Translations under genes and position numbers: made by a program
Shown here: positions 1 through 64,000 of the stretch, in pieces
Layout of the letters: the number at the start of each line of letters is the position of its first letter
Position numbering within the stretch: the first letter of the stretch is position 1
From: Callorhinchus milii
Taxonomy: Eukaryota
Assembly (NCBI RefSeq): GCF_018977255.1
Contig: NW_024704742.1
Location: forward strand, 71,488,001-71,552,000
Reading direction: 5' to 3'
DNA: 64,000 nt
The notes under the pieces: generated by a model
Seen by the model: only the letters and a program-made list of their open reading frames with translations
What the model was told of the DNA's origin: nothing
Database searches by the model: none

Positions 1-1334
1 TTCGATCTTTAGTTGCTCCACCTCGCCTTCTCTCTCCTCACCTTCAAAACCTGCATTAAAAGCTATCTTTTGACTGGACTTTGGGCCACGTTCCCTCTCA
101 CCCCAGTTCAGGCTTCCAGTCATCTGTGTTTTGAGGCTCTTTTGTGTCCTCCCAACACAAAAGGAGTTCTGCAAATGCAAGTTGTTGTCCACCTGAGAAT
201 AGGTTGACAGGACCTGGGTTAAACACGTCATACGAAAGACGCTCCTCCAACAGTGCAGCTGAAGCATCCGCCGGTGAGGGCAAAGTTCCAATATGGAGCT
301 CGAATCTTCAACCTTCACAGGCCAAGGTAGTACCAGAGCCAGGCGTAGACATAGATAAACGGACGGTTTGGCCAGCCAAGTATCCAACACGTGGCCACGT
401 ATCACGTTTTAAAGGGTCTCCAAACCAGACTGAGATCCACACATTTATTCCATCTTCACAGTTTTCCTGGTGTCTGGAATGGAATGTGCATTCGCTCCCT
501 GGATCCCGCTTACCTAATTCCAGAGAGTCTCGGTTCGCAAGAGTAGAATCTAGGGAACCCAGTGTGCTTTGGCCATCAAGAGCACTATGTGGCAAGTTTG
601 CCACTGCCCATTCAGCTAGAACCACCCTACCAGCGTGCAGGGTTAACAGGAGCTAAATGGGAAGAATAACTGGCTTTAATGACTGGTCTGCTCCACTAAG
701 TCCTGCCGATGAGCCAGGCTGGGCCGTCATCAACACTTGCTCAAGAACTGATCGAGACCGTCACAGAAGATCGACTCAATTCCAATATTCTGTTGCCAAA
801 TGCTTCTAAGAGACCCCGGCTAGTCCCCACCCCAAAAGAACAGTATAGAGGCACCCAAAACTGGAATGAAAGTAATTCTATGGATAGTAAACAAAAACAC
901 TCCTCCCTTCAAGAGTCTCTGGCAGCAAAATAGCCAAAGGCAGCTGAAGTTCTCTGCTGAAATTCTCAGCCATCTGACTGAATAGCAAAAGGAAGCAGTG
1001 GGCTGCACTGTTGACAGACAACGAACAGACTTTTCTGGAATGAATCTGGCCTCAGTACTGCCAGTATAAAAATAAGCAAGATCGGACTGAGCTTATTAAA
1101 ACAGCCCTGGCTCAGACTGGAATGCAATCTTGTACCCCAACTAATCTTGACCAGTGATGGCCATCCCATGGCCTGTGGGCCGGAAGGGGCCCCTCTGAAC
1201 AATCACTCCAGTCCAGTCCAAGCGAATCCATTCCAAATCAATGCCTTGTTTCCTGTAGCTACTGAGCGACAATGTCATGAATAAAGAAATATTCAATCAA
1301 GAAAATGTATTTTGTTGGTAGACCAAAAAGGTTA

Positions 1335-1845
1335 ACATAACATGTAGGAGTAGGCCATTCGGCCCTTCGACCCTGCCCCGCCATTCAATCATGGCTGATC
1401 TTCTAATCTAACTCCAGCTAATAACCTGACCCTGCCTTATCCCCATATCCCTTAATCCCTTTTGCAATAAGAAATCTATATCTCAGTCTTGAATATGTGC
1501 AAGGACTGAGCGTCAACAGCCCTTTGGGGTAGCGAGTTCCATACATTCACCACCGTTTGAGTGAAGAAGTTCTTCCTCAACTCAGTGCGAAAGGGCTGAC
1601 CTCTGATTTTAAGGTTGTGACCCCTGGTTTTAGTTTCTCCAACCAGGGGAAACAATCTCCCACTATCTACTCTATCATACCCTTTGATAATCTTATAGGT
1701 TTCTATAAGATCCCCTCTAATTCTTCTATATTCTAGAGAATATAGACCCAAATTGGTCAGCCTATCCTCGTAACTCATCCCCTTCATCCCTGGTACTAAC
1801 CAAGTAAATCTACGCTGCACCCCATCCAAAGCAAGTACATCCACT
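1335..1845 (-). mobile_element. CR1-clade LINE 3' fragment
   Basis: ORF with VQRRFT..GMSYEDRL..RGDLIETYKI..TRGH..WNSLP, plus 3' UTR. Confidence 0.9.
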
Positions 1846-3552
1846 GTTGGCCACCACTGTTACATTAAAGTCAGTGTAGAATTATTCAGATGGAAACTGG
1901 ATAACTATCTAAGCAGTAAACATATTAAGGGACTTGGGGAGATATCTGGAGAGTGGGATTGGTATGAGGTCAACAATACAGGTAGCTTTGACTAAGACAT
2001 TTTGGGCCAAATGACTTGTGCTAAAAGCTTCTGAGCAGCATGTCCTCACCCAAAGGGGTCTTGAGCTATATTCAAGCTAATAGCCTCAGCTATTCCAACT
2101 CTGATCTGGTCCTTCACTCCCGAAGGCCAAGCCTTCATTCAGCCCTCGCGATCTGAGACTTCACTAAACGTGGCCCTTTAGTCACCACATCCCTTGCTCC
2201 TTTCACCTTTCTGAGGGGTTGGGGGCAATAGATAAGCAGGGTCTCTTTGGAGCTGAACTGGCACCAATGTGACATGTTTCACAACAAAATGTCAGAATCG
2301 AGCCTACCCTCTGGACGGTCTCTAGTCCAGTTCCTGAGCCAGGAGGTCCACACTATTCCAGGGCGCTGCTGATGAGAGCACAGCCAGCCTCATCGCCAGG
2401 ACAGTCACCACACTCCTATGAATCTCTCGTGAAAATCACTGTCTTGGTACCTGGCCTACAAAAACCTACAACCCGCCTCTCCTTTGCTCAACATATTGAA
2501 ATCTCTAATTTTCCTGCCCAGGATCCACTATATTTGTCAAGTGCTTTCTAGATGTACTTTTACTTTGAAAGGTGCTGCATAAACATAAGCTGTTGTAATA
2601 TAGGTAAACAAAGATAACAAACTTCTGATATTTTGGGACAAAGGAAGATAAGGGTACAATGGTGGGTGATAACTCTTATTTGAGCACGTGATTAAATACA
2701 GAAAAGACCCATTCCCCTCTCTTTCAACATAGCAATAAGGAAAGGATAGTCAGTTTATTTTTATAGCTTCAAGTACACCCAGCAACTTCATTAAATAAGC
2801 TCTTTGTTAAAATACGAAACCATTGACACAGTTTGTAAGATAGCCACAGCCCCACTTTCCACACCCTTAATTACTATCGCACCTTTCACACCAAAATAAA
2901 TGGCTTAAACTTTTTACAGATTAATTTTACTTTACTGGAAATTAAGTGAACGTTGTTATGGAGACAAAATGTGTCTGTTCAGCAGCTTTATACACCATTC
3001 GTTTACTCCACACACATCACCACCTCACTCTCCATATACACACACACACACATTCATTCACTCCAACCCACCCTCACACACGACTCCCTCACTAACCACT
3101 GATGCCCACCCATCCACAATTCAGAAGACAATAGCGAGCCCTACCATCGGTGGTCGGGCCTTCAGCCTCTCAGCCCCGAGGCTCTGGAACTCCATCCTCC
3201 AGTGCCTTCGCCGCCTCCTCCCTTTCCTCCTTCAAGGCCGGTCTCAAGACCTTTCTCTTTGACCGTGCCTTCAGCTCCCCTCTCGACTCTCTACCCCCTC
3301 CTCGCTCCCTCCCTTCCCTCCCCTCACCCTGACCATTTCCCCCCCCCAATGCTCGGGTCCTGACCCAACTGTACAGCGCCTTGGGACGTCCTCCCGATGT
3401 GAAAGGCGCTCTATAAATGGAATCTTGTTGTTGTTGAGCAACAGTGAGAATTAGCCATGAAACTCACCAAGCAGGCCTCACAAACAGACTGAATTGAGGG
3501 GAAGGGAAGGGAGAGAGGAAGAATGGAAATGTACCAGGGTAATTTTCAGATT

Positions 3553-4094
3553 AAAACCTAAGGACAGAAGGGAGATGGTTATAAGTCACTGGTTAGTCCT
3601 CAGCTGCAGTACTGTGTCCAATCCTGGGCACCATACTATAGGAAGGATATCAAGGCATTTGGAAAGAGTGCAGCGGAGATTTACCAAAATGGTTCCAGGG
3701 ATGAGGGACTTTAGTTATGCGGAGAGACTAGAGAAGCTGGAATTGTTCTTAATTCAGCAGAACAGGTTAAGGGGAGATTTAATAGAGACATTCAAAATTA
3801 TGAGGGGGTTTGATAGAGTAGATAGGGAGTTTCTCATGATATCCTGCCGGCTGTCTCCACTGGCAGGTGGGTCAGAAACCAGGGGACAAGATAATTGGTA
3901 AAAGAACCAGAGTGGAGTAGAGATTTTTTTTAAAAAAGAGATGTTTTTTAAATTAGATAGGTACTTGAAAAGGAAACATTTTCAAGGATATGGGGGAGTG
4001 GGACTGATTGGGTAGCTCTTCCAAAGAGCTGGCACAGGCACGATGGGCCGAATGGCCTCCTTCTGGGCTATAATATTCTATGATTCTATTCTAT
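3553..4094 (+). mobile_element. CR1-clade LINE 3' fragment
   Basis: LERVQRRFTKM..RGDLIETFKI, with an (ATTCT/ATGATTCT) tail. Confidence 0.9.
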
Positions 4095-4324
4095 GGGCAC
4101 AAATTTATCAGGTAAAAATGGGAGGGAAGATACAGGTAGATTCCAGGTCTAAAATTATAACACCTACAGAGAAACTAATTCTTCTGGTGGGGGAATCCAA
4201 AACAAGGTGGTATAACCTTAAAATTAGAGCTCGACCATTTAGGAGGTTAAATCAGGAAGCATTTTTTCATACAAAGGATTGTAGAAATCTTGAACTCTCT
4301 CCAAGACGACGTCCCAAGGCGCTG

Positions 4325-5559
4325 GAGGTCAACTTCGGGCATACCTCTCCCTCCATGAGCCCCTGCAGTCTGGTTTTCGCCCTGCCCACAGCAGAGAGAC
4401 AGAGCCTCTCAAAGTCACAAACAACATCCTCTCTATCTGTGACCAGGACCCCTCCCTCTGCCTCCTTGTCTTCCTGGATCTCTCTGCAGTGTTCAACACA
4501 GCCGACCACGCCATCCTCCACAGCCTCTCCTCCCTCATCTACCTTAGTGGGTCTGCACTTGCATGGTTTGAATCCTACTTAACCAATCGACTCCATTTCA
4601 CCTCGGCAAATGGTTTCTCCTCCCGCTCCTGCGGGGTAACCCAGGGCTCCATCTGTGGTCCTCTTCTTTTCCTTACCTACACGCTCCCTCTGGGTGATGT
4701 TACCCATAAATACGGGGTAAATTTCCACATGTATGCGGATGACACACAAATCCACTTTGCCTTCTCCAGTAATAATAATCCTTGCATTTGATATAGCGCT
4801 TTTCACGTCAGGAGGACGTCCCAAAGCGCTTCACAGAACACACTATAAAGTGAATTGACCGTATATTTGTGGGCGAACGCGGCAGCCAATTGCGCACAGC
4901 AATGTCCCACAAACAGTCGTAGATTGAAAATTACCAATTTATTATTGTTTTTGGTTTTTGGAGGGATTATTATTAGGCTCTGTGTGGAGTAAGGAAACTT
5001 GCCCAAGGTTTCGCCCTCTGCCTGGAATTGAACTCAGGTCTCTCGCTTACAAAGCGAGTGCTCTAACCACTGAGCTACAGGACTCCACAAACTCCAGGTC
5101 CACTGGTGTTCTATTAACTTGTCTGGCAGACATCAAGACTGGATGTAAACTTCCCGCAGCTGAATGTGGACGAAATGAAAGCCATACTCCTTGGCTCCTG
5201 TCAACGTCCTCACTCCTGAGGATCTGAACTCCAATATACTGTACTGTAAATTGAATTCACTGTATTTTGTGGGGAAAATGCGCAATCTAGGCGCTCTGTT
5301 CGATCCCACAGTTGTTCTTCCTCCCCCACATCTGGTCCCTAACCAGGATCACTTCTTCCACCTCCGCCACATTGCCCGCCTCCGACCGTACCTTACCCCA
5401 AATGCAGTCGAAACCTTCATGCACGCGTTTGTCACCTCCTGCCTGGATTACTCAAACACACTCCTTGACGGTCTCCCCAGCTCCACCACTGTTAAACGGT
5501 CTGAGATACTACTCTGCATGGATGGCCCAATATAAATGCAAGTTCCTGCTGTTGTTGTT
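4325..5559 (+). mobile_element. L2-clade LINE fragment interrupted by a SINE
   Basis: FNTADHAIL, HMYADDTQ and AFVTSCLDYSN motifs; (TTG)n tail. Confidence 0.88.
4770..5088 (-). mobile_element. Young tRNA-derived CORE-like SINE (short subfamily), full length
   Basis: tRNA-like head GTGGAGTCCTGTAGCTCAGTGG, ACCTTGGGCAAGT core, L2-like tail ending (ATT)n. Near-identical to the copies at 23063 and 41293. Confidence 0.9.
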
Positions 5560-6234
5560 ATGATGTGGGTTCGCTTATAATTCCTTGCCTTGTGGACCAG
5601 CCCGCAGGGCATCATGAGAAACTCCATTCTCTCTTTTCCAATCTTTAACGTTCATCTAGGGGAACAGGCAGATGGGGCCTAATGTGGACAGCAACCCTGG
5701 TAATTTAGCATTCACTCCTCACGTTAGTACACTTTACAGTAAAAGTTCTGTGATGCACCTTGAGATAGCTTGATAACGTGATAAGTGTCATAACAAGTGT
5801 GCGTATTATTATAGCAAATGCAAGGGTTATTATTCATCATTATTACTTATTAATTATTACTCGGTTGTTAAGTCGATTGGCAGACCACTTTTCTCTCAAT
5901 CCATGACTATGTGTGGGATTCTGCTGTGTGCAATTGACTGCTGCGTTTTGCCCACAAAATATACCGATAATTCACTTTACAATATATTCTGTGAAGCGCT
6001 TTGAGATGTCTCAAAGACGCGATAAGCTGCTATATCAAATGTAAGGATTATTATTAATTATAAAAAGTCCTTGTTGTGGGGCTTGAACCCACAATCTTCT
6101 GACCCAGAGGCGAGTGCGAGCCGAGCCAGCCTGACTGGTAACTGAAACATTTCAGAGGAGCCCTTTAATAATATTACTACTATAATAATAATCAGTGCTC
6201 AAGAATGCTACCCCGATATATAAATGCAAGTTGT

Positions 6235-6602
6235 TGTAGTAATCCGTGCATTTGATATTGCGGCTTATCACGTCTGTGAAGCGTCTCAAAGTGCTTCACA
6301 GAATATACTGTAAATTGAATTCACTGTATTTTGTGGGGAAAATGCGGCAGCCAATTGCACACAGCAGTGCTCCACGAACATTCGTGGATTGCGTAACCGA
6401 ATTATTATTATTTTGAAGCAATTATTACCCCCGGAAACTGAACTACCAATTCTCTAACAACCGGGTTCCTACTTACTGCTAGGTAAACAGAGGCATATGG
6501 AGTGAGGAAACTTGCCTAACGTTTCACCTCGATCGAGAATTTAACCCAGCTCGCCTTGCTTGCGAGACAAGTGCTCTAACCACTAAGCTACCTTTCCCTA
6601 GA
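6235..6602 (-). mobile_element. tRNA-derived SINE, long subfamily
   Basis: Same head and tail, plus internal TCTGTTTACCTAGCAGTAAGTAGGAACCCGG segment. Confidence 0.85.
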
Positions 6603-9250
6603 ACAGCTATAGTGTTTTTTTTTTGGGGGTGGGGGAGATGGGGGAGGAAAGAGGGAAAAAAAATTCTTAAAATTAGATACTTTTTTCTCTGGCAGAAGGG
6701 GTGAAGAAACAAAGAAGAGAAATTGTAAATAGTGATTGTCTTGGTCATTACTGCAAAAAAATCCGAACTTTGCAACACAACTTGGTGAACATTTTAAAAG
6801 AGTGATACTGACTGTGGAGCGGAGAGCAAGAGACAGTGTATGTGCATCGCCAAATTATTTACAAATGACTTACCACATAAGTTATAATAAGACCAGCCCA
6901 ACAACACGTGCAAACAGCAGATATACACACAGGAAGCTTTTTAAAAATACTGTGCATACATTATTTGAATTGACAGGGAAGGAAAGTCATGAAAATATGC
7001 ACATAGGCACACATTGAAAATAACCATTTAGAATAGAGGAAATATCTAAACACACAGTTGCCTACTTTTGGTAGATGAATAATAATATTCTCATATATTG
7101 CATCTCTATATAAATAGTGACTTTATTTGAAAATATCTGTAATTGTTACAACACTAAACCCACACCAAAACCAGATATCAGCCACACTCTTCTAGGAGAG
7201 GAAGGTTAACAACCCAACCACATGCTACCCAGGGTTTATAAATAAGGTGGTTTGGCTGCATTGTTTAGAAATGTAACGCTGATTGATTAAGGGAGGCGGG
7301 GAAGAGGGAGGGACTACTGTGCCACACAGCATAAGTAGCAGCTCCCACATGTCAACAGTGTGCAGCTTCAGGGAGACACAGACGTACATTATTGCCTGCT
7401 TTTGGTAGATGACTAAGATTCTCATATTTTGCTTCTGTAACATCAATAGTGACTATCAACTGTTGACTATATACCTATGAAGAGAGGCTTATTAAACTGG
7501 GGATTCTTTCCCACTTGATGGAAAAGAGACTGAAGGGATTAAAGAGCCATAGAACTTTACAGCACCATCTTTCCCAGCTCTTTGAATCCAATCAGTCCCA
7601 GTTGCCTGGCTTTCCCCATAGCCCTCCAAATTAATTATTTTTTAAGATATCTAGTTCCCTCTTGAAAACTAATTGGATCCTTGACCACCATTGCAGACAG
7701 TGATTCCACATCCTGACAACTCTATTTAAGAAAGCAAGTCTTAAGAATCCAACGGTAAATAGGGAAAAACAATTTCCTTTTGTTGTAAATGGGTGACAAA
7801 GGGCTATAATCTCAGGAGAGTTCGCAGCAGATCCAGAGGAGAGGTTAAAATGATTGTTTTCCCACACAGAGGGCTGTTAGGGTGTGGATTCAGCCCCTTG
7901 GGCTGAATGGTCTCCCTTTGTGCAGAAAATTTCTATTTAGCTGCTGCCTCTATAGATGTCGTTCGTACCTTAATATCCATTACCTATGCATATATTAGCA
8001 GCCTTTAACTGCTGGGTATGAAGGACGCCTTCCAGAATTATTCAGTTCACCTCAAGACCCATCTCTTTGACCGTGCTTTCTGCTCCCCACCCCCATGCCA
8101 TTATTGTTAAGTGTCTTGGGACAACTTCCCATCGCAAAAGGTGCTGAGTTAGAGATAAATTAGTATTGTATCTGCCCTTGCACTTTTTAGAAGCTTTTGT
8201 ATCAGAATTTTGAAAATGAAAAAGTTATTCTTAAAAGCAAAATTGTATACATTGCCTTTTTGGGGGAATAGTAGTTACTCTTTTTTATCAATACAGGTCA
8301 TTAGTTGCTGCCTCTACAAGATCCCCTCAAACGTCCCGTTTTTGCCCTGATGCATGGATAAATGTAAAGAGGGGGGGGGGGGGGGGGTGGGGGAGAGTGA
8401 ATGAGCACTGACTACAGGACGTTAATCCCAGAATCTCCCTTCTAAATTCTGGAAAACTAGGAGAAAATAAGTTTTCTTTTGCAATTAAATATATGTAAAG
8501 AAAAAGTATAAGTTGCTATTAGGTGCAAAGACAGAGGTGGAGAGCATCGACTATTCAGGGACCTAGTGTGTGAAGCTTTCTCCCAATTGTGGTAAGTTGG
8601 AAGTTTTTTTTGACATAAAATGTATATCTAAAAAAAAGCAAAAAAATTAGCTGCTGCTAGTTTCTGGAGGCACAAATAATACATAACATTATAGGATTAT
8701 ATATTTAGGTAGTACAAGTTGTTTTTAACCACATCTGTAGATCCAGCAACTTTTTTTGCATATATTTTACGTGGGTATTTTTAAGTTTTACAAAAAAGGA
8801 GAGAGAGCAGTGATTTGTAAAATAGCAATGATATATATATAGTATATTGACAAAAAAGTAATAATAAGCCATTCAGCTACTGTTTGCTGTTAAAGATCCC
8901 AATTGATGGGAAATTAAAACAATTTGAGATAAAAATATACAATAACACTCCTTACATTTGGCTTAGTGTAAGGAGGGTGCTTCAAAACTCTTGACGGGAT
9001 GTAACTAAGCGTAAAGAATGTATTTCAAAGCAAACACAGCAGCCCATTTGCACACAGCTATGTCCCACACAGCCATGAAGTAACTGACCAATTTTAGTTT
9101 AGATCCAAGACACAGGGAGAAGCTACCTACTCTTTTCAAATAATGCCAGGGGATCTTTAACATCCACCTGAACAGACATATGCCCTCTGTTAAAGTCTTA
9201 TTCAAAGGTATTTGCAACGACCCCCCGGCCTTTACCCCAGCCTTTATTAC

Positions 9251-9310
9251 CTGCTGCTGTTTGGTTAACTAAACAAGTGGAGGGGGGCACTAACCAAGGC
9301 CAAAGCAATC
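9251..9310 (-). other. Putative 60-nt internal non-coding/regulatory exon of the minus-strand gene
   Basis: Long polypyrimidine tract ending ttttcattttccag| and donor CAGCAG|GTAATA on the minus strand. Confidence 0.55.
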
Positions 9311-9719
9311 CTGGAAAATGAAAAAAGGTATAGAAATATAGGTAGAGGGAAGACAGATAAACAAGCGAAAGGATGAGAGTATTGACTGCACAGGACTGTT
9401 GCTTGTTGTTACCAACTTTTGGAACACGAAAACAAGTTTAACTTTTGACAACAAAACCTATGCATGTATAAAATATTAACAAACCAGAAAAAAATATAAC
9501 TTCATCTGCTGCTCTTAGGTGCAGACAGAGAGCTGGCGACACAAAGAGGAGAGAAAGAGACCAATTGCAGAAAAGTGATTAAAAACAAGTGTGATATAAA
9601 ACAATATATAAAATAAGTACATATCTGAGAGGGGGATTAAAAATTGAAAGGTATGTAAGCAGAATGAAATAAAGCGGTAGCTTCTACTTTTCCATGCAGT
9701 GACAGAAATAAACAAGAGT

Positions 9720-12110
9720 CAGTGGAGAAAGAGCCAGGGAAAGAGCCAGATGATGTTTTCTCTCTCCCTCTCTCCCCCCCTCCATATTCTATTTGGAGAG
9801 GGAGAAAGAGCCAGGGGGAGAGAGAAAGAGCCAGGGGGAGAGAGAAAGAGCCAGGGGGAGAGAGAAAGAGCCAGGGGGAGAGAGAAAGAGCCAGGGGGAG
9901 AGAGAAAGAGCCAGGGGGAGAGAGAAAGAGCCAGGGGGAGAGAGAAAGAGCCAGGTGGCGAGAGGAGTGTTTTTTCCTCTCCCTTTATGTAATTATAGGG
10001 AGAGAGAGAGAAAAAAGAAAGAGCCAGAGGGAGAGAGAAAGAAAGAGCCAGAGGGAGAGAGAAAGAAAGAGCCAGAGGGAGAGAGAAAGAAAGAGCCAGA
10101 GGGAGAGAGAAAGAAAGAGCCAGAGGGAGAGAGAGAGAGGGCCAGAGGGAGGGAGAGGGAGAGAGAGCGCCAGGGAGAGGGCCAGAGGGAGGGAGAGGGC
10201 CAGAGGGAGAGAGAGGGCCAGAGGGAGAGAGACGGCCAGAGGGAGAGAGACGGCCAGAGGGAGAGAGAGAGAGACAGAGAGCCAGAGGGAGAGAGAGAGA
10301 GACGGAGCCAGAGACAGACAGAGCCAGAGACAGAGAGAGCCAGAGGGAGAGAGGGAGAGCCAGAGGGAGAGGGAGAGCCAGAGGGAGAGAGAGAGACAGA
10401 AGGAGAGAGAGAGACAGAGGGAGAGAGAGAGACAGAGGGAGAGAGAGAGACAGAGGGAGAGAGAGAGACAGAGGGAGAGACGGCCAGAGGGAGAGACGGC
10501 CAGAGGGAGAGACGGCCAGAGGGAGAGACAGAGAGCCAGAGGGAGAGAGACGGAGACAGACAGAGAGAGAGCCAGAGGAAGAGAGAGCCAGAGGGAGAGA
10601 CAGAGAGCCAGAGGGAGAGACAGAGAGCCAGAGGGAGAGACAGAGAGCCAGAGGGAGAGACAGAGAGCCAGAGGGAGAGACAGACAGCCAGAGGGAGAGC
10701 CAGACAGCCAGAGGGAGAGAGACAGAGCCAGAGGGAGAGACACAGAGCCAGAGGGAGAGACACAGAGCCAGAGACAGAGAGCCAGAGACAGAGAGCCAGA
10801 GGGAGAGAGCCAGAGGGAGAGAGCCAGAGGGAGAGAGCCAGAGGGAGAGAGCCAGAGGGAGAGAGCCAGAGGGAGAGAGCCAGAGGGAGAGAGCCAGAGG
10901 GAGAGAGAGAGACAGACAGCCAGAGAGAGAGACAGACAGCCAGAGAGAGAGACAGACAGCCAGAGGGAGAGACAGACAGCCAGAGGGAGAGAGACAGAGC
11001 CAGAGGGAGAGAGACAGAGCCAGAGGGAGAGCCAGAGGGAGAGAGACAGAGACAGAGAGAGAGACAGACAGCCAGAGGGAGAGAAAGCCAGAGGGAGAGA
11101 GAGAGAGCCAGAGGGAGAGACAGAGAGCCAGAGGGAGAGAGAGAGAGCCAGAGACAGAGAGCCAGAGGGAGAGAGCCAGAGGGAGAGAGAGAGACAGACA
11201 GCCAGAGAGAGAGACAGACAGCCAGAGGGAGAGAGAGAGAGCCAGAGGGAGAGACAGAGAGCCAGAGGGAGAGACAGAGAGCCAGAGGGAGAGAGCCAGA
11301 GGGAGAGAGACAGACAGCCAGAGAGAGAGACAGACAGCCAGAGAGAGAGACAGACAGCCAGAGGGAGAGAGAGAGAGCCAGAGGGAGAGAGACAGAGCCA
11401 GAGGGAGAGCCAGAGGGAGAGAGACAGAGACAGAGAGAGAGACAGACAGCCAGAGGGAGAGAAAGCCAGAGGGAGAGACAGAGAGCCAGAGGGAGAGAGA
11501 GAGACAGACAGCCAGAGAGAGAGACAGACAGCCAGAGGGAGAGAGAGAGAGCCAGAGGGAGAGACAGAGAGCCAGAGGGAGAGACAGAGAGCCAGAGGGA
11601 GAGACAGAGAGCCAGAGGGAGAGAGCCAGAGGGAGAGAGAGAGACAGACAGCCAGAGAGAGAGACAGACAGCCAGAGGGAGAGAGAGAGAGCCAGAGGGA
11701 GAGAGACAGAGCCAGAGGGAGAGAGACAGAGACAGAGAGAGAGACAGACAGCCAGAGGGAGAGAAAGCCAGAGGGAGAGACAGAGAGCCAGAGGGAGAGA
11801 GCCAGAGGGAGAGAGAGAGACAGACAGCCAGAGAGAGACAGACAGCCAGAGGGAGAGAGAGAGAGCCAGAGGGAGAGAGAGAGAGCCAGAGGGAGAGACA
11901 GAGGGAGAGAAACAGAGACAGAGGGAGAGAAAGCCAGAGGGAAAGAGAGAGAGCCAGAGGGAGAGCCAGAGGGAGAGAGAGACGGAGGGAGAGAGAGAGA
12001 GACGGAGGGAGAGAGAGAGAGACAGAGGGAGAGAGAGAGACAGAGGGAGAGAGAGAGACAGAGGGAGAGAGAGAGAGAGCCAGAGGGAGGCCAGAGGGGA
12101 GGCGGGGAGA
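9720..12110. repeat. 2.4-kb GA-rich compound minisatellite (GAGCCAGAGGGA core; 20-nt and 24-nt perfect sub-arrays at the left end)
   Basis: Direct reading; almost no T on the + strand from about 10000 to 12110. Confidence 0.95.
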
Positions 12111-13100
12111 GGGGGAGGCCGGGGAGAGGCCGGGGAGGGCCGGGGGAGAGGCCGGGCAGGGCCGGGGGAGAGGCCGGGCAGGGCCGGGCCTGCAGCCCCG
12201 CTCCCCGAGCGCCTGTTTATTTACGGCTTATTTTTTTACCTCAGGGCCCGCTCGGTGTGTGGGGGCGCGGAAGGCCCGGCGCGGCCCGCTCACCACGACA
12301 GCAGCAGCGGCTGCTGCTCCTCGCTCGCTCCGCTCCCCTCTCCTCTCCTCACTGACTAACGGGCTGTGTGTGGAGAAGCCTCGCGCCCAGGCCCCGCTGC
12401 TCGCGCGGCCGCCGCCACACTGCGTGAGAGAAAAGCTAAAAAGCACGCACTGCGCATGCGCCCGCGCTCTCTTTTCCCGCCCTCTCCCTCTCCCATTGGT
12501 TCACTCACTTTCCTCCACGACCTTTTCATTGGTCCGCCTAGCAGTCAATCTCAAGTGAGGGTGGGGGGAGGGGTGCCAAGCAGCGCATGCGCTCTTTGAC
12601 ACAGCGGGACAGTTAATCACGCCCACCCACTTCTCGCTTTCCTATTGGTTTATTTGCTTTACACAGCGACTTTTCATTGGCTTACTGAGCTGTAAATCTC
12701 AAATGCGGGTATGGGGAAACGGGGTGTGAAGAGCGCATGTGCGCGCGGGCTCGGCAGTGGTTAATCCCCGCTCTCGCTCTCTATTGGTTATTCCGAAACC
12801 ATCGACGCCTTCTATTGGGCTATAACCACATCCACCCAACACACCTTTCATAGTACCGCTGTCTCATTGGCGCTCAGGCACATCAGTCAAATGATGCCGA
12901 ACATCCACCGTGAAAACAAAGGACTCGTCCCGCTCCGCCCCCTCTCGCACAATTCGCGTTCTGATTGGCCGCGGGGCTAGTTTATCCCCGCCCGTTCATT
13001 GCTGATTGGCTCAGGGTGGAAGGGGCGGGGTGACAGGAATCCTATGCTTCGCAATGTCAGAGGAAGACGTCAATCAAAGAGAGTGGCAGTGGGAGGCGGA
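12100..13100 (-). promoter_or_regulatory. CpG-island promoter of a minus-strand gene divergent from DYSF
   Basis: Only CpG-dense kilobase in the window. NRF1 sites at 12451, 12583 and 12733 (variant). Nine ATTGG boxes at 12495, 12528, 12644, 12676, 12783, 12814, 12866, 12964 and 13005. GC boxes present. Confidence 0.85.
12240..12445 (-). other. Putative first (probably non-coding) exon of the minus-strand gene; 5' end approximate
   Basis: Lies downstream of the NRF1/CCAAT array on the minus strand. Candidate donors GAG|GTAAAA (exon end 12240) and GTG|GTGAGC (exon end 12294). Confidence 0.6.
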
Positions 13101-14277
13101 GTTATAATAATAATCCTTGCATTTGATATAGCGCTTTTTCACATCTTCTCGACGTCTCAAAGCGCTTCACAGAACACACCGTTAAGTGAACTGACTGTAT
13201 ATTTGTGGGCGAACGCGGCAGCCAATTGCGCACAGCAATGTCCCACAAACAGTCATGGATTGAAGTGACCAATTTTATGATTTTTAGTATTTTAGTAGTG
13301 ATGGATAATTGCCCCCAGTCACTCCCCTCATTGTCTCCAGTCACTCCCCCTCTTCCTTTGCCCCTATTCACACCCCCATTGCCCCCAGTCACTCCCCCAT
13401 TGCCCCGAGTCACTGCCCCCATTGCCCCCAGTCATATCCCCTCCCGCTGCTGCCCCTTCCAACACCAACTCTCCCCTCCACCTTCTCCCCCCGCACCCTG
13501 CCACCCGCATCAGAAACTCTGGCCCCTATCCCCTAGCCGGTGCTAATAAGGATGTAAGAATTGCTAGACGAAAGACCAAAGTCCATCCAGTTCGTCTTCC
13601 ATCATCCTGACAGTCGCACGCACTTGTCACGTCCCAAACTATATCCCGACATATTATTTCCTAACAGAAATTGAACTAAATTGCTTTTGGAAGAATCAAC
13701 ACTTTCTGCTTCCAACGGCTTATCAAACAGCTTATCATGGTCCCCAAAACATTTCCTTGTCCAGATTCACCTCACACCCGCCTGCATCCCATCCGAGCTA
13801 CTGTCTGTGCACCTTACAGGTGGCACTGGCCTGCTCCACGTCCCCTGTCCTGCCACTATACTATTGGTCGTCGGGCCTTCAACCTTTTTCTCCCTACACT
13901 TATTAACTCCATCCCAGAGCCCTTCCCATTCGCCTCCTCCCTTGCTTCTTTCAAGGCCTATCTCAAGAACTTCCTTTTTGAACGAACCTTCAGTCATCTA
14001 CCCTCCTCCACACACCCTTGCCCTCCACCTTTCTACTCAGCAAAGACACGATGGGCTGAATGGCCTCCTTCTGTGCTATATAATTCTATAATTCTATGAT
14101 GCCAACCCACAGCTTGGGTGCAAATCCCTCATTGTCCAGCGTCTCGGGACATCCTCGCAATGTGAAAGGAGCTGTATAATAATGTAATTTGTTGTTGTTG
14201 ACATTAAAGATTCCACATCGCTGATCAATCCTTCAAACAAAACTGGTCATTCACTTCAACAATACAATTTTAATTTA

Positions 14278-14970
14278 ACAACAACAACAAGATTACATTT
14301 GTATAGTGCCTTTCACGTCGGGAGGTCGTCCCAAGGCGCTGGACGGTGTACAACATTTCAGACCCAAGCTGGGGTCAGGGGGGAGAAGGGAGGGAAGGGG
14401 AAGGGAAGGGGGGTGACCAATGGCATGGTCGAAAAGGAGGGTTTTGAGGCGGGATTTGAAGGAGGCTAAGGAGGGGTCAAGGCGGAGTGATTGGGGGATG
14501 GAGTTCCAGAGGTTGGGGGCAGAGTGGCTGAAGACTCTCCCGCCAATTGTGGGGCAGGTGGGTCGGGGGAATGTGGAGCAGGCCGGAGCCGGCTGAGCGG
14601 AGAGAGTAAGCGGGTTGGTAGGGGGTTAGGAGGTTACAGAGATAGGGTGGGGGGAGACCATTGAGGGCCTTATAGGTGAGGACCAGGATCTTGAACTGGA
14701 TCCTCTGAAGGATAGGGAGCCAATGGAGTTGGGCGAGAGTGGGGGAGATGGGGTCACAGAGTTTTCTGCGGGAGAGAACACGGGCTGCAGAGTTCTGGAT
14801 TATCTGCAGTCTGAGGAGGGAGGAGTTGGGAAGGCCGACAAGCAGGGCATTTGCATAGTCAAACCTGGAGGTGATGAAGGCATGAACAAGAGTTTCAGCG
14901 GCCTGAGCGGTGAGGTAGTGGCAGAGTCGGACAATGTTACAGAGGTGAGGGAAGGAAGAGCGGGTCAAGG
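14278..14970 (-). mobile_element. L2 LINE 3' fragment
   Basis: AETLVHAFITSRFDYAN..LQIIQNSAAR..LHWLP; (CAA)n tail on the + strand. Confidence 0.9.
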
Positions 14971-15534
14971 AGTACCTTTCACGGGAGTATGTCTCAAAGT
15001 GCTTCAACTTCATGGCTCTTTGTGGGATGTTGCTGTGTACAAATTGGCTACTACGTTTATCTTCAAAATATACAGTCACTACACTTTATAATAAATCCTA
15101 TGATGTTTTGTTAGCATGATAGGTGATATATCAAATGCAGGAATGCTTTTATTTTAGATAGGTAGAGTGATATAGAGATGGAGAGTGATTACAACAACAA
15201 CTTACACTTAAATAGTGCCCTTCACACTGGGTAGCACCTGAGTGCTGGATAAAGAGTTCTAGAGAGAGAGAGACAAACAAATAGAGAGTGAGGGAGTGAT
15301 ATACGAATGGAAATAGAGTGATAGAGGCAGATAGATTGATGGAAATAATTAGCGTTAGAAAATAGAGTGAGAGTGATGGGGAGGGAGAGAAATATGTAGA
15401 CATTAGAGAGAGAGAGATAGTCATAGAAAGATTAAGAGACAAATTGACTACTTCATTCACCTACAAACGCAGTCATTACCCTTTACAGTTTAAGCAGTGA
15501 AAGCGTTTCAAAGAGTTTTGAGATGATTTGACAA

Positions 15535-16398
15535 TCTATACTGATAAAGACAAAATGTCTATCTGCGTGTCTGTCCGCCAAGAACACAATAATCGATTGA
15601 CATAGAGACATGATTTATACCTCATTGGAAAGGTCTTGCAAAGGGAAGTGTCATTGGCATATTTTTGTGGTGTGAATCTCCTCTCGTTGATAAGCTATAT
15701 TAAAAAATGCTTTAATTAAGCCCCCAAAAGGTATGCATGATATTCTGCGACAAAGTAGCTATACACGGTATTTTGCAACAACAACAACAACAACAAGATT
15801 CCATTTATAAAGTGCCTTTCACGTCAGGAGGATGTCCCAAGGCGCTGAAACAAAGTAGCAACAGACGAAATCACACACCCTTCTAGAGAGATACATCTAT
15901 ACTAATAAAGACAAAATGTCTACTTGTGTGTCTGTCCGCCAAGAACTCAATAATCGATTGACATAGAGACATGATTTATACCTCACTGGAAAGGTCTTGC
16001 ATAGGCGATGTCAGGGGCATATTTCTTTTCGTGGATCACCTAACATGACCTAAAGAAGCTCATCACACATGTATGGACTGCAACAAAGAGTCCTTCCAAC
16101 AGGAGTCCTCCCACTGAGGCTTCCTTCTAAGTCCTCCCACTGAGGCCTCCTGCTAAGACCTCCCACTGAGTCTTCCCACTGAGTCCTCCCAACAGGAGTC
16201 CTCCCACAGGAGTCCTCCCAAAAGGATATGTGAGCAAGGGATGATAACGAGTTCAATATCATATTTTCTTAATCTTAAGGGATGAAGACGCCTAAGAAGC
16301 GAAGATCAAGCATTTCAAGGACAAATAAAAATGTCAGACGAAAGAGAGAAGACTAATTAAATGAAACTGGTTGCAAGCATAGCACTTCCCATTTCTAG
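15535..16398 (+). mobile_element. Non-autonomous Helitron (two tandem 5' ends)
   Basis: A|TCTATACT 5' end, repeated at 15896. 3' degenerate hairpin followed by CTAG|T. No TSD. The flanks rejoin into a SINE tail. Internal ~14-nt minisatellite at 16088-16220. Confidence 0.75.
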
Positions 16399-17295
16399 TG
16401 TGATATAACACTGTATATAAATGCAAATTGTTGTATCAAATACAAGAATTGTTATTGTAATCAAGTAATCTATTGTAATCTAGGAAGAGAAACAACAACT
16501 ACAAATAGAAACTACAAATACAAATAAGTGGCATAAATGGTCCATGGAAAAAACCTTCATTCATCCAGGAGGAATGTCGGTCTCTGTTGTCCTCTGGTGG
16601 TATGACAAAGGTAGCACAACTCACACTGATCTAAATCTCCTTCTCCCCATCCCAAATTATCATTACCCTCTGTAGTATCATTAGAACATGTATGTTGCGG
16701 GTATCTGACACACGCTGAAACCATGATCAGCTGGTTGTCTGAAACTCATCACTTAGGAGCCTCCAAAACAGACAGAGAGTTCCACATTTTTATGCCACTT
16801 ACACATGAAAATTTTCCTTTGTCTTGAATGGAATGTGCTTTCTCTTGCTCCTCCGCGGGTGCGGTGGGGAGGGGGGAAGAACCATATAAATTTACAGCAC
16901 ATTCTCCCCATTGTGTCTACTGGCTTTGTTAAGACCAATGCTTTCACTTCCATTTCCATGCCCTTTTCCCATATCTGTGGCGTCATATAGCACATTGGCC
17001 AGTGAGAGAATCTCAGTTAAATTCCCGGGCAGTGTGAAACCTCAGGCAAGTTTTCTTACTTTAGATGCCTCTATTTACCTAGCAGTAAGAAGAAACCCGG
17101 TTGTTAGTCGATTGGCGGATCACTTTCCAGGGGTAATAATTGCTTTTTAAAAAATTTGTTCACTCAATCCATGACTGTTTGTGGGACAATTAATTTGACA
17201 GTATATTCTGTGAAGCACTTTGAGATGCCTCAAAAGCATGAAAATGCACTATATCAAATGCAAGGATTATTATTATTCCCCCTTGCAGTTTACTC

Positions 17296-18640
17296 ACAAC
17301 AATAACAACAAAATTACATTTATAGAGTGCTTTTCATGTCGGGAGGACATCCCAAGGTACTGGACAGTAAGGGGTCAGGACCTGAGCATGGGGGAAGGGT
17401 GGGGTAGGGGTGAGAGAAAGCAGAGAGGTGGGAGGGCGACCAAAGGCACGATCGAAAAGGAGAGTCTTAAGACCGGTCTTGGGGGCAGAGAGGCTGAAAA
17501 CTCAGCCACCGAGGATAGGACGGGTCAGGTGGGAGACATGGAGCAGACTGGAGCCCGCTGAACAGAGGGAGCGGGCAGGTTGGTAGGGAGTCAGCAGGTC
17601 AGAGAGATAGGAGGGGGCAAGGGCATGGATGGCTTGAAAGTGAGGACGAGGACCTTGAATTCGATCCTCAGAGGGATGGGGAGCCAGTGGAGTCAGGCGA
17701 GGCTGGGAGTGATGGGGTCACGGAGCCTGGTGGGCGAGAGTACACGAGCTGCAGAGTTTTGGATGATCTGCAGCTTGTGAAGGGAAGAGTTGGGGAGGCC
17801 GATGAGGAGGGAATTTCCATAATCGAGCCTTGATGTGACGAATACGTGGGTGAGGGTTTCGGCAGCCTGAGGGGTGAAGCAGTGGTGGAGTCTGGCAATG
17901 ATGCGGATGTGGTGGTAGGCAGTGCTGGTCATGGCGCGGATGTGGGGTAGAAAGGACAGTTTGGGGTCAAACAAGAACCCAGATTCCTGACTGGCTTAGT
18001 GAGGTTGAGTGTGTAGCTGTGGAGGCTAATGTTGCCAGCGCCCGAGGTGCGGAGGTGCTGGCGTGAGCCATCAGGAGGGCCTCAGTTTTGCTGACATTCA
18101 GCTGGAGCAAGTTGTCCCTTGTCCAGGACTTGATGTTGGACAGGCAGTCGGTCAGGACGCCAGTAGTCCTTGAGTTGAGGATGGAGACAGAGAAGTAGAG
18201 TTGGGTGTCATGCGCATACATGTGGAAATTTAACCCATGTCTGCGGATGATGTCACCAAGGGGGAGCAAGTAGAGGAGGGGACAGAGGACAGAGCCCTGA
18301 GAAACACCGCACGAGACAGTGCGGGGGCTGGAGGAGAAGCTGTTTGCTGAGACCAATTGGAGGCAGTGTGAAAGGTAGGACCTGAACCAGTCAAGGACAG
18401 AACCTTGAAGGTTGAGGTGGGAGGAGAGGCGGTGGAGGAGGATTGAATGGACCACAGTGTCAAAAGCGGCCGAGAGGTCGAGGAGGACGAGGAGGCAGAG
18501 GGAGCCCTGGTCACACATGGTCAGGGTATCATTTGTGACCTTGAGCAGAGCAGTTTCAAACCCGATTGGAGGGGTTCATGGAGGGAGTGGGAGGAGAGGA
18601 AAGAGCGAAGCTGGAAGGCAACGGCTCTTTCAAGGACCTT
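17296..18640 (-). mobile_element. L2 LINE RT fragment
   Basis: LLDLSAAFDTV, FHMYAHDTQLY and TSRLDYGN motifs, with frameshifts. Confidence 0.92.
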
Positions 18641-19463
18641 TTTAAGTATTTATCTAGTTCCTCTTAGGAAGCCTCAAGCACTGTTCCCAGCAGGGCATTC
18701 CATATAATAATAAATAATAATAATCCTTGCATTTGATACAGTAACTTTTCACGTTTTCACAGTGTCCCACAAACAATCGTAGTGTGAGTGACCAATTTTA
18801 TTGTTAGCAGGGACACTGGGAGAAACTCCCTTCTCTTTTTGAAAAGTGCCATGGGATCTTTAATATCCACCTGAACAGGCAGACAGGAACTCGGTTTAAC
18901 ATCTCATCTGCAGAACGGATGAGATATTAATTTTAGCCAATCTGTGCATGAAAACAAATTCCTATCCTCCTCATTTGCTCATTTACTAACAGTCCCTACA
19001 GTCCCTTCATCTCATTCCCTCCTTTGCCTCCTTCAAGGCATTCCTCAAGATCCTCCTCTTCCACCGTGCCTTCGGCCACCCTTTCTGCCCTCCACCGTCT
19101 CTGATCCCAACCGCCCCCATCTGCTCAGGACCTAAACCCTAATCCCTGACTGTTCAGCACCTTGGGACGTCCTCTTGACGTAAAAGCGCTTTATAAATGC
19201 AATTTTGTATTTTGTATCATATCTTAAACTTATACTCTCTAGTTGCTGACATGCTGCTTACCTAATGCACACACTCTCTATTTGTCCTTCAAACCTGCTT
19301 ACATATTTGATACAGAAAAAACATATTTCTTTGACAGCATCTACGGTCACCTCTCCTCCCCCTCTCTTGGTGTCCGATACGATCAATACGATACGATCAA
19401 GGGCTCTGAGATGAAATGTCACGTGAAGGGCGATACATAAATGCTGTTTATTGTTCTTTCTTT

Positions 19464-19513
19464 TTCCTTCCTTCCTTCCTTCCTTCCTTCCTTCCTTCCT
19501 TCCTTCCTTCCTT

Positions 19514-19545
<32 letters not shown>

Positions 19546-19560
19546 CCTTCCTGCCTTCCT
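19464..19560. repeat. (TTCC)n microsatellite
   Basis: Direct reading. Confidence 0.95.
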
Positions 19561-19569
19561 TTCTTCCTA

Positions 19570-20885
19570 CTACTCCAATATTCCGTGGCCCTACTCCATG
19601 AATCCAATACCCTACTTGCTCCCTCTCGGCAATGTCCTCCACAGACATGGGGTTAACTTCCACATGTAGATGGATAACACCCAAATCTAATTCTCCTCCT
19701 GTGGCTCCGACTCCCAGTACGCTGATGTCCTGTCACCTTGAACTCCTCAACCTCCCCGGGTTCTCCCTAGACTCACTGAAACGGTGCGCAAGTTAGGTGT
19801 CAAGTTCTATCCCCGGCTTTCCTTTCTACCCCACATCCGTTCCCTTACCAGGACCTCTTTTATCCACTTCCACCGTATTGCTCACCTTCGTCCGTACCTC
19901 ACAACTGATGCAGCTGAAACCCTCGTCTACTCTTTCGTCATTTCCTGGCTGGACTATTCTAATGCCATCCTCGCTGGTCTCCCCAGCTACATCAGCCACA
20001 AAATCCAATTACTTCAAAATTCTGCAGCCTGAATACTCACCCGCACAATACTCTGTATCCCCATCACACCAGTCGTTGCCAGGCTCCACCGGCTCCCAAT
20101 CACCGAACAGATCCACTTCAAGATCCTTTCACTCATTTTCAAATCAATTCATTCCCTCACACCTCCGTACCTATCCGATCTGATTAGCTCCCACTCCACC
20201 ACCAGCTGCCTGCACTCGGTTGGCTCCAGCCTCCTGTTTGTCCCTCCTGCTCCACCATCTGTGTCGTGCCTTCAGCCACTACGCTACGAAACTCTGGAAC
20301 TCTCTCGATCCCTCTGCCTTGACCCCTCCCCACCTTCAAATCCCTCCTGAAGACCTTCTTTTTTGATAGTGCTTATGGTCACATCCCCCCCTCCCTCTCC
20401 CCCTGGATCTGTTGTCAGATTCTGCCACTCCACTCCAGTACCCATAAATGACAACTGATCCAGAACCCCTCCGCTCGTATTCTCACCCACATTAAACTCT
20501 GTACCCTGTTACACCAGTCTTCATCAGGTTCCACTCTTTGCCTATTACAAAATGGATCGATTTCAAGATCCTCACACTTGTCTACAAATCCCTTCACGCC
20601 TTGGCACCTCCCTAACTCTCCGACCTGCTTTCTCCCCATTCACTACATGCTGCCTCCGCTCAGCTGGCTCTAGCCTCCTGCTTGTCCCTTTTCCCCTCTG
20701 CTCCACCATCGGCGGCAATGCTTTTAGTCACTGTGCTCTGAAGCTTTGGAACTCTCTTCCTCAGTCCCTCCATCTTGCCCCTCCTTCCCCTCTTCTAGAT
20801 CACAACTGAAGACCTTCCTCTTCGACCACGTTTACATCACCTCCTCCCTTCCCCCTGACTCTGCATTAGGTTCCCCAGTGTTAAG
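19570..20885 (+). mobile_element. Two adjacent L2 LINE 3' fragments
   Basis: AAETLVYSFVISWLDYSN..QNSAA. The 3' region is repeated from about 20450. Confidence 0.85.
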
Positions 20886-20950
20886 CTGTTCTCGTTTGTT
20901 CCTTCCTTCTTTCCGCATTAGTAGAAACATAACAACACATCTGCCCAGTT

Positions 20951-21023
20951 GGCTTCATGGTGTAGTGGTTATCACATCTGCCTTACACGCAGAAGGTTCT
21001 GGGTTCAATCCCCAGTGAAGTCA
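20951..21023 (+). tRNA. tRNA-Val(TAC)
   Basis: 73-nt cloverleaf: acceptor GGCTTCA/TGAAGTC, anticodon arm TCTGC-CTTACAC-GCAGA, T arm CTGGG-TTCAATC-CCCAG, discriminator A, TTTT a few nt downstream. Confidence 0.88.
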
Positions 21024-21454
21024 GTTCATTTTAAATGGCTTCAGTTTTCACAGGCTGTAATCAAGAAATACTACCAAGGAATAGTGGGCGAGCACTGTTA
21101 TTTATTGGCACAAAATATTGACGTAAAGCAGCCAAAAGGGACTGTGAGCTCGCAATCCAGGTTGACTCTCCAGCGCATTGCTGGGGGGAGCGATGTCGGG
21201 GCACCGTCCTTCGGATGAAGCTTTAGACTAAGTTCCCGTCCATACCTGTTCAGGTGGATGTTAAAGATCTCATGGTACTACTTGACAATAGTAGGGAGTT
21301 TCTCTCTCACAGTGTCCTGGCCAACAATCCCCCAGATAAAATTGATCACTCACTGCATTATTGTTTATGAGATGGTTCTGCGAGCGCCTACAAAATACAC
21401 AGTCACTCCACCTTACAGTAAATCCTGTGAAATGCTTTGAGACATTTTTGCAAT

Positions 21455-21838
21455 GTGTTTGGATGATTTAGAGCACTTGCCTTGCAAGTAAGAGAACCCG
21501 GGTTCGATTCCCGGGTGGGGTGAAACGTTATGCAAGTTTCCTTACTCCACACGCCTCTGTTTACCTGGTAATACGTAGGAACCCAGTTGTTAGTCGATTG
21601 GCGGATCACTTTTCTGGCGGTAATAATCCCACCAAAAATAAATAAATTAAAATAATAATAATAATTTGCTCACTCAATCCATAACTGTTTGTAAGGACAA
21701 TGCTATGTGCAATTGGCTGCTGTGTTTTGCACACAAAATATATAATCAATTCACTTTTCGGTGTATCCTATGAAACGCTATTAAATGTCTCAACAATGAG
21801 ATAAGGCGCTATATCAAATGTAAGCATTATTGTTATAA
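21455..21838 (+). mobile_element. tRNA-derived SINE, long subfamily, between the two tRNA genes
   Basis: Head GGGTTCGATTCCCGG, core and tail as in the other copies. Confidence 0.85.
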
Positions 21839-21917
21839 TGTGATAATGGGCCGTCAAATGCAAAAAAATCATTCGTTCGTTCATGCATGCCTCACACAGA
21901 ACCTCAGGTGTCAGTTT

Positions 21918-21990
21918 GGCTTCATGGTGTAGTGGTGATCACGTCTGTCTTACACACAGAAGGTCCTGGGTTCAATCCCCAGTGAAGTCT
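21918..21990 (+). tRNA. tRNA-Val(TAC), second copy (atypical discriminator T)
   Basis: 73-nt cloverleaf, anticodon arm TCTGT-CTTACAC-ACAGA, followed by a T7 Pol III terminator. Confidence 0.8.
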
Positions 21991-23062
21991 GATTTTTTTG
22001 AAGTGTTCAAATGTCACCATCAGAGACTTATCCCCGTCCGTTTCCTCCATTCAGCGAGCACCAACCTGCTTCATGTCCCCCGACCAACTCACCCCACCAT
22101 CATTGGGCGAGGTTTCAGCCATTCTGCTCCCTGTACTCTGGAATTTTAAGATGATGCCCCTTGTTCTGGATTCCCCCACCAGAAGAAATAGTTTCCATGT
22201 ATCTACCCTATCGAATCCCTTCATTATTTTAAATACAAATCACCCCTCAAAACTCTAATCTCAAGGGAATAGAGACCAAGTTTATGGAACCTGTCCTTAT
22301 AATTTAACCCTTTCAGCCCTGGTATCATTCTGTTGAATCTGAGCGGCACCCCCTCCAGAGCCAATCTAACCTTCCTGAGGTGCGATGCCTAAAACTGAAC
22401 ATAGTCTGACCAAGGCATTCTGTGAAAGACTTTGAGATGTCCCCCCGATGTGAAAGAAGTTATGTAAACGTGTATTGTGTGTCAGCCTGGCTCAGTCTGT
22501 AGGACTCTCGCCTGTGACGTCAGAAGGTTGTGGGTTCAAGTTCAACATCGAGAGTTTGAGTTCATAATCTAGACCTTTGCTCCAGAGCAATGCTGGGGGA
22601 ACACTGCATTGGTTGAGGTGCTATCCTTTGGATGAGACATTAAACCCATCTATATCTGTTCAAGTGGATTTCAAGATCCAGTCATTCTAATTGGCTTTCT
22701 TGTCCACTTACAAAATGAGGTAAGATCAGAGGTTCTGTAGCGTAGTGGTTAGAGCACTCTCCTCGCAAGCGAGAGGACATAGATTCGATTCCCGGACAGG
22801 GCAAAATGTTGAGCATGTTTCCTTACTCCACATGTCTCTGTTTACAGTGTGTTCTGTGAAGCGCTTTGGGACGTCCTCCCGACGTGAAAAGCGCTATATC
22901 AAATGCAAGGATTATTATTATTATTAATTTTTTTTAAGGGACTATTAGCCTCAGAAAAGCAATCTGACAATCAACTAACAAACAGGTTCTAACTTACTGC
23001 TAGGTAATTATTATTAATAATAAATTATTATTATTAATAATAATCATAATAATAGTTTATTA

Positions 23063-23378
23063 TAATAATAATAATCCTTGTATTTGATATAGCGCTTTTC
23101 ACGTCAGGAGGACGTCCCAAAGCGCTTCACAGAACACACTGTAAAGTGAATTGACTGTATATTTGCGGGCGAACGCGGCAGCCAATTGCGCATAGCAATC
23201 TCCCACAAACAGTCGTAGATTGAAAATGACCAATTTGTTATTATTGTTTTGTTTTGGAGGGATTATTATTAGGTGTGTGGAGTAAGGAAACTTGCCCAAG
23301 GTTTCGCCCTCTGCCTGGAATTGAACTCAGGTCTCTCGCTTGCAAAACGAGTGCTCTAACCACTGAGCTACAGGACTC
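23063..23378 (-). mobile_element. Young tRNA-derived SINE (short subfamily)
   Basis: Near-identical to 4770-5088. Confidence 0.9.
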
Positions 23379-25492
23379 CAATTATTATTATTATTATCTA
23401 ATTATTATTATTATTATTACTATTACTATTACCTAGCAGTAAATTAGAACCTGTTTGTTAGTTGATTGTCAGATTGCTTTTCTGAGGCTAATAGTCCCTT
23501 AAAAAAAATTAAGGTCACTCAATCCACGACTGTTTGTAGGTCACTGCTACGCACAACATATACAGGCAATTCACTTTGCAGTATATTCTGTGAAGTGCTT
23601 TGAGATATCTTGAAGAAGTGATATGGCGCCATATGAAATGCAAGGAATGTTATTATTTTATTAAGTCTTTTAATGTCTTCCTCATGTTATTTAAGGAATG
23701 TTTAATAGCCACAAGAAAGTGGGGCTATCCCCTCTCCAACTCGGCCACTGCCTTTGCCTTAAAATCAAGGCAAGAAATTTAAGCATAAATTTTAGTTGCT
23801 GGGAGAGAATTCCCTGTTCATCAGCCAATCAACGCTCCGAAACATTACCATGCGTGATAAGCTATATATAGTAAATTTCTGATAACTCGACCCTGGCTTA
23901 ACTTGTCACTGCCACTTAAATCATCATGCTGTCAATGTGCCGGCCCCAGTTATTTATATAGTTATACACACACCTAATTCGCTGCTCCAGATAACTCATC
24001 AATGAGCCCTTTTCCCTCAGAGCGATGAGGCGTTTACTGTAAATTCATGTATATGTATGTAAATACTGTAAATGTAAATGATTACCCCAGCCCTTGCCAA
24101 ACTCCACTGGCTCCCAGAGCAGATTGATTTCAAGATCCTCACTCTAGTGCTTAAATCCCTCCATTCCTTGGCACACTCCTACCTCTCCAACCTCCTCTCT
24201 CCCCACAGCATAACCCGCTGCCTCTGCTCTACTGGGTCTGGGCTCCTCCGTATCACCCGAGGTCTCCGCTCCACCATCGTCGGCCGTGCCTTCAGTCCAC
24301 TATACCCCGAAACTTTGGAACTCCCTCCCTCAAACCCTTCGCCTCACCCCCTCCTTCCCCATCTTCAGGTCGTGCCTGAAGACCTTCCTTTTTGACTGCA
24401 TCTACGATCACCTTCCCTCTCCCCCCAGGCTCGGCCTTGGGCTTCACCACTGTTAAGTGCTCTGAGACGCCGCCTGGTATGGAGGGCGCTACATAAGTGC
24501 AAGTTATTGTTGTTGCTGCTGTCAATTAAGCCCATGATGTCAATCTGGCTCAGTAGGTAGTGCTCTTGCCTCTGAGTCAGAAGGTTATACTCCTGCAGTC
24601 GGTGTGGCTGCTCTGTGACAGCCATTGCCGAGTGTCGCGGTGAGCCCGGACGAGGATGCCCAGGCTGGAGCAGAGAGAGGCTGTGGGAGGGTCCAGGAGG
24701 GATAGAAGACGGGGAGGATGGTAGGAGAGAAGGACTGACTAGGAGTAACAAAAGGTGGGGGCATTTTGGGAGGGGATGTTAGTAAATTGGTGGATTGCTC
24801 TTCTGGGGGTAATAATCTCTTCAACAAAAAAAATTATAATAATAATTTGGTCAGTTCTATCCACAATTGTTTGTGGGACACTGCTGTGCACAATTGGCTG
24901 GTGAGTTTCGTCCACAAATATACAATAAATTCATTTAACAGTATATTCTGTGAAGCGATTGGAGATGTCTTGAAGGCGCAATATCACAGGCAAGAATTAT
25001 TATTATTATTATTATTATTAGGTGCTGTCCTTCGGATGATGATGTTAAACTGAGGTCCGTCTGCCTGTTCAGGTGGATGTTAAAGATGCCGTGGCACTAT
25101 TCAAAAAGAGAAGGGATTTTCTCTCTCCTGGTGTCCTAACCGACAATCCCCTAAATAAAATAAAATAATCCCCCAAAGTCAAACTCTGTTTGGGGGCAAT
25201 TGCTGTGCACAAATTAGCTGTCACATTCACCTACAAAATACACGGTCAATGCATTTTACAATGAATCCTGTGAAGCGCTTTGAGACATCCTGCCCAATGC
25301 AAAAATAGCTGTATGGAATGTAAGAATATTATTATTGTGTTGTTTATTGTGAGACCATGAAAGACAGACCAGCTTTGTTTTGCTGTCCCCCCCATCTGCT
25401 TTCCATGCACTGATTGTCTTACTTAGCCTCAGGTCAAAGTCAAACCATTTCTCTTGGGCGAATTGGGATCACAAGTGGATCACAGGACACCA

Positions 25493-26300
25493 ACAACTTG
25501 ACAACAATTTGCATTTATACAGCACCCTTCACACAAGGCTGTGTCTCGGAGTGCCTTAACAGTGGCAGAGCCTGATGCCGAGCCGGGGGGAAAGAAGGAG
25601 GTGATCTTAAGCGTGGCCGAAGAGGAAGGTCTTCAGTCATGATCTGAAAATGGGGAATGAGGGGGCAAGCTGAAGGGATTGAGGGAAAGAGTTCCAGAAT
25701 TTCGGGGTGTATTGGGTGAACATCCGCCGAAGGTGGAGCGGAGGGTTTGAGGGCCAAGCAGGCCATAGTGGGTTAGGGAATAATCAGGTCGGAGAGGTAG
25801 GGAGGAGCCAGTGCGTAAAGGGATTTATAGACCAGTGTGAGGATCTTGAAGTTGATCCATTCTGTGATAGGAAGCCAGTGCAGCCTGGTGAGGACTGGTG
25901 TGATGGGGGTACGGAGTTTAGTGTGGATAAGTACACGGGTGACAGAGTTTTGGTGCAGTTGGGTTTTGCGGAGAGTGGAACTGGGGAGACTGGCGAGGAG
26001 TGCATTTGAATAGTTGAGCTAGGAGGTAACAAAGGCATGGAAGAGGGATTCGGCTGCGTCTTGGGAAAGGTATGGTTGGAGTCAAGCAATGTGATGGAGG
26101 GAAAGAAAGTGGGGTTGGTCAGGAACCAGATGTGGGGGAGGAAGGACAACTGGAGATTGAACCTGACACCTCGGTTACACACAGGATCAGTAAGTCTTAG
26201 GGACAGGCCAGGGAGATTGAGGAGGTCAGAGCTGCAGGAGAAAAGACAATGATGGGAGCCAAGGAATATGGCTTCCATCTTGTCCTCGATCAGCTGCGGA
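25493..26300 (-). mobile_element. L2 LINE 3' fragment
   Basis: Homologous to the other L2 3' ends; (CAA)n tail. Confidence 0.85.
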
Positions 26301-27199
26301 TAACTTTCTTAATATAATAATAATAATCCTTGCATTTGATATAGCGCCTTATTATGTCTTCGAGATGTCTCTAAGTGCTTCACAGAGTATACTGCAAAGT
26401 GAATTGACTGTATATTTTGTGGGCAAAACGTGGAAGCCAATTGCACACAGCAATGTCTTACAAACAGTCATGGTTTGAGTGACCAATTTGTAATTTTTAT
26501 TATATATTTTTAGAAGGAATTATCTCTGGAAAAACAATCAGCCAATCGATTAACAACTGGATTCCTACTTACTGCTAAGTAAACAGTGTGGAGTAAGGAG
26601 ACTTGCCCAACATTTCACCCTGCCTGGGAATTGAACCCAGGTCTTGCTTGCGAGGTGAGTGCTCTAACCACTGAGCTACAGGACTCCACAAGTTCTGTAC
26701 TTAAGAGGGTAGAGAATACAACATGTATGACAGTGGCTGGAAAAAGTCAAACCCATTCCTGGGACCTGGGCAGAAATATGGGAGAAGAAAAACAGAATAA
26801 AAAACACAGAAGTGATTCAGAGAGAAGCAAACCCAGTTCTACATAAGAGGTGACAATTGGTAAAAAGTTATTAAACCTTATGTTCTGTATTATTTGCAAA
26901 CCACTCTACTCGTAATTGGACAATTGCTCTGCCCCACTCGTTTCACTGTTCCGCGATTTCCATGTGTGTCAGATACCCGGCTGATCACAGTGATAGGTTT
27001 CCGTGTGTTTCAGACACCCGACTGATCACAGTGATAGGTTTCCGTGTGTTTCAGGAATCTGGCTGACCAAAAAAAACATTTGTCATCTTAGATTATTTGG
27101 TAGGGTCTCTGAAACAGAGAGTTGTGGGTTCAAGCTGCACCATGGGGATTTTTTTGCTAACTGTCCAGGTTGACACTGGAGGATGGCTCAAAGCACGTT

Positions 27200-27577
27200 G
27201 CAGGATTTGCTGTAAAATGTAGTGACTGTGTATTATGTGGGTGAACACAGCAGCCAATTTGCACACAGCAACAATTCACAACAGCCATGGATTGCGTGAC
27301 CAATTTTATCTGGGGGGGTTGTTGGCGAGTACACCAGGAGAGAGAAACTTCCTTCTCTTTTGCAATAGTGTGATGGGGTCTTTGACGTCCACCTCAAAAG
27401 GCACAGACAGGGAGCTCGGTTTAATGTCTCATCCGAAGAATAGCCCATCCGACAATGTGCACTCCCCCAGTACTGCACTGGTGCATCAGCCTAGATTGTG
27501 AGCTCAAAGTCGTGATGTGGGGCTTGAACCCACAACCTTCTGACTCAGAGGTGAGTGTGAGAGACTGAGCCAGGCTT
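27200..27577 (-). mobile_element. Deu-domain SINE (SacSINE1-like)
   Basis: Reverse complement shows the CTCTGAGTCAGAAGGTTGTGGGTTCAAG head and the TTCGGATGAGACATTAAACCGAG Deu motif. Confidence 0.8.
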
Positions 27578-28741
27578 AAAAAACAGATCCCCCACCATCC
27601 CCATGACTGCAATTAAGGCTAATTCAATTGAATTTTCCACTCTCTTAGGGTTAACTCTCTGGAGTCACTGCCCAGCTCTAAATAAATGGGCAGCTTGTCC
27701 AACCAATTTTAAATTTGATTTGGTTTGCTGCATAAGTGGCTGTCTCTCAGCTGCAGAACCGCACCCTACCTCAGCACAACATATCCTTGTTCACACATAA
27801 TTAATAGTGAATTAATAATAAGAATCATCCTCGCATTTGATATAGACCTTATCACACTGTTGAGATGTTGCTTCACTTGATGGCTGTTTTGGGGACACTG
27901 CTGTGCACAATTTGGCTGGAGCGCATGCCCACAAATACAAAGTCAGTATACTTTACAGTAAATCCTGTGACTTGCTTTGAGACATCCTCCCGAGGTGGAA
28001 GGCGCTGTATCAAATGCAAGGATTATTAATAATAATAAGCTAAGTGCTTTGAGACAGTTTGGCAGTGGGAGGAGGTATTATTGCTGGGGTTGACTGGCAA
28101 ACAGAGAGCTGAAAGCCTATAAAGACTGCAGGAGATATCCATGTATCCCCTCTGTTTGGGGTCACATGAGGCTGAGGTTTTGCTGTGACTGCATTAGCGC
28201 AAATTAGCCTGGAGGAGAGACTAAGACCAAGGCTGGCAGTGTGTCTGGGCAGAGGTACAGAGAGATACAGAGAGAGGAGGGAGAGAGAGAAAAAAAAAGC
28301 ACAGGGGAAAGAAAATGACAGGGAGAAAAAGAAAAGCAGGAAGGAGAGGATATTGAAAAGAGAGTGGGAAAGAGAGCGAGAGGAAGAGTTAGAAAGACAG
28401 TGGAAAGAAAGAGAGAGAGAGAGTTAGAGGGAGTGTGGAAACAGAGAATACGAGAGTTACATAGAGAAGGGAGGGAAGGCAGAGAGAATTAGAGAGAGAG
28501 AGAGAGAGAGGGGTGGGGAAGAGAGAGAGAGAGAGAGAGAGAATGAATCAGAGTTAGGGAAAGAGGGGGTGGAAAGCGAGAGAGAAAGGGAGAATCAGAG
28601 AATTGGATAGAGAGAGGAGGAAGAGAGGGATAATTAGAGAAGGAGGGAAGGAGTTAGAGAGAAGGGGAGGGGGAAAGAGAGAGAGAGAGAGAGAGAGTCA
28701 GAGAGATTGCTGAAGAGCACCAGTCAGGCAGAGGGTATAAG

Positions 28742-28829
28742 ATGCTGCGTGTGTTTGTGATCCGGGCGGACACCATCCAGACCCCTGACCAGGACATCAC
28801 CGACGCTTACTGTGCGGTAACTTTCCAAG
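28742..28829 (+). CDS. DYSF: Dysferlin coding exon 1a (canonical C2A N-terminus)
   Basis: Translates MLRVFVIRADTIQTPDQDITDAYCAVTFQ(G), resembling human DYSF [30 protein letters not shown]. 88 coding nt, donor CAAG|GTAGGT, phase 1. Confidence 0.95.
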
Positions 28830-28833
28830 GTAG

Positions 28834-28867
<34 letters not shown>

Positions 28868-29659
28868 GTGTCTGTCGATCTCTCTCCCCTACACACCTCC
28901 TCCCAGCCCCAGGGGTCTCTCCCCCAGACAGGCAGCCAGGCAGGTCCCTCTAACCCCGCCTGGGTACAGCCTGGTACACAGAGCAACATCACTGTCCATC
29001 CCATCCCATCCCATCCCCGTAGCTGCGTCTGAGCTGTGGGGATGGAGATGGACCGCGGGCAGAGATACAGAGAGATGGAGAGAGAGAGAGGGAGAGGGAG
29101 AGAGAGAGGAACACATGGGAAAGAAGATGATGGAGAAAGAGAAAAGCAGGAAGGAGAGGAAACTGAGAGAGAGAGAGAGAGAGTGTGTGGAAGAAAAGAG
29201 AGAGAAAATCGCAGTTCGATAGATAGAAGGGAAGAGAGAGTCCGAGTTAAAGAGAGAGTCCGAGTTAAAGAGAGAGGATGGATCTGTGTGGAGCCTGTTA
29301 CAGGCAGCAATGGTTGAGCTGTGCCTGGCTATGGCCAGCTATTTCGGATTGCTTTGCTGGTTAAATATAGGGCTGGTGCCGGGCCAGGCGGGGCCAGGCA
29401 TCACATTACCCCGGACAGCTGAGGGAACTCACACACACATGTTCTCGCTTCAGATACTCTATATGTACATACACTGTGTGTGTGTGTATGTCTGTGTGTG
29501 TGTGTGTGTGTGTGTGTGGGGGTTACCTGTCTGACTCTCGCTGCCTTATCAGATTGTCGATGTCTCTCGCTAACTGTCTTGTGTGTTTGTCTGTGTCTCT
29601 GTCAGTCCGTCAGTCTGTGTATCTCTCTCTACTCTCTCTGCATTTCCCTCTCTGTCTAC

Positions 29660-29697
<38 letters not shown>

Positions 29698-30404
29698 TTC
29701 CCTCTCCGTCTACCAGTCTCTCTCTCTCTCTGCATTTCCCTCTCTGCTTACCAATCTGTGTGTCTGTGTGTGTGTCTCTCTCTCTCTATCTAAAAGATTG
29801 ACAGACAGACAGACAGACAGAGTGACAGAGACTGACACACAGACAAACAGCCAGAGACACAGTCTGTGTGTATGTCTCTCTATATCTATCCATCTCTCCA
29901 TGTCTGTCTGGGTCAGGCAGATAGCTAGAGACACAGTCTCTGTTTGTCTTTTGGTGTGTCTGTCTCTCTCTCTCTGTGTCTGTCTGTCTGTCTGTCTCTC
30001 TGTGCTTCTCTGTCTAGTCTGTCTCTCTGTATCTGCCTGTCTCTCTGAGAGTCTGCAGCACTGAGGCTGGGCCAGTGACCTGCAGATGCCTCTAATCCCT
30101 GTAGCATTGCAGAGAAAGTGTAATGTCATCACATTCAGAAGAGAGACCAGGAACACCACACCCTGTGTCCAGTCATCTGTCAAACATCACTTCAACACTG
30201 GGAATGCAGCGATCGCTTGAGCGATGTCACTGAAAGGGTTAAGTGGGAGCCTGCACTCTACACAGTCATTACAACTTGGAATGATTTATCAAAAATAAAG
30301 GCCTCAACAGTTAAGGGGGAAATGAAGCATTTAAGCGGGAAATATATTAAATAATAAAGCGATCAAGATATTTATTACCACTGCACCCAATTCCAATGGA
30401 CCCC

Positions 30405-30985
30405 AATTTTTTGGGTGTCTGACACACATGGAAATCCATCACCATGCTTAAGAGTATCCAAACCAAACTGAGAACTCCATGCATCCCACCCAAACACGGA
30501 AATCCCAGAGATCGATTGTTGGAATGGACGCGCATCCTGCTTACCCAATTCTGGGAAGTATAAGACGCAGGTTGGTAAGAGCCAAGGCTTCGGGACCCCA
30601 GAGTGTGCGTTGGTGCAATTGCTGGAGTCTAACCAGCTAAAACCGCATAGCTTGCCAGTATATTCTGTGAAGCGCTTTCAGACATCTCAATGAAATATCG
30701 CCTGAATAATTATATTATTAATTATTATCAATAGCTTGCCATTGATATTGCTGCCTGGCAAGTTTTCCCACTGCTTGTCCAGCTAGGACCATCCTACCTG
30801 TTTGGGCTTTGGTTTGCAGGGTTAACAGGAGCTGATTGAGAAGATCCCTATCCCCAATGACTGGTCTGCCCTTCTTGGTCTTGTCTATGAGCCAGGCTGG
30901 ACTGTGCTGTTATCAGTAGTGCCCTGGAATACTATGGACCTGCCTGGCTCAGGAACCGGATGAGGAACCATCACAGAGGGCTGGC
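30405..30985 (+). mobile_element. Unclassified old interspersed repeat (other copies at ~380-760, 35040-35400, 40850-41000, 41985-42275)
   Basis: Shared blocks TAACCAGCTAAAACC, TGCAGGGTTAACAGGAGCTGA and GATGAGCCAGGCTGG. Confidence 0.7.
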
Positions 30986-32374
30986 TTGATTCTGACACTT
31001 CATTGCCCAATTTACCTCCCCCCAGACAAGGTTAGCATGTGTGTCAACCTAAATCAGGCAGCTCTGAGTCAGAAGGTTTTGGGTTCAAGCCCCTTGTCCG
31101 GACTTAGAACTCATTTAATTTATGCTGATGCTCCAGTGCAGTGCTGCATTGTTGGAGGTGTTGTCCCTTGGACGTGAGGGTAAACAGATTTCCATATGTG
31201 TCCTGTTCAGGTGGACTTTAAAGATTCTGTGCCACTAATCGAAAAGAGAAAGGAGTTTCTCCCACTGTCCTGGCTACCAATCACCAGATTAATTTTATGG
31301 CTGTTTTGGGGATGTTCCTGTACCCATATTGGCTGCTGAGTTCATCCACAAAACACACAGTCAACAACAACTTGCGCTTATGTAGCACCCCTCATGCAGA
31401 GTAGCATCCCAGAGCGTTTGACAATGGCGTAGTACAACGCCGAGCCAGGGGGAGGAGGGAGGTGACTAAGCATGGTTGAAGAGGAAGGTCTTCAGGCGCA
31501 ACCCAAAGATAGGGAAGGAGGGGACAAGGCGGAGGAATAAAGGAAAAGTGTTCCAAATTTTCGGGTTGTAATGGCTGAAAGCGCGACACTTTACAGTATA
31601 TTCTTTGATGTGAAAGGTGTTATAGCAAATACTAAAAGAAGCAAGAATTATCACTATACAAATTGTTGAATATTGAATTTTGTAATCAAAGATGTTGAGA
31701 AATTTAGTGACCACTGGACACGATGGGGAGAGAGACTGTGATTAGAGTAGAGAGCTCCAGTGGGGGAGCGAGCACCAGCAGAGACATGATGGGAAGAGAG
31801 CAGGGAATGGGATTAAAATAGGGAGCTCCAGTGGGAAAGTGAGCACCAGCACAGAATCAATGGGAGGAAATAGTTAAATAATCCTTACATTTGATGCAGA
31901 ATTTTTCACTTTAGGAGGAATTCGCAAAGCTGTTCACAAGATATACCGTAAAATGCAGTAACTGTGTATTTTGTGAGCAAACAAGACAGTCAATTTGTGC
32001 ACAGCGATGTCCCATAAACAGCTGTGAAGCAAATGACAAATTTAACAGGGGGATTGTTGGCCAGGATACTGGGAGAGAAAAACTCCCTTCTCTTTTTGAA
32101 TCATAGAATTATACAGCACAGAAAGAGGCCATTCGGCCCATTGTGTCTATACCGGCTCTTTGAAAACAGCTATCCAATTCAATCCCACTCCCCTGCGCTC
32201 TCCCCATAGCCCTGAAAACTTGTCTTCCCCAAATAATTATCTACTTCTCTCTTAAAAGTTGTTATCGAATTGGCTTCCAATACCCTCTCAGGCAATGCAT
32301 TCCAGATCCGAACAACTCACTGTGTGAAATGATTTCTCCTCACCTCCCCTCTTGTTTCTTTTTACAACTGTCTT

Positions 32375-33865
32375 ATCACTACAAAAGAGTGATAAGACAG
32401 GCTAAAAGATCGCATGAGAAGAGGTTAGCGGGTAACAGAAAGGGGAATCCTAAAATATTTTACAAGCACATAAAGGAAAAAAGATTAGTTAAAGGTAGAG
32501 TGGGGCCAATCAAAGACAATAATGGCAATCTTGTTGTGGAGGCAGAGGGCATAGCTGATGTACTGAACGAGTACATTGCATCTGTCTTCACAACGGAAAA
32601 TTTGTTAAAGGCAAATCTTGCCTAACAAATCTAATAGAATTTTTTGAAGAGGTGACTGCGAGGGTTGATGAGGGAAATGGATTTCAAAAAGGCTTTTGAC
32701 ACAGTACCACATAAGAGATTAATAAAAAAATTAGAGGCCCACGGTATTAAGGGGACAGTGGCAGTTTCGATTAAGAACTGGCTGAGTGACAGAAAGCAGA
32801 GGGTGGTGGTTAATGGGTGTTTCTCGAAATGGAAGGAGGTGTGCAGCGGTGTTCCCCAGAGATCGGTATTGGGACCACTGCTCTTTCTAATATATATTAA
32901 TGATCTGGACTTGGGCATAGAGAGCACTATTTCCAAGTTTGCAGATGATACAAAGTTAGGTAGGGTAGTAAATAGTGAAGAGGACTGTAACCAACTGCAA
33001 GCAGACATACACAGAATGGTGGAATGGGCTGACATGTGGCAGATGGATTTCAATGTGGATAAGTGTGAGGTGATACACTTAGGTAGGAAAAATGATAGGA
33101 GGCAATATAGACTTGGTAGCTCAATCTTAAGGGGGGTGAACGTACAGAGAGATCTGGGTGTTCAAGTAAGCGAATCATTAAAGGTAGCGGGGCAGGTAGA
33201 TAAGGCAGTAAAAAAGGCATTTGGTGTACTGAGCTTTATTAGTAGGGGCATAGAGTATAAGAGTAGGGAGGTTATGGTTAATCTATACAAAACACTGGTT
33301 AGGCCTCAGCTGGAGTACTGCGTCCAGTTCTGGGCACCTTACTTCAGGAAGGACATTAAGGCACTGGAAAGGGTGCAGAGGAGATTCACGAGAATGATAC
33401 CAGGAATGGGGAACCTTAGCTATGAGGACAGGCTGGAAAAGTTAGGACTTTTCCCATTAGAGCAGAGAAGGTTACGCGGGGACCTGATAGAGGTCTTCAA
33501 GATCATGAAAGGTTTCGACAGGCTAGATAAGGAAAAGCTGTTTCCGCTGGTAGGTGTGTCTGTGACCCGTGGTCACAGTCTTAAGATATCTACCAAAAGA
33601 AGCAGAGGGGAGGTTAGAAGAATTTTTTCACTCAGCGAGTTGTTGAATTTGGAATGATCTGCCTGAAAGGGGAGTGAAGTCCGATTCGATAACAGCTTTT
33701 AAGAGAGAACTGGATAGGCATCTGGGGAAGATGGGTTTACAGGGTTATGGGGAGAAAGCTGGTGATTGGGGTTAGTGAAAGTGACTTGCTCTGTTAAAGA
33801 GCCGGCACAGACTCGATGGACCGAATGGCCTCCTTCTGTGCCGTAAGATTCTATGAATCTATGAA
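32375..33865 (+). mobile_element. CR1 LINE ORF2 3' part (RT), internally deleted
   Basis: 330-aa ORF: DFKKAFDTVPH, SGVPQ.SVLGP, SKFADDTK, RPQLEYCVQFW. Tail GATTCTATGAATCTATGA. Confidence 0.95.
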
Positions 33866-33869
33866 ACAA

Positions 33870-34830
33870 CTATTTTAAATCGGTGCCCTCGGATTACCAA
33901 CCCACTCACCAGTGGAAATAGTTTCTCCTTGTTCTCTCTATCGAATCCCCTCATAATTTTGAAAACTTCTATTAAGTCTCCTCTTAAATTTCTCTGCTCC
34001 AAGGAGAATAATCCCAGCTTCTCTCGCCTCTCCTGTTAACTGAAGTCCCTCATTCCTGGTACCATCCTGGTAAATCTCCTTTGCACCCTCTACAATGCCT
34101 TCCTAACGTGTGGTGCCCAGAACTGAACACAGTACTCTTAGCTAAGACCTAACCGGTGTTTTATAAAGTTTCATCATAACTTCCTGACTTTTGTATTCTT
34201 TGCCCCTATTTATAAAGCCTAGTATCCCATATGTTTTTTTAACAGCTTTATCTACCTCTCCTGCCACCTTCAAAGATTTACTGATATGAACCCCCAAGTC
34301 TCTCTGTTCCTTCACCCCCTTTAAGATTGTACCATCATCTTATATTGCCTCTCCTCATTCTTCCTCTCAAAATGCATCACTTTGCATTTCTCCACATTAA
34401 ACTTCATCTGCCACGTATCTGCCCATTTTACCAGTCTGTCTCTGTCCATTTGCAGTTTGCTACTATCCTCCTCACTGTTTGCTACTTCTCCTAGCTTAGT
34501 ATCATCTGCAAACTTGGGAATTGTACTCCCTACACCCAAGTTAAGGTTATTTATATAGATCAAAAACAGCAGTGGTCCCAATACTGACCCCATGGGGATA
34601 TCACTGAACACATCCTCCAGTCAGAAAAGCAACCGTTCACCACTACCCTCTGCTTTCTGTCTCCCATCCAGTTCTGTATCTATGCTGCCTCTGTCTCTTT
34701 AATGCCATGGGCTTCTATTTTGCTTACAAGTCTCTTATGTAGCGCTTTATCAAATGCCTTTTGAAAATCCATATAAACTACATCAACTGCACTACCTTCA
34801 TCCACCCTCTCCATTACTTCATCAAAAAAA
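33870..34830 (-). mobile_element. CR1 LINE RT fragment
   Basis: VDVVYMDFQKAFDK, GSVLGPLLFLIYIN, KFADDTK. Confidence 0.92.
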
Positions 34831-35886
34831 CGTGGTGCAGGATGTTTAACGTCCTCCTGAACATGGCACATGTGGGACATAAGTTTACCATCTCCCCCCA
34901 GCACTGCGCTAGAGTGTCAGCCTAGATGCTATGAGTTCAAATTCCCATTGAGAGGCTTGAATTCACTACTTTCTGACTCAGATGCGAGTGTGTTACTGAG
35001 ATCAGTTATTGGGGGCAGGGAATCCTCCCACTCAGCTGCTGTTAACCATGTAAGACAAAGCCCTAACTGGTAGGGTTGTCCTATTTGGACAAGCAGCAGG
35101 AAAGCTTGCCTGATAGGGACATCAATGACAAGCTATGTGGTTTTAGCTGGTTAGACGCATGCTCTGGGGTCCCCAAGCCTTGGTTCCTGCCAACCTGCTC
35201 CTAATACTCTCTGGAATTAGGTAAGCAGGATGTGTTCATCCAGGGAGAGAGCACATTACATTCCAACAATCTCTGGGATTTCCATGTGTAGGTGGGATGC
35301 ATGGAATTCTGTTTGGTTTGGACACGCTTATGCATGGTGATGGGTTTCTGCATGTGTCAGATACCCGGCTGACACCCAAAAAATGACTGAACCAAGCTGA
35401 CACACATATGGAGTGCTTGGTTATGTTCTCATTCTTATTGCAAATTAGATCAATTTCTGTTGGGAAATAATATCTTGGGATATAGTATATAATTTTGGAC
35501 TGACGTGATCATGCGACTATCAGGATGGTGGAGGGCGAACTGGATAAATCTTGGTCTTCTTTTGTCTAGCAATTAATAATAATAATAATCTTTGCATTTG
35601 ATATACCACCTTATCACATCTTCGAGATGCCTCAAAGCGCTTCACGGAATATACTGTGAAATGAATATTTTAAATGACTGTATATTTTGAGGGACAATCC
35701 TATAGATACGTTGGTCTTTCACCTCAAGACTAATTTTGGAACATTGTGGTGTGCAAAATAGCTGCTGCTACACTTTATAGCAGTTCCCCGTGAAACGCTT
35801 TGAGATGTTTTGTCATGATGAGGAAGTGATTGAAGTGGTCTCATTTTTCCACTACATTGGGAAATCTGTTAAGAAACAATGCTTTC

Positions 35887-35974
35887 TGTTGAGTGTTACA
35901 AGATGTTTTGTGGATGTTGAGTGTTACAAGATGTTTTGTGGATGTTGAGTGTTACAAGATGTTTTGTGGATGTT
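35887..35974. repeat. 28-nt tandem repeat x3
   Basis: TGTTGAGTGTTACAAGATGTTTTGTGGA repeated perfectly. Confidence 0.9.
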
Positions 35975-36872
35975 ATGTGGTGAAATGCGGCAGCTAATTG
36001 CACATAGCAGTATGAACAAACAGTTATGAATTGAGTTACCAAATTTTTTTTTACACTTACTTTTTGAAGAGATTATTACCCTTGGAAAGCGGTTCAGCAA
36101 TCAACTAACAACCAGGTTTCTACTTATTGCTAGGTAAACAGAGGTATGAGGAGTAAGTGCCTCTGTTTACCCAGCCATGTGGTTTACCTTTACCACATGT
36201 ATGCAGATGACACCCAAATCTATTTCTCCTCCAGATGTGACTTCCAGTCCACTGATGTCCTGTCAGCTTGTTTGACAGATATTAAAGTCTTAATGAATGC
36301 AAATTTCCTACAGCTGAATGTCAGCAATATGGAAGCCATACTCTTTGGCTCCCGTCAACGTCTTCTTTCCTGCTCCTACCTCTCACCTCCCTCTCCCCCC
36401 GGCTTGTTGTCAGACTCCGCCACTGTGAAGTGCTCCGGGATGCCACGTGAAGGGTGCTATATAAATACAAGTTGTTGTTGTAAAGAAACTTGCCTAAGTT
36501 TTAGCCCGCACAGAAATCGAACCTAGGTCCTCTCGCTTGCAAGATAAGTGCACTAACCACTAAACTGCAGGACTCCACATGTTCTTATATTGTTATACTC
36601 CTGTGCTGAAATGCGAAAGAAAGTGTTAAAACCAGCCTTGTTCTTGGGAGGAGCCTGGGAGGAGTGGAGTTTGGCTGTCGATGACATCCCTCAGGGGGGT
36701 GGGAGCCAGGCCACTTCCCTTCGGAAAAGGCTTTGTGTCTGTCTGGCTGGCCAGACAGAAAGACACTGGGCTCCAGTCTTGATCCACCTGGACACGGCTC
36801 ACATAGATGCCCCTTTGCTGAACACCACTGGGTATATTTTTGAGCTGAAAGGAATTTGGTTCGAGTTTAAAC

Positions 36873-36966
36873 ATGCTGAGATGCCTGCTGCGCTCTGCCA
36901 AAAACCTCCCCAACGTGGAGAAGGGTGACAGGCAGAGCGACCCCCTGGTCAGTCTGACCTTCCGAG
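36873..36966 (+). CDS. DYSF: Dysferlin alternative first coding exon 1b (DYSF_v1 / C2Av1)
   Basis: AAACATG start. Translates MLRCLLRSAKNLPNVEKGDRQSDPLVSLTFR(G), resembling human v1 MLCCLLVRASNLPSAKKDRRSDPVASLTFRG. 94 nt, consensus donor CGAG|GTAAGT, phase 1, same as exon 1a. Confidence 0.92.
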
Positions 36967-38164
36967 GTAAGTGAGGGGTGGGGAAGGGAGAATGAGTTGG
37001 CGAGGAGGAAGGAGAGGAGCTTCTGGCTATAACAGGAGAGAGATGTAGGACAAATGTGACTTTACTTGCAAAAGTATTTTTATATACTGTGTATATTTTT
37101 TAAAAAGCTGTAAAATCAGTTTCTCCCGTTCCCTCTCCCCACCGCACCCCCCCCCCCCACCCGAATCTCAAAACTTGTCCTAACATAAGAAACAAGAAAG
37201 CATTTTTTTTTGTGTGTTTTGCAAGTTCAGTTTAATTTCTATGTTGCTCTGCTGAGGCGGGGTGGGTGGGTGCGTGGGGCAGTGGGTGAGAGAACATCTC
37301 ACTTTGTTCTCTCCCTTGCCTCCTTCAAGGGCTGTCTCAAAGACCCTTGTCTTCGGCCGCACCTTCGGTCCCCCTCCTACCCCTACTCTCCCTGCCCTCC
37401 ACCCCTCCTGAACCCAACCTCCAACTCAAGTCCAAATCCCTGACTGTCCAACGCCTTGGGACATTTTCTCGACGTGAAAGGTGTTGTGCAAATGTAATGT
37501 GTTGTCACAGTTGGAGAGAGTTTTTGAAAGCTCCCTAAGCTTTTTGGATGTATTGTACAACCGAGTTTGCGTAAAGTTTGCGATGATCGCTTTTCTCTGT
37601 GTGCCTTTTCATGTCTGTGTGCAAATTCTTTTTGCTTTTAAGTTGCAATAAAAAAATGCCCCCATTTCCCTTCACCAAAGTGCCCCCTCCCTCTTTTTCC
37701 CCTTCCCTCCTTCCCTGACAGTCCCTAAGCGATGCTTTTGTGGATGAAGTGTTTATTTAAGGCTCGCTCCATCCAGCCTATGAATCTCTGTCTCACAGAG
37801 AGCAGAGAGAGAGAGAGGGGGGTGTGGGGAGAGGCAGAGAGAGAGGGGGCAAGGTTAAAGCAGACTTTACTCTGCGGCAGGCAGTAACGGTTAATTTAAA
37901 CTGTTCCTGATCCTGGTCTGATTTTCTCCTCTCGCAGTGCTGAACCCGATTCAGCTTTTTGTGACCATATAAAGACGTGTTTCTCTCACCTCCATTTAAA
38001 GAGAAAGCATCGCAGATTGATTGGCGGTTCCAAAGCATGCAGAGTTGGATGTGTGAAGAGTTTTGATTTTACTGTTTTTTGTGTGTGTGTGTGTGTATGT
38101 ATATGTGTGTATGTGAGTGTATGTGCGTGTGCTTGGGAAAGCCACACCTACACATACAGGATGC

Positions 38165-38620
38165 CAGCCTGATTCAATCAGCAGCTCTCTCACCTCTGAG
38201 TTAGAAGGCTGTGGGTTCAAGCTCTTGCGGTGGGAACTTTGAGATCACAGTCCTGGCTAATGCTCCAGGGCACTGCTTGGGGAGCACTGCAGTGTTGGAG
38301 GTGCCTTCCTTCAGGTGAAATGTTAAACCAAGCTCCCCTTCTGTGTCCCATTTGTGCCCTGTTCAGGTGGACGTTAAAGATCCTACGGCACTGTTGGAAA
38401 ACAGAAGGGAGTTTCTCTCTCCTGGTGTCCTGGGCAACATCCCCCAAATAAAATCACTCATTCACTTCATGGCTGTTTGTGGGACATTGCTGCCTGCAAA
38501 TTAGCTGCTGTGTTTTGCACACAAAACACAGTCACTACACTAGACAGTAAAATTCTGCAAAGAGCATGGAGACATTTACATCATGTGACAAAGCACTGTA
38601 TCAAATGCAAGATCATTAAT
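38165..38620 (+). mobile_element. Deu-domain SINE, full length
   Basis: Head, CTGTTCAGGTGGACGTTAAAGATCC Deu motif, shared 3' tail. Confidence 0.82.
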
Positions 38621-39533
38621 TCAGTAAACACCTGATAACTCAGTACTCTGAGGGGAGAAGGGTTTAGTGACGAGTTATCAGGAGCGGCGAGTTAGGCTTA
38701 CGTATAAATACATTAATAAAGTAGTGTAGTGGTTAGAGCGCTCTTCTCACAAGCGAGAGGTCCTGGGTTTGATTCCTGAGCAGGGAGAAACCTTAGGCAA
38801 GTTTCCTTGCTCCGCACACTTCTGTTTACCTAGCAGTGTGTAGGAGCCTGGTTGTTAGTCGATGGCGGATCACTTTTCCAGGTGTAATAATCCCTTCAAA
38901 AAATAAATAATAATTTGGTCACTCAGTCCACGACTGTTTGTGGGACACTGCTGTGTGCAATTGGCTGTTATACTGTTCATCAAAATTAAGCCCAAAACTC
39001 CGATGGTCATTGATTATTCCCCACTGTGTCTTGTCAGCGTCCTCACGTTCCCATTCCAATCCCTTGTGCCTCTCCCACACACATACTGCACAGCACAGAC
39101 TGGGAATGCTGCCCCGGGAACTGGGAATGCTGCCCCAGGAACTGGGAATACTGCTTCAAAGTTGATGAATCCATAGGAAGTAAAGGGGATTTAGGGGTTT
39201 GGGAGACAGGGGAGGAAATGGGATTAAAAGATGCGGTTTCATTTGATAACCTGATGGAGCAGGCTGGGTGGTCTGAATGGCCTCTTGTCCCTGTGTTTAG
39301 GTCTATGTTTCTATATATCCTTCCCCCCACCACACAGCCTCAGGGGAACCGGGGTGGGGGCATTGGTGTCTGAGCGACTGAGACTGAGTGAGGTGGGGGT
39401 TGGGGGTCAGAGACAGAGAGAGACTAACACAGACAGACAGTCACAGGCATAGAGACAGATGCAAATAGAGACAGACACAGACAGAGAGACACAGACAGAC
39501 TGGTTCACTGACTGTCGCTCCTTTCCTCCTCAG

Positions 39534-39589
39534 GTGTAAAGAAGAAAACGAAAGTCATAAAAAACAATCTGAATCCTGTCTGGAATGAG
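39534..39589 (+). CDS. DYSF: Dysferlin exon 2
   Basis: Acceptor ctttcctcctcag|, 56 nt, (G)VKKKTKVIKNNLNPVWNE, donor GAG|GTAGGA. Confidence 0.96.
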
Positions 39590-40144
39590 GTAGGAATGTC
39601 GGAAAATATTGGTGTGAGCAAGGAAATTCCTGTGCCGGGAATCCTGTTAAGTCAGTTATATTAAAACAGAAAAGGGAACATTTAACTTAAGCTATTAAAT
39701 ATCCACAATAAAGTGTCTTATCTTGTCCAGAACAGTAGAACCTGAGGACACGGCCTGCAATTGAAGGGGGGTAAATTCAGAACAAATCTGCGAAACACTA
39801 CTTCAGTGAGCGAGTTGTAAACGTATAGAACAGGCTGCCTAGGGAGACGGTGGAAGCAGCAAATGCGATTCTTTCAAGAACAAATTAGTTAGCTTTCTGT
39901 TAGGAAATAATATTGTGGGATACAGTATATTTTTTGGGACATGACATGAGCATGTGACTGCCAGAATGGTGGAAGGTAATCTGGATGGACCTTAGTTTTC
40001 CTTCGTCTAGCAATTCTTATGTCATGTTTTTAACTTCTATTAAAAAGTGATGATAGTTTGATGGCGTTCGGTGATGGCCATTTTGAGTTTTAGATTTATT
40101 AAACAAGTTCCTCTTTCTAAACAAGCCACATTTAGGGGCATGTG

Positions 40145-40590
40145 TGCCAGCCTGGTGTAGTGGTAGCACTCTCGCACTTGAGTCAGTAAAGTTGTGGGTT
40201 CAAGCCCCACATCAGGACTTGGCGTCACATAATTTAAACAGACACTCCAATGCAGTGCTGGGATGTGTTGCATTGTCGTAGGCGCTGTCCTTCGGATGAG
40301 ACGTTAAACTGAGCTCCCCGTCTGTGCTTATCTAGGCAGACATTAAATATCCCTCGGCACAATTGGAAAAGAGAAGGGAGTTTCTCTCTCCCAGTGTCCT
40401 GGCCAACAATCTCCAAGATAAAATCGGTCACTCACTTCACGGCTGTTTGTGGGATGTTGCTGTGTGCAAATTGGTTACTGCAGCTGCTACAAAACACACA
40501 GTCACTACATTTTACAGTAAATCTTGTGAAGTGCTTTGAGATGTCCTCCTGATCTAAAAGGCACTGGACCAAATGCAAGGATTATTATGG
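40145..40590 (+). mobile_element. Deu-domain SINE, full length
   Basis: CTTCGGATGAGACGTTAAAC..GGGAGTTTCTCTCTCCCAGTGTCCTGGCCAA. Confidence 0.85.
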
Positions 40591-40640
40591 CAGCGTACGA
40601 CTGAGTCTTAATCCTAAGGGATTTTTTCTTCCTTTTGCAG

Positions 40641-40732
40641 GGATTCGAATGGGATTTAAAGGGAGTTCCTCTGGATGGGAATACTGAGCTCCACGTGGTA
40701 GTGAAGGATCATGAAAAAATTAGCAGGAACAG
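40641..40732 (+). CDS. DYSF: Dysferlin exon 3
   Basis: Acceptor ttccttttgcag|, 92 nt, [30 protein letters not shown](R), donor CAG|GTAAGG. Confidence 0.96.
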
Positions 40733-41292
40733 GTAAGGACTGCGTTCAGTTTTAGGCACCGCACCTCAAGAAAGATACAAAAACGTGCATTTGTAAAGCA
40801 CTCTTCACTCGCAGGGTCTCGGAATGCTGAACAGTGGCGGACCACTCTACCAGTTAGTGCTTTGGTCTGCAGGGTGATGGGTCTGTCCTTCTCAAGTCCT
40901 GCTGATGAGCCAGGCTGGGCTGTACTGTCAACAGCAGTGCCCTGGAATACTGCAGACTTGCCTGGCTCAGGAGCTGGACTGTCAGAGCTGGCTCAATTCC
41001 CACATTCCATTGCCAAACATGTCACCTTGGAGCCAGCTCAGCTCAGAGGAGACCACGCGGTATAGAGAGTAGAGCATGAGAAAGTAGATAGTGTAGTGGG
41101 AGCTGGTGATTTAATATAATAATAAATTTGGTCACTCAATCCACGACTGTTTGTGGGCTGTGTGCAATTGGCTGCTGTGTTTCGCCCACAAAATATACAC
41201 GCAATTCATTTTACTGTATATTCTGTGAAGCACTTTTTGAGACGTCTCGCAGACGTGATACAGCGCTATATCAAATGCAAAGATTATTATTT

Positions 41293-41613
41293 GTGGAGTC
41301 CTGTAGCTCAGTGGTTAGAGTACTCGCTTTGCAAGCGAGAGATCTGAGTTCAATTCCAGGCAGGGCGAAACCTTGGGCAAGTTTCCTTACTCCACACGCC
41401 TAATAATAATCCCTCCAAAAAAAGCAAAAAACAATAATAAATTGGTCATTTTCAATCTACGACTGTTTGTGGGACATTGCTGTGCGCAATTGGCTGCCGG
41501 GTTCGCCCACAAATATACAGTCAATTCACTTTACAGTGTGTTCTGTGAAGCGCTTTGGGACGTCCTCCTAACGTGAAAAGCGTTATATCAAATGCAAGGA
41601 TTATTATTATTAT
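41293..41613 (+). mobile_element. Young tRNA-derived SINE (short subfamily), full length
   Basis: GTGGAGTCCTGTAGCTCAGTGG...GGATTATTATT. Confidence 0.92.
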
Positions 41614-42832
41614 TGTTAATTAATGTGACCTAACCCACTGTGTGATTATTTTGGAACCTGTCCTAAGTTTCAAGGCTTTTACACAAAGCTAATTAAGTCA
41701 TCACAGGTCAGTGCTGGGTGTGTCTGGACCACATGTGATAAAGATCTGTCTCTCACTGGTGGATTGAGACTTATCCCAGTACGGGAACAATCAGTTCTTG
41801 TCTGTCCCTCACATCACCCGTTGGCATCATCCCTCAATGCCCCACGGCACGATTCCCGAAGAGAAGGGAGTTTCTCTCTCCCGGTTCTCCTGTCCGACAA
41901 TCCCACAGGCAAATCACTCATTCATTCACTTCACACCTGTTCGTGGCACATTGCTGTATGTGCATTTAAGCCACCACAATGTAGGAATCCCTGTGTCCGG
42001 AATGTAATGCACACTCTCTATCGCTCCTTCTCGTGCTTTCGCTGCCCTGCAGGGACACATTCCAGAGAGTATTAGGAGCAGGATGGCAAGAGTGTGCATT
42101 GGGGTCACTGCTGGAGTCTTAACCAGCTAAAATCGTGCGGCTTGCCATTGAGAGCACTGACTGGTAAGCTTTCCCGCTATTTGTCCAGCTAGGACCACCC
42201 AACCCATTAGGGCTTTGGCTTGCAGGATGACAGGAGCTGAATGGGAAGAGTCCCAGGGACTAGCCTGCCCTTCCAAGTTTGTGCGTGTGAGTGTGCGCGT
42301 GTTTTATGTGTGTGTTTTATGTATATGGGTGTGTGTGTGCATGAGGACCCAGGTTCGAATCCCGGGCAGGGTGAAACATTGGACAAGTTTCTTTACTCCA
42401 CACACCTTTGTTTACCTAGCAGTAAATAGGAACCCGCTTGTTAGTCAATTGGCAGATCACTTTTCCGTGGATAATAATCCCTTTTTAAAAAAAATCAATC
42501 CATGACTGGTTATGAGATGCTGCTGTGCCCAATTGGTTTCTGGGTTTCGCCCACAAAATAGACACTCAATTCACTTTACAGTATATTCTGTGAAGCGCTT
42601 TGAGACTTCTCGAAGATTTAATAAGACACTATTATCAAATGCAAGGATTATTATTATCCTATGTTTTGTAATGTGAGTGAGCGTGTTTGTGTATGAGTGA
42701 GTGTAAATGATTTATCCTAACGTCTCTGTATTAGTTATTCGGTTGATGAGGTTAAATTGATGACCTCTAGTCACTGACTCAATGATAGTCGCCATCAATT
42801 ATCAAAAGCCCCTCATACATCACTCAGGACGG

Positions 42833-42945
42833 CAGGGTGGCAGGCAGGCAGGTTGTCAGGCAGGCAGGCAGGCAGGCAGGGTGTCAGGCAGGCAGTCAGG
42901 CAGGCAGGCAGGCAGTCAGGCAGGGTGTCAAGCAGGCAGGCAGTA
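42833..42945. repeat. (GGCA)n-based microsatellite
   Basis: Direct reading. Confidence 0.9.
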
Positions 42946-44605
42946 AGCAAAATCAGACACAACCAGGCCCTGGATTAAGACCAAATGTCATTCTGATAAA
43001 CCACAGATCTCAGAGCTTCTCAAAAACAGAGCCCTGAAATTCCACTGAGCCTTTGCAGTGTCTCAGACTGTCTCTGTCTCTCGCTCTCTGTCTCTGAGTC
43101 AGAAGGCTGTGGATTCAAGCCCCATGTCAGGGATTATGAGCTCACAGTCCAGGCTCACACTCCAGTGCAGCGCTGAGGGGAAGAGAGCAGCTCATTGTCT
43201 GAGATTGCATCTTTTGGATGAGATGTTAAACCAAACTCCTCTGTCTGTGCCTGTTCAGGTGGACATTAAAGATCCCCTGGCACTATTCAAAAAGGGAGTT
43301 TCTCTCTCCCGATGTCCTGGTTGACAATCCCCCAGATAAAATCGCTTGCTCACTTCACAGCTGTGTGTAGGGTGTTTGTATTGGCTGCTGCATTCACTCA
43401 CAAAACACAAGTCACTACACTTTCGGTTTCGGTGGACAGACAATGTGTTGAACACAAAGATTTTAATTGAATGTTAAAATAATAAAATTTGCAATTAATT
43501 CACAGAAAGCCTTTCACATTAGGAGGACGTCTCGAGATAGGGTTTGACTGTAAAACGCAGTGACTGTGATTTTGTAGACGAACACAGCAGCCAGTTTTAT
43601 TACTGTTTACTTATCATGCTACAAGTCCACACAGAAGAATCACAGGGTAGGGAGGGAGGACTGAGGTGTGGCTTGTTCTGTTTATGTAAGATGTTTATGT
43701 CTATGTGTCTGGTCCATCGTTCGATGGCTGACAGAGCGTATCAAGGCAGCACAGACCCACATCAAGACAGTACACGTCTCAGTCTGATCCGGGTGGGAAC
43801 AGGGACAAGCCTAGACAAAAGGCTGGACCTCGCTCTCTGCCTTCAGCCACATCAGTGAAAGAGCTTTTTCTAATAAAACCATCCTTGCCTCAGATACCCA
43901 TGTCAGGACTTGAACTCACAAAGTCTAGGCTGACACTCCAGTGCAGTGCTGCGGGGTGTTGCATTGTGTCATCCTTCGGATGAGACGTTAAACCGAGCTC
44001 CCTGACTGCTTGTTCAGAGGGATGTTAAAGATCCCAAGGCATTATTGGGAAAAAAGAGGGCAATTCTCTCTCCGTGTCCTGGCTCAAACCCCCAAATAAA
44101 ATTGGTAACTTACTCCACGATTGTTTGTGAGACTGATAAGGCGTTAAAAGATTTTACTCTGTCTCTTACCCGTGCTGTCATTGACGTGGATGAACACGGA
44201 GTTGGATAACCATCTCCTGCCTCTCAGTTGAGTCTCCTTGATTGGGATAAACATTCCGAAAAGACGTGTAATTCCTGTAAATATAGAGTGGGTCTGTGGC
44301 AAATCCGGGTCTATTTATAAACAAGAAAGCAATGCCCAAGCTCTGTGTCCTGTCTTCCTGAAGCTGTTATCTCTCCCATTGTTTCTGCCGGAGGCAGGAA
44401 GTGGCTTCCGTTAGGAATGGAGTGGTACTTCCTGTCCTCAGGAAATCCAATGACCCCTTCCTCCCAACCTGTGAGAAGATCAGAACATATCCTCACATAT
44501 AGTGTGTGAGAGAGGGGGAGACAAAGAGATACAGAGACGAGCAAACCCAACAGACAGTGAGTGTGTCTATTTACAGGCTGACCGAGGAGCTTGGACTTGG
44601 ATAGT

Positions 44606-45945
44606 CAGGGTGGTCTAACCCTTTGGCTGCCGCGGACACATTCCCTATTTGAGAAAGGTCTGCGAGCCGCAGCCAGTGTGGGCATCCGGCCCGAGACCAT
44701 TTCTGACATTCCGATTTGCCCCCTCCCTCCCTGGTGAATTCAAACTCTTTTGAAAAAGCCGGCACAGACACGATGGGCCAAATGGCCTCCTTCTATGCTG
44801 TATAATTATGATCCTATGATCCCTTGGCAGTGGCGGGAGCCGGCGGTTGGGAGGATGCAGCGAGCAGAGTCTTCACTGCAGTCTGTCAGGAAGGCAAGTG
44901 CGTCTCTCACCAACCGTGTCCTAAGCAACCAGACCCTCCTTCTCATTTCCCCCCCTCTGCTTCTCTTTCCCCCCCTCTCCTCTTTTATCCCCCATCCTTC
45001 TCTTCCCCCCCTTCCTTCGTTCTTCCCCCCTTCCTTCGCTCTTTCCCCCACCCCTCTTTCTCGTTCCCCCCTCTTCCCCCCTCTTTCCCGACACTCTCCC
45101 CCCCTTCTCTCCCCCCTCTCTCCCCCCCCTTCTCCCCCCCCTTCTCCCCCCCTTCTCTCCCCCCCCTCTTCTCTCCCCCCCCTTCTTCTCCCCCCCCCCC
45201 CCTTCTCTCTCCCCCCTTCTCTCTCCCCCTTCTCTCTCCCCCCCTTTCTCTCTCCCCCCTTCTCTCCCCCCCTTCTCTTCCCCCCCCCTCCCCCCCCTTC
45301 TCTCCCCCCCCCCTTCTCTCCCCCCCTCTCTCCTCCCCCCCCCCTTCCTCTCTTCCCCCCCTTCTCTCTTCCCCCCCCTTCTCTCTTCCCCCCCTTCTCT
45401 CTTCCCCCCCCTTCTCTCTTCCCCCCCCTTCTCTCTTCCCCCCCCTTCTCTCTTTTCCCCCCCCTTCTCTTCCCCCCCCTTCTCTTCCCCCTTCTCTTTC
45501 CCCCCTTCTCTCTTCTTTCCCCCCCCTTCTCTCTCCCCCCCACTTCTCTCCCCCCCCTTCTCTCTTCCCCCCCTTCTCTTCCCCCTTCTCTCTCTTCCCC
45601 CTTCTCTCTTCCCCCCCCTTCTCTCTCCCCCCCTTCTCTCTTCCCCCCCTTCTCTCTTCCCCCCTTCTCTCTTCCCCCCCCTTCTCTCTTCTCCCCCCCC
45701 TTCTCTTCCCCCCCTTCTCTCTCCCCCCTTCTCTCTCCCCCCCCTTCTCTCTTCCCCCCCCCTTCTCTCTTCCCCCCCCTTTCTCTCTCCCCCCCCCCTT
45801 TCTCTCTCCCCCTCTTTCTCTCTCCTCCCCTCTGCGATCACAGTGCAATCACATTTGACATCACAAGAGTTGGTGAGGTTATAAAAATCCAAACATTAGC
45901 CAAATTTCAAGAGGACTAACTTGTGCATTTGAGCAGCCTAGCCGG
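44606..45945 (+). mobile_element. Related hAT-like element with a CT-rich expanded core and an inserted CR1 tail
   Basis: 44681-44935 matches the arms of the 58822 element. Starts CAGGGTGGTCTAAC. Right end uncertain. Confidence 0.55.
44940..45830. repeat. Near-pure C/T low-complexity tract (~890 bp)
   Basis: CCCCCCTTCTCTCTT-type units. Confidence 0.95.
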
Positions 45946-45999
45946 AGTGGGCCTGGCAGGCTTAAATATGGCAATGGAGTTCCTTCAAGGAGGTGATTA

Positions 46000-48900
46000 T
46001 GAAGGCAATGGAACAATGTGTACCCATGTGAAGCAAAGGTACCAAGCTTAAGTCCACTCCTGCCTGGTTGGAATGGGGCTACAAAGCAAATCATAAAGAG
46101 GGGAAAAAAAACATTTAAGGCCATGAAGGAAAATGGCATGAAAATAAGTTGGACGCAATACCAGAAGGCATGCCAGGACTGCAAAAGAAGGCATCAAAAT
46201 GGCAAAAAAAAAAAAGCTCTGAATTGAACATGGCAAGAGATGTGAAAGATAACAACAAGATGTTTTTCAGTTTCATTAAGAGTAGAAGAAAAACAAACAA
46301 TGGAATACGGCCACTAAAAGTGGGTTCAGGAGGCAACATGACAAATAATGCTGCACAATAATGATAAATAAGCTTTTTGCATTAGTCTTTACCAAGGAGG
46401 AGACAGGTAACCTATCTGATTTGGAAAGAGAACTCAAGAATGTCGCAGAGGAAAGTTGTGACACTATTCATATCACTACCAGCACGATTGCCAAATAGGT
46501 GTATAAACTTAAGGTAAATAAATCTTAGGGCCCAGATAAGTTGCATCTGAGGATCCTTAAGGAACTAAGGGAGGAAGTTGCAGAAACGCTGGCCCAAATC
46601 TTTCAAAAAGCACTGAATACTGGGGAGGTGCCGGGGACTGGAGAAAGGCAGATGTTACTTCAATTTTTAAGAAAGGTAACAAAGTGACCCAGCAAACTAC
46701 AGACCAGTACGTTTGACGTCCATTGTGGGTAAAATTATGGAGCATTCTGGACAGAAATAAAATCGTAAATGATAGCCAATATGGGTTCATGAAACAAAGG
46801 TCTTGCCAATCTAATTTACTGTTTTTCTTTGACTGTGTGACAAGGGAGCTTGATAAGGGTAAGGCTGTGGATGTTGTATATCTGGATTTCAGTAAGGCCT
46901 TTCATACAGTTCCTCTTAAGAGGCTGGTACTGAAAGTAAAAAAAATTGGAATCAATGGAGCTATTTTACAATGGATACACATTTGGTTGACCGGAAGAAC
47001 CCCACCCCACGCCCCTACTCCTCTGCTCCTCTGGCTGCTTCCCCTCCTTTGAGCATCTCACCCTCTTCCATCCATCTCTCCCACTGAAAATCCTTCTGGT
47101 CTACCACCCCCCTAAGCCCCCTGGCTCCTTCCGCTCTGACATCTTTCCTCTCTTCCTTGTCCCTCTGCTCCGAACACCTGCTCATAATGGGCGATTTCAA
47201 CCTCCACCTAAACTCCCCTTGCACTACTTCTTCTGACTTCATTGCCCTACTCTTCTCCCTAAACCTCACCCTTCACATTAATTCACCGACCCACAACCGT
47301 GGCCATGCTCTTGACCTCGTCATCACCCACGACCTTGACATTTTCGACCTGAGCATAGTGGACAAGGCCATCCCGGACCACTTCCTCATCTCCTTCTCCT
47401 CTCATCCCTCTCTCCTCCACCAAGCCCTCAACCATACTCTACCGCCCGTGGAAAAGGCTACCCCCTCACAAAGGCCCTCACAACCTCAAATATCCTATCC
47501 CTCTGGCCTTCCACCCGCAGAGATCCTGAAGCAGCCGTCCAGCTGCTCCATGATCGCTTCTCCTCCACCTTCACCTCTCTCGTCCCCCTGAAATCCAGGA
47601 CCATCTCCAAGCCCACCCGATTCCCCTGGTATAACAATCATCTCCACCACCTAAAAACCTAAACCCGGCTGCTAGAGCGCAGATGGCAGAAAACTGGCCT
47701 GACAGTTCACCACTAACTGTGTCTTGAGCATCTCCACAGCTATCACCATTCTTTGACACGTGCAAAAAAGTCCTACTCCAACATCATCTTGGAGGCAAAA
47801 AACAGTCCCAAAGTCCTTTTTTCCACCACCCACTACCTCCTCCGTGCCTCCTCTCAGGTCTCCTCAATCTTCACATCCAATGCCAAATGTGAGGAGGTCA
47901 TGGACTTCTTTTCAAACAAAATACATAACATCCGCCAGGCAGCCTCATCCTCCTGCCTCTTGTCACCCACCACTACTCCTTCTCCGTCCCCTTCACCCTC
48001 CCCATCATCAGCTCCTACCACGACCCCCAGCTTACATTCCTTCCTCTCTATCTCTCCTTCCTCACTCTCACCCACCATTACTTCAATGAAACCCAGCAAC
48101 TGCTGCCTCAACCCCCTCCCCACCAACTTGCTGGTCACCCAGCTCCCCTCCTCTGCCCACTACTGGCTGATGTCATCAACTAGTCCCTCTCCTCTGGATC
48201 GATCCCTGCCCCCCTCAAAACTGCTGTCATCACCCCCCTCCTCAAGAAACCTTCCCTCAAACCCCAGCCATTACTGCCCTATCTCTAATCTGCCCTTCCT
48301 CGCAAAAGTTCTAGAACGTATTGTTGCCAATCAACTCCGCGCTCACCTCTCCTCCCACTCCCTCTTCAAACCCCTCCAGTCTGGTTTCCGCCCACAGTAC
48401 AGAGACTGCACTTGTGAAAGTCACAAACAACATCCTCTCTATCAGTGACCAGGGCTCTCTCTGCCTCCTTGTCCTCCTGGACAAAGTCGATCACGCCATC
48501 CTCCTCCACCGCCTTTCCTCCGTCATCCACCTCAGTGGGACCGCACTCGCCTGGTTCGAGTCCTACCTCACGAACCGCCAGCAGTAAGCTGCACAAACGG
48601 CTTCTCCTCCCGCTCTCACCCGGTTACCTGCGGGTACTCCAAGGATCCATCCTTGGCCTCCTCCTCTTTCTGATCTATATGCTCCCTCTTGGGGATGTCA
48701 TCAGCAGACCTAGGGTACACTTCCACATGTATGTGGATGACACCCAACTCTTTTTCCACCTCACTTTGCGACCCCCAGTCCCCTGATGTTCTGTCAGCCT
48801 GCCTGTCAAACATCAGGAGCTGGATGAGCTCGAATTTCCTTCAGTTAAATGTTGACAAGACACAAGCCATACTCTTTGGCTCTCGTCAACGTCTAAAATC

Positions 48901-49940
48901 GCATGGTTCTCACCTCCTCCACCTACCCGACTTCCCCCTAAAACTCTCTGAACCTGAACGGAACCCAAGTGTCAGATTTGACCCCCAATTATCCTTCCTT
49001 CCCCACATCCGGTCCCTTACCAGCACCGCTTTCTTCCACCTCCAACGCATCGCCCGTCTCTGCCAATACCTCACTCCAAAAGCCGCTGAAACCCTGGTCC
49101 ATGCCTTTGTCACCTCTTGGCTGGACTATTCTAATGCCTTCTTCGCTGGTAACCCCTCCACTACAATTCATAAAATTCAGGTCATTCAAAACTCTGCCAC
49201 CAGCATTCTTACCCGCACCAAACTCTGCTCCCCGATTTCCCCAGTCCTTGCCAGATTGCACTGGCTGCCTGTCCCAGAGAGGATCGACTTCAGGATCTTC
49301 ACCCTTGTCTTCAAATCCCTCCACTCCTCTGCACCCCCCACCTCTCTGACCTCTCTCCTCAAACGAGTGCCCGTTGCCTTTGTTCCTTTGGGTCTGGCCT
49401 CCTCCTTGTCTCCAGAATCCTCCGCTCCACCCTCAGTGACCGTGCCTTCAGCCACTACGCCCCAAGGCTCTGGAACTCCCTTCCCCACTCCCTTCGCCTT
49501 GTCCCCTCTCTTCCTATTTTCAGGTCTCGGCTGAAGACCTTTCTTTTCAACCCCAGCTTTGGTCACCTTCCTCGCCATTCCCCTGGCTCGGCCCCGAGAT
49601 CCGCTCTGAGACACCGTCCGCTGTGGAGGGCGCTATATAAATCCAAGTTGTTGTTGTTACAGGGAATGTCATCAGACTAGGAAAATGTTACCAGTGGAGT
49701 TCCACAAGGGTCTGTTTTGGGATCTCTTTTGTTTAATACTTTTATAAATGATCTGGAACTAGGAGTCGCAAGCACAGTGCCTAAGTTTGCAGATGACACA
49801 AGCTAATGAAGGTAATAGATTGTGAAGCTGAAAAAGATAGGTTACAGGAGGATTTGAACTTACCTGGAAATTGGGCAGATCGGTAGCGAATTAAATTCAA
49901 AGTGGAGAAATGTAAAGTACTTCACATGGGGACAAAAATC
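46000..49940 (+). mobile_element. CR1 LINE ORF2 fragment split by a nested L2
   Basis: VDVVYLDFSKAF at 46865-46900. The RT resumes at ~49660 ([17 protein letters not shown]). Confidence 0.88.
47000..49658 (+). mobile_element. Long L2 LINE (APE endonuclease end + RT, internally deleted, frameshifted)
   Basis: IMGDFNLH, PTHNRGHALDLV, PISNLPFLAKVLE, MYVDDTQ and LHWLP motifs; (TTG)n tail. Confidence 0.93.
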
Positions 49941-50659
49941 CTGGAAGGACTATTATTTGAATGGAAGGGTTGTTTCTGTGCTGAGGGCGGCATGGAAACC
50001 CAATTGGAGAGGTTCGTGAAGGGAGTGGTGGGAGAGGAAGGAGCAAAGCTGGGAAGCAACAAATCGTTCCAGGCCCTTGGAGAGGAAAGGGAGGTTGGGG
50101 ATTGGGGGGGGTAGTTTGAGAGTAGAGATGGGTCCAGGGAGGGTTTTTAAGGATAGAAGTGATGACAGCGTTTTTTAGTAGGGTTGGAACAGTACCAGTA
50201 GACAGGGAGACGTTTATGATGTCCCCAGGGAGACGGTTGAAGCAGGAAGTGTTGATTCTTTCAAACCGAGATTAGATAGTTTACTTTTAGGAAGTAACAT
50301 CATGGAATATAGTACATAGGTAGTTTGGGACATATGTGCATGAAACAACCAGGAAGGTGGCAATGCAACACCCCCCACCAGGAAGTGCTGGGGAGTGTTG
50401 CTTTGTCAGAGGTTCCGCCCTTCGGATGAGACGTTAAACCAAGGTCCTGACTGCGTGATCACGTGGACGTTAAGATCCCACAGCATTTTTCAAAATGCGA
50501 GGTGAATCTCTCTCCTCCTGGTGTCCTGTAAAACAATATCCCAAATAAAATTGGTCATCACTCCATGGCTATTTGTGGGACACTGCTGTGTGCAATTGTG
50601 GTGCTGCGTTTGCCTAAAAATAGTCACTCCATTTCACAGTAAATCCTGTGAAGCACTTT

Positions 50660-51465
50660 ATAAAAACAATATAAATATAAAAACAAAGAGATAATGCTAA
50701 ACTTATTTAAATCATTAGTTATGCCGCAGTTAGAATATTGGGTCCAGTATTGGTTACCCCACTTTAGGAAGGATGTCAAGGTGATAGAGCGGGGTCAGAG
50801 GAGATTTACTAGGATGACAGCTGGTGTTGAGCAGTTTGAGCTATGAGTGGAGACTGGAAGAACTGGGATTTTTTCCGCTGGAGTAAAGCAGGTTGAGGGG
50901 TGATCTGATTGAGGTCTTTAAAATGATGAGGGGTTTTGATAGAGTCAAAAGTGAGACATTATTTCCACTGGTCGGTGAGTCAGTAACTGAAGTCAATGAT
51001 TAATATAGTCAATAAAGTAGCAAATGGAGAGGTTAGGAGAATTTGTCTCACACACAGAGTGGTTAGGGTATAAAATATCCTGCCGAAAGCAGTGGTTGAG
51101 GCAGAATCCATATTAGCTTTCAAAAGATAGATAGCTTAAAAAAAAGTAGACTATCGGGGATGGGGAAAGCAGGGAGATGGGACTGAAAGGATTGCTCTTG
51201 AGGGAACAACACAGGTATGATGAGCTAAGTGGCCTTCTGTGTTGTAAATGTTCAACGAGCTCATTTACAGCTCCTAAGGAGATGGTGGAAGCAGAAAGTA
51301 TTATGTCTTTCAAGATTAAATTAGATAGATTTCTGTTAGGAAATAATATCTTGGGATACAGTATATAGTTTGGGACAGGGCATGTTATGCGACTGCCAGG
51401 ATGGTGGAAGGCGAACTGGTTGGACCTTGGTCTTCTTTTGTCTAACAAATTCTTATGTTCTTAAT
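50660..51465 (+). mobile_element. CR1 LINE 3' fragments
   Basis: Homologous to the CR1 3' ORF2/UTR; (TTCTTATG) tail. Confidence 0.85.
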
Positions 51466-52277
51466 GCCTGCGGTTGTATGGTTCTGATCTTCTGACTCAG
51501 AGGCGACAACTGCCAAATCCGGCTGGCTGACTCCACAATCAAATGGAGCCTGACATTTACAGGAATCCACATGATGTGAAGTGATACCGATTAAGGCTAT
51601 GAGTCAGCGTCCTGGCCTCCTGACCCAGTGCTGATTTTGGATGCTGATGGATACGGGCTTCTGTAGATCTAAGATACAGTGGAGCCCACTCTAACATGGC
51701 CCTTGCCTCCTTCAAGACCTGTTTCAAAACCCTCCTCTTTGACTGTGTTTTCGATCACCCTCCTTCCCCCACTGCCCTACACCCTCCCTGATCCAAACCC
51801 CAGCTCGGGTCCAAAACACTGATTGTCCAGCGTCTTGGGACGTTCTCCCGGCGTGAAAGGTGCTATACAAATGTAATTTTGTTGTCATTGGGGGAGGTTA
51901 GCATTAAATGCCAATCAACTTCCATGCCCAAAAACATCACCATCATAATAATCATCCTAGCATTTGATATAACAGCCAGTCACATCACCCCAGCTGGGGG
52001 TTGGGATCAGGACGGGTGGAGGGCAGAGTGAAAATACTACAGAGAGCACTTGCTTCGCAAGTGAGAGGAACCTGGTTCGATTCCCGGGCCGGGCAAAACC
52101 TTAGGCTATTTTCCTTACTCAACATGCCTCTGTTTACCTAGCAATAAGTTGGAACCCAGTTGTTAGTCGATTGGCGGATAATAATCCTTGTGTTTGGTAC
52201 AGCTTTCAAGTGGGTAAAAATCTCTTCAAAAAAATAATTATAATTTGGTCACTCAATCCATGACTGTTTGTGGGATA

Positions 52278-52588
52278 ATAATAATAATAATCCTTGCATT
52301 TGATATAGCGCCTTATTACGTCTTCTAGACGTCTCAAAGCGCTTCAGAGAATATACTGTAAAGTGAATTAACTGTATATTTGTGGGCGAAACGCGGCAGC
52401 CAATTGCGCATAGCAGTGTCCCACAAATAGTCGTGGTTTGAAGTGACCAATTATTGTTTTTTTTCTTGAGGGATTATTATTAGGCATGTGGAGTAAGGAA
52501 ACTTGGCCAAGGTTTCGCCCTGCCGGGAATTGAACCAGGCGTCTCATTTGAGAGGCGAGTGCTGTAACCACTGAGCTACAGGACTCCA
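52278..52588 (-). mobile_element. tRNA-derived SINE (short subfamily)
   Basis: Reverse complement of the 41293 copy with few changes. Confidence 0.88.
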
Positions 52589-53924
52589 CAATGGCTCTCA
52601 GAGACATGTTAAGCTTTTCTCACACAAGGCAATTTGTATGAGATTCTTCCCCAAAAAGGTTTTGAGATATGAAATGTAATTAAAAGAGAAAAAAAAGTTT
52701 TAAATAAACAAAATCAATTTTGCAGTTTGCTGTCTGCATATTCTTTCAAACCCAACTTTTTTTTATATACACAACAAAACCAAAAAATACTGTATTAAAA
52801 ATGTTTAACGAATCTAGAACATGTTATTTTGAATTTTAGTCAAATTGGATATGGAATGTAATTAAAAGATACTGCTGTGCACGTTTGGCTGCCATGTTTC
52901 GCCCACAAAGTATAGTCAATCCACTTCACAGTCTATTCTGTGAAGTGCTCAAAGATGTAATAAGGCATTACATCAAATGCAAAGATTATTATCAAATATT
53001 ATAGACAGAGAGAGAGAGAAAGAAAGAGAAATATGCAAACGTGCGGACAGAGTGAGAGAGCAGAGCTGGCTGGAGTCCAGCACAAACCAGCTGCATTCAC
53101 TTCAAATTGGAGTGTGGCGATGTCTCTGGCTGCTCTGTGACCCTGGCTCCTGGCAGACCCCGCTTTGGGCTCCTCTGACAGCGCTCACACACCACATGCC
53201 CTACATGCCCCTTACAGTGGGGGGAGCAGACTTTGTAAACCAAATCCGGAGAAACAGATAGAACAAACTGAACTCACCACAATCCCTGATGACTGGTTGT
53301 TGGATTAATGACTGTTTCTCTGATGAGTGTATCTGGTTTAGAATTTTATTGCTCTTGCTCAGTTTGTTGCTGAACTTAAGAAAGGGCAAAATATCTCATC
53401 CAGGGACTGTCCCTGGGAATCGGGGAATTATGGCCACCTTACCTACACCATCAGAGGCCACTGTGTGTGTGTGTCTGTAGCTGTGAGTGCATCTATGTGT
53501 ATCTGTGTGCGTGTGTGTATATCGGTGTGCGAATGACTGTGTGCTGTGTATAGATATACATATAGTGTGTGTGTGTATCTGTGTGTGAGTGAGTGTGAGA
53601 GTGTGTGTGTGTCTGTATCCGTGTATGTGTATCTGTTGATGGCTGTCTGTGTTCGTATGTATGTGTGTCTCTGTGTGTGAGTCAGTGTGTGTGTTTGTGT
53701 GTCTGGATTTTGTGGGTGAAACCCGGTAGCCAATTGTGCACAGCAGCGTCCCACAAACATTCATGGATTGAGTGACCAAATTTTTTTTAAAGGGATTATT
53801 ACCCCTGGAAAACGATCTACCAATCGACTAACAACCGGGTTCCTACTTATGAGTTCCTACCTCTAGTTTGCGAGGCGGGTGCACTAACAAATATGCTACA
53901 TGACACTAAGACAAATGCAAATGT

Positions 53925-53999
53925 TGGGTGCGTGGGGGGCACTTCTTGATGGCCCCAGGGGCCACTTCTGGCCCGTGGGCCACAGGTTGGCCACCATTG
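53925..53999. mobile_element. hAT-like terminal fragment
   Basis: TGGCCCGTGGGCCACAGGTTGGCCACCATTG followed by GCTTAGAC, which resembles a Charlie target site. Confidence 0.5.
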
Positions 54000-54679
54000 G
54001 CTTAGACTGTGAGCTCAAAGCCTCCGATAAGGGGTTTAAACTCATTGAGTGAGGCGAGAGTGCAAGTGACAGCCAGGCTGAGTGAAATCTCACTGCTTAT
54101 AGCAGTATGTGACAAACATATCAACAATATAATTTTAAACGCTGCTCTGCCCTTTCTGAGCCAGGGTGTTCCACCTTCTGACAACCCTCTGTCACTATCT
54201 CTGGTGATAATCCTCCGTTTATAGCCTAGAACCAGAGAAATTTGCAAAACAGAAGAAGGCCATTCGTCCCATCGTGTCTGTTCCTGCTCCTTTAAAAGCA
54301 ATCTTTTCAGGCCCATTTCTCTACTCTTTCCACATACAAAAACAAACTTGCATTGCACAGCGTTCTTCACTCAGGGCAGAGTCATGGAAGTGGCGAATCC
54401 TGATGCTGAGTCAAGGGGAGGGAGGAGGTGACCATAGGAATGGTTGAAAAAGAAGGTCTTCAGGTGCGACCTGAAGATGGGGAAGGAGGGGCAAGTCAGA
54501 GGGATTGAGCTAGAGTTTTGGAGTGTAGTGGCTGAAAGCACATCCACCGATGGTGAAACAGAGAGCACGAGGGACAAGCAGGAGGCCAGAGCCAGCAAAT
54601 GGTGGAGTGGGGAGTAAGCAGGTCAGAAAGGTAAGGAGCTAAAGAGATTTGTAGACGAGCGAGAGGACTGTAGCTGACT

Positions 54680-55100
54680 CGTTTTAGCTTTCTATCTCAT
54701 TCCCTTTTGAAAGCAAATATGGATTGTGTCTCAACCACCGCTCCTGGCAAGGCATTTTATACCCTAACCACTCTGTGTGACACAAATTCTCCTAACCTCC
54801 CACTTCCTCTTTTACTACCTATCTTAGTCACTGACTTCAGTAACCCTCCAGTTACCGACTCGCTGACCAGTGGAAATAATATCTCCCTAATGTCTCTATC
54901 AAAACCCCTCATCATTTTAAAGACCTCGATCAGGTCGCCCCTCATCCCGCTTTGTTCCAGAGGAAAAAGTCTCAGTTCCCTCCAGTCTCCCCTCATGGAC
55001 CAAACCACTCATCCCCGGTATCATCCTAGTAAATCTCCTCTGCAACGCCCTTCCTCTCCCCCACCCATCGCCTTGATGTATTTCCTAAGCTTCTTGTTAA
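54680..55100 (-). mobile_element. CR1 LINE 3' fragment
   Basis: LFPLEQ..RGDLIEVFKMMRGFDR. Confidence 0.85.
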
Positions 55101-56982
55101 CGACTAGTAGAAATATTCTCCCTTTATTCACATGTTGGTAACCACAACAATATGCATTCGTACAGTGTCGTTCACGCAGGATAGTACCTCGGAGCGCTGC
55201 ACAGTGGCTGTGCACGAGCTACATCATAGTAATTATCTTTGCATTTGATATCACGCCTTTATTATGTCATTGAGCTGTCTCAAAACGCTTCACAGAATGT
55301 ACTGTAAAGTGAATTGAATAAATTTTGTGGGCGAAACGCGGCGGCCAATTGCTCACAGCAGTGTCCTACAAACAGTTGTGGATTTTAGATTATCATCACA
55401 GTAACACAGAAAGAGGTTAGGAGAATTGTTTTACACACACACTCGCACATACACACACATACTCACACACGCACTCACACTCACAGACACACGCTTGGAC
55501 TCACACACACATAAACATACAGCCATAGACACACACTCACACACTCAGTTATGAGGACAGTGATGGCCGTAGCAGACAGTAGGTGAGGCAGACAGTCAGT
55601 GTAAGTGTTTGAATGGACCTGGGGCAGTCTATGCTGATATCAGCTCTTACCCTTTGCTCCACATCTCCCTGCATCTTGGCAGGGAATCTGCGCAGGAGCA
55701 GAGAGGCAGGAAAAGGGCAGTACGTAGATTGAGGAATGCTGTGGTGGTTAGGAGAACGGAAGTTTACTTACTGAGCACATTGTCCCAGCCAGTTTGGAAT
55801 TCCCGAGATTAAATCCTCTCAAAACATTTGCCACTTGGAGCCACATTTGGGTAGGGGAGGGGCCGGGACCTCACCCCAACACAGGAGGATTTAAGGTGGA
55901 ATGTTCATAACACGGAGTGTGGAGTCCTGTAACTTAGCGGTTAGAGCACTGACCTCGAGAAAACCTGGGTTCGATTACTGGGCTTGCCCCCTCTCTCCTC
56001 TTTTTCAAGCCCGCCTGAAAACCTTCCTCTTTGAACGTGCTTATGGTCACCTCCCCGTCCCCCCCACCGGCTGCGATTCAGGCTCCGCCACTGTTAAACG
56101 CTCTTGAGACGCTACTCTGTTAGGAGGGTGCTATATAAGTGCAAGATGCTGTTGTTAGGCAAGTTTCCTTACTACACACACCCCTGTTTACCTAGCAGTA
56201 AGTAGGAACCCAATTTTTAGTCGTTTGGCATATTACTTTCCAGGCATAATAATCCCTTAAAAAAAATGTGGTCACTCAATCCACAACTGTTTGTGGGACA
56301 TTGCTGTGTGCAATTGGCTGCCGAGTTTCGCCCACAAAATACATGGTCAATTCACTCTACAGTATATTCTTAACAATGTGCAATGGTCTATATCAAATGC
56401 AAGGATTATTATTATTAATAAAACAAAGAGTGTTCAAAACAGTGTGTTGAAACTTTCCATCTTAACCCAGGTCATTGACTCACTGACGCTCAAGTTAGGT
56501 CTGTCATTGATACAGTGAAAGTCTGACAGCAGGACATCTGAACTCAATATAGTCCACCATCCTGTCTGTGATCTGGGAGTGTGGATGGACAGTGTAGAGG
56601 GAGTTTTACTCTGTCTCTAACCCTTGCTGTCGCTGACCTGGGAGTGTGGATGGAGGAAATAATATAAAAATAATCCTTACATTTGATATAGCACCTTTCA
56701 CATCAGGAAGATGTACGCAAGAATCACTGAAAAGTGTATTGACAATGTCTTTTGTAGGCAAAACGCAGCAGCAAATTTGTATACAGCAAAGTCCTACAAA
56801 CAACCTATTGGCCAGACACCGGGATAGAGAAACTCCCTTCTCTTTTCCAAAAGTGCAGCGGGATTTTTAACGTTCACTTGACCAGGCACAGATGGGACCT
56901 CAGTTCAACGTCTCATCTGAAGGATAGCAGCTGTAATAAAGAACACCTATCCTGTACTATAATGTATTTGTTTTCACCACAG

Positions 56983-57088
56983 GTTTCTGGGGGAAGTGAA
57001 CACCAACTTGAAAGATGTCCTGAACTCTCCCAACTTGGCAGCCAATTACAACCTGACTTTACTGGACCCCAAGAAACAAAGCACTGGG
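56983..57088 (+). CDS. DYSF: Dysferlin exon 4
   Basis: Acceptor ttttcaccacag|, 106 nt, (R)FLGEVNTNLKDVLNSPNLAANYNLTLLDPKKQSTG, donor GGG|GTAAGT. Confidence 0.95.
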
Positions 57089-58821
57089 GTAAGTAAGTTC
57101 CAGTCTCATAAACCGCTCACCACCTCCAGTTGAGTGAGGTGGGGGTCTGGTGGAGAGGAGAGAAGACAAGCTGATTTACAAGGCACAACCAAACTTCTCT
57201 GTGATTGAAAGCATCATAGCCAACAGTCCATTCTGGCCCTCCAATGAAGTGCTGGGGGAAGCACTGCGTTGTAAGAGACACCGTCCTTCACATTAAAACC
57301 GAGGTCCAGTTTGTGCCTGTTGAAATGTGCTATAGAAATGAATGTTCTTAATGGGTTGGGTGGGGAGTTCTCAGGCTGTGGAACAGGCTGCTCAGAAACA
57401 CTGAAAGACCAGTGTGGGGTTCTGTAGTGTAGTGATTAGCTATGACAGGACCCGGGTTTGATTCCCGGCCGGGAGAAACATTAGGCAAGTTTCCTTACTC
57501 CTCACACCTCTGTTTACCTACCATTAATTAGGAATCCAGTTATTAGTTGATTGGTGAATCACTTTCCCGGAGATAATAATACCTTCAAATTTTTTTTATA
57601 TAAGAATAATTTGGTCCTTCAATCCACGATTGTGGGACACTGCTGTGCGCAATTGGCTGTCGGGTTTCGCCCACAAAATATATAGTCAATCCACTTTGCA
57701 GTATATTCTGTGAAGTGCTTTGAAACGCCTCAATTATGTGATAAGGTGTGATATCAAATCCAAGTATTATTATAACAAGCCCCCCTGCACTGCACAGGAG
57801 AGTGAGCCTGGACTGTGACCTTAGTATCCCCGAGGTGAGTATGGGGCAGTGTGGGTGTGGGGGGGAAGCTTGAAGCTGCAACCTCCTGACCCGAGGTGAG
57901 AGGTTGAGCGAGTGAGCAAGTGAGTGAGCGAGTGAACGGTGTAGCCCACGGAATGACAGAGCTGGGCTGTGAACAGCTGATGGAAAATCTGGAGGCTGGA
58001 ATGTCAGAATCCAGCCTCTCTTACACAGAGAATTCAGAGCAGCCGCACACAGCCTCATTATTTCCATGGCAATAGCAGAGCGGAGGCTAAACTGTTTACA
58101 CTAATAACAGACACTAAACACAGGACCACCAAATTCCACCTAGCCTCAGCCTGCCACTCCGATTCTGTCTTAAAACTTAAGGTGGAATTGTGAAAAAAAG
58201 CGAGAGGACCCGGGTTCGATTCCTGGACAGGGAGAAACCTTAGACAAGTTTCTTTACTCCATATGTCTCTGTTTACCTATAATAATATAATATATAATAA
58301 ACCTTGCATTTGATAAAGCGCTTTTTCACATCGTTGATACGTCTCAAAGCGCTTCACAGAATATGCTGTAAAGTGGATTGACCACATTTTTGGGGGCGAA
58401 ACAAGGCAGCCAATTGCACATAACAGTGGCCCACAAGCAGTCATGGATTGAGTGACCTAATTATTTTATTATTTTGAAGGGATTAGTACCCCTGGAAAGC
58501 GATATGCCCATTGACTAACAACCGGGTTCCTATTTACGCTCAGTGAACAGAGGCATGTGGAGTAAGGAATCTTGCCTAAGGTTTCGCTATCCAGCAGTAA
58601 GTAGGAATCCGGTTGTCAGTCTGTTTCAGAGCCTTGGGACATCCTCCTGATATGAAAGGGGCTATACAAATGTAATTTGTTGTTGTTGATTGGCAGGTCG
58701 CTTTCCGAGGGCAATGGTCTGTGTGTGAGCCTGGTGCAATGGTAGCGCTCTCGCCCCTGAGTTAAAAGGTCATGGTCTCAAGCCCCAAGTCACGACTTGG
58801 AATCACATAGTCTAAGACAGA

Positions 58822-59980
58822 CAGCGTCGTCCAATAACTGGGCCCGCGGGTGACAACGGCCCAGCGGGTGATTTTATGCGGCCCACGGCCATTTCCAACA
58901 TTCCAACTTCCACTCCCTCCCTCCCTGGTGAACGTCCTCCCAGGACAACGGCAGGAGCTGGCGGTTGGAGAGTGGAAATATTACCAGCCATTACCGAAGT
59001 CTGTCAGGAAGGCATCTCATCAACCACATCCTTAGCAGCTTAAGTCCTGTCCTGCTGCTGCAGACAGTGATCCGCATGGCTGATTGAGAAAGAGAGGGAT
59101 TGAGAGGGGGGGAAAAAGAGGGGGAGAGGGGATAGAGAGGGGAGCGGGGTTTAGAGGGGGAGAGAGGGGGTTTAGCGGGGGAGGGAGGGGGGGGTTAGAG
59201 GGGAAGAGAGAGCGGTGGCTTAGAGGGAGAGAGAGAGGTGGGTTAGAGTGGGAGAAACGGGGGTTAGAGGGTAGAGAGAGGGGGAGAGAGAGAAGTGTAT
59301 TTTTGTGAGAGAGGTGTAAGAAAAAGAGTGTGAGAGAGAGACTATGACAGATTGATTGAGAAAGGGAGAGAGCAGAGAGAGAGTGGGAGAGGGGGAGAGA
59401 GAGAGTATGAGGGGGGAGGGAATGAATGTGAGGTAGAAGGGGAGAGAAACAGAGAGAGATTGGGGGTGCGAATAGAGAGAGTGTGTGTGGGAGAGAGTGA
59501 GAGAGAGTAATTGAGAGAGGGAGAGAGGGTGTGTGAGAGAGAGAAGAAGGGGGAGGTGGACTGTGAGAGGGAAGTGAAGTCTGAGAAGGTGTGAGAAGTG
59601 GAGTGAGAGAGAGTACTTGTGTGTCCGAGAGAGTGAGAGGGGGAGAGAAGGAGAGAGAGTATCCCTCCCCCCCTCTCTCCTCCCCCCTCACCCCTCTCTC
59701 TACCCTCTCCACCTCTTCCCTCCTTTCTCTTCCCCTCTGTAGCGGCAGGATCAACTTGTTAAGGACGGTAAGAGGTGCGCTTGCCTCCCTGACAGACTAC
59801 AGTGGTTGGTATTATTTCCACTCACTGCGCTGCGTCCTTCCAACCACCAGCTCCTGCAGCTGACCTGGGTTTATCAGGGAGGGATGGAGCATGAGTTGGA
59901 ATGTTGGAAATGGTCTCGGGCCGGATAAAATCACCGGCAGGGCCGGATGTGGCCCGCGGGCTGCCAGCTGGCCCACTCTG
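58822..59980. mobile_element. hAT (Charlie-like) non-autonomous element with long subterminal inverted repeats
   Basis: Ends CAGCGTCGTCCAA.../...TGGCCCACTCTG, GGCCCGCGGG subterminal motifs, ~240-bp diverged inverted arms around a GA-rich core. No TSD recognisable. Confidence 0.7.
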
Positions 59981-60699
59981 GATGCAGCAATAAAATAGTT
60001 CACTCACTCCGTGGCTGTTTGTAGGACACTGCTGTGTGCAATTGGCTGCTGCTTTTCACCCACAAAATGCACAATCGCAGCACTTTACCGTATATCCTGT
60101 GAAGCACTTTGAGACGTCTCAATGATGTGACAGGGCACTACACCAAATACATGGATTATTATTATTATTAGTAAGCCTTGCATTCAATATGGCGCCTTTC
60201 ATGTCTTCAGAACGTCTCAAATCGCTTCATGGGATTCAGGGTAAAGTGTAGTGACTGTGTTTTGCAGATGAATGTGGCAACGAGTATCCTCAGGTCCTTC
60301 AGGCTGTATAGAGTTGTAGGACTCCCCAAATTCTGCCGATCTTTAACTTGAAGCGAATGGTTTGAAAGCTAAGCACTCAAGGAATTTTGCTTCCTCCCTC
60401 TGCCTCTCCCCCTCCCCGCCTCACACACACACATGATGGTCTCATCACAAGACACAAGTGTTCTGTTGTGTCCGTGCTGCCTCCTCTTTGTGTTCCTCAC
60501 TGAGCTCAAAACAAGGCTTATCACAATGTTTCCGATTCTTAACTCATTCAGGCCCAGAATGTCAAAGCTGTGAAACGACTCGCTCCATTGCTCCCTCCTT
60601 CCCTGCCTCAGATTCCTCACTCTCTCCTACACTCGCCAGGACTCCCTGCTCCCTCTTATACTCAGCACGGTGTCTCATTCTTCATTTCCTCCCTCCGCC

Positions 60700-61075
60700 A
60701 CTGGACTCCTCACTCCTTGCTTTTGCATTTGGTACAGCACCTTATCACGTCAGAAGGACGTCTCCAAGCGCTACACAGGATTTACTGTCAAATGGAGTGA
60801 CTGTATTTTGTAGGTAAACCCAGCAGCACAATTATACACAGCAGTGTCGCACAAACAGCAATTGGAGTGATTGACCAATCTTATTTGGGGGATTGTTGGC
60901 CAGGACGCCAGGAGAGAAAAGCTCCCTTCTCTATTTGAATAGGATCATGGGATCTTAAAGTTCCACCTGAACGGGCAGACAAGGCTTCGGTTTAACAGCT
61001 TACCTGAAGGACAGCATCTCCGATAATGCAACACGCTCCCAGCACTGCATTGGAGCGTTAGCTTAACTATGTGAT
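60700..61075 (-). mobile_element. Deu-domain SINE
   Basis: Reverse complement carries the Deu motif and the shared tail. Confidence 0.8.
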
Positions 61076-62074
61076 ACCGAGTTCCAAAGTTGGACTCCCT
61101 CCTACACTTCACAGAACTCTTCACCATCCTCACTCTTCCCTTCTTCCTACACACTACAAAGCTCCTCCTTCACTCTCTCATAAGACCCTATGATCCTTCT
61201 GACAGTACCAAGACAGTAGAACAAGAGGGCACAGGTTTAGAGATGTAAAGGGGAATTTCAGGACAGACATCAGGAAGTGTTTGTTTACCCAGAGGGTAAT
61301 TAATGACTGGAACGGGGTTACCAGGAAGGGTGGTTGAGGCCAGGACACTGGGACTCGTTTACAAAGCAGAGATGTGATTAGATGTGCCAAAGGGCTTTCT
61401 TTATCTAGGACACCAATCTTGTGATTTTGTGCTCTCATCCTTCCAGAATGTTCAGCCAACAAACTCACTCAATTAATATCCTCTAGTCACTGACTAGAGA
61501 GTCAAAGTGTCCTGGCGTCAACTACGCTTCCTATCAGCCTGCCCACAAAATAAACAGTCAATCCACTTTACAGTATATCCTGTGAAGCGCTTTGAGACGT
61601 CTCAGTTACATAATAAGGCGCTATATCTAATGCAAGGATTATTATTATTGTTGTTGATGATGTTGTTGTTGATGTGTGAAGTCATATAGCATAGTGATTA
61701 GAGCACTAGCCTCGCAAGTGAGAAGACGGTTCGATTCCCGGGCAGGGCGAAACCTCAGGCAAGTTTTCTTACTCCACACTGGGTCTCTGTTTACCCAGCA
61801 GTAAGTAGGAACCCGGTTGTTAGCGGATTGGTGGATTGCTTTCCGGGGATAATAATCCCTTCAAATATAAATCTGGTCACTCAATCAATATTGTGTGCAA
61901 TTAGCTGCCGTGTTTCACCCACAAAATACACAGTCACTAAACTTAACAATACATTCTGTGATGTCTCAACGATGTGATAAGGCATTATATCAAATGCAAT
62001 GATTATTATTGTTATTGATGGTTTTGATGCTGTTGTGGAGCATGTGAATTATCAGTGTGTTTTTCCTTCTCCAG

Positions 62075-62192
62075 GCCACCATCATTCTGCAGGTCTCATA
62101 CCTGCCCCCTCCGGGAGCTGCTCCACTGTACCCCTCCCCAGCCCTGAACGAGGCGACATCAGTCACAACTACCGACACTGACACGCCAACAG
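62075..62192 (+). CDS. DYSF: Dysferlin exon 5
   Basis: Acceptor ttttccttctccag|, 118 nt, ATIILQVSYLPPPGAAPLYPSPALNEATSVTTTDTDTPT, donor CAG|GTACGG. Phase 1 matches exon 6. Confidence 0.92.
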
Positions 62193-62424
62193 GTACGGCA
62201 TACGCCAACAGATACGGCACACGCTAACAGGATCCGCACACGCTAACAGGTGCAGCACTCGCTAACAGGTACAGGACACGTGCCCAGGACATGAGATCTC
62301 AAATTCATCATGGTCTTCTCCTTCAAACCATTGTCTTACAATTTAAGACAGTGCAGGACATTGGAAATATTCTTAAATCCTGCCTTAAATGGCCAAAAAC
62401 TAGGACAAAATGGTGACTGTATTG

Positions 62425-63170
62425 ACCAGAAAGAGAGAGAAGCGGCGAGTGAGTGATGTGATGAGAGAGAGAGTTACGTGGAGAGAAAGCGAGATTGAGA
62501 GAAAGATTTGAAGAGAGAGTGAGTGACTTGGAGAGAGAGATTGAGTGACGTGGAGAGAGCGGGTGACGTGGAAAGAGAAAGAGATTCAGATAGAGATGTG
62601 GAGAGAGAGAGAGACATCGAGAGAGAATGAATGGCATAGAGAGAGTGACGAGAAATAGAGTGACATGGAGTGAGAGAGAGAGTGCCGTGCAGAGGGAGAG
62701 AGACGTGAATAAAGAGAATGACATGAGGAGAGAGAGAGAGAAATGGAGAGAGAGACACTGATAGAAAGAGTGAGGTGGAGAATAAGTGATGTGGAGAGAG
62801 AGAGCAAGAGAGTGTAGAGAGAAACTGAGAGTGACGTAGAGAGAGAAAGTGAGAATGACGTGGAGAGAGAATGAGAGTGACATGGAGGGAGAGAGTGAGA
62901 GTGACGTGGTGAGAGAACGAGAAAGTGACATGGAGAGAGAGAGTGAGAGTAACGTGGTGAGAGAGTGACATGGAGAAGTGAGAGTGATGTGGAGAGCAAG
63001 AGAGATGTGGAGAGAGAGATGTGGAGAGGGAGAGAGAGTGATCTGGAGAGAAAGTGAGAGTAATGAGAGTACAAGAGAGTGATGTGGAGAGAGAGAGATG
63101 TGGAGAGAGAGATGTAGAGAGAGAGAGAAATATATGGAATGACATTGAGTGTGGAGCGAGTGATGTGCAG
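62425..63170. repeat. GA-rich degenerate repeat (GAGTGA(C/T)GTGGAGAGA) filling DYSF intron 5
   Basis: Direct reading. Confidence 0.88.
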
Positions 63171-63219
63171 AGTGAGCCCATCCCGTTGTTGCGTGCCTGA
63201 TGATGGTGTGTCTCCGCAG

Positions 63220-63419
63220 ACACAGGGGGTGAGGCTGAGGGTGAAGAGGACACAGAAGACTCTGTGGACCCAGGAGAGGAGGACAAGACTCCGACCCGGA
63301 CACCAGGGGCTGAGCCCCCCGCTGCCCCGAAGCTCCAGCCACCGAGCTCCGGCAAGGCTCTGAGGAAACGCAAACACTCAGCCCGGCCTCTCCTTCCCAA
63401 CAAACCCCAGGACTTCCAG
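63220..63419 (+). CDS. DYSF: Dysferlin exon 6 (C2A-C2B linker)
   Basis: Acceptor tctccgcag|, 200 nt, (D)TGGEAEGEEDTEDS...LRKRKHSARPLLPNKPQDFQ, donor CAG|GTCAGA. DTGGE..EDTED and KPQDFQ match dysferlin. Confidence 0.93.
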
Positions 63420-63502
63420 GTCAGACCATCGCATCCTGTTATACACAGTCTCCATCACACCCTGTTATACAGAGTTCTGTTGCATATTGGTTAGAGCACT
63501 CA

Positions 63503-63836
63503 CAACAATAACAACCAATTATATTTTTATAGCACCTTTCATGTCGGGGGGATGTGCCAAAGTGCTGGACAATCAGGGATTTCGACCCGAGCAGGGGGTC
63601 AGGATCAGGAGAGGTTGAGGGCAGGAAGAGTAGGAGGTGGCCGAAGGCGCGTCAAAGAGGAGGATCTTGAGACGTGGCTTGAAGGAGGCAAGGGAGGGAA
63701 CGAGGTGAAGGGAATGTGGGATGGAGTTCCAAAGGGTGGGAGCAGTGAGGCTGAAGGCCCGACTGCCAATGGTGGGTTGGGCCGGGCGGGGGTTGTGGAG
63801 CAGACCGGAACCTGCTGAGTCGAGAGAGCGGACAGG
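63503..63836 (-). mobile_element. L2 LINE 3' end, followed by a SINE at 63837-64000
   Basis: PTIGSRAFS..APTLWNSIP motif and (CAA)n tail. Confidence 0.85.
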
Positions 63837-64000
63837 CTTATCTTGCAAGAAAGAGGACCCGGGTTTGATTCCCGGGCGGGGCGAAACCTTAGGCAAGTTT
63901 CCTTACTCCACACGCCTCTGTTTACCAAGCAGTAAGTAGGAACTTGGTTGTTAGTCGATTGGCAGATTGCTTTTCGGGGGTAATAATCCCTCCAAAAATA

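Follow-up and report, generated by a model that had tools for sequence, protein, structure and literature searches.

According to the available portion of PMC8650162, human dysferlin transcripts arise from two promoters, DYSF and DYSF_v1, and passages of PMC2923515 report muscle and blood expression of the form with the alternate exon 1. The first exon of DYSF_v1 (PDB 4IQH; GenBank DQ267935 as cited in PMC8650162) is an alternative first exon that replaces N-terminal C2A. The resulting domain, C2Av1, does not bind via calcium according to excerpts of PMC3898210, and excerpts of PMC9333456 describe its calcium ligands as salt-bridged by basic residues. The literature passages at hand treat the human variant as a minor isoform. 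In the open literature, dysferlin, shark and C2A came together in PMC2923515 only, whose available passages mention the alternate exon for human alone. We found no statement in the open literature on the conservation of both first exons in fishes; subscription papers lay outside the search, and such a statement may be in print there.

Sharks and rays have comparable RefSeq isoforms. In Heptranchias (XP_067835493/XP_067835553) both peptides, of 32 and 30 residues, are likewise found on one shared downstream protein, and the same two-isoform pattern occurs in Carcharodon (XP_041041967/XP_041041976) and Hypanus (XP_059821779/XP_059821780). The two-first-exon arrangement has been described in humans and is present in existing shark and bony-fish annotations; it is not a new kind of system. 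For the window, by which we mean the whole 64-kb stretch of DNA analyzed here, the best overall explanation, which we hold with high confidence, is that it contains an orthologue of DYSF_v1 exon 1, a second first exon (1b) that is spliced downstream, likely has its own promoter, and would exchange a loop of the C2A domain.

The gene is dysferlin rather than myoferlin or FER1L5, as exons 2 to 6 match dysferlins in order and exon 1a matches dysferlin structures only. Exon 1b lies between exons 1a and 2, with its own ATG and the same phase as exon 1a. The first-pass annotation had described an ATG-initiated exon of 94 nt followed by a GTAAGT donor in the phase of exon 1a, and our coordinates, phase and translation all agree with that description. 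The frame and donor of exon 1a are also intact in the window, and exons 2 to 6 read in frame and stop-free from either first exon (220 and 222 codons).

Table 1. Features of the dysferlin locus, in window coordinates.
Feature	Coordinates	Strand	Remarks
Dysferlin exon 1a, coding part	28742..28829	+	88 nt, phase 1, donor GTAGGT; predicted from sequence
Probable 5' UTR of exon 1b	36679..36872	+	From X1 record 1; 5' limit is the contig end, not a mapped start
Dysferlin exon 1b, coding part	36873..36966	+	94 nt (31 codons plus 1), phase 1, ATG start at 36873
Exon 1b splice donor	36967..36972	+	GTAAGT, read from sequence
Exon 2, shared	39534..39589	+	56 nt; AG/GT ends, TCAG acceptor; joined to exon 3 in X2 record 13
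Exon 3	40641..40732	+	92 nt; C2A loop 3; contig pieces in X1 and X2
Exon 4	56983..57088	+	106 nt; AG/GT ends
Exon 5	62075..62192	+	118 nt; covers the last part of C2A and the beginning of the linker; 3' end set by frame and donor
Exon 6	63220..63419	+	200 nt; C2A-C2B linker; AG/GT ends

The best PDB match of the exon 1b peptide was human C2Av1 (4IQH, E 1.6e-5), with 20 of 31 residues identical as counted from the alignment, followed by myoferlin at E 0.58 to 1. The equivalence to the human C2Av1 exon that had been claimed for it is borne out by this top match. Exon 1a matched human C2A best (4IHB, E 8.2e-7) and hit canonical dysferlin structures only; there were no cross-hits between the two at E≤10. 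Exon 1b was 74% identical to the N-terminus of sturgeon dysferlin (tblastn E 1.5e-9) and 65–80% identical to annotated vertebrate first exons. Gnathostome 1a and 1b peptides formed two clades (98/89 and 98/90, respectively), with one of the window's exons in each and its 1b peptide grouped with mammalian v1 peptides. Judged by these comparisons, human DYSF_v1 exon 1 has its cartilaginous-fish orthologue in exon 1b. Like human C2Av1, exon 1b has Arg three residues ahead of the conserved Asp-Pro. It differs in having 31 rather than 30 codons, in keeping Glu16, and in having Gln at the position of the second human Arg.

We collected dysferlins in searches seeded with exon 1b. These retrieved 394 proteins, of which 13 without a readable first exon were dropped, leaving 381 (110 of type 1a and 271 of type 1b). 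Among these readable proteins, the site three residues before the conserved Asp was Asp in all 52 distinct 1a peptides and Arg or Lys in 85 of 87 distinct 1b peptides; it was Gly in 7 of 8 outgroup ferlins. The window has Asp18 in exon 1a and Arg20 in exon 1b at this site. We take Asp18 to be a calcium ligand in human C2A. The net charge of the loop was always acidic in 1a (-1 to -4) and near neutral in 1b (-1 to +2). Exon 1a encodes the canonical strand 1, loop 1 and strand 2 of C2A, all three of which would be swapped by the choice of first exon. With exon 1a the domain would have an acidic loop 1 (Asp18, Asp21), and with exon 1b, where Arg20 takes the place of Asp18, it is predicted to be Ca2+-insensitive like human C2Av1. 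Throughout the jawed vertebrates, promoter choice probably exchanges a loop that binds Ca2+ for one that is largely blocked, and the pattern of Asp in 1a, Arg or Lys in 1b and Gly in the outgroups suggests that the calcium switch itself may be gnathostome-wide.

The human biochemistry may not transfer fully to fish 1b, because its loop is less basic (net -1, as in the window, versus +2 in placental forms) and retains a Glu that placental forms lack. The exon could be real while the fish C2A-1b domain still binds calcium, with Ca2+ independence being a placental refinement. Consistent with this, Glu16 was present in 61 of 61 distinct 32-residue non-placental 1b forms, which are near neutral, and placental 1b (P0113, P0337, P0328, P0112, P0278; PDB 4IQH) is one residue shorter, has no Glu, has a second Arg, and exceeds the 1b of marsupials and non-mammals in basicity. 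In addition, the C2A domain of myoferlin was solved with cations according to passages of PMC9333456, though it has no Asp at the site. Against it stands the Arg or Lys at the Asp18-equivalent site in nearly every 1b form, including spiny-rayed forms missing most of the loop. We regard a placental origin of Ca2+ independence as possible, if on balance unlikely, and favor the older calcium switch.

Cod and spiny-rayed fishes have a 1b peptide of 25 residues, in 19 distinct forms (e.g. P0227, P0225, P0247, P0264, P0275, P0318), in which calcium loop 1 is seven residues short; in seven of these forms the conserved Asp is also absent. The C2A domain of otoferlin is also described as lacking loop 1 in the available text of PMC9333456.

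We also examined how widely the two exons are distributed. Over exons 2 to 6 the window grouped with nine sharks and rays apart from 15 bony vertebrates (100/100; midpoint root, no outgroup), so the host is a cartilaginous fish, as had been supposed. The window's branch was long (0.51) and its placement among sharks weakly supported, and its nearest protein was that of Heptranchias, at no more than 68% identity. Named proteins came from the best 120 of 441 and of 546 matches, among which there was no lamprey, hagfish, chimaera or FER1L5 sequence. Among the members listed, up to 15 per cluster, both first exons were annotated within one species in at least 8 of 18 cartilaginous fishes (6 identified by script, Mustelus and Heterodontus by inspection), with only 1b in 7 others and only 1a in 3. 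Both were also found in 11 of 18 bony vertebrates examined, including bichirs, sturgeon, paddlefish, gar, zebrafish, Xenopus and newt. In sharks and fishes these isoforms come from gene prediction. Since both types are annotated in cartilaginous and bony fishes alike and form separate clades, the comparison supports an exon pair that predates the split between the two groups. An origin before the gnathostome split had been proposed on condition that the host was a cartilaginous fish. It holds independently of this host, and the window adds no new date, because public shark and ray gene models already imply it.

Some features of individual sequences were also recorded. The window's exon 1a clustered with bony-vertebrate 1a (94/88) and not with that of sharks and rays, in which the loop seems to be derived; the window's 1a loop is Thr-Pro-Asp, as in bony vertebrates, in contrast to Ile-Ile-Glu in the shark and ray isoforms. 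Loop 3 of C2A (40715–40732) reads Lys-Ile-Ser in the window versus Thr-Met-Gly in the sharks and rays examined. One stored protein, P0348, has exons 1a and 1b strung into a single chain and is probably a mis-joined prediction.

The first-pass annotation had further suggested that 1b lies closer to myoferlin exon 1 than 1a does and may be the ancestral form. We compared the two exons with 8 ferlin N-termini (amphioxus, Limulus, shrimp, Nematostella, two unnamed ferlins and two myoferlins). Most of the 150 representatives considered were unrelated multi-C2 proteins, and P0401 and P0439, in which the first stretch is missing, were excluded. The invertebrate type-I ferlins (amphioxus C3XZR5, Limulus XP_022250784, Halocaridina KAK7086143, Nematostella EDO36862) have the same strand-loop-strand stretch, with one N-terminus seen per protein. 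Exon 1b outscored 1a in 18 of 18 species pairs against each myoferlin and amphioxus, and in 17 of 18 against both Limulus and Nematostella, the pairs being related and not independent. It did so in 9 of 18 pairs against the shrimp ferlin, and in 8 and 2 of 18 against the two unnamed ferlins. The claim about myoferlin is thus right by score. The N-terminus of myoferlin C2A (PDB 6EEL, 2DMH) has the Asp-Pro motif and the Ser-Ala...Pro start of the loop in common with 1b (E 0.58), but in length (30 residues) and in the valines of strand 1 it is exon 1a that matches myoferlin exon 1, which had been overlooked; at the loop site myoferlin has Gly where 1a has Asp and 1b has Arg.

Residue by residue, the two exons form a mosaic. 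Exon 1b agrees with the outgroups in the loop and in having a Pro next to the conserved Asp; the Pro follows this Asp in all 8 outgroups, 86 of 87 1b peptides and none of 52 1a peptides. Exon 1a has kept the outgroup state in the strands, at positions that are derived in 1b (Val in 7 of 8 outgroups, Val in 6, Tyr in 4 and Gln in 6). A 1b that is the ancestral first exon, with 1a a later derived addition, would account for the higher scores of 1b against five of the eight outgroups, for its gapless alignment to amphioxus C3XZR5, and for the Leu-Pro-Asn, Glu and Asp-Pro loop residues it shares with most of them. It fits poorly with the strand residues kept by 1a, with the three outgroups that show no preference for 1b, and with the similar stem lengths of the two exon clades (0.47 and 0.57), and two copies are in any case equally old once duplicated. 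We find this order of events rather doubtful, and ancestral status of the variant is not established, as both exons carry derived states; in its simple form the idea was rejected on the residue mosaic.

A tree of ferlin first exons, which had been proposed as a check, recovered two exon clades and placed 1b with myoferlin rather than with 1a (97/80 in the best tree, and 85/85 without two long rows). Taken at face value, this placement would mean that the exon duplication predates the duplication that separated dysferlin and myoferlin, with myoferlin retaining the 1b type and losing 1a. The tree was built on 32 columns with two myoferlin first exons, its long-branch joins were flagged by the tool, and neither a clade of 1a with 1b (p-AU 0.295, 0.265, 0.301) nor one of 1a with myoferlin (0.32, 0.30) was rejected. 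With so few columns and alternatives at AU p of about 0.3, the tree does not settle the order of events. We know of no second first exon in myoferlin, which also counts against a duplication before the gene split, and we consider such an early duplication unlikely.

A fair reading of the sequences is that a first exon was duplicated and that both copies may have retained ancestral residues, with slightly more of them in 1b. A single first exon was probably duplicated in tandem before cartilaginous and bony fishes diverged, after which each copy would have retained a different portion of the ancestral sequence. More speculatively, a promoter-driven calcium switch may be as old as jawed vertebrates and depend on a single loop site that moved from an ancestral Gly to Asp in 1a and to Arg or Lys in 1b, the pair may predate the dysferlin-myoferlin duplication, and spiny-rayed fishes may later have removed most of loop 1 from 1b. 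We put this fuller history forward only tentatively.

To look for transcripts, we compared positions 36450–40800 with contigs from six runs of one organism, none of which is recorded as RNA. Two of the runs, X1 and X2, come from one study, and that they represent RNA is our guess. X1 record 1 (1280 nt) matched the exon 1b region (record 995–1280 to 36679–36964) and exon 3 (record 843–938 to 40639–40734) with 0 mismatches in either piece, and the pieces are separated by 56 letters, the length of exon 2. The join was deduced from this spacing, as 15 of 720 joints were displayed, the 1b junction not among them, and the 56 letters were unprinted; the depth in the exon 2 bin (32.9) agrees with it. 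In X2, one contig stops at 36964 and another (record 13) has exon 2 joined to exon 3. The X1 and X2 pieces stop at 36964, two letters before the end of the exon, where the letters fit both sides. X3 contigs ran unspliced through the 1b donor and through exons 2 and 3, X8 left the exons without cover, and in X1 two unique intron bins had no cover; we give neither gap weight on its own. The evidence that exon 1b is spliced to exons 2 and 3, as had been claimed, is good but indirect, coming from the one study whose X1 contig bridges 1b and exon 3 over a gap the length of exon 2. At 36886, an X2 contig of depth 6.2 has G for T, a difference that would turn Leu5 of exon 1b into Arg and may be an error or an allele.

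The X1 contig reaches 194 nt upstream of the 1b ATG and then ends at 36679, as a first exon would, although contig ends cannot locate a transcription start. Near exon 1b there are GC boxes, no TATA within 200 nt, and a CpG ratio of 0.31. Exon 1b likely has its own promoter inside intron 1. If transcription begins near 36679, as we infer, transcripts would carry either 1a or 1b. The two exons had been called mutually exclusive, and alternative first exons used by promoter choice is the better description, as both open with an initiator ATG. Internal mutually exclusive cassette exons were rejected, given the two initiator ATGs and the genomic sequence running 194 nt upstream in the X1 contig. 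The probable 5' UTR contains two upstream ATGs, whose frames (36681–36782 and 36807–36821, read by eye) close before the main ATG.

We give practically no credence to exon 1b being a silent relic or a chance open frame in intron 1: the pattern of an ATG, 20 to 44 open codons and a phase-1 GTRAG donor occurs 15 times per strand in the 64-kb window, so that it is homology and not the pattern that excludes chance, and a chance frame was ruled out by that homology to annotated first exons together with the intact frame and the X1 contig that skips introns. Exon 1b is the sole candidate of this pattern within intron 1.

Elsewhere in the window, a CpG-rich patch at 12150–12870 (CpG ratio 0.84, GC 0.63) has repeated CCAAT-like and GCGCATGCG motifs and adjoins a 2.5-kb GA-rich tandem array (about 9700–12100). 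From its composition it looks like a promoter, perhaps for a neighboring gene on the minus strand. ORF translations in introns 1 and 3 (32164–33770 and 46000–49700) contain decayed reverse-transcriptase fragments, which we presume to be LINE-like.

Measured against what was already annotated, the additions made here are modest, namely the Asp/Arg site that is reciprocal between the two exons and their mosaic ancestry. Both exons have been retained from cartilaginous fishes to mammals, with invariant signature residues, which argues that both are under selection. The Asp versus Arg/Lys site and the placental and spiny-rayed loop variants provide named handles on the role of C2Av1 in membrane repair, and both first-exon forms are annotated in zebrafish.
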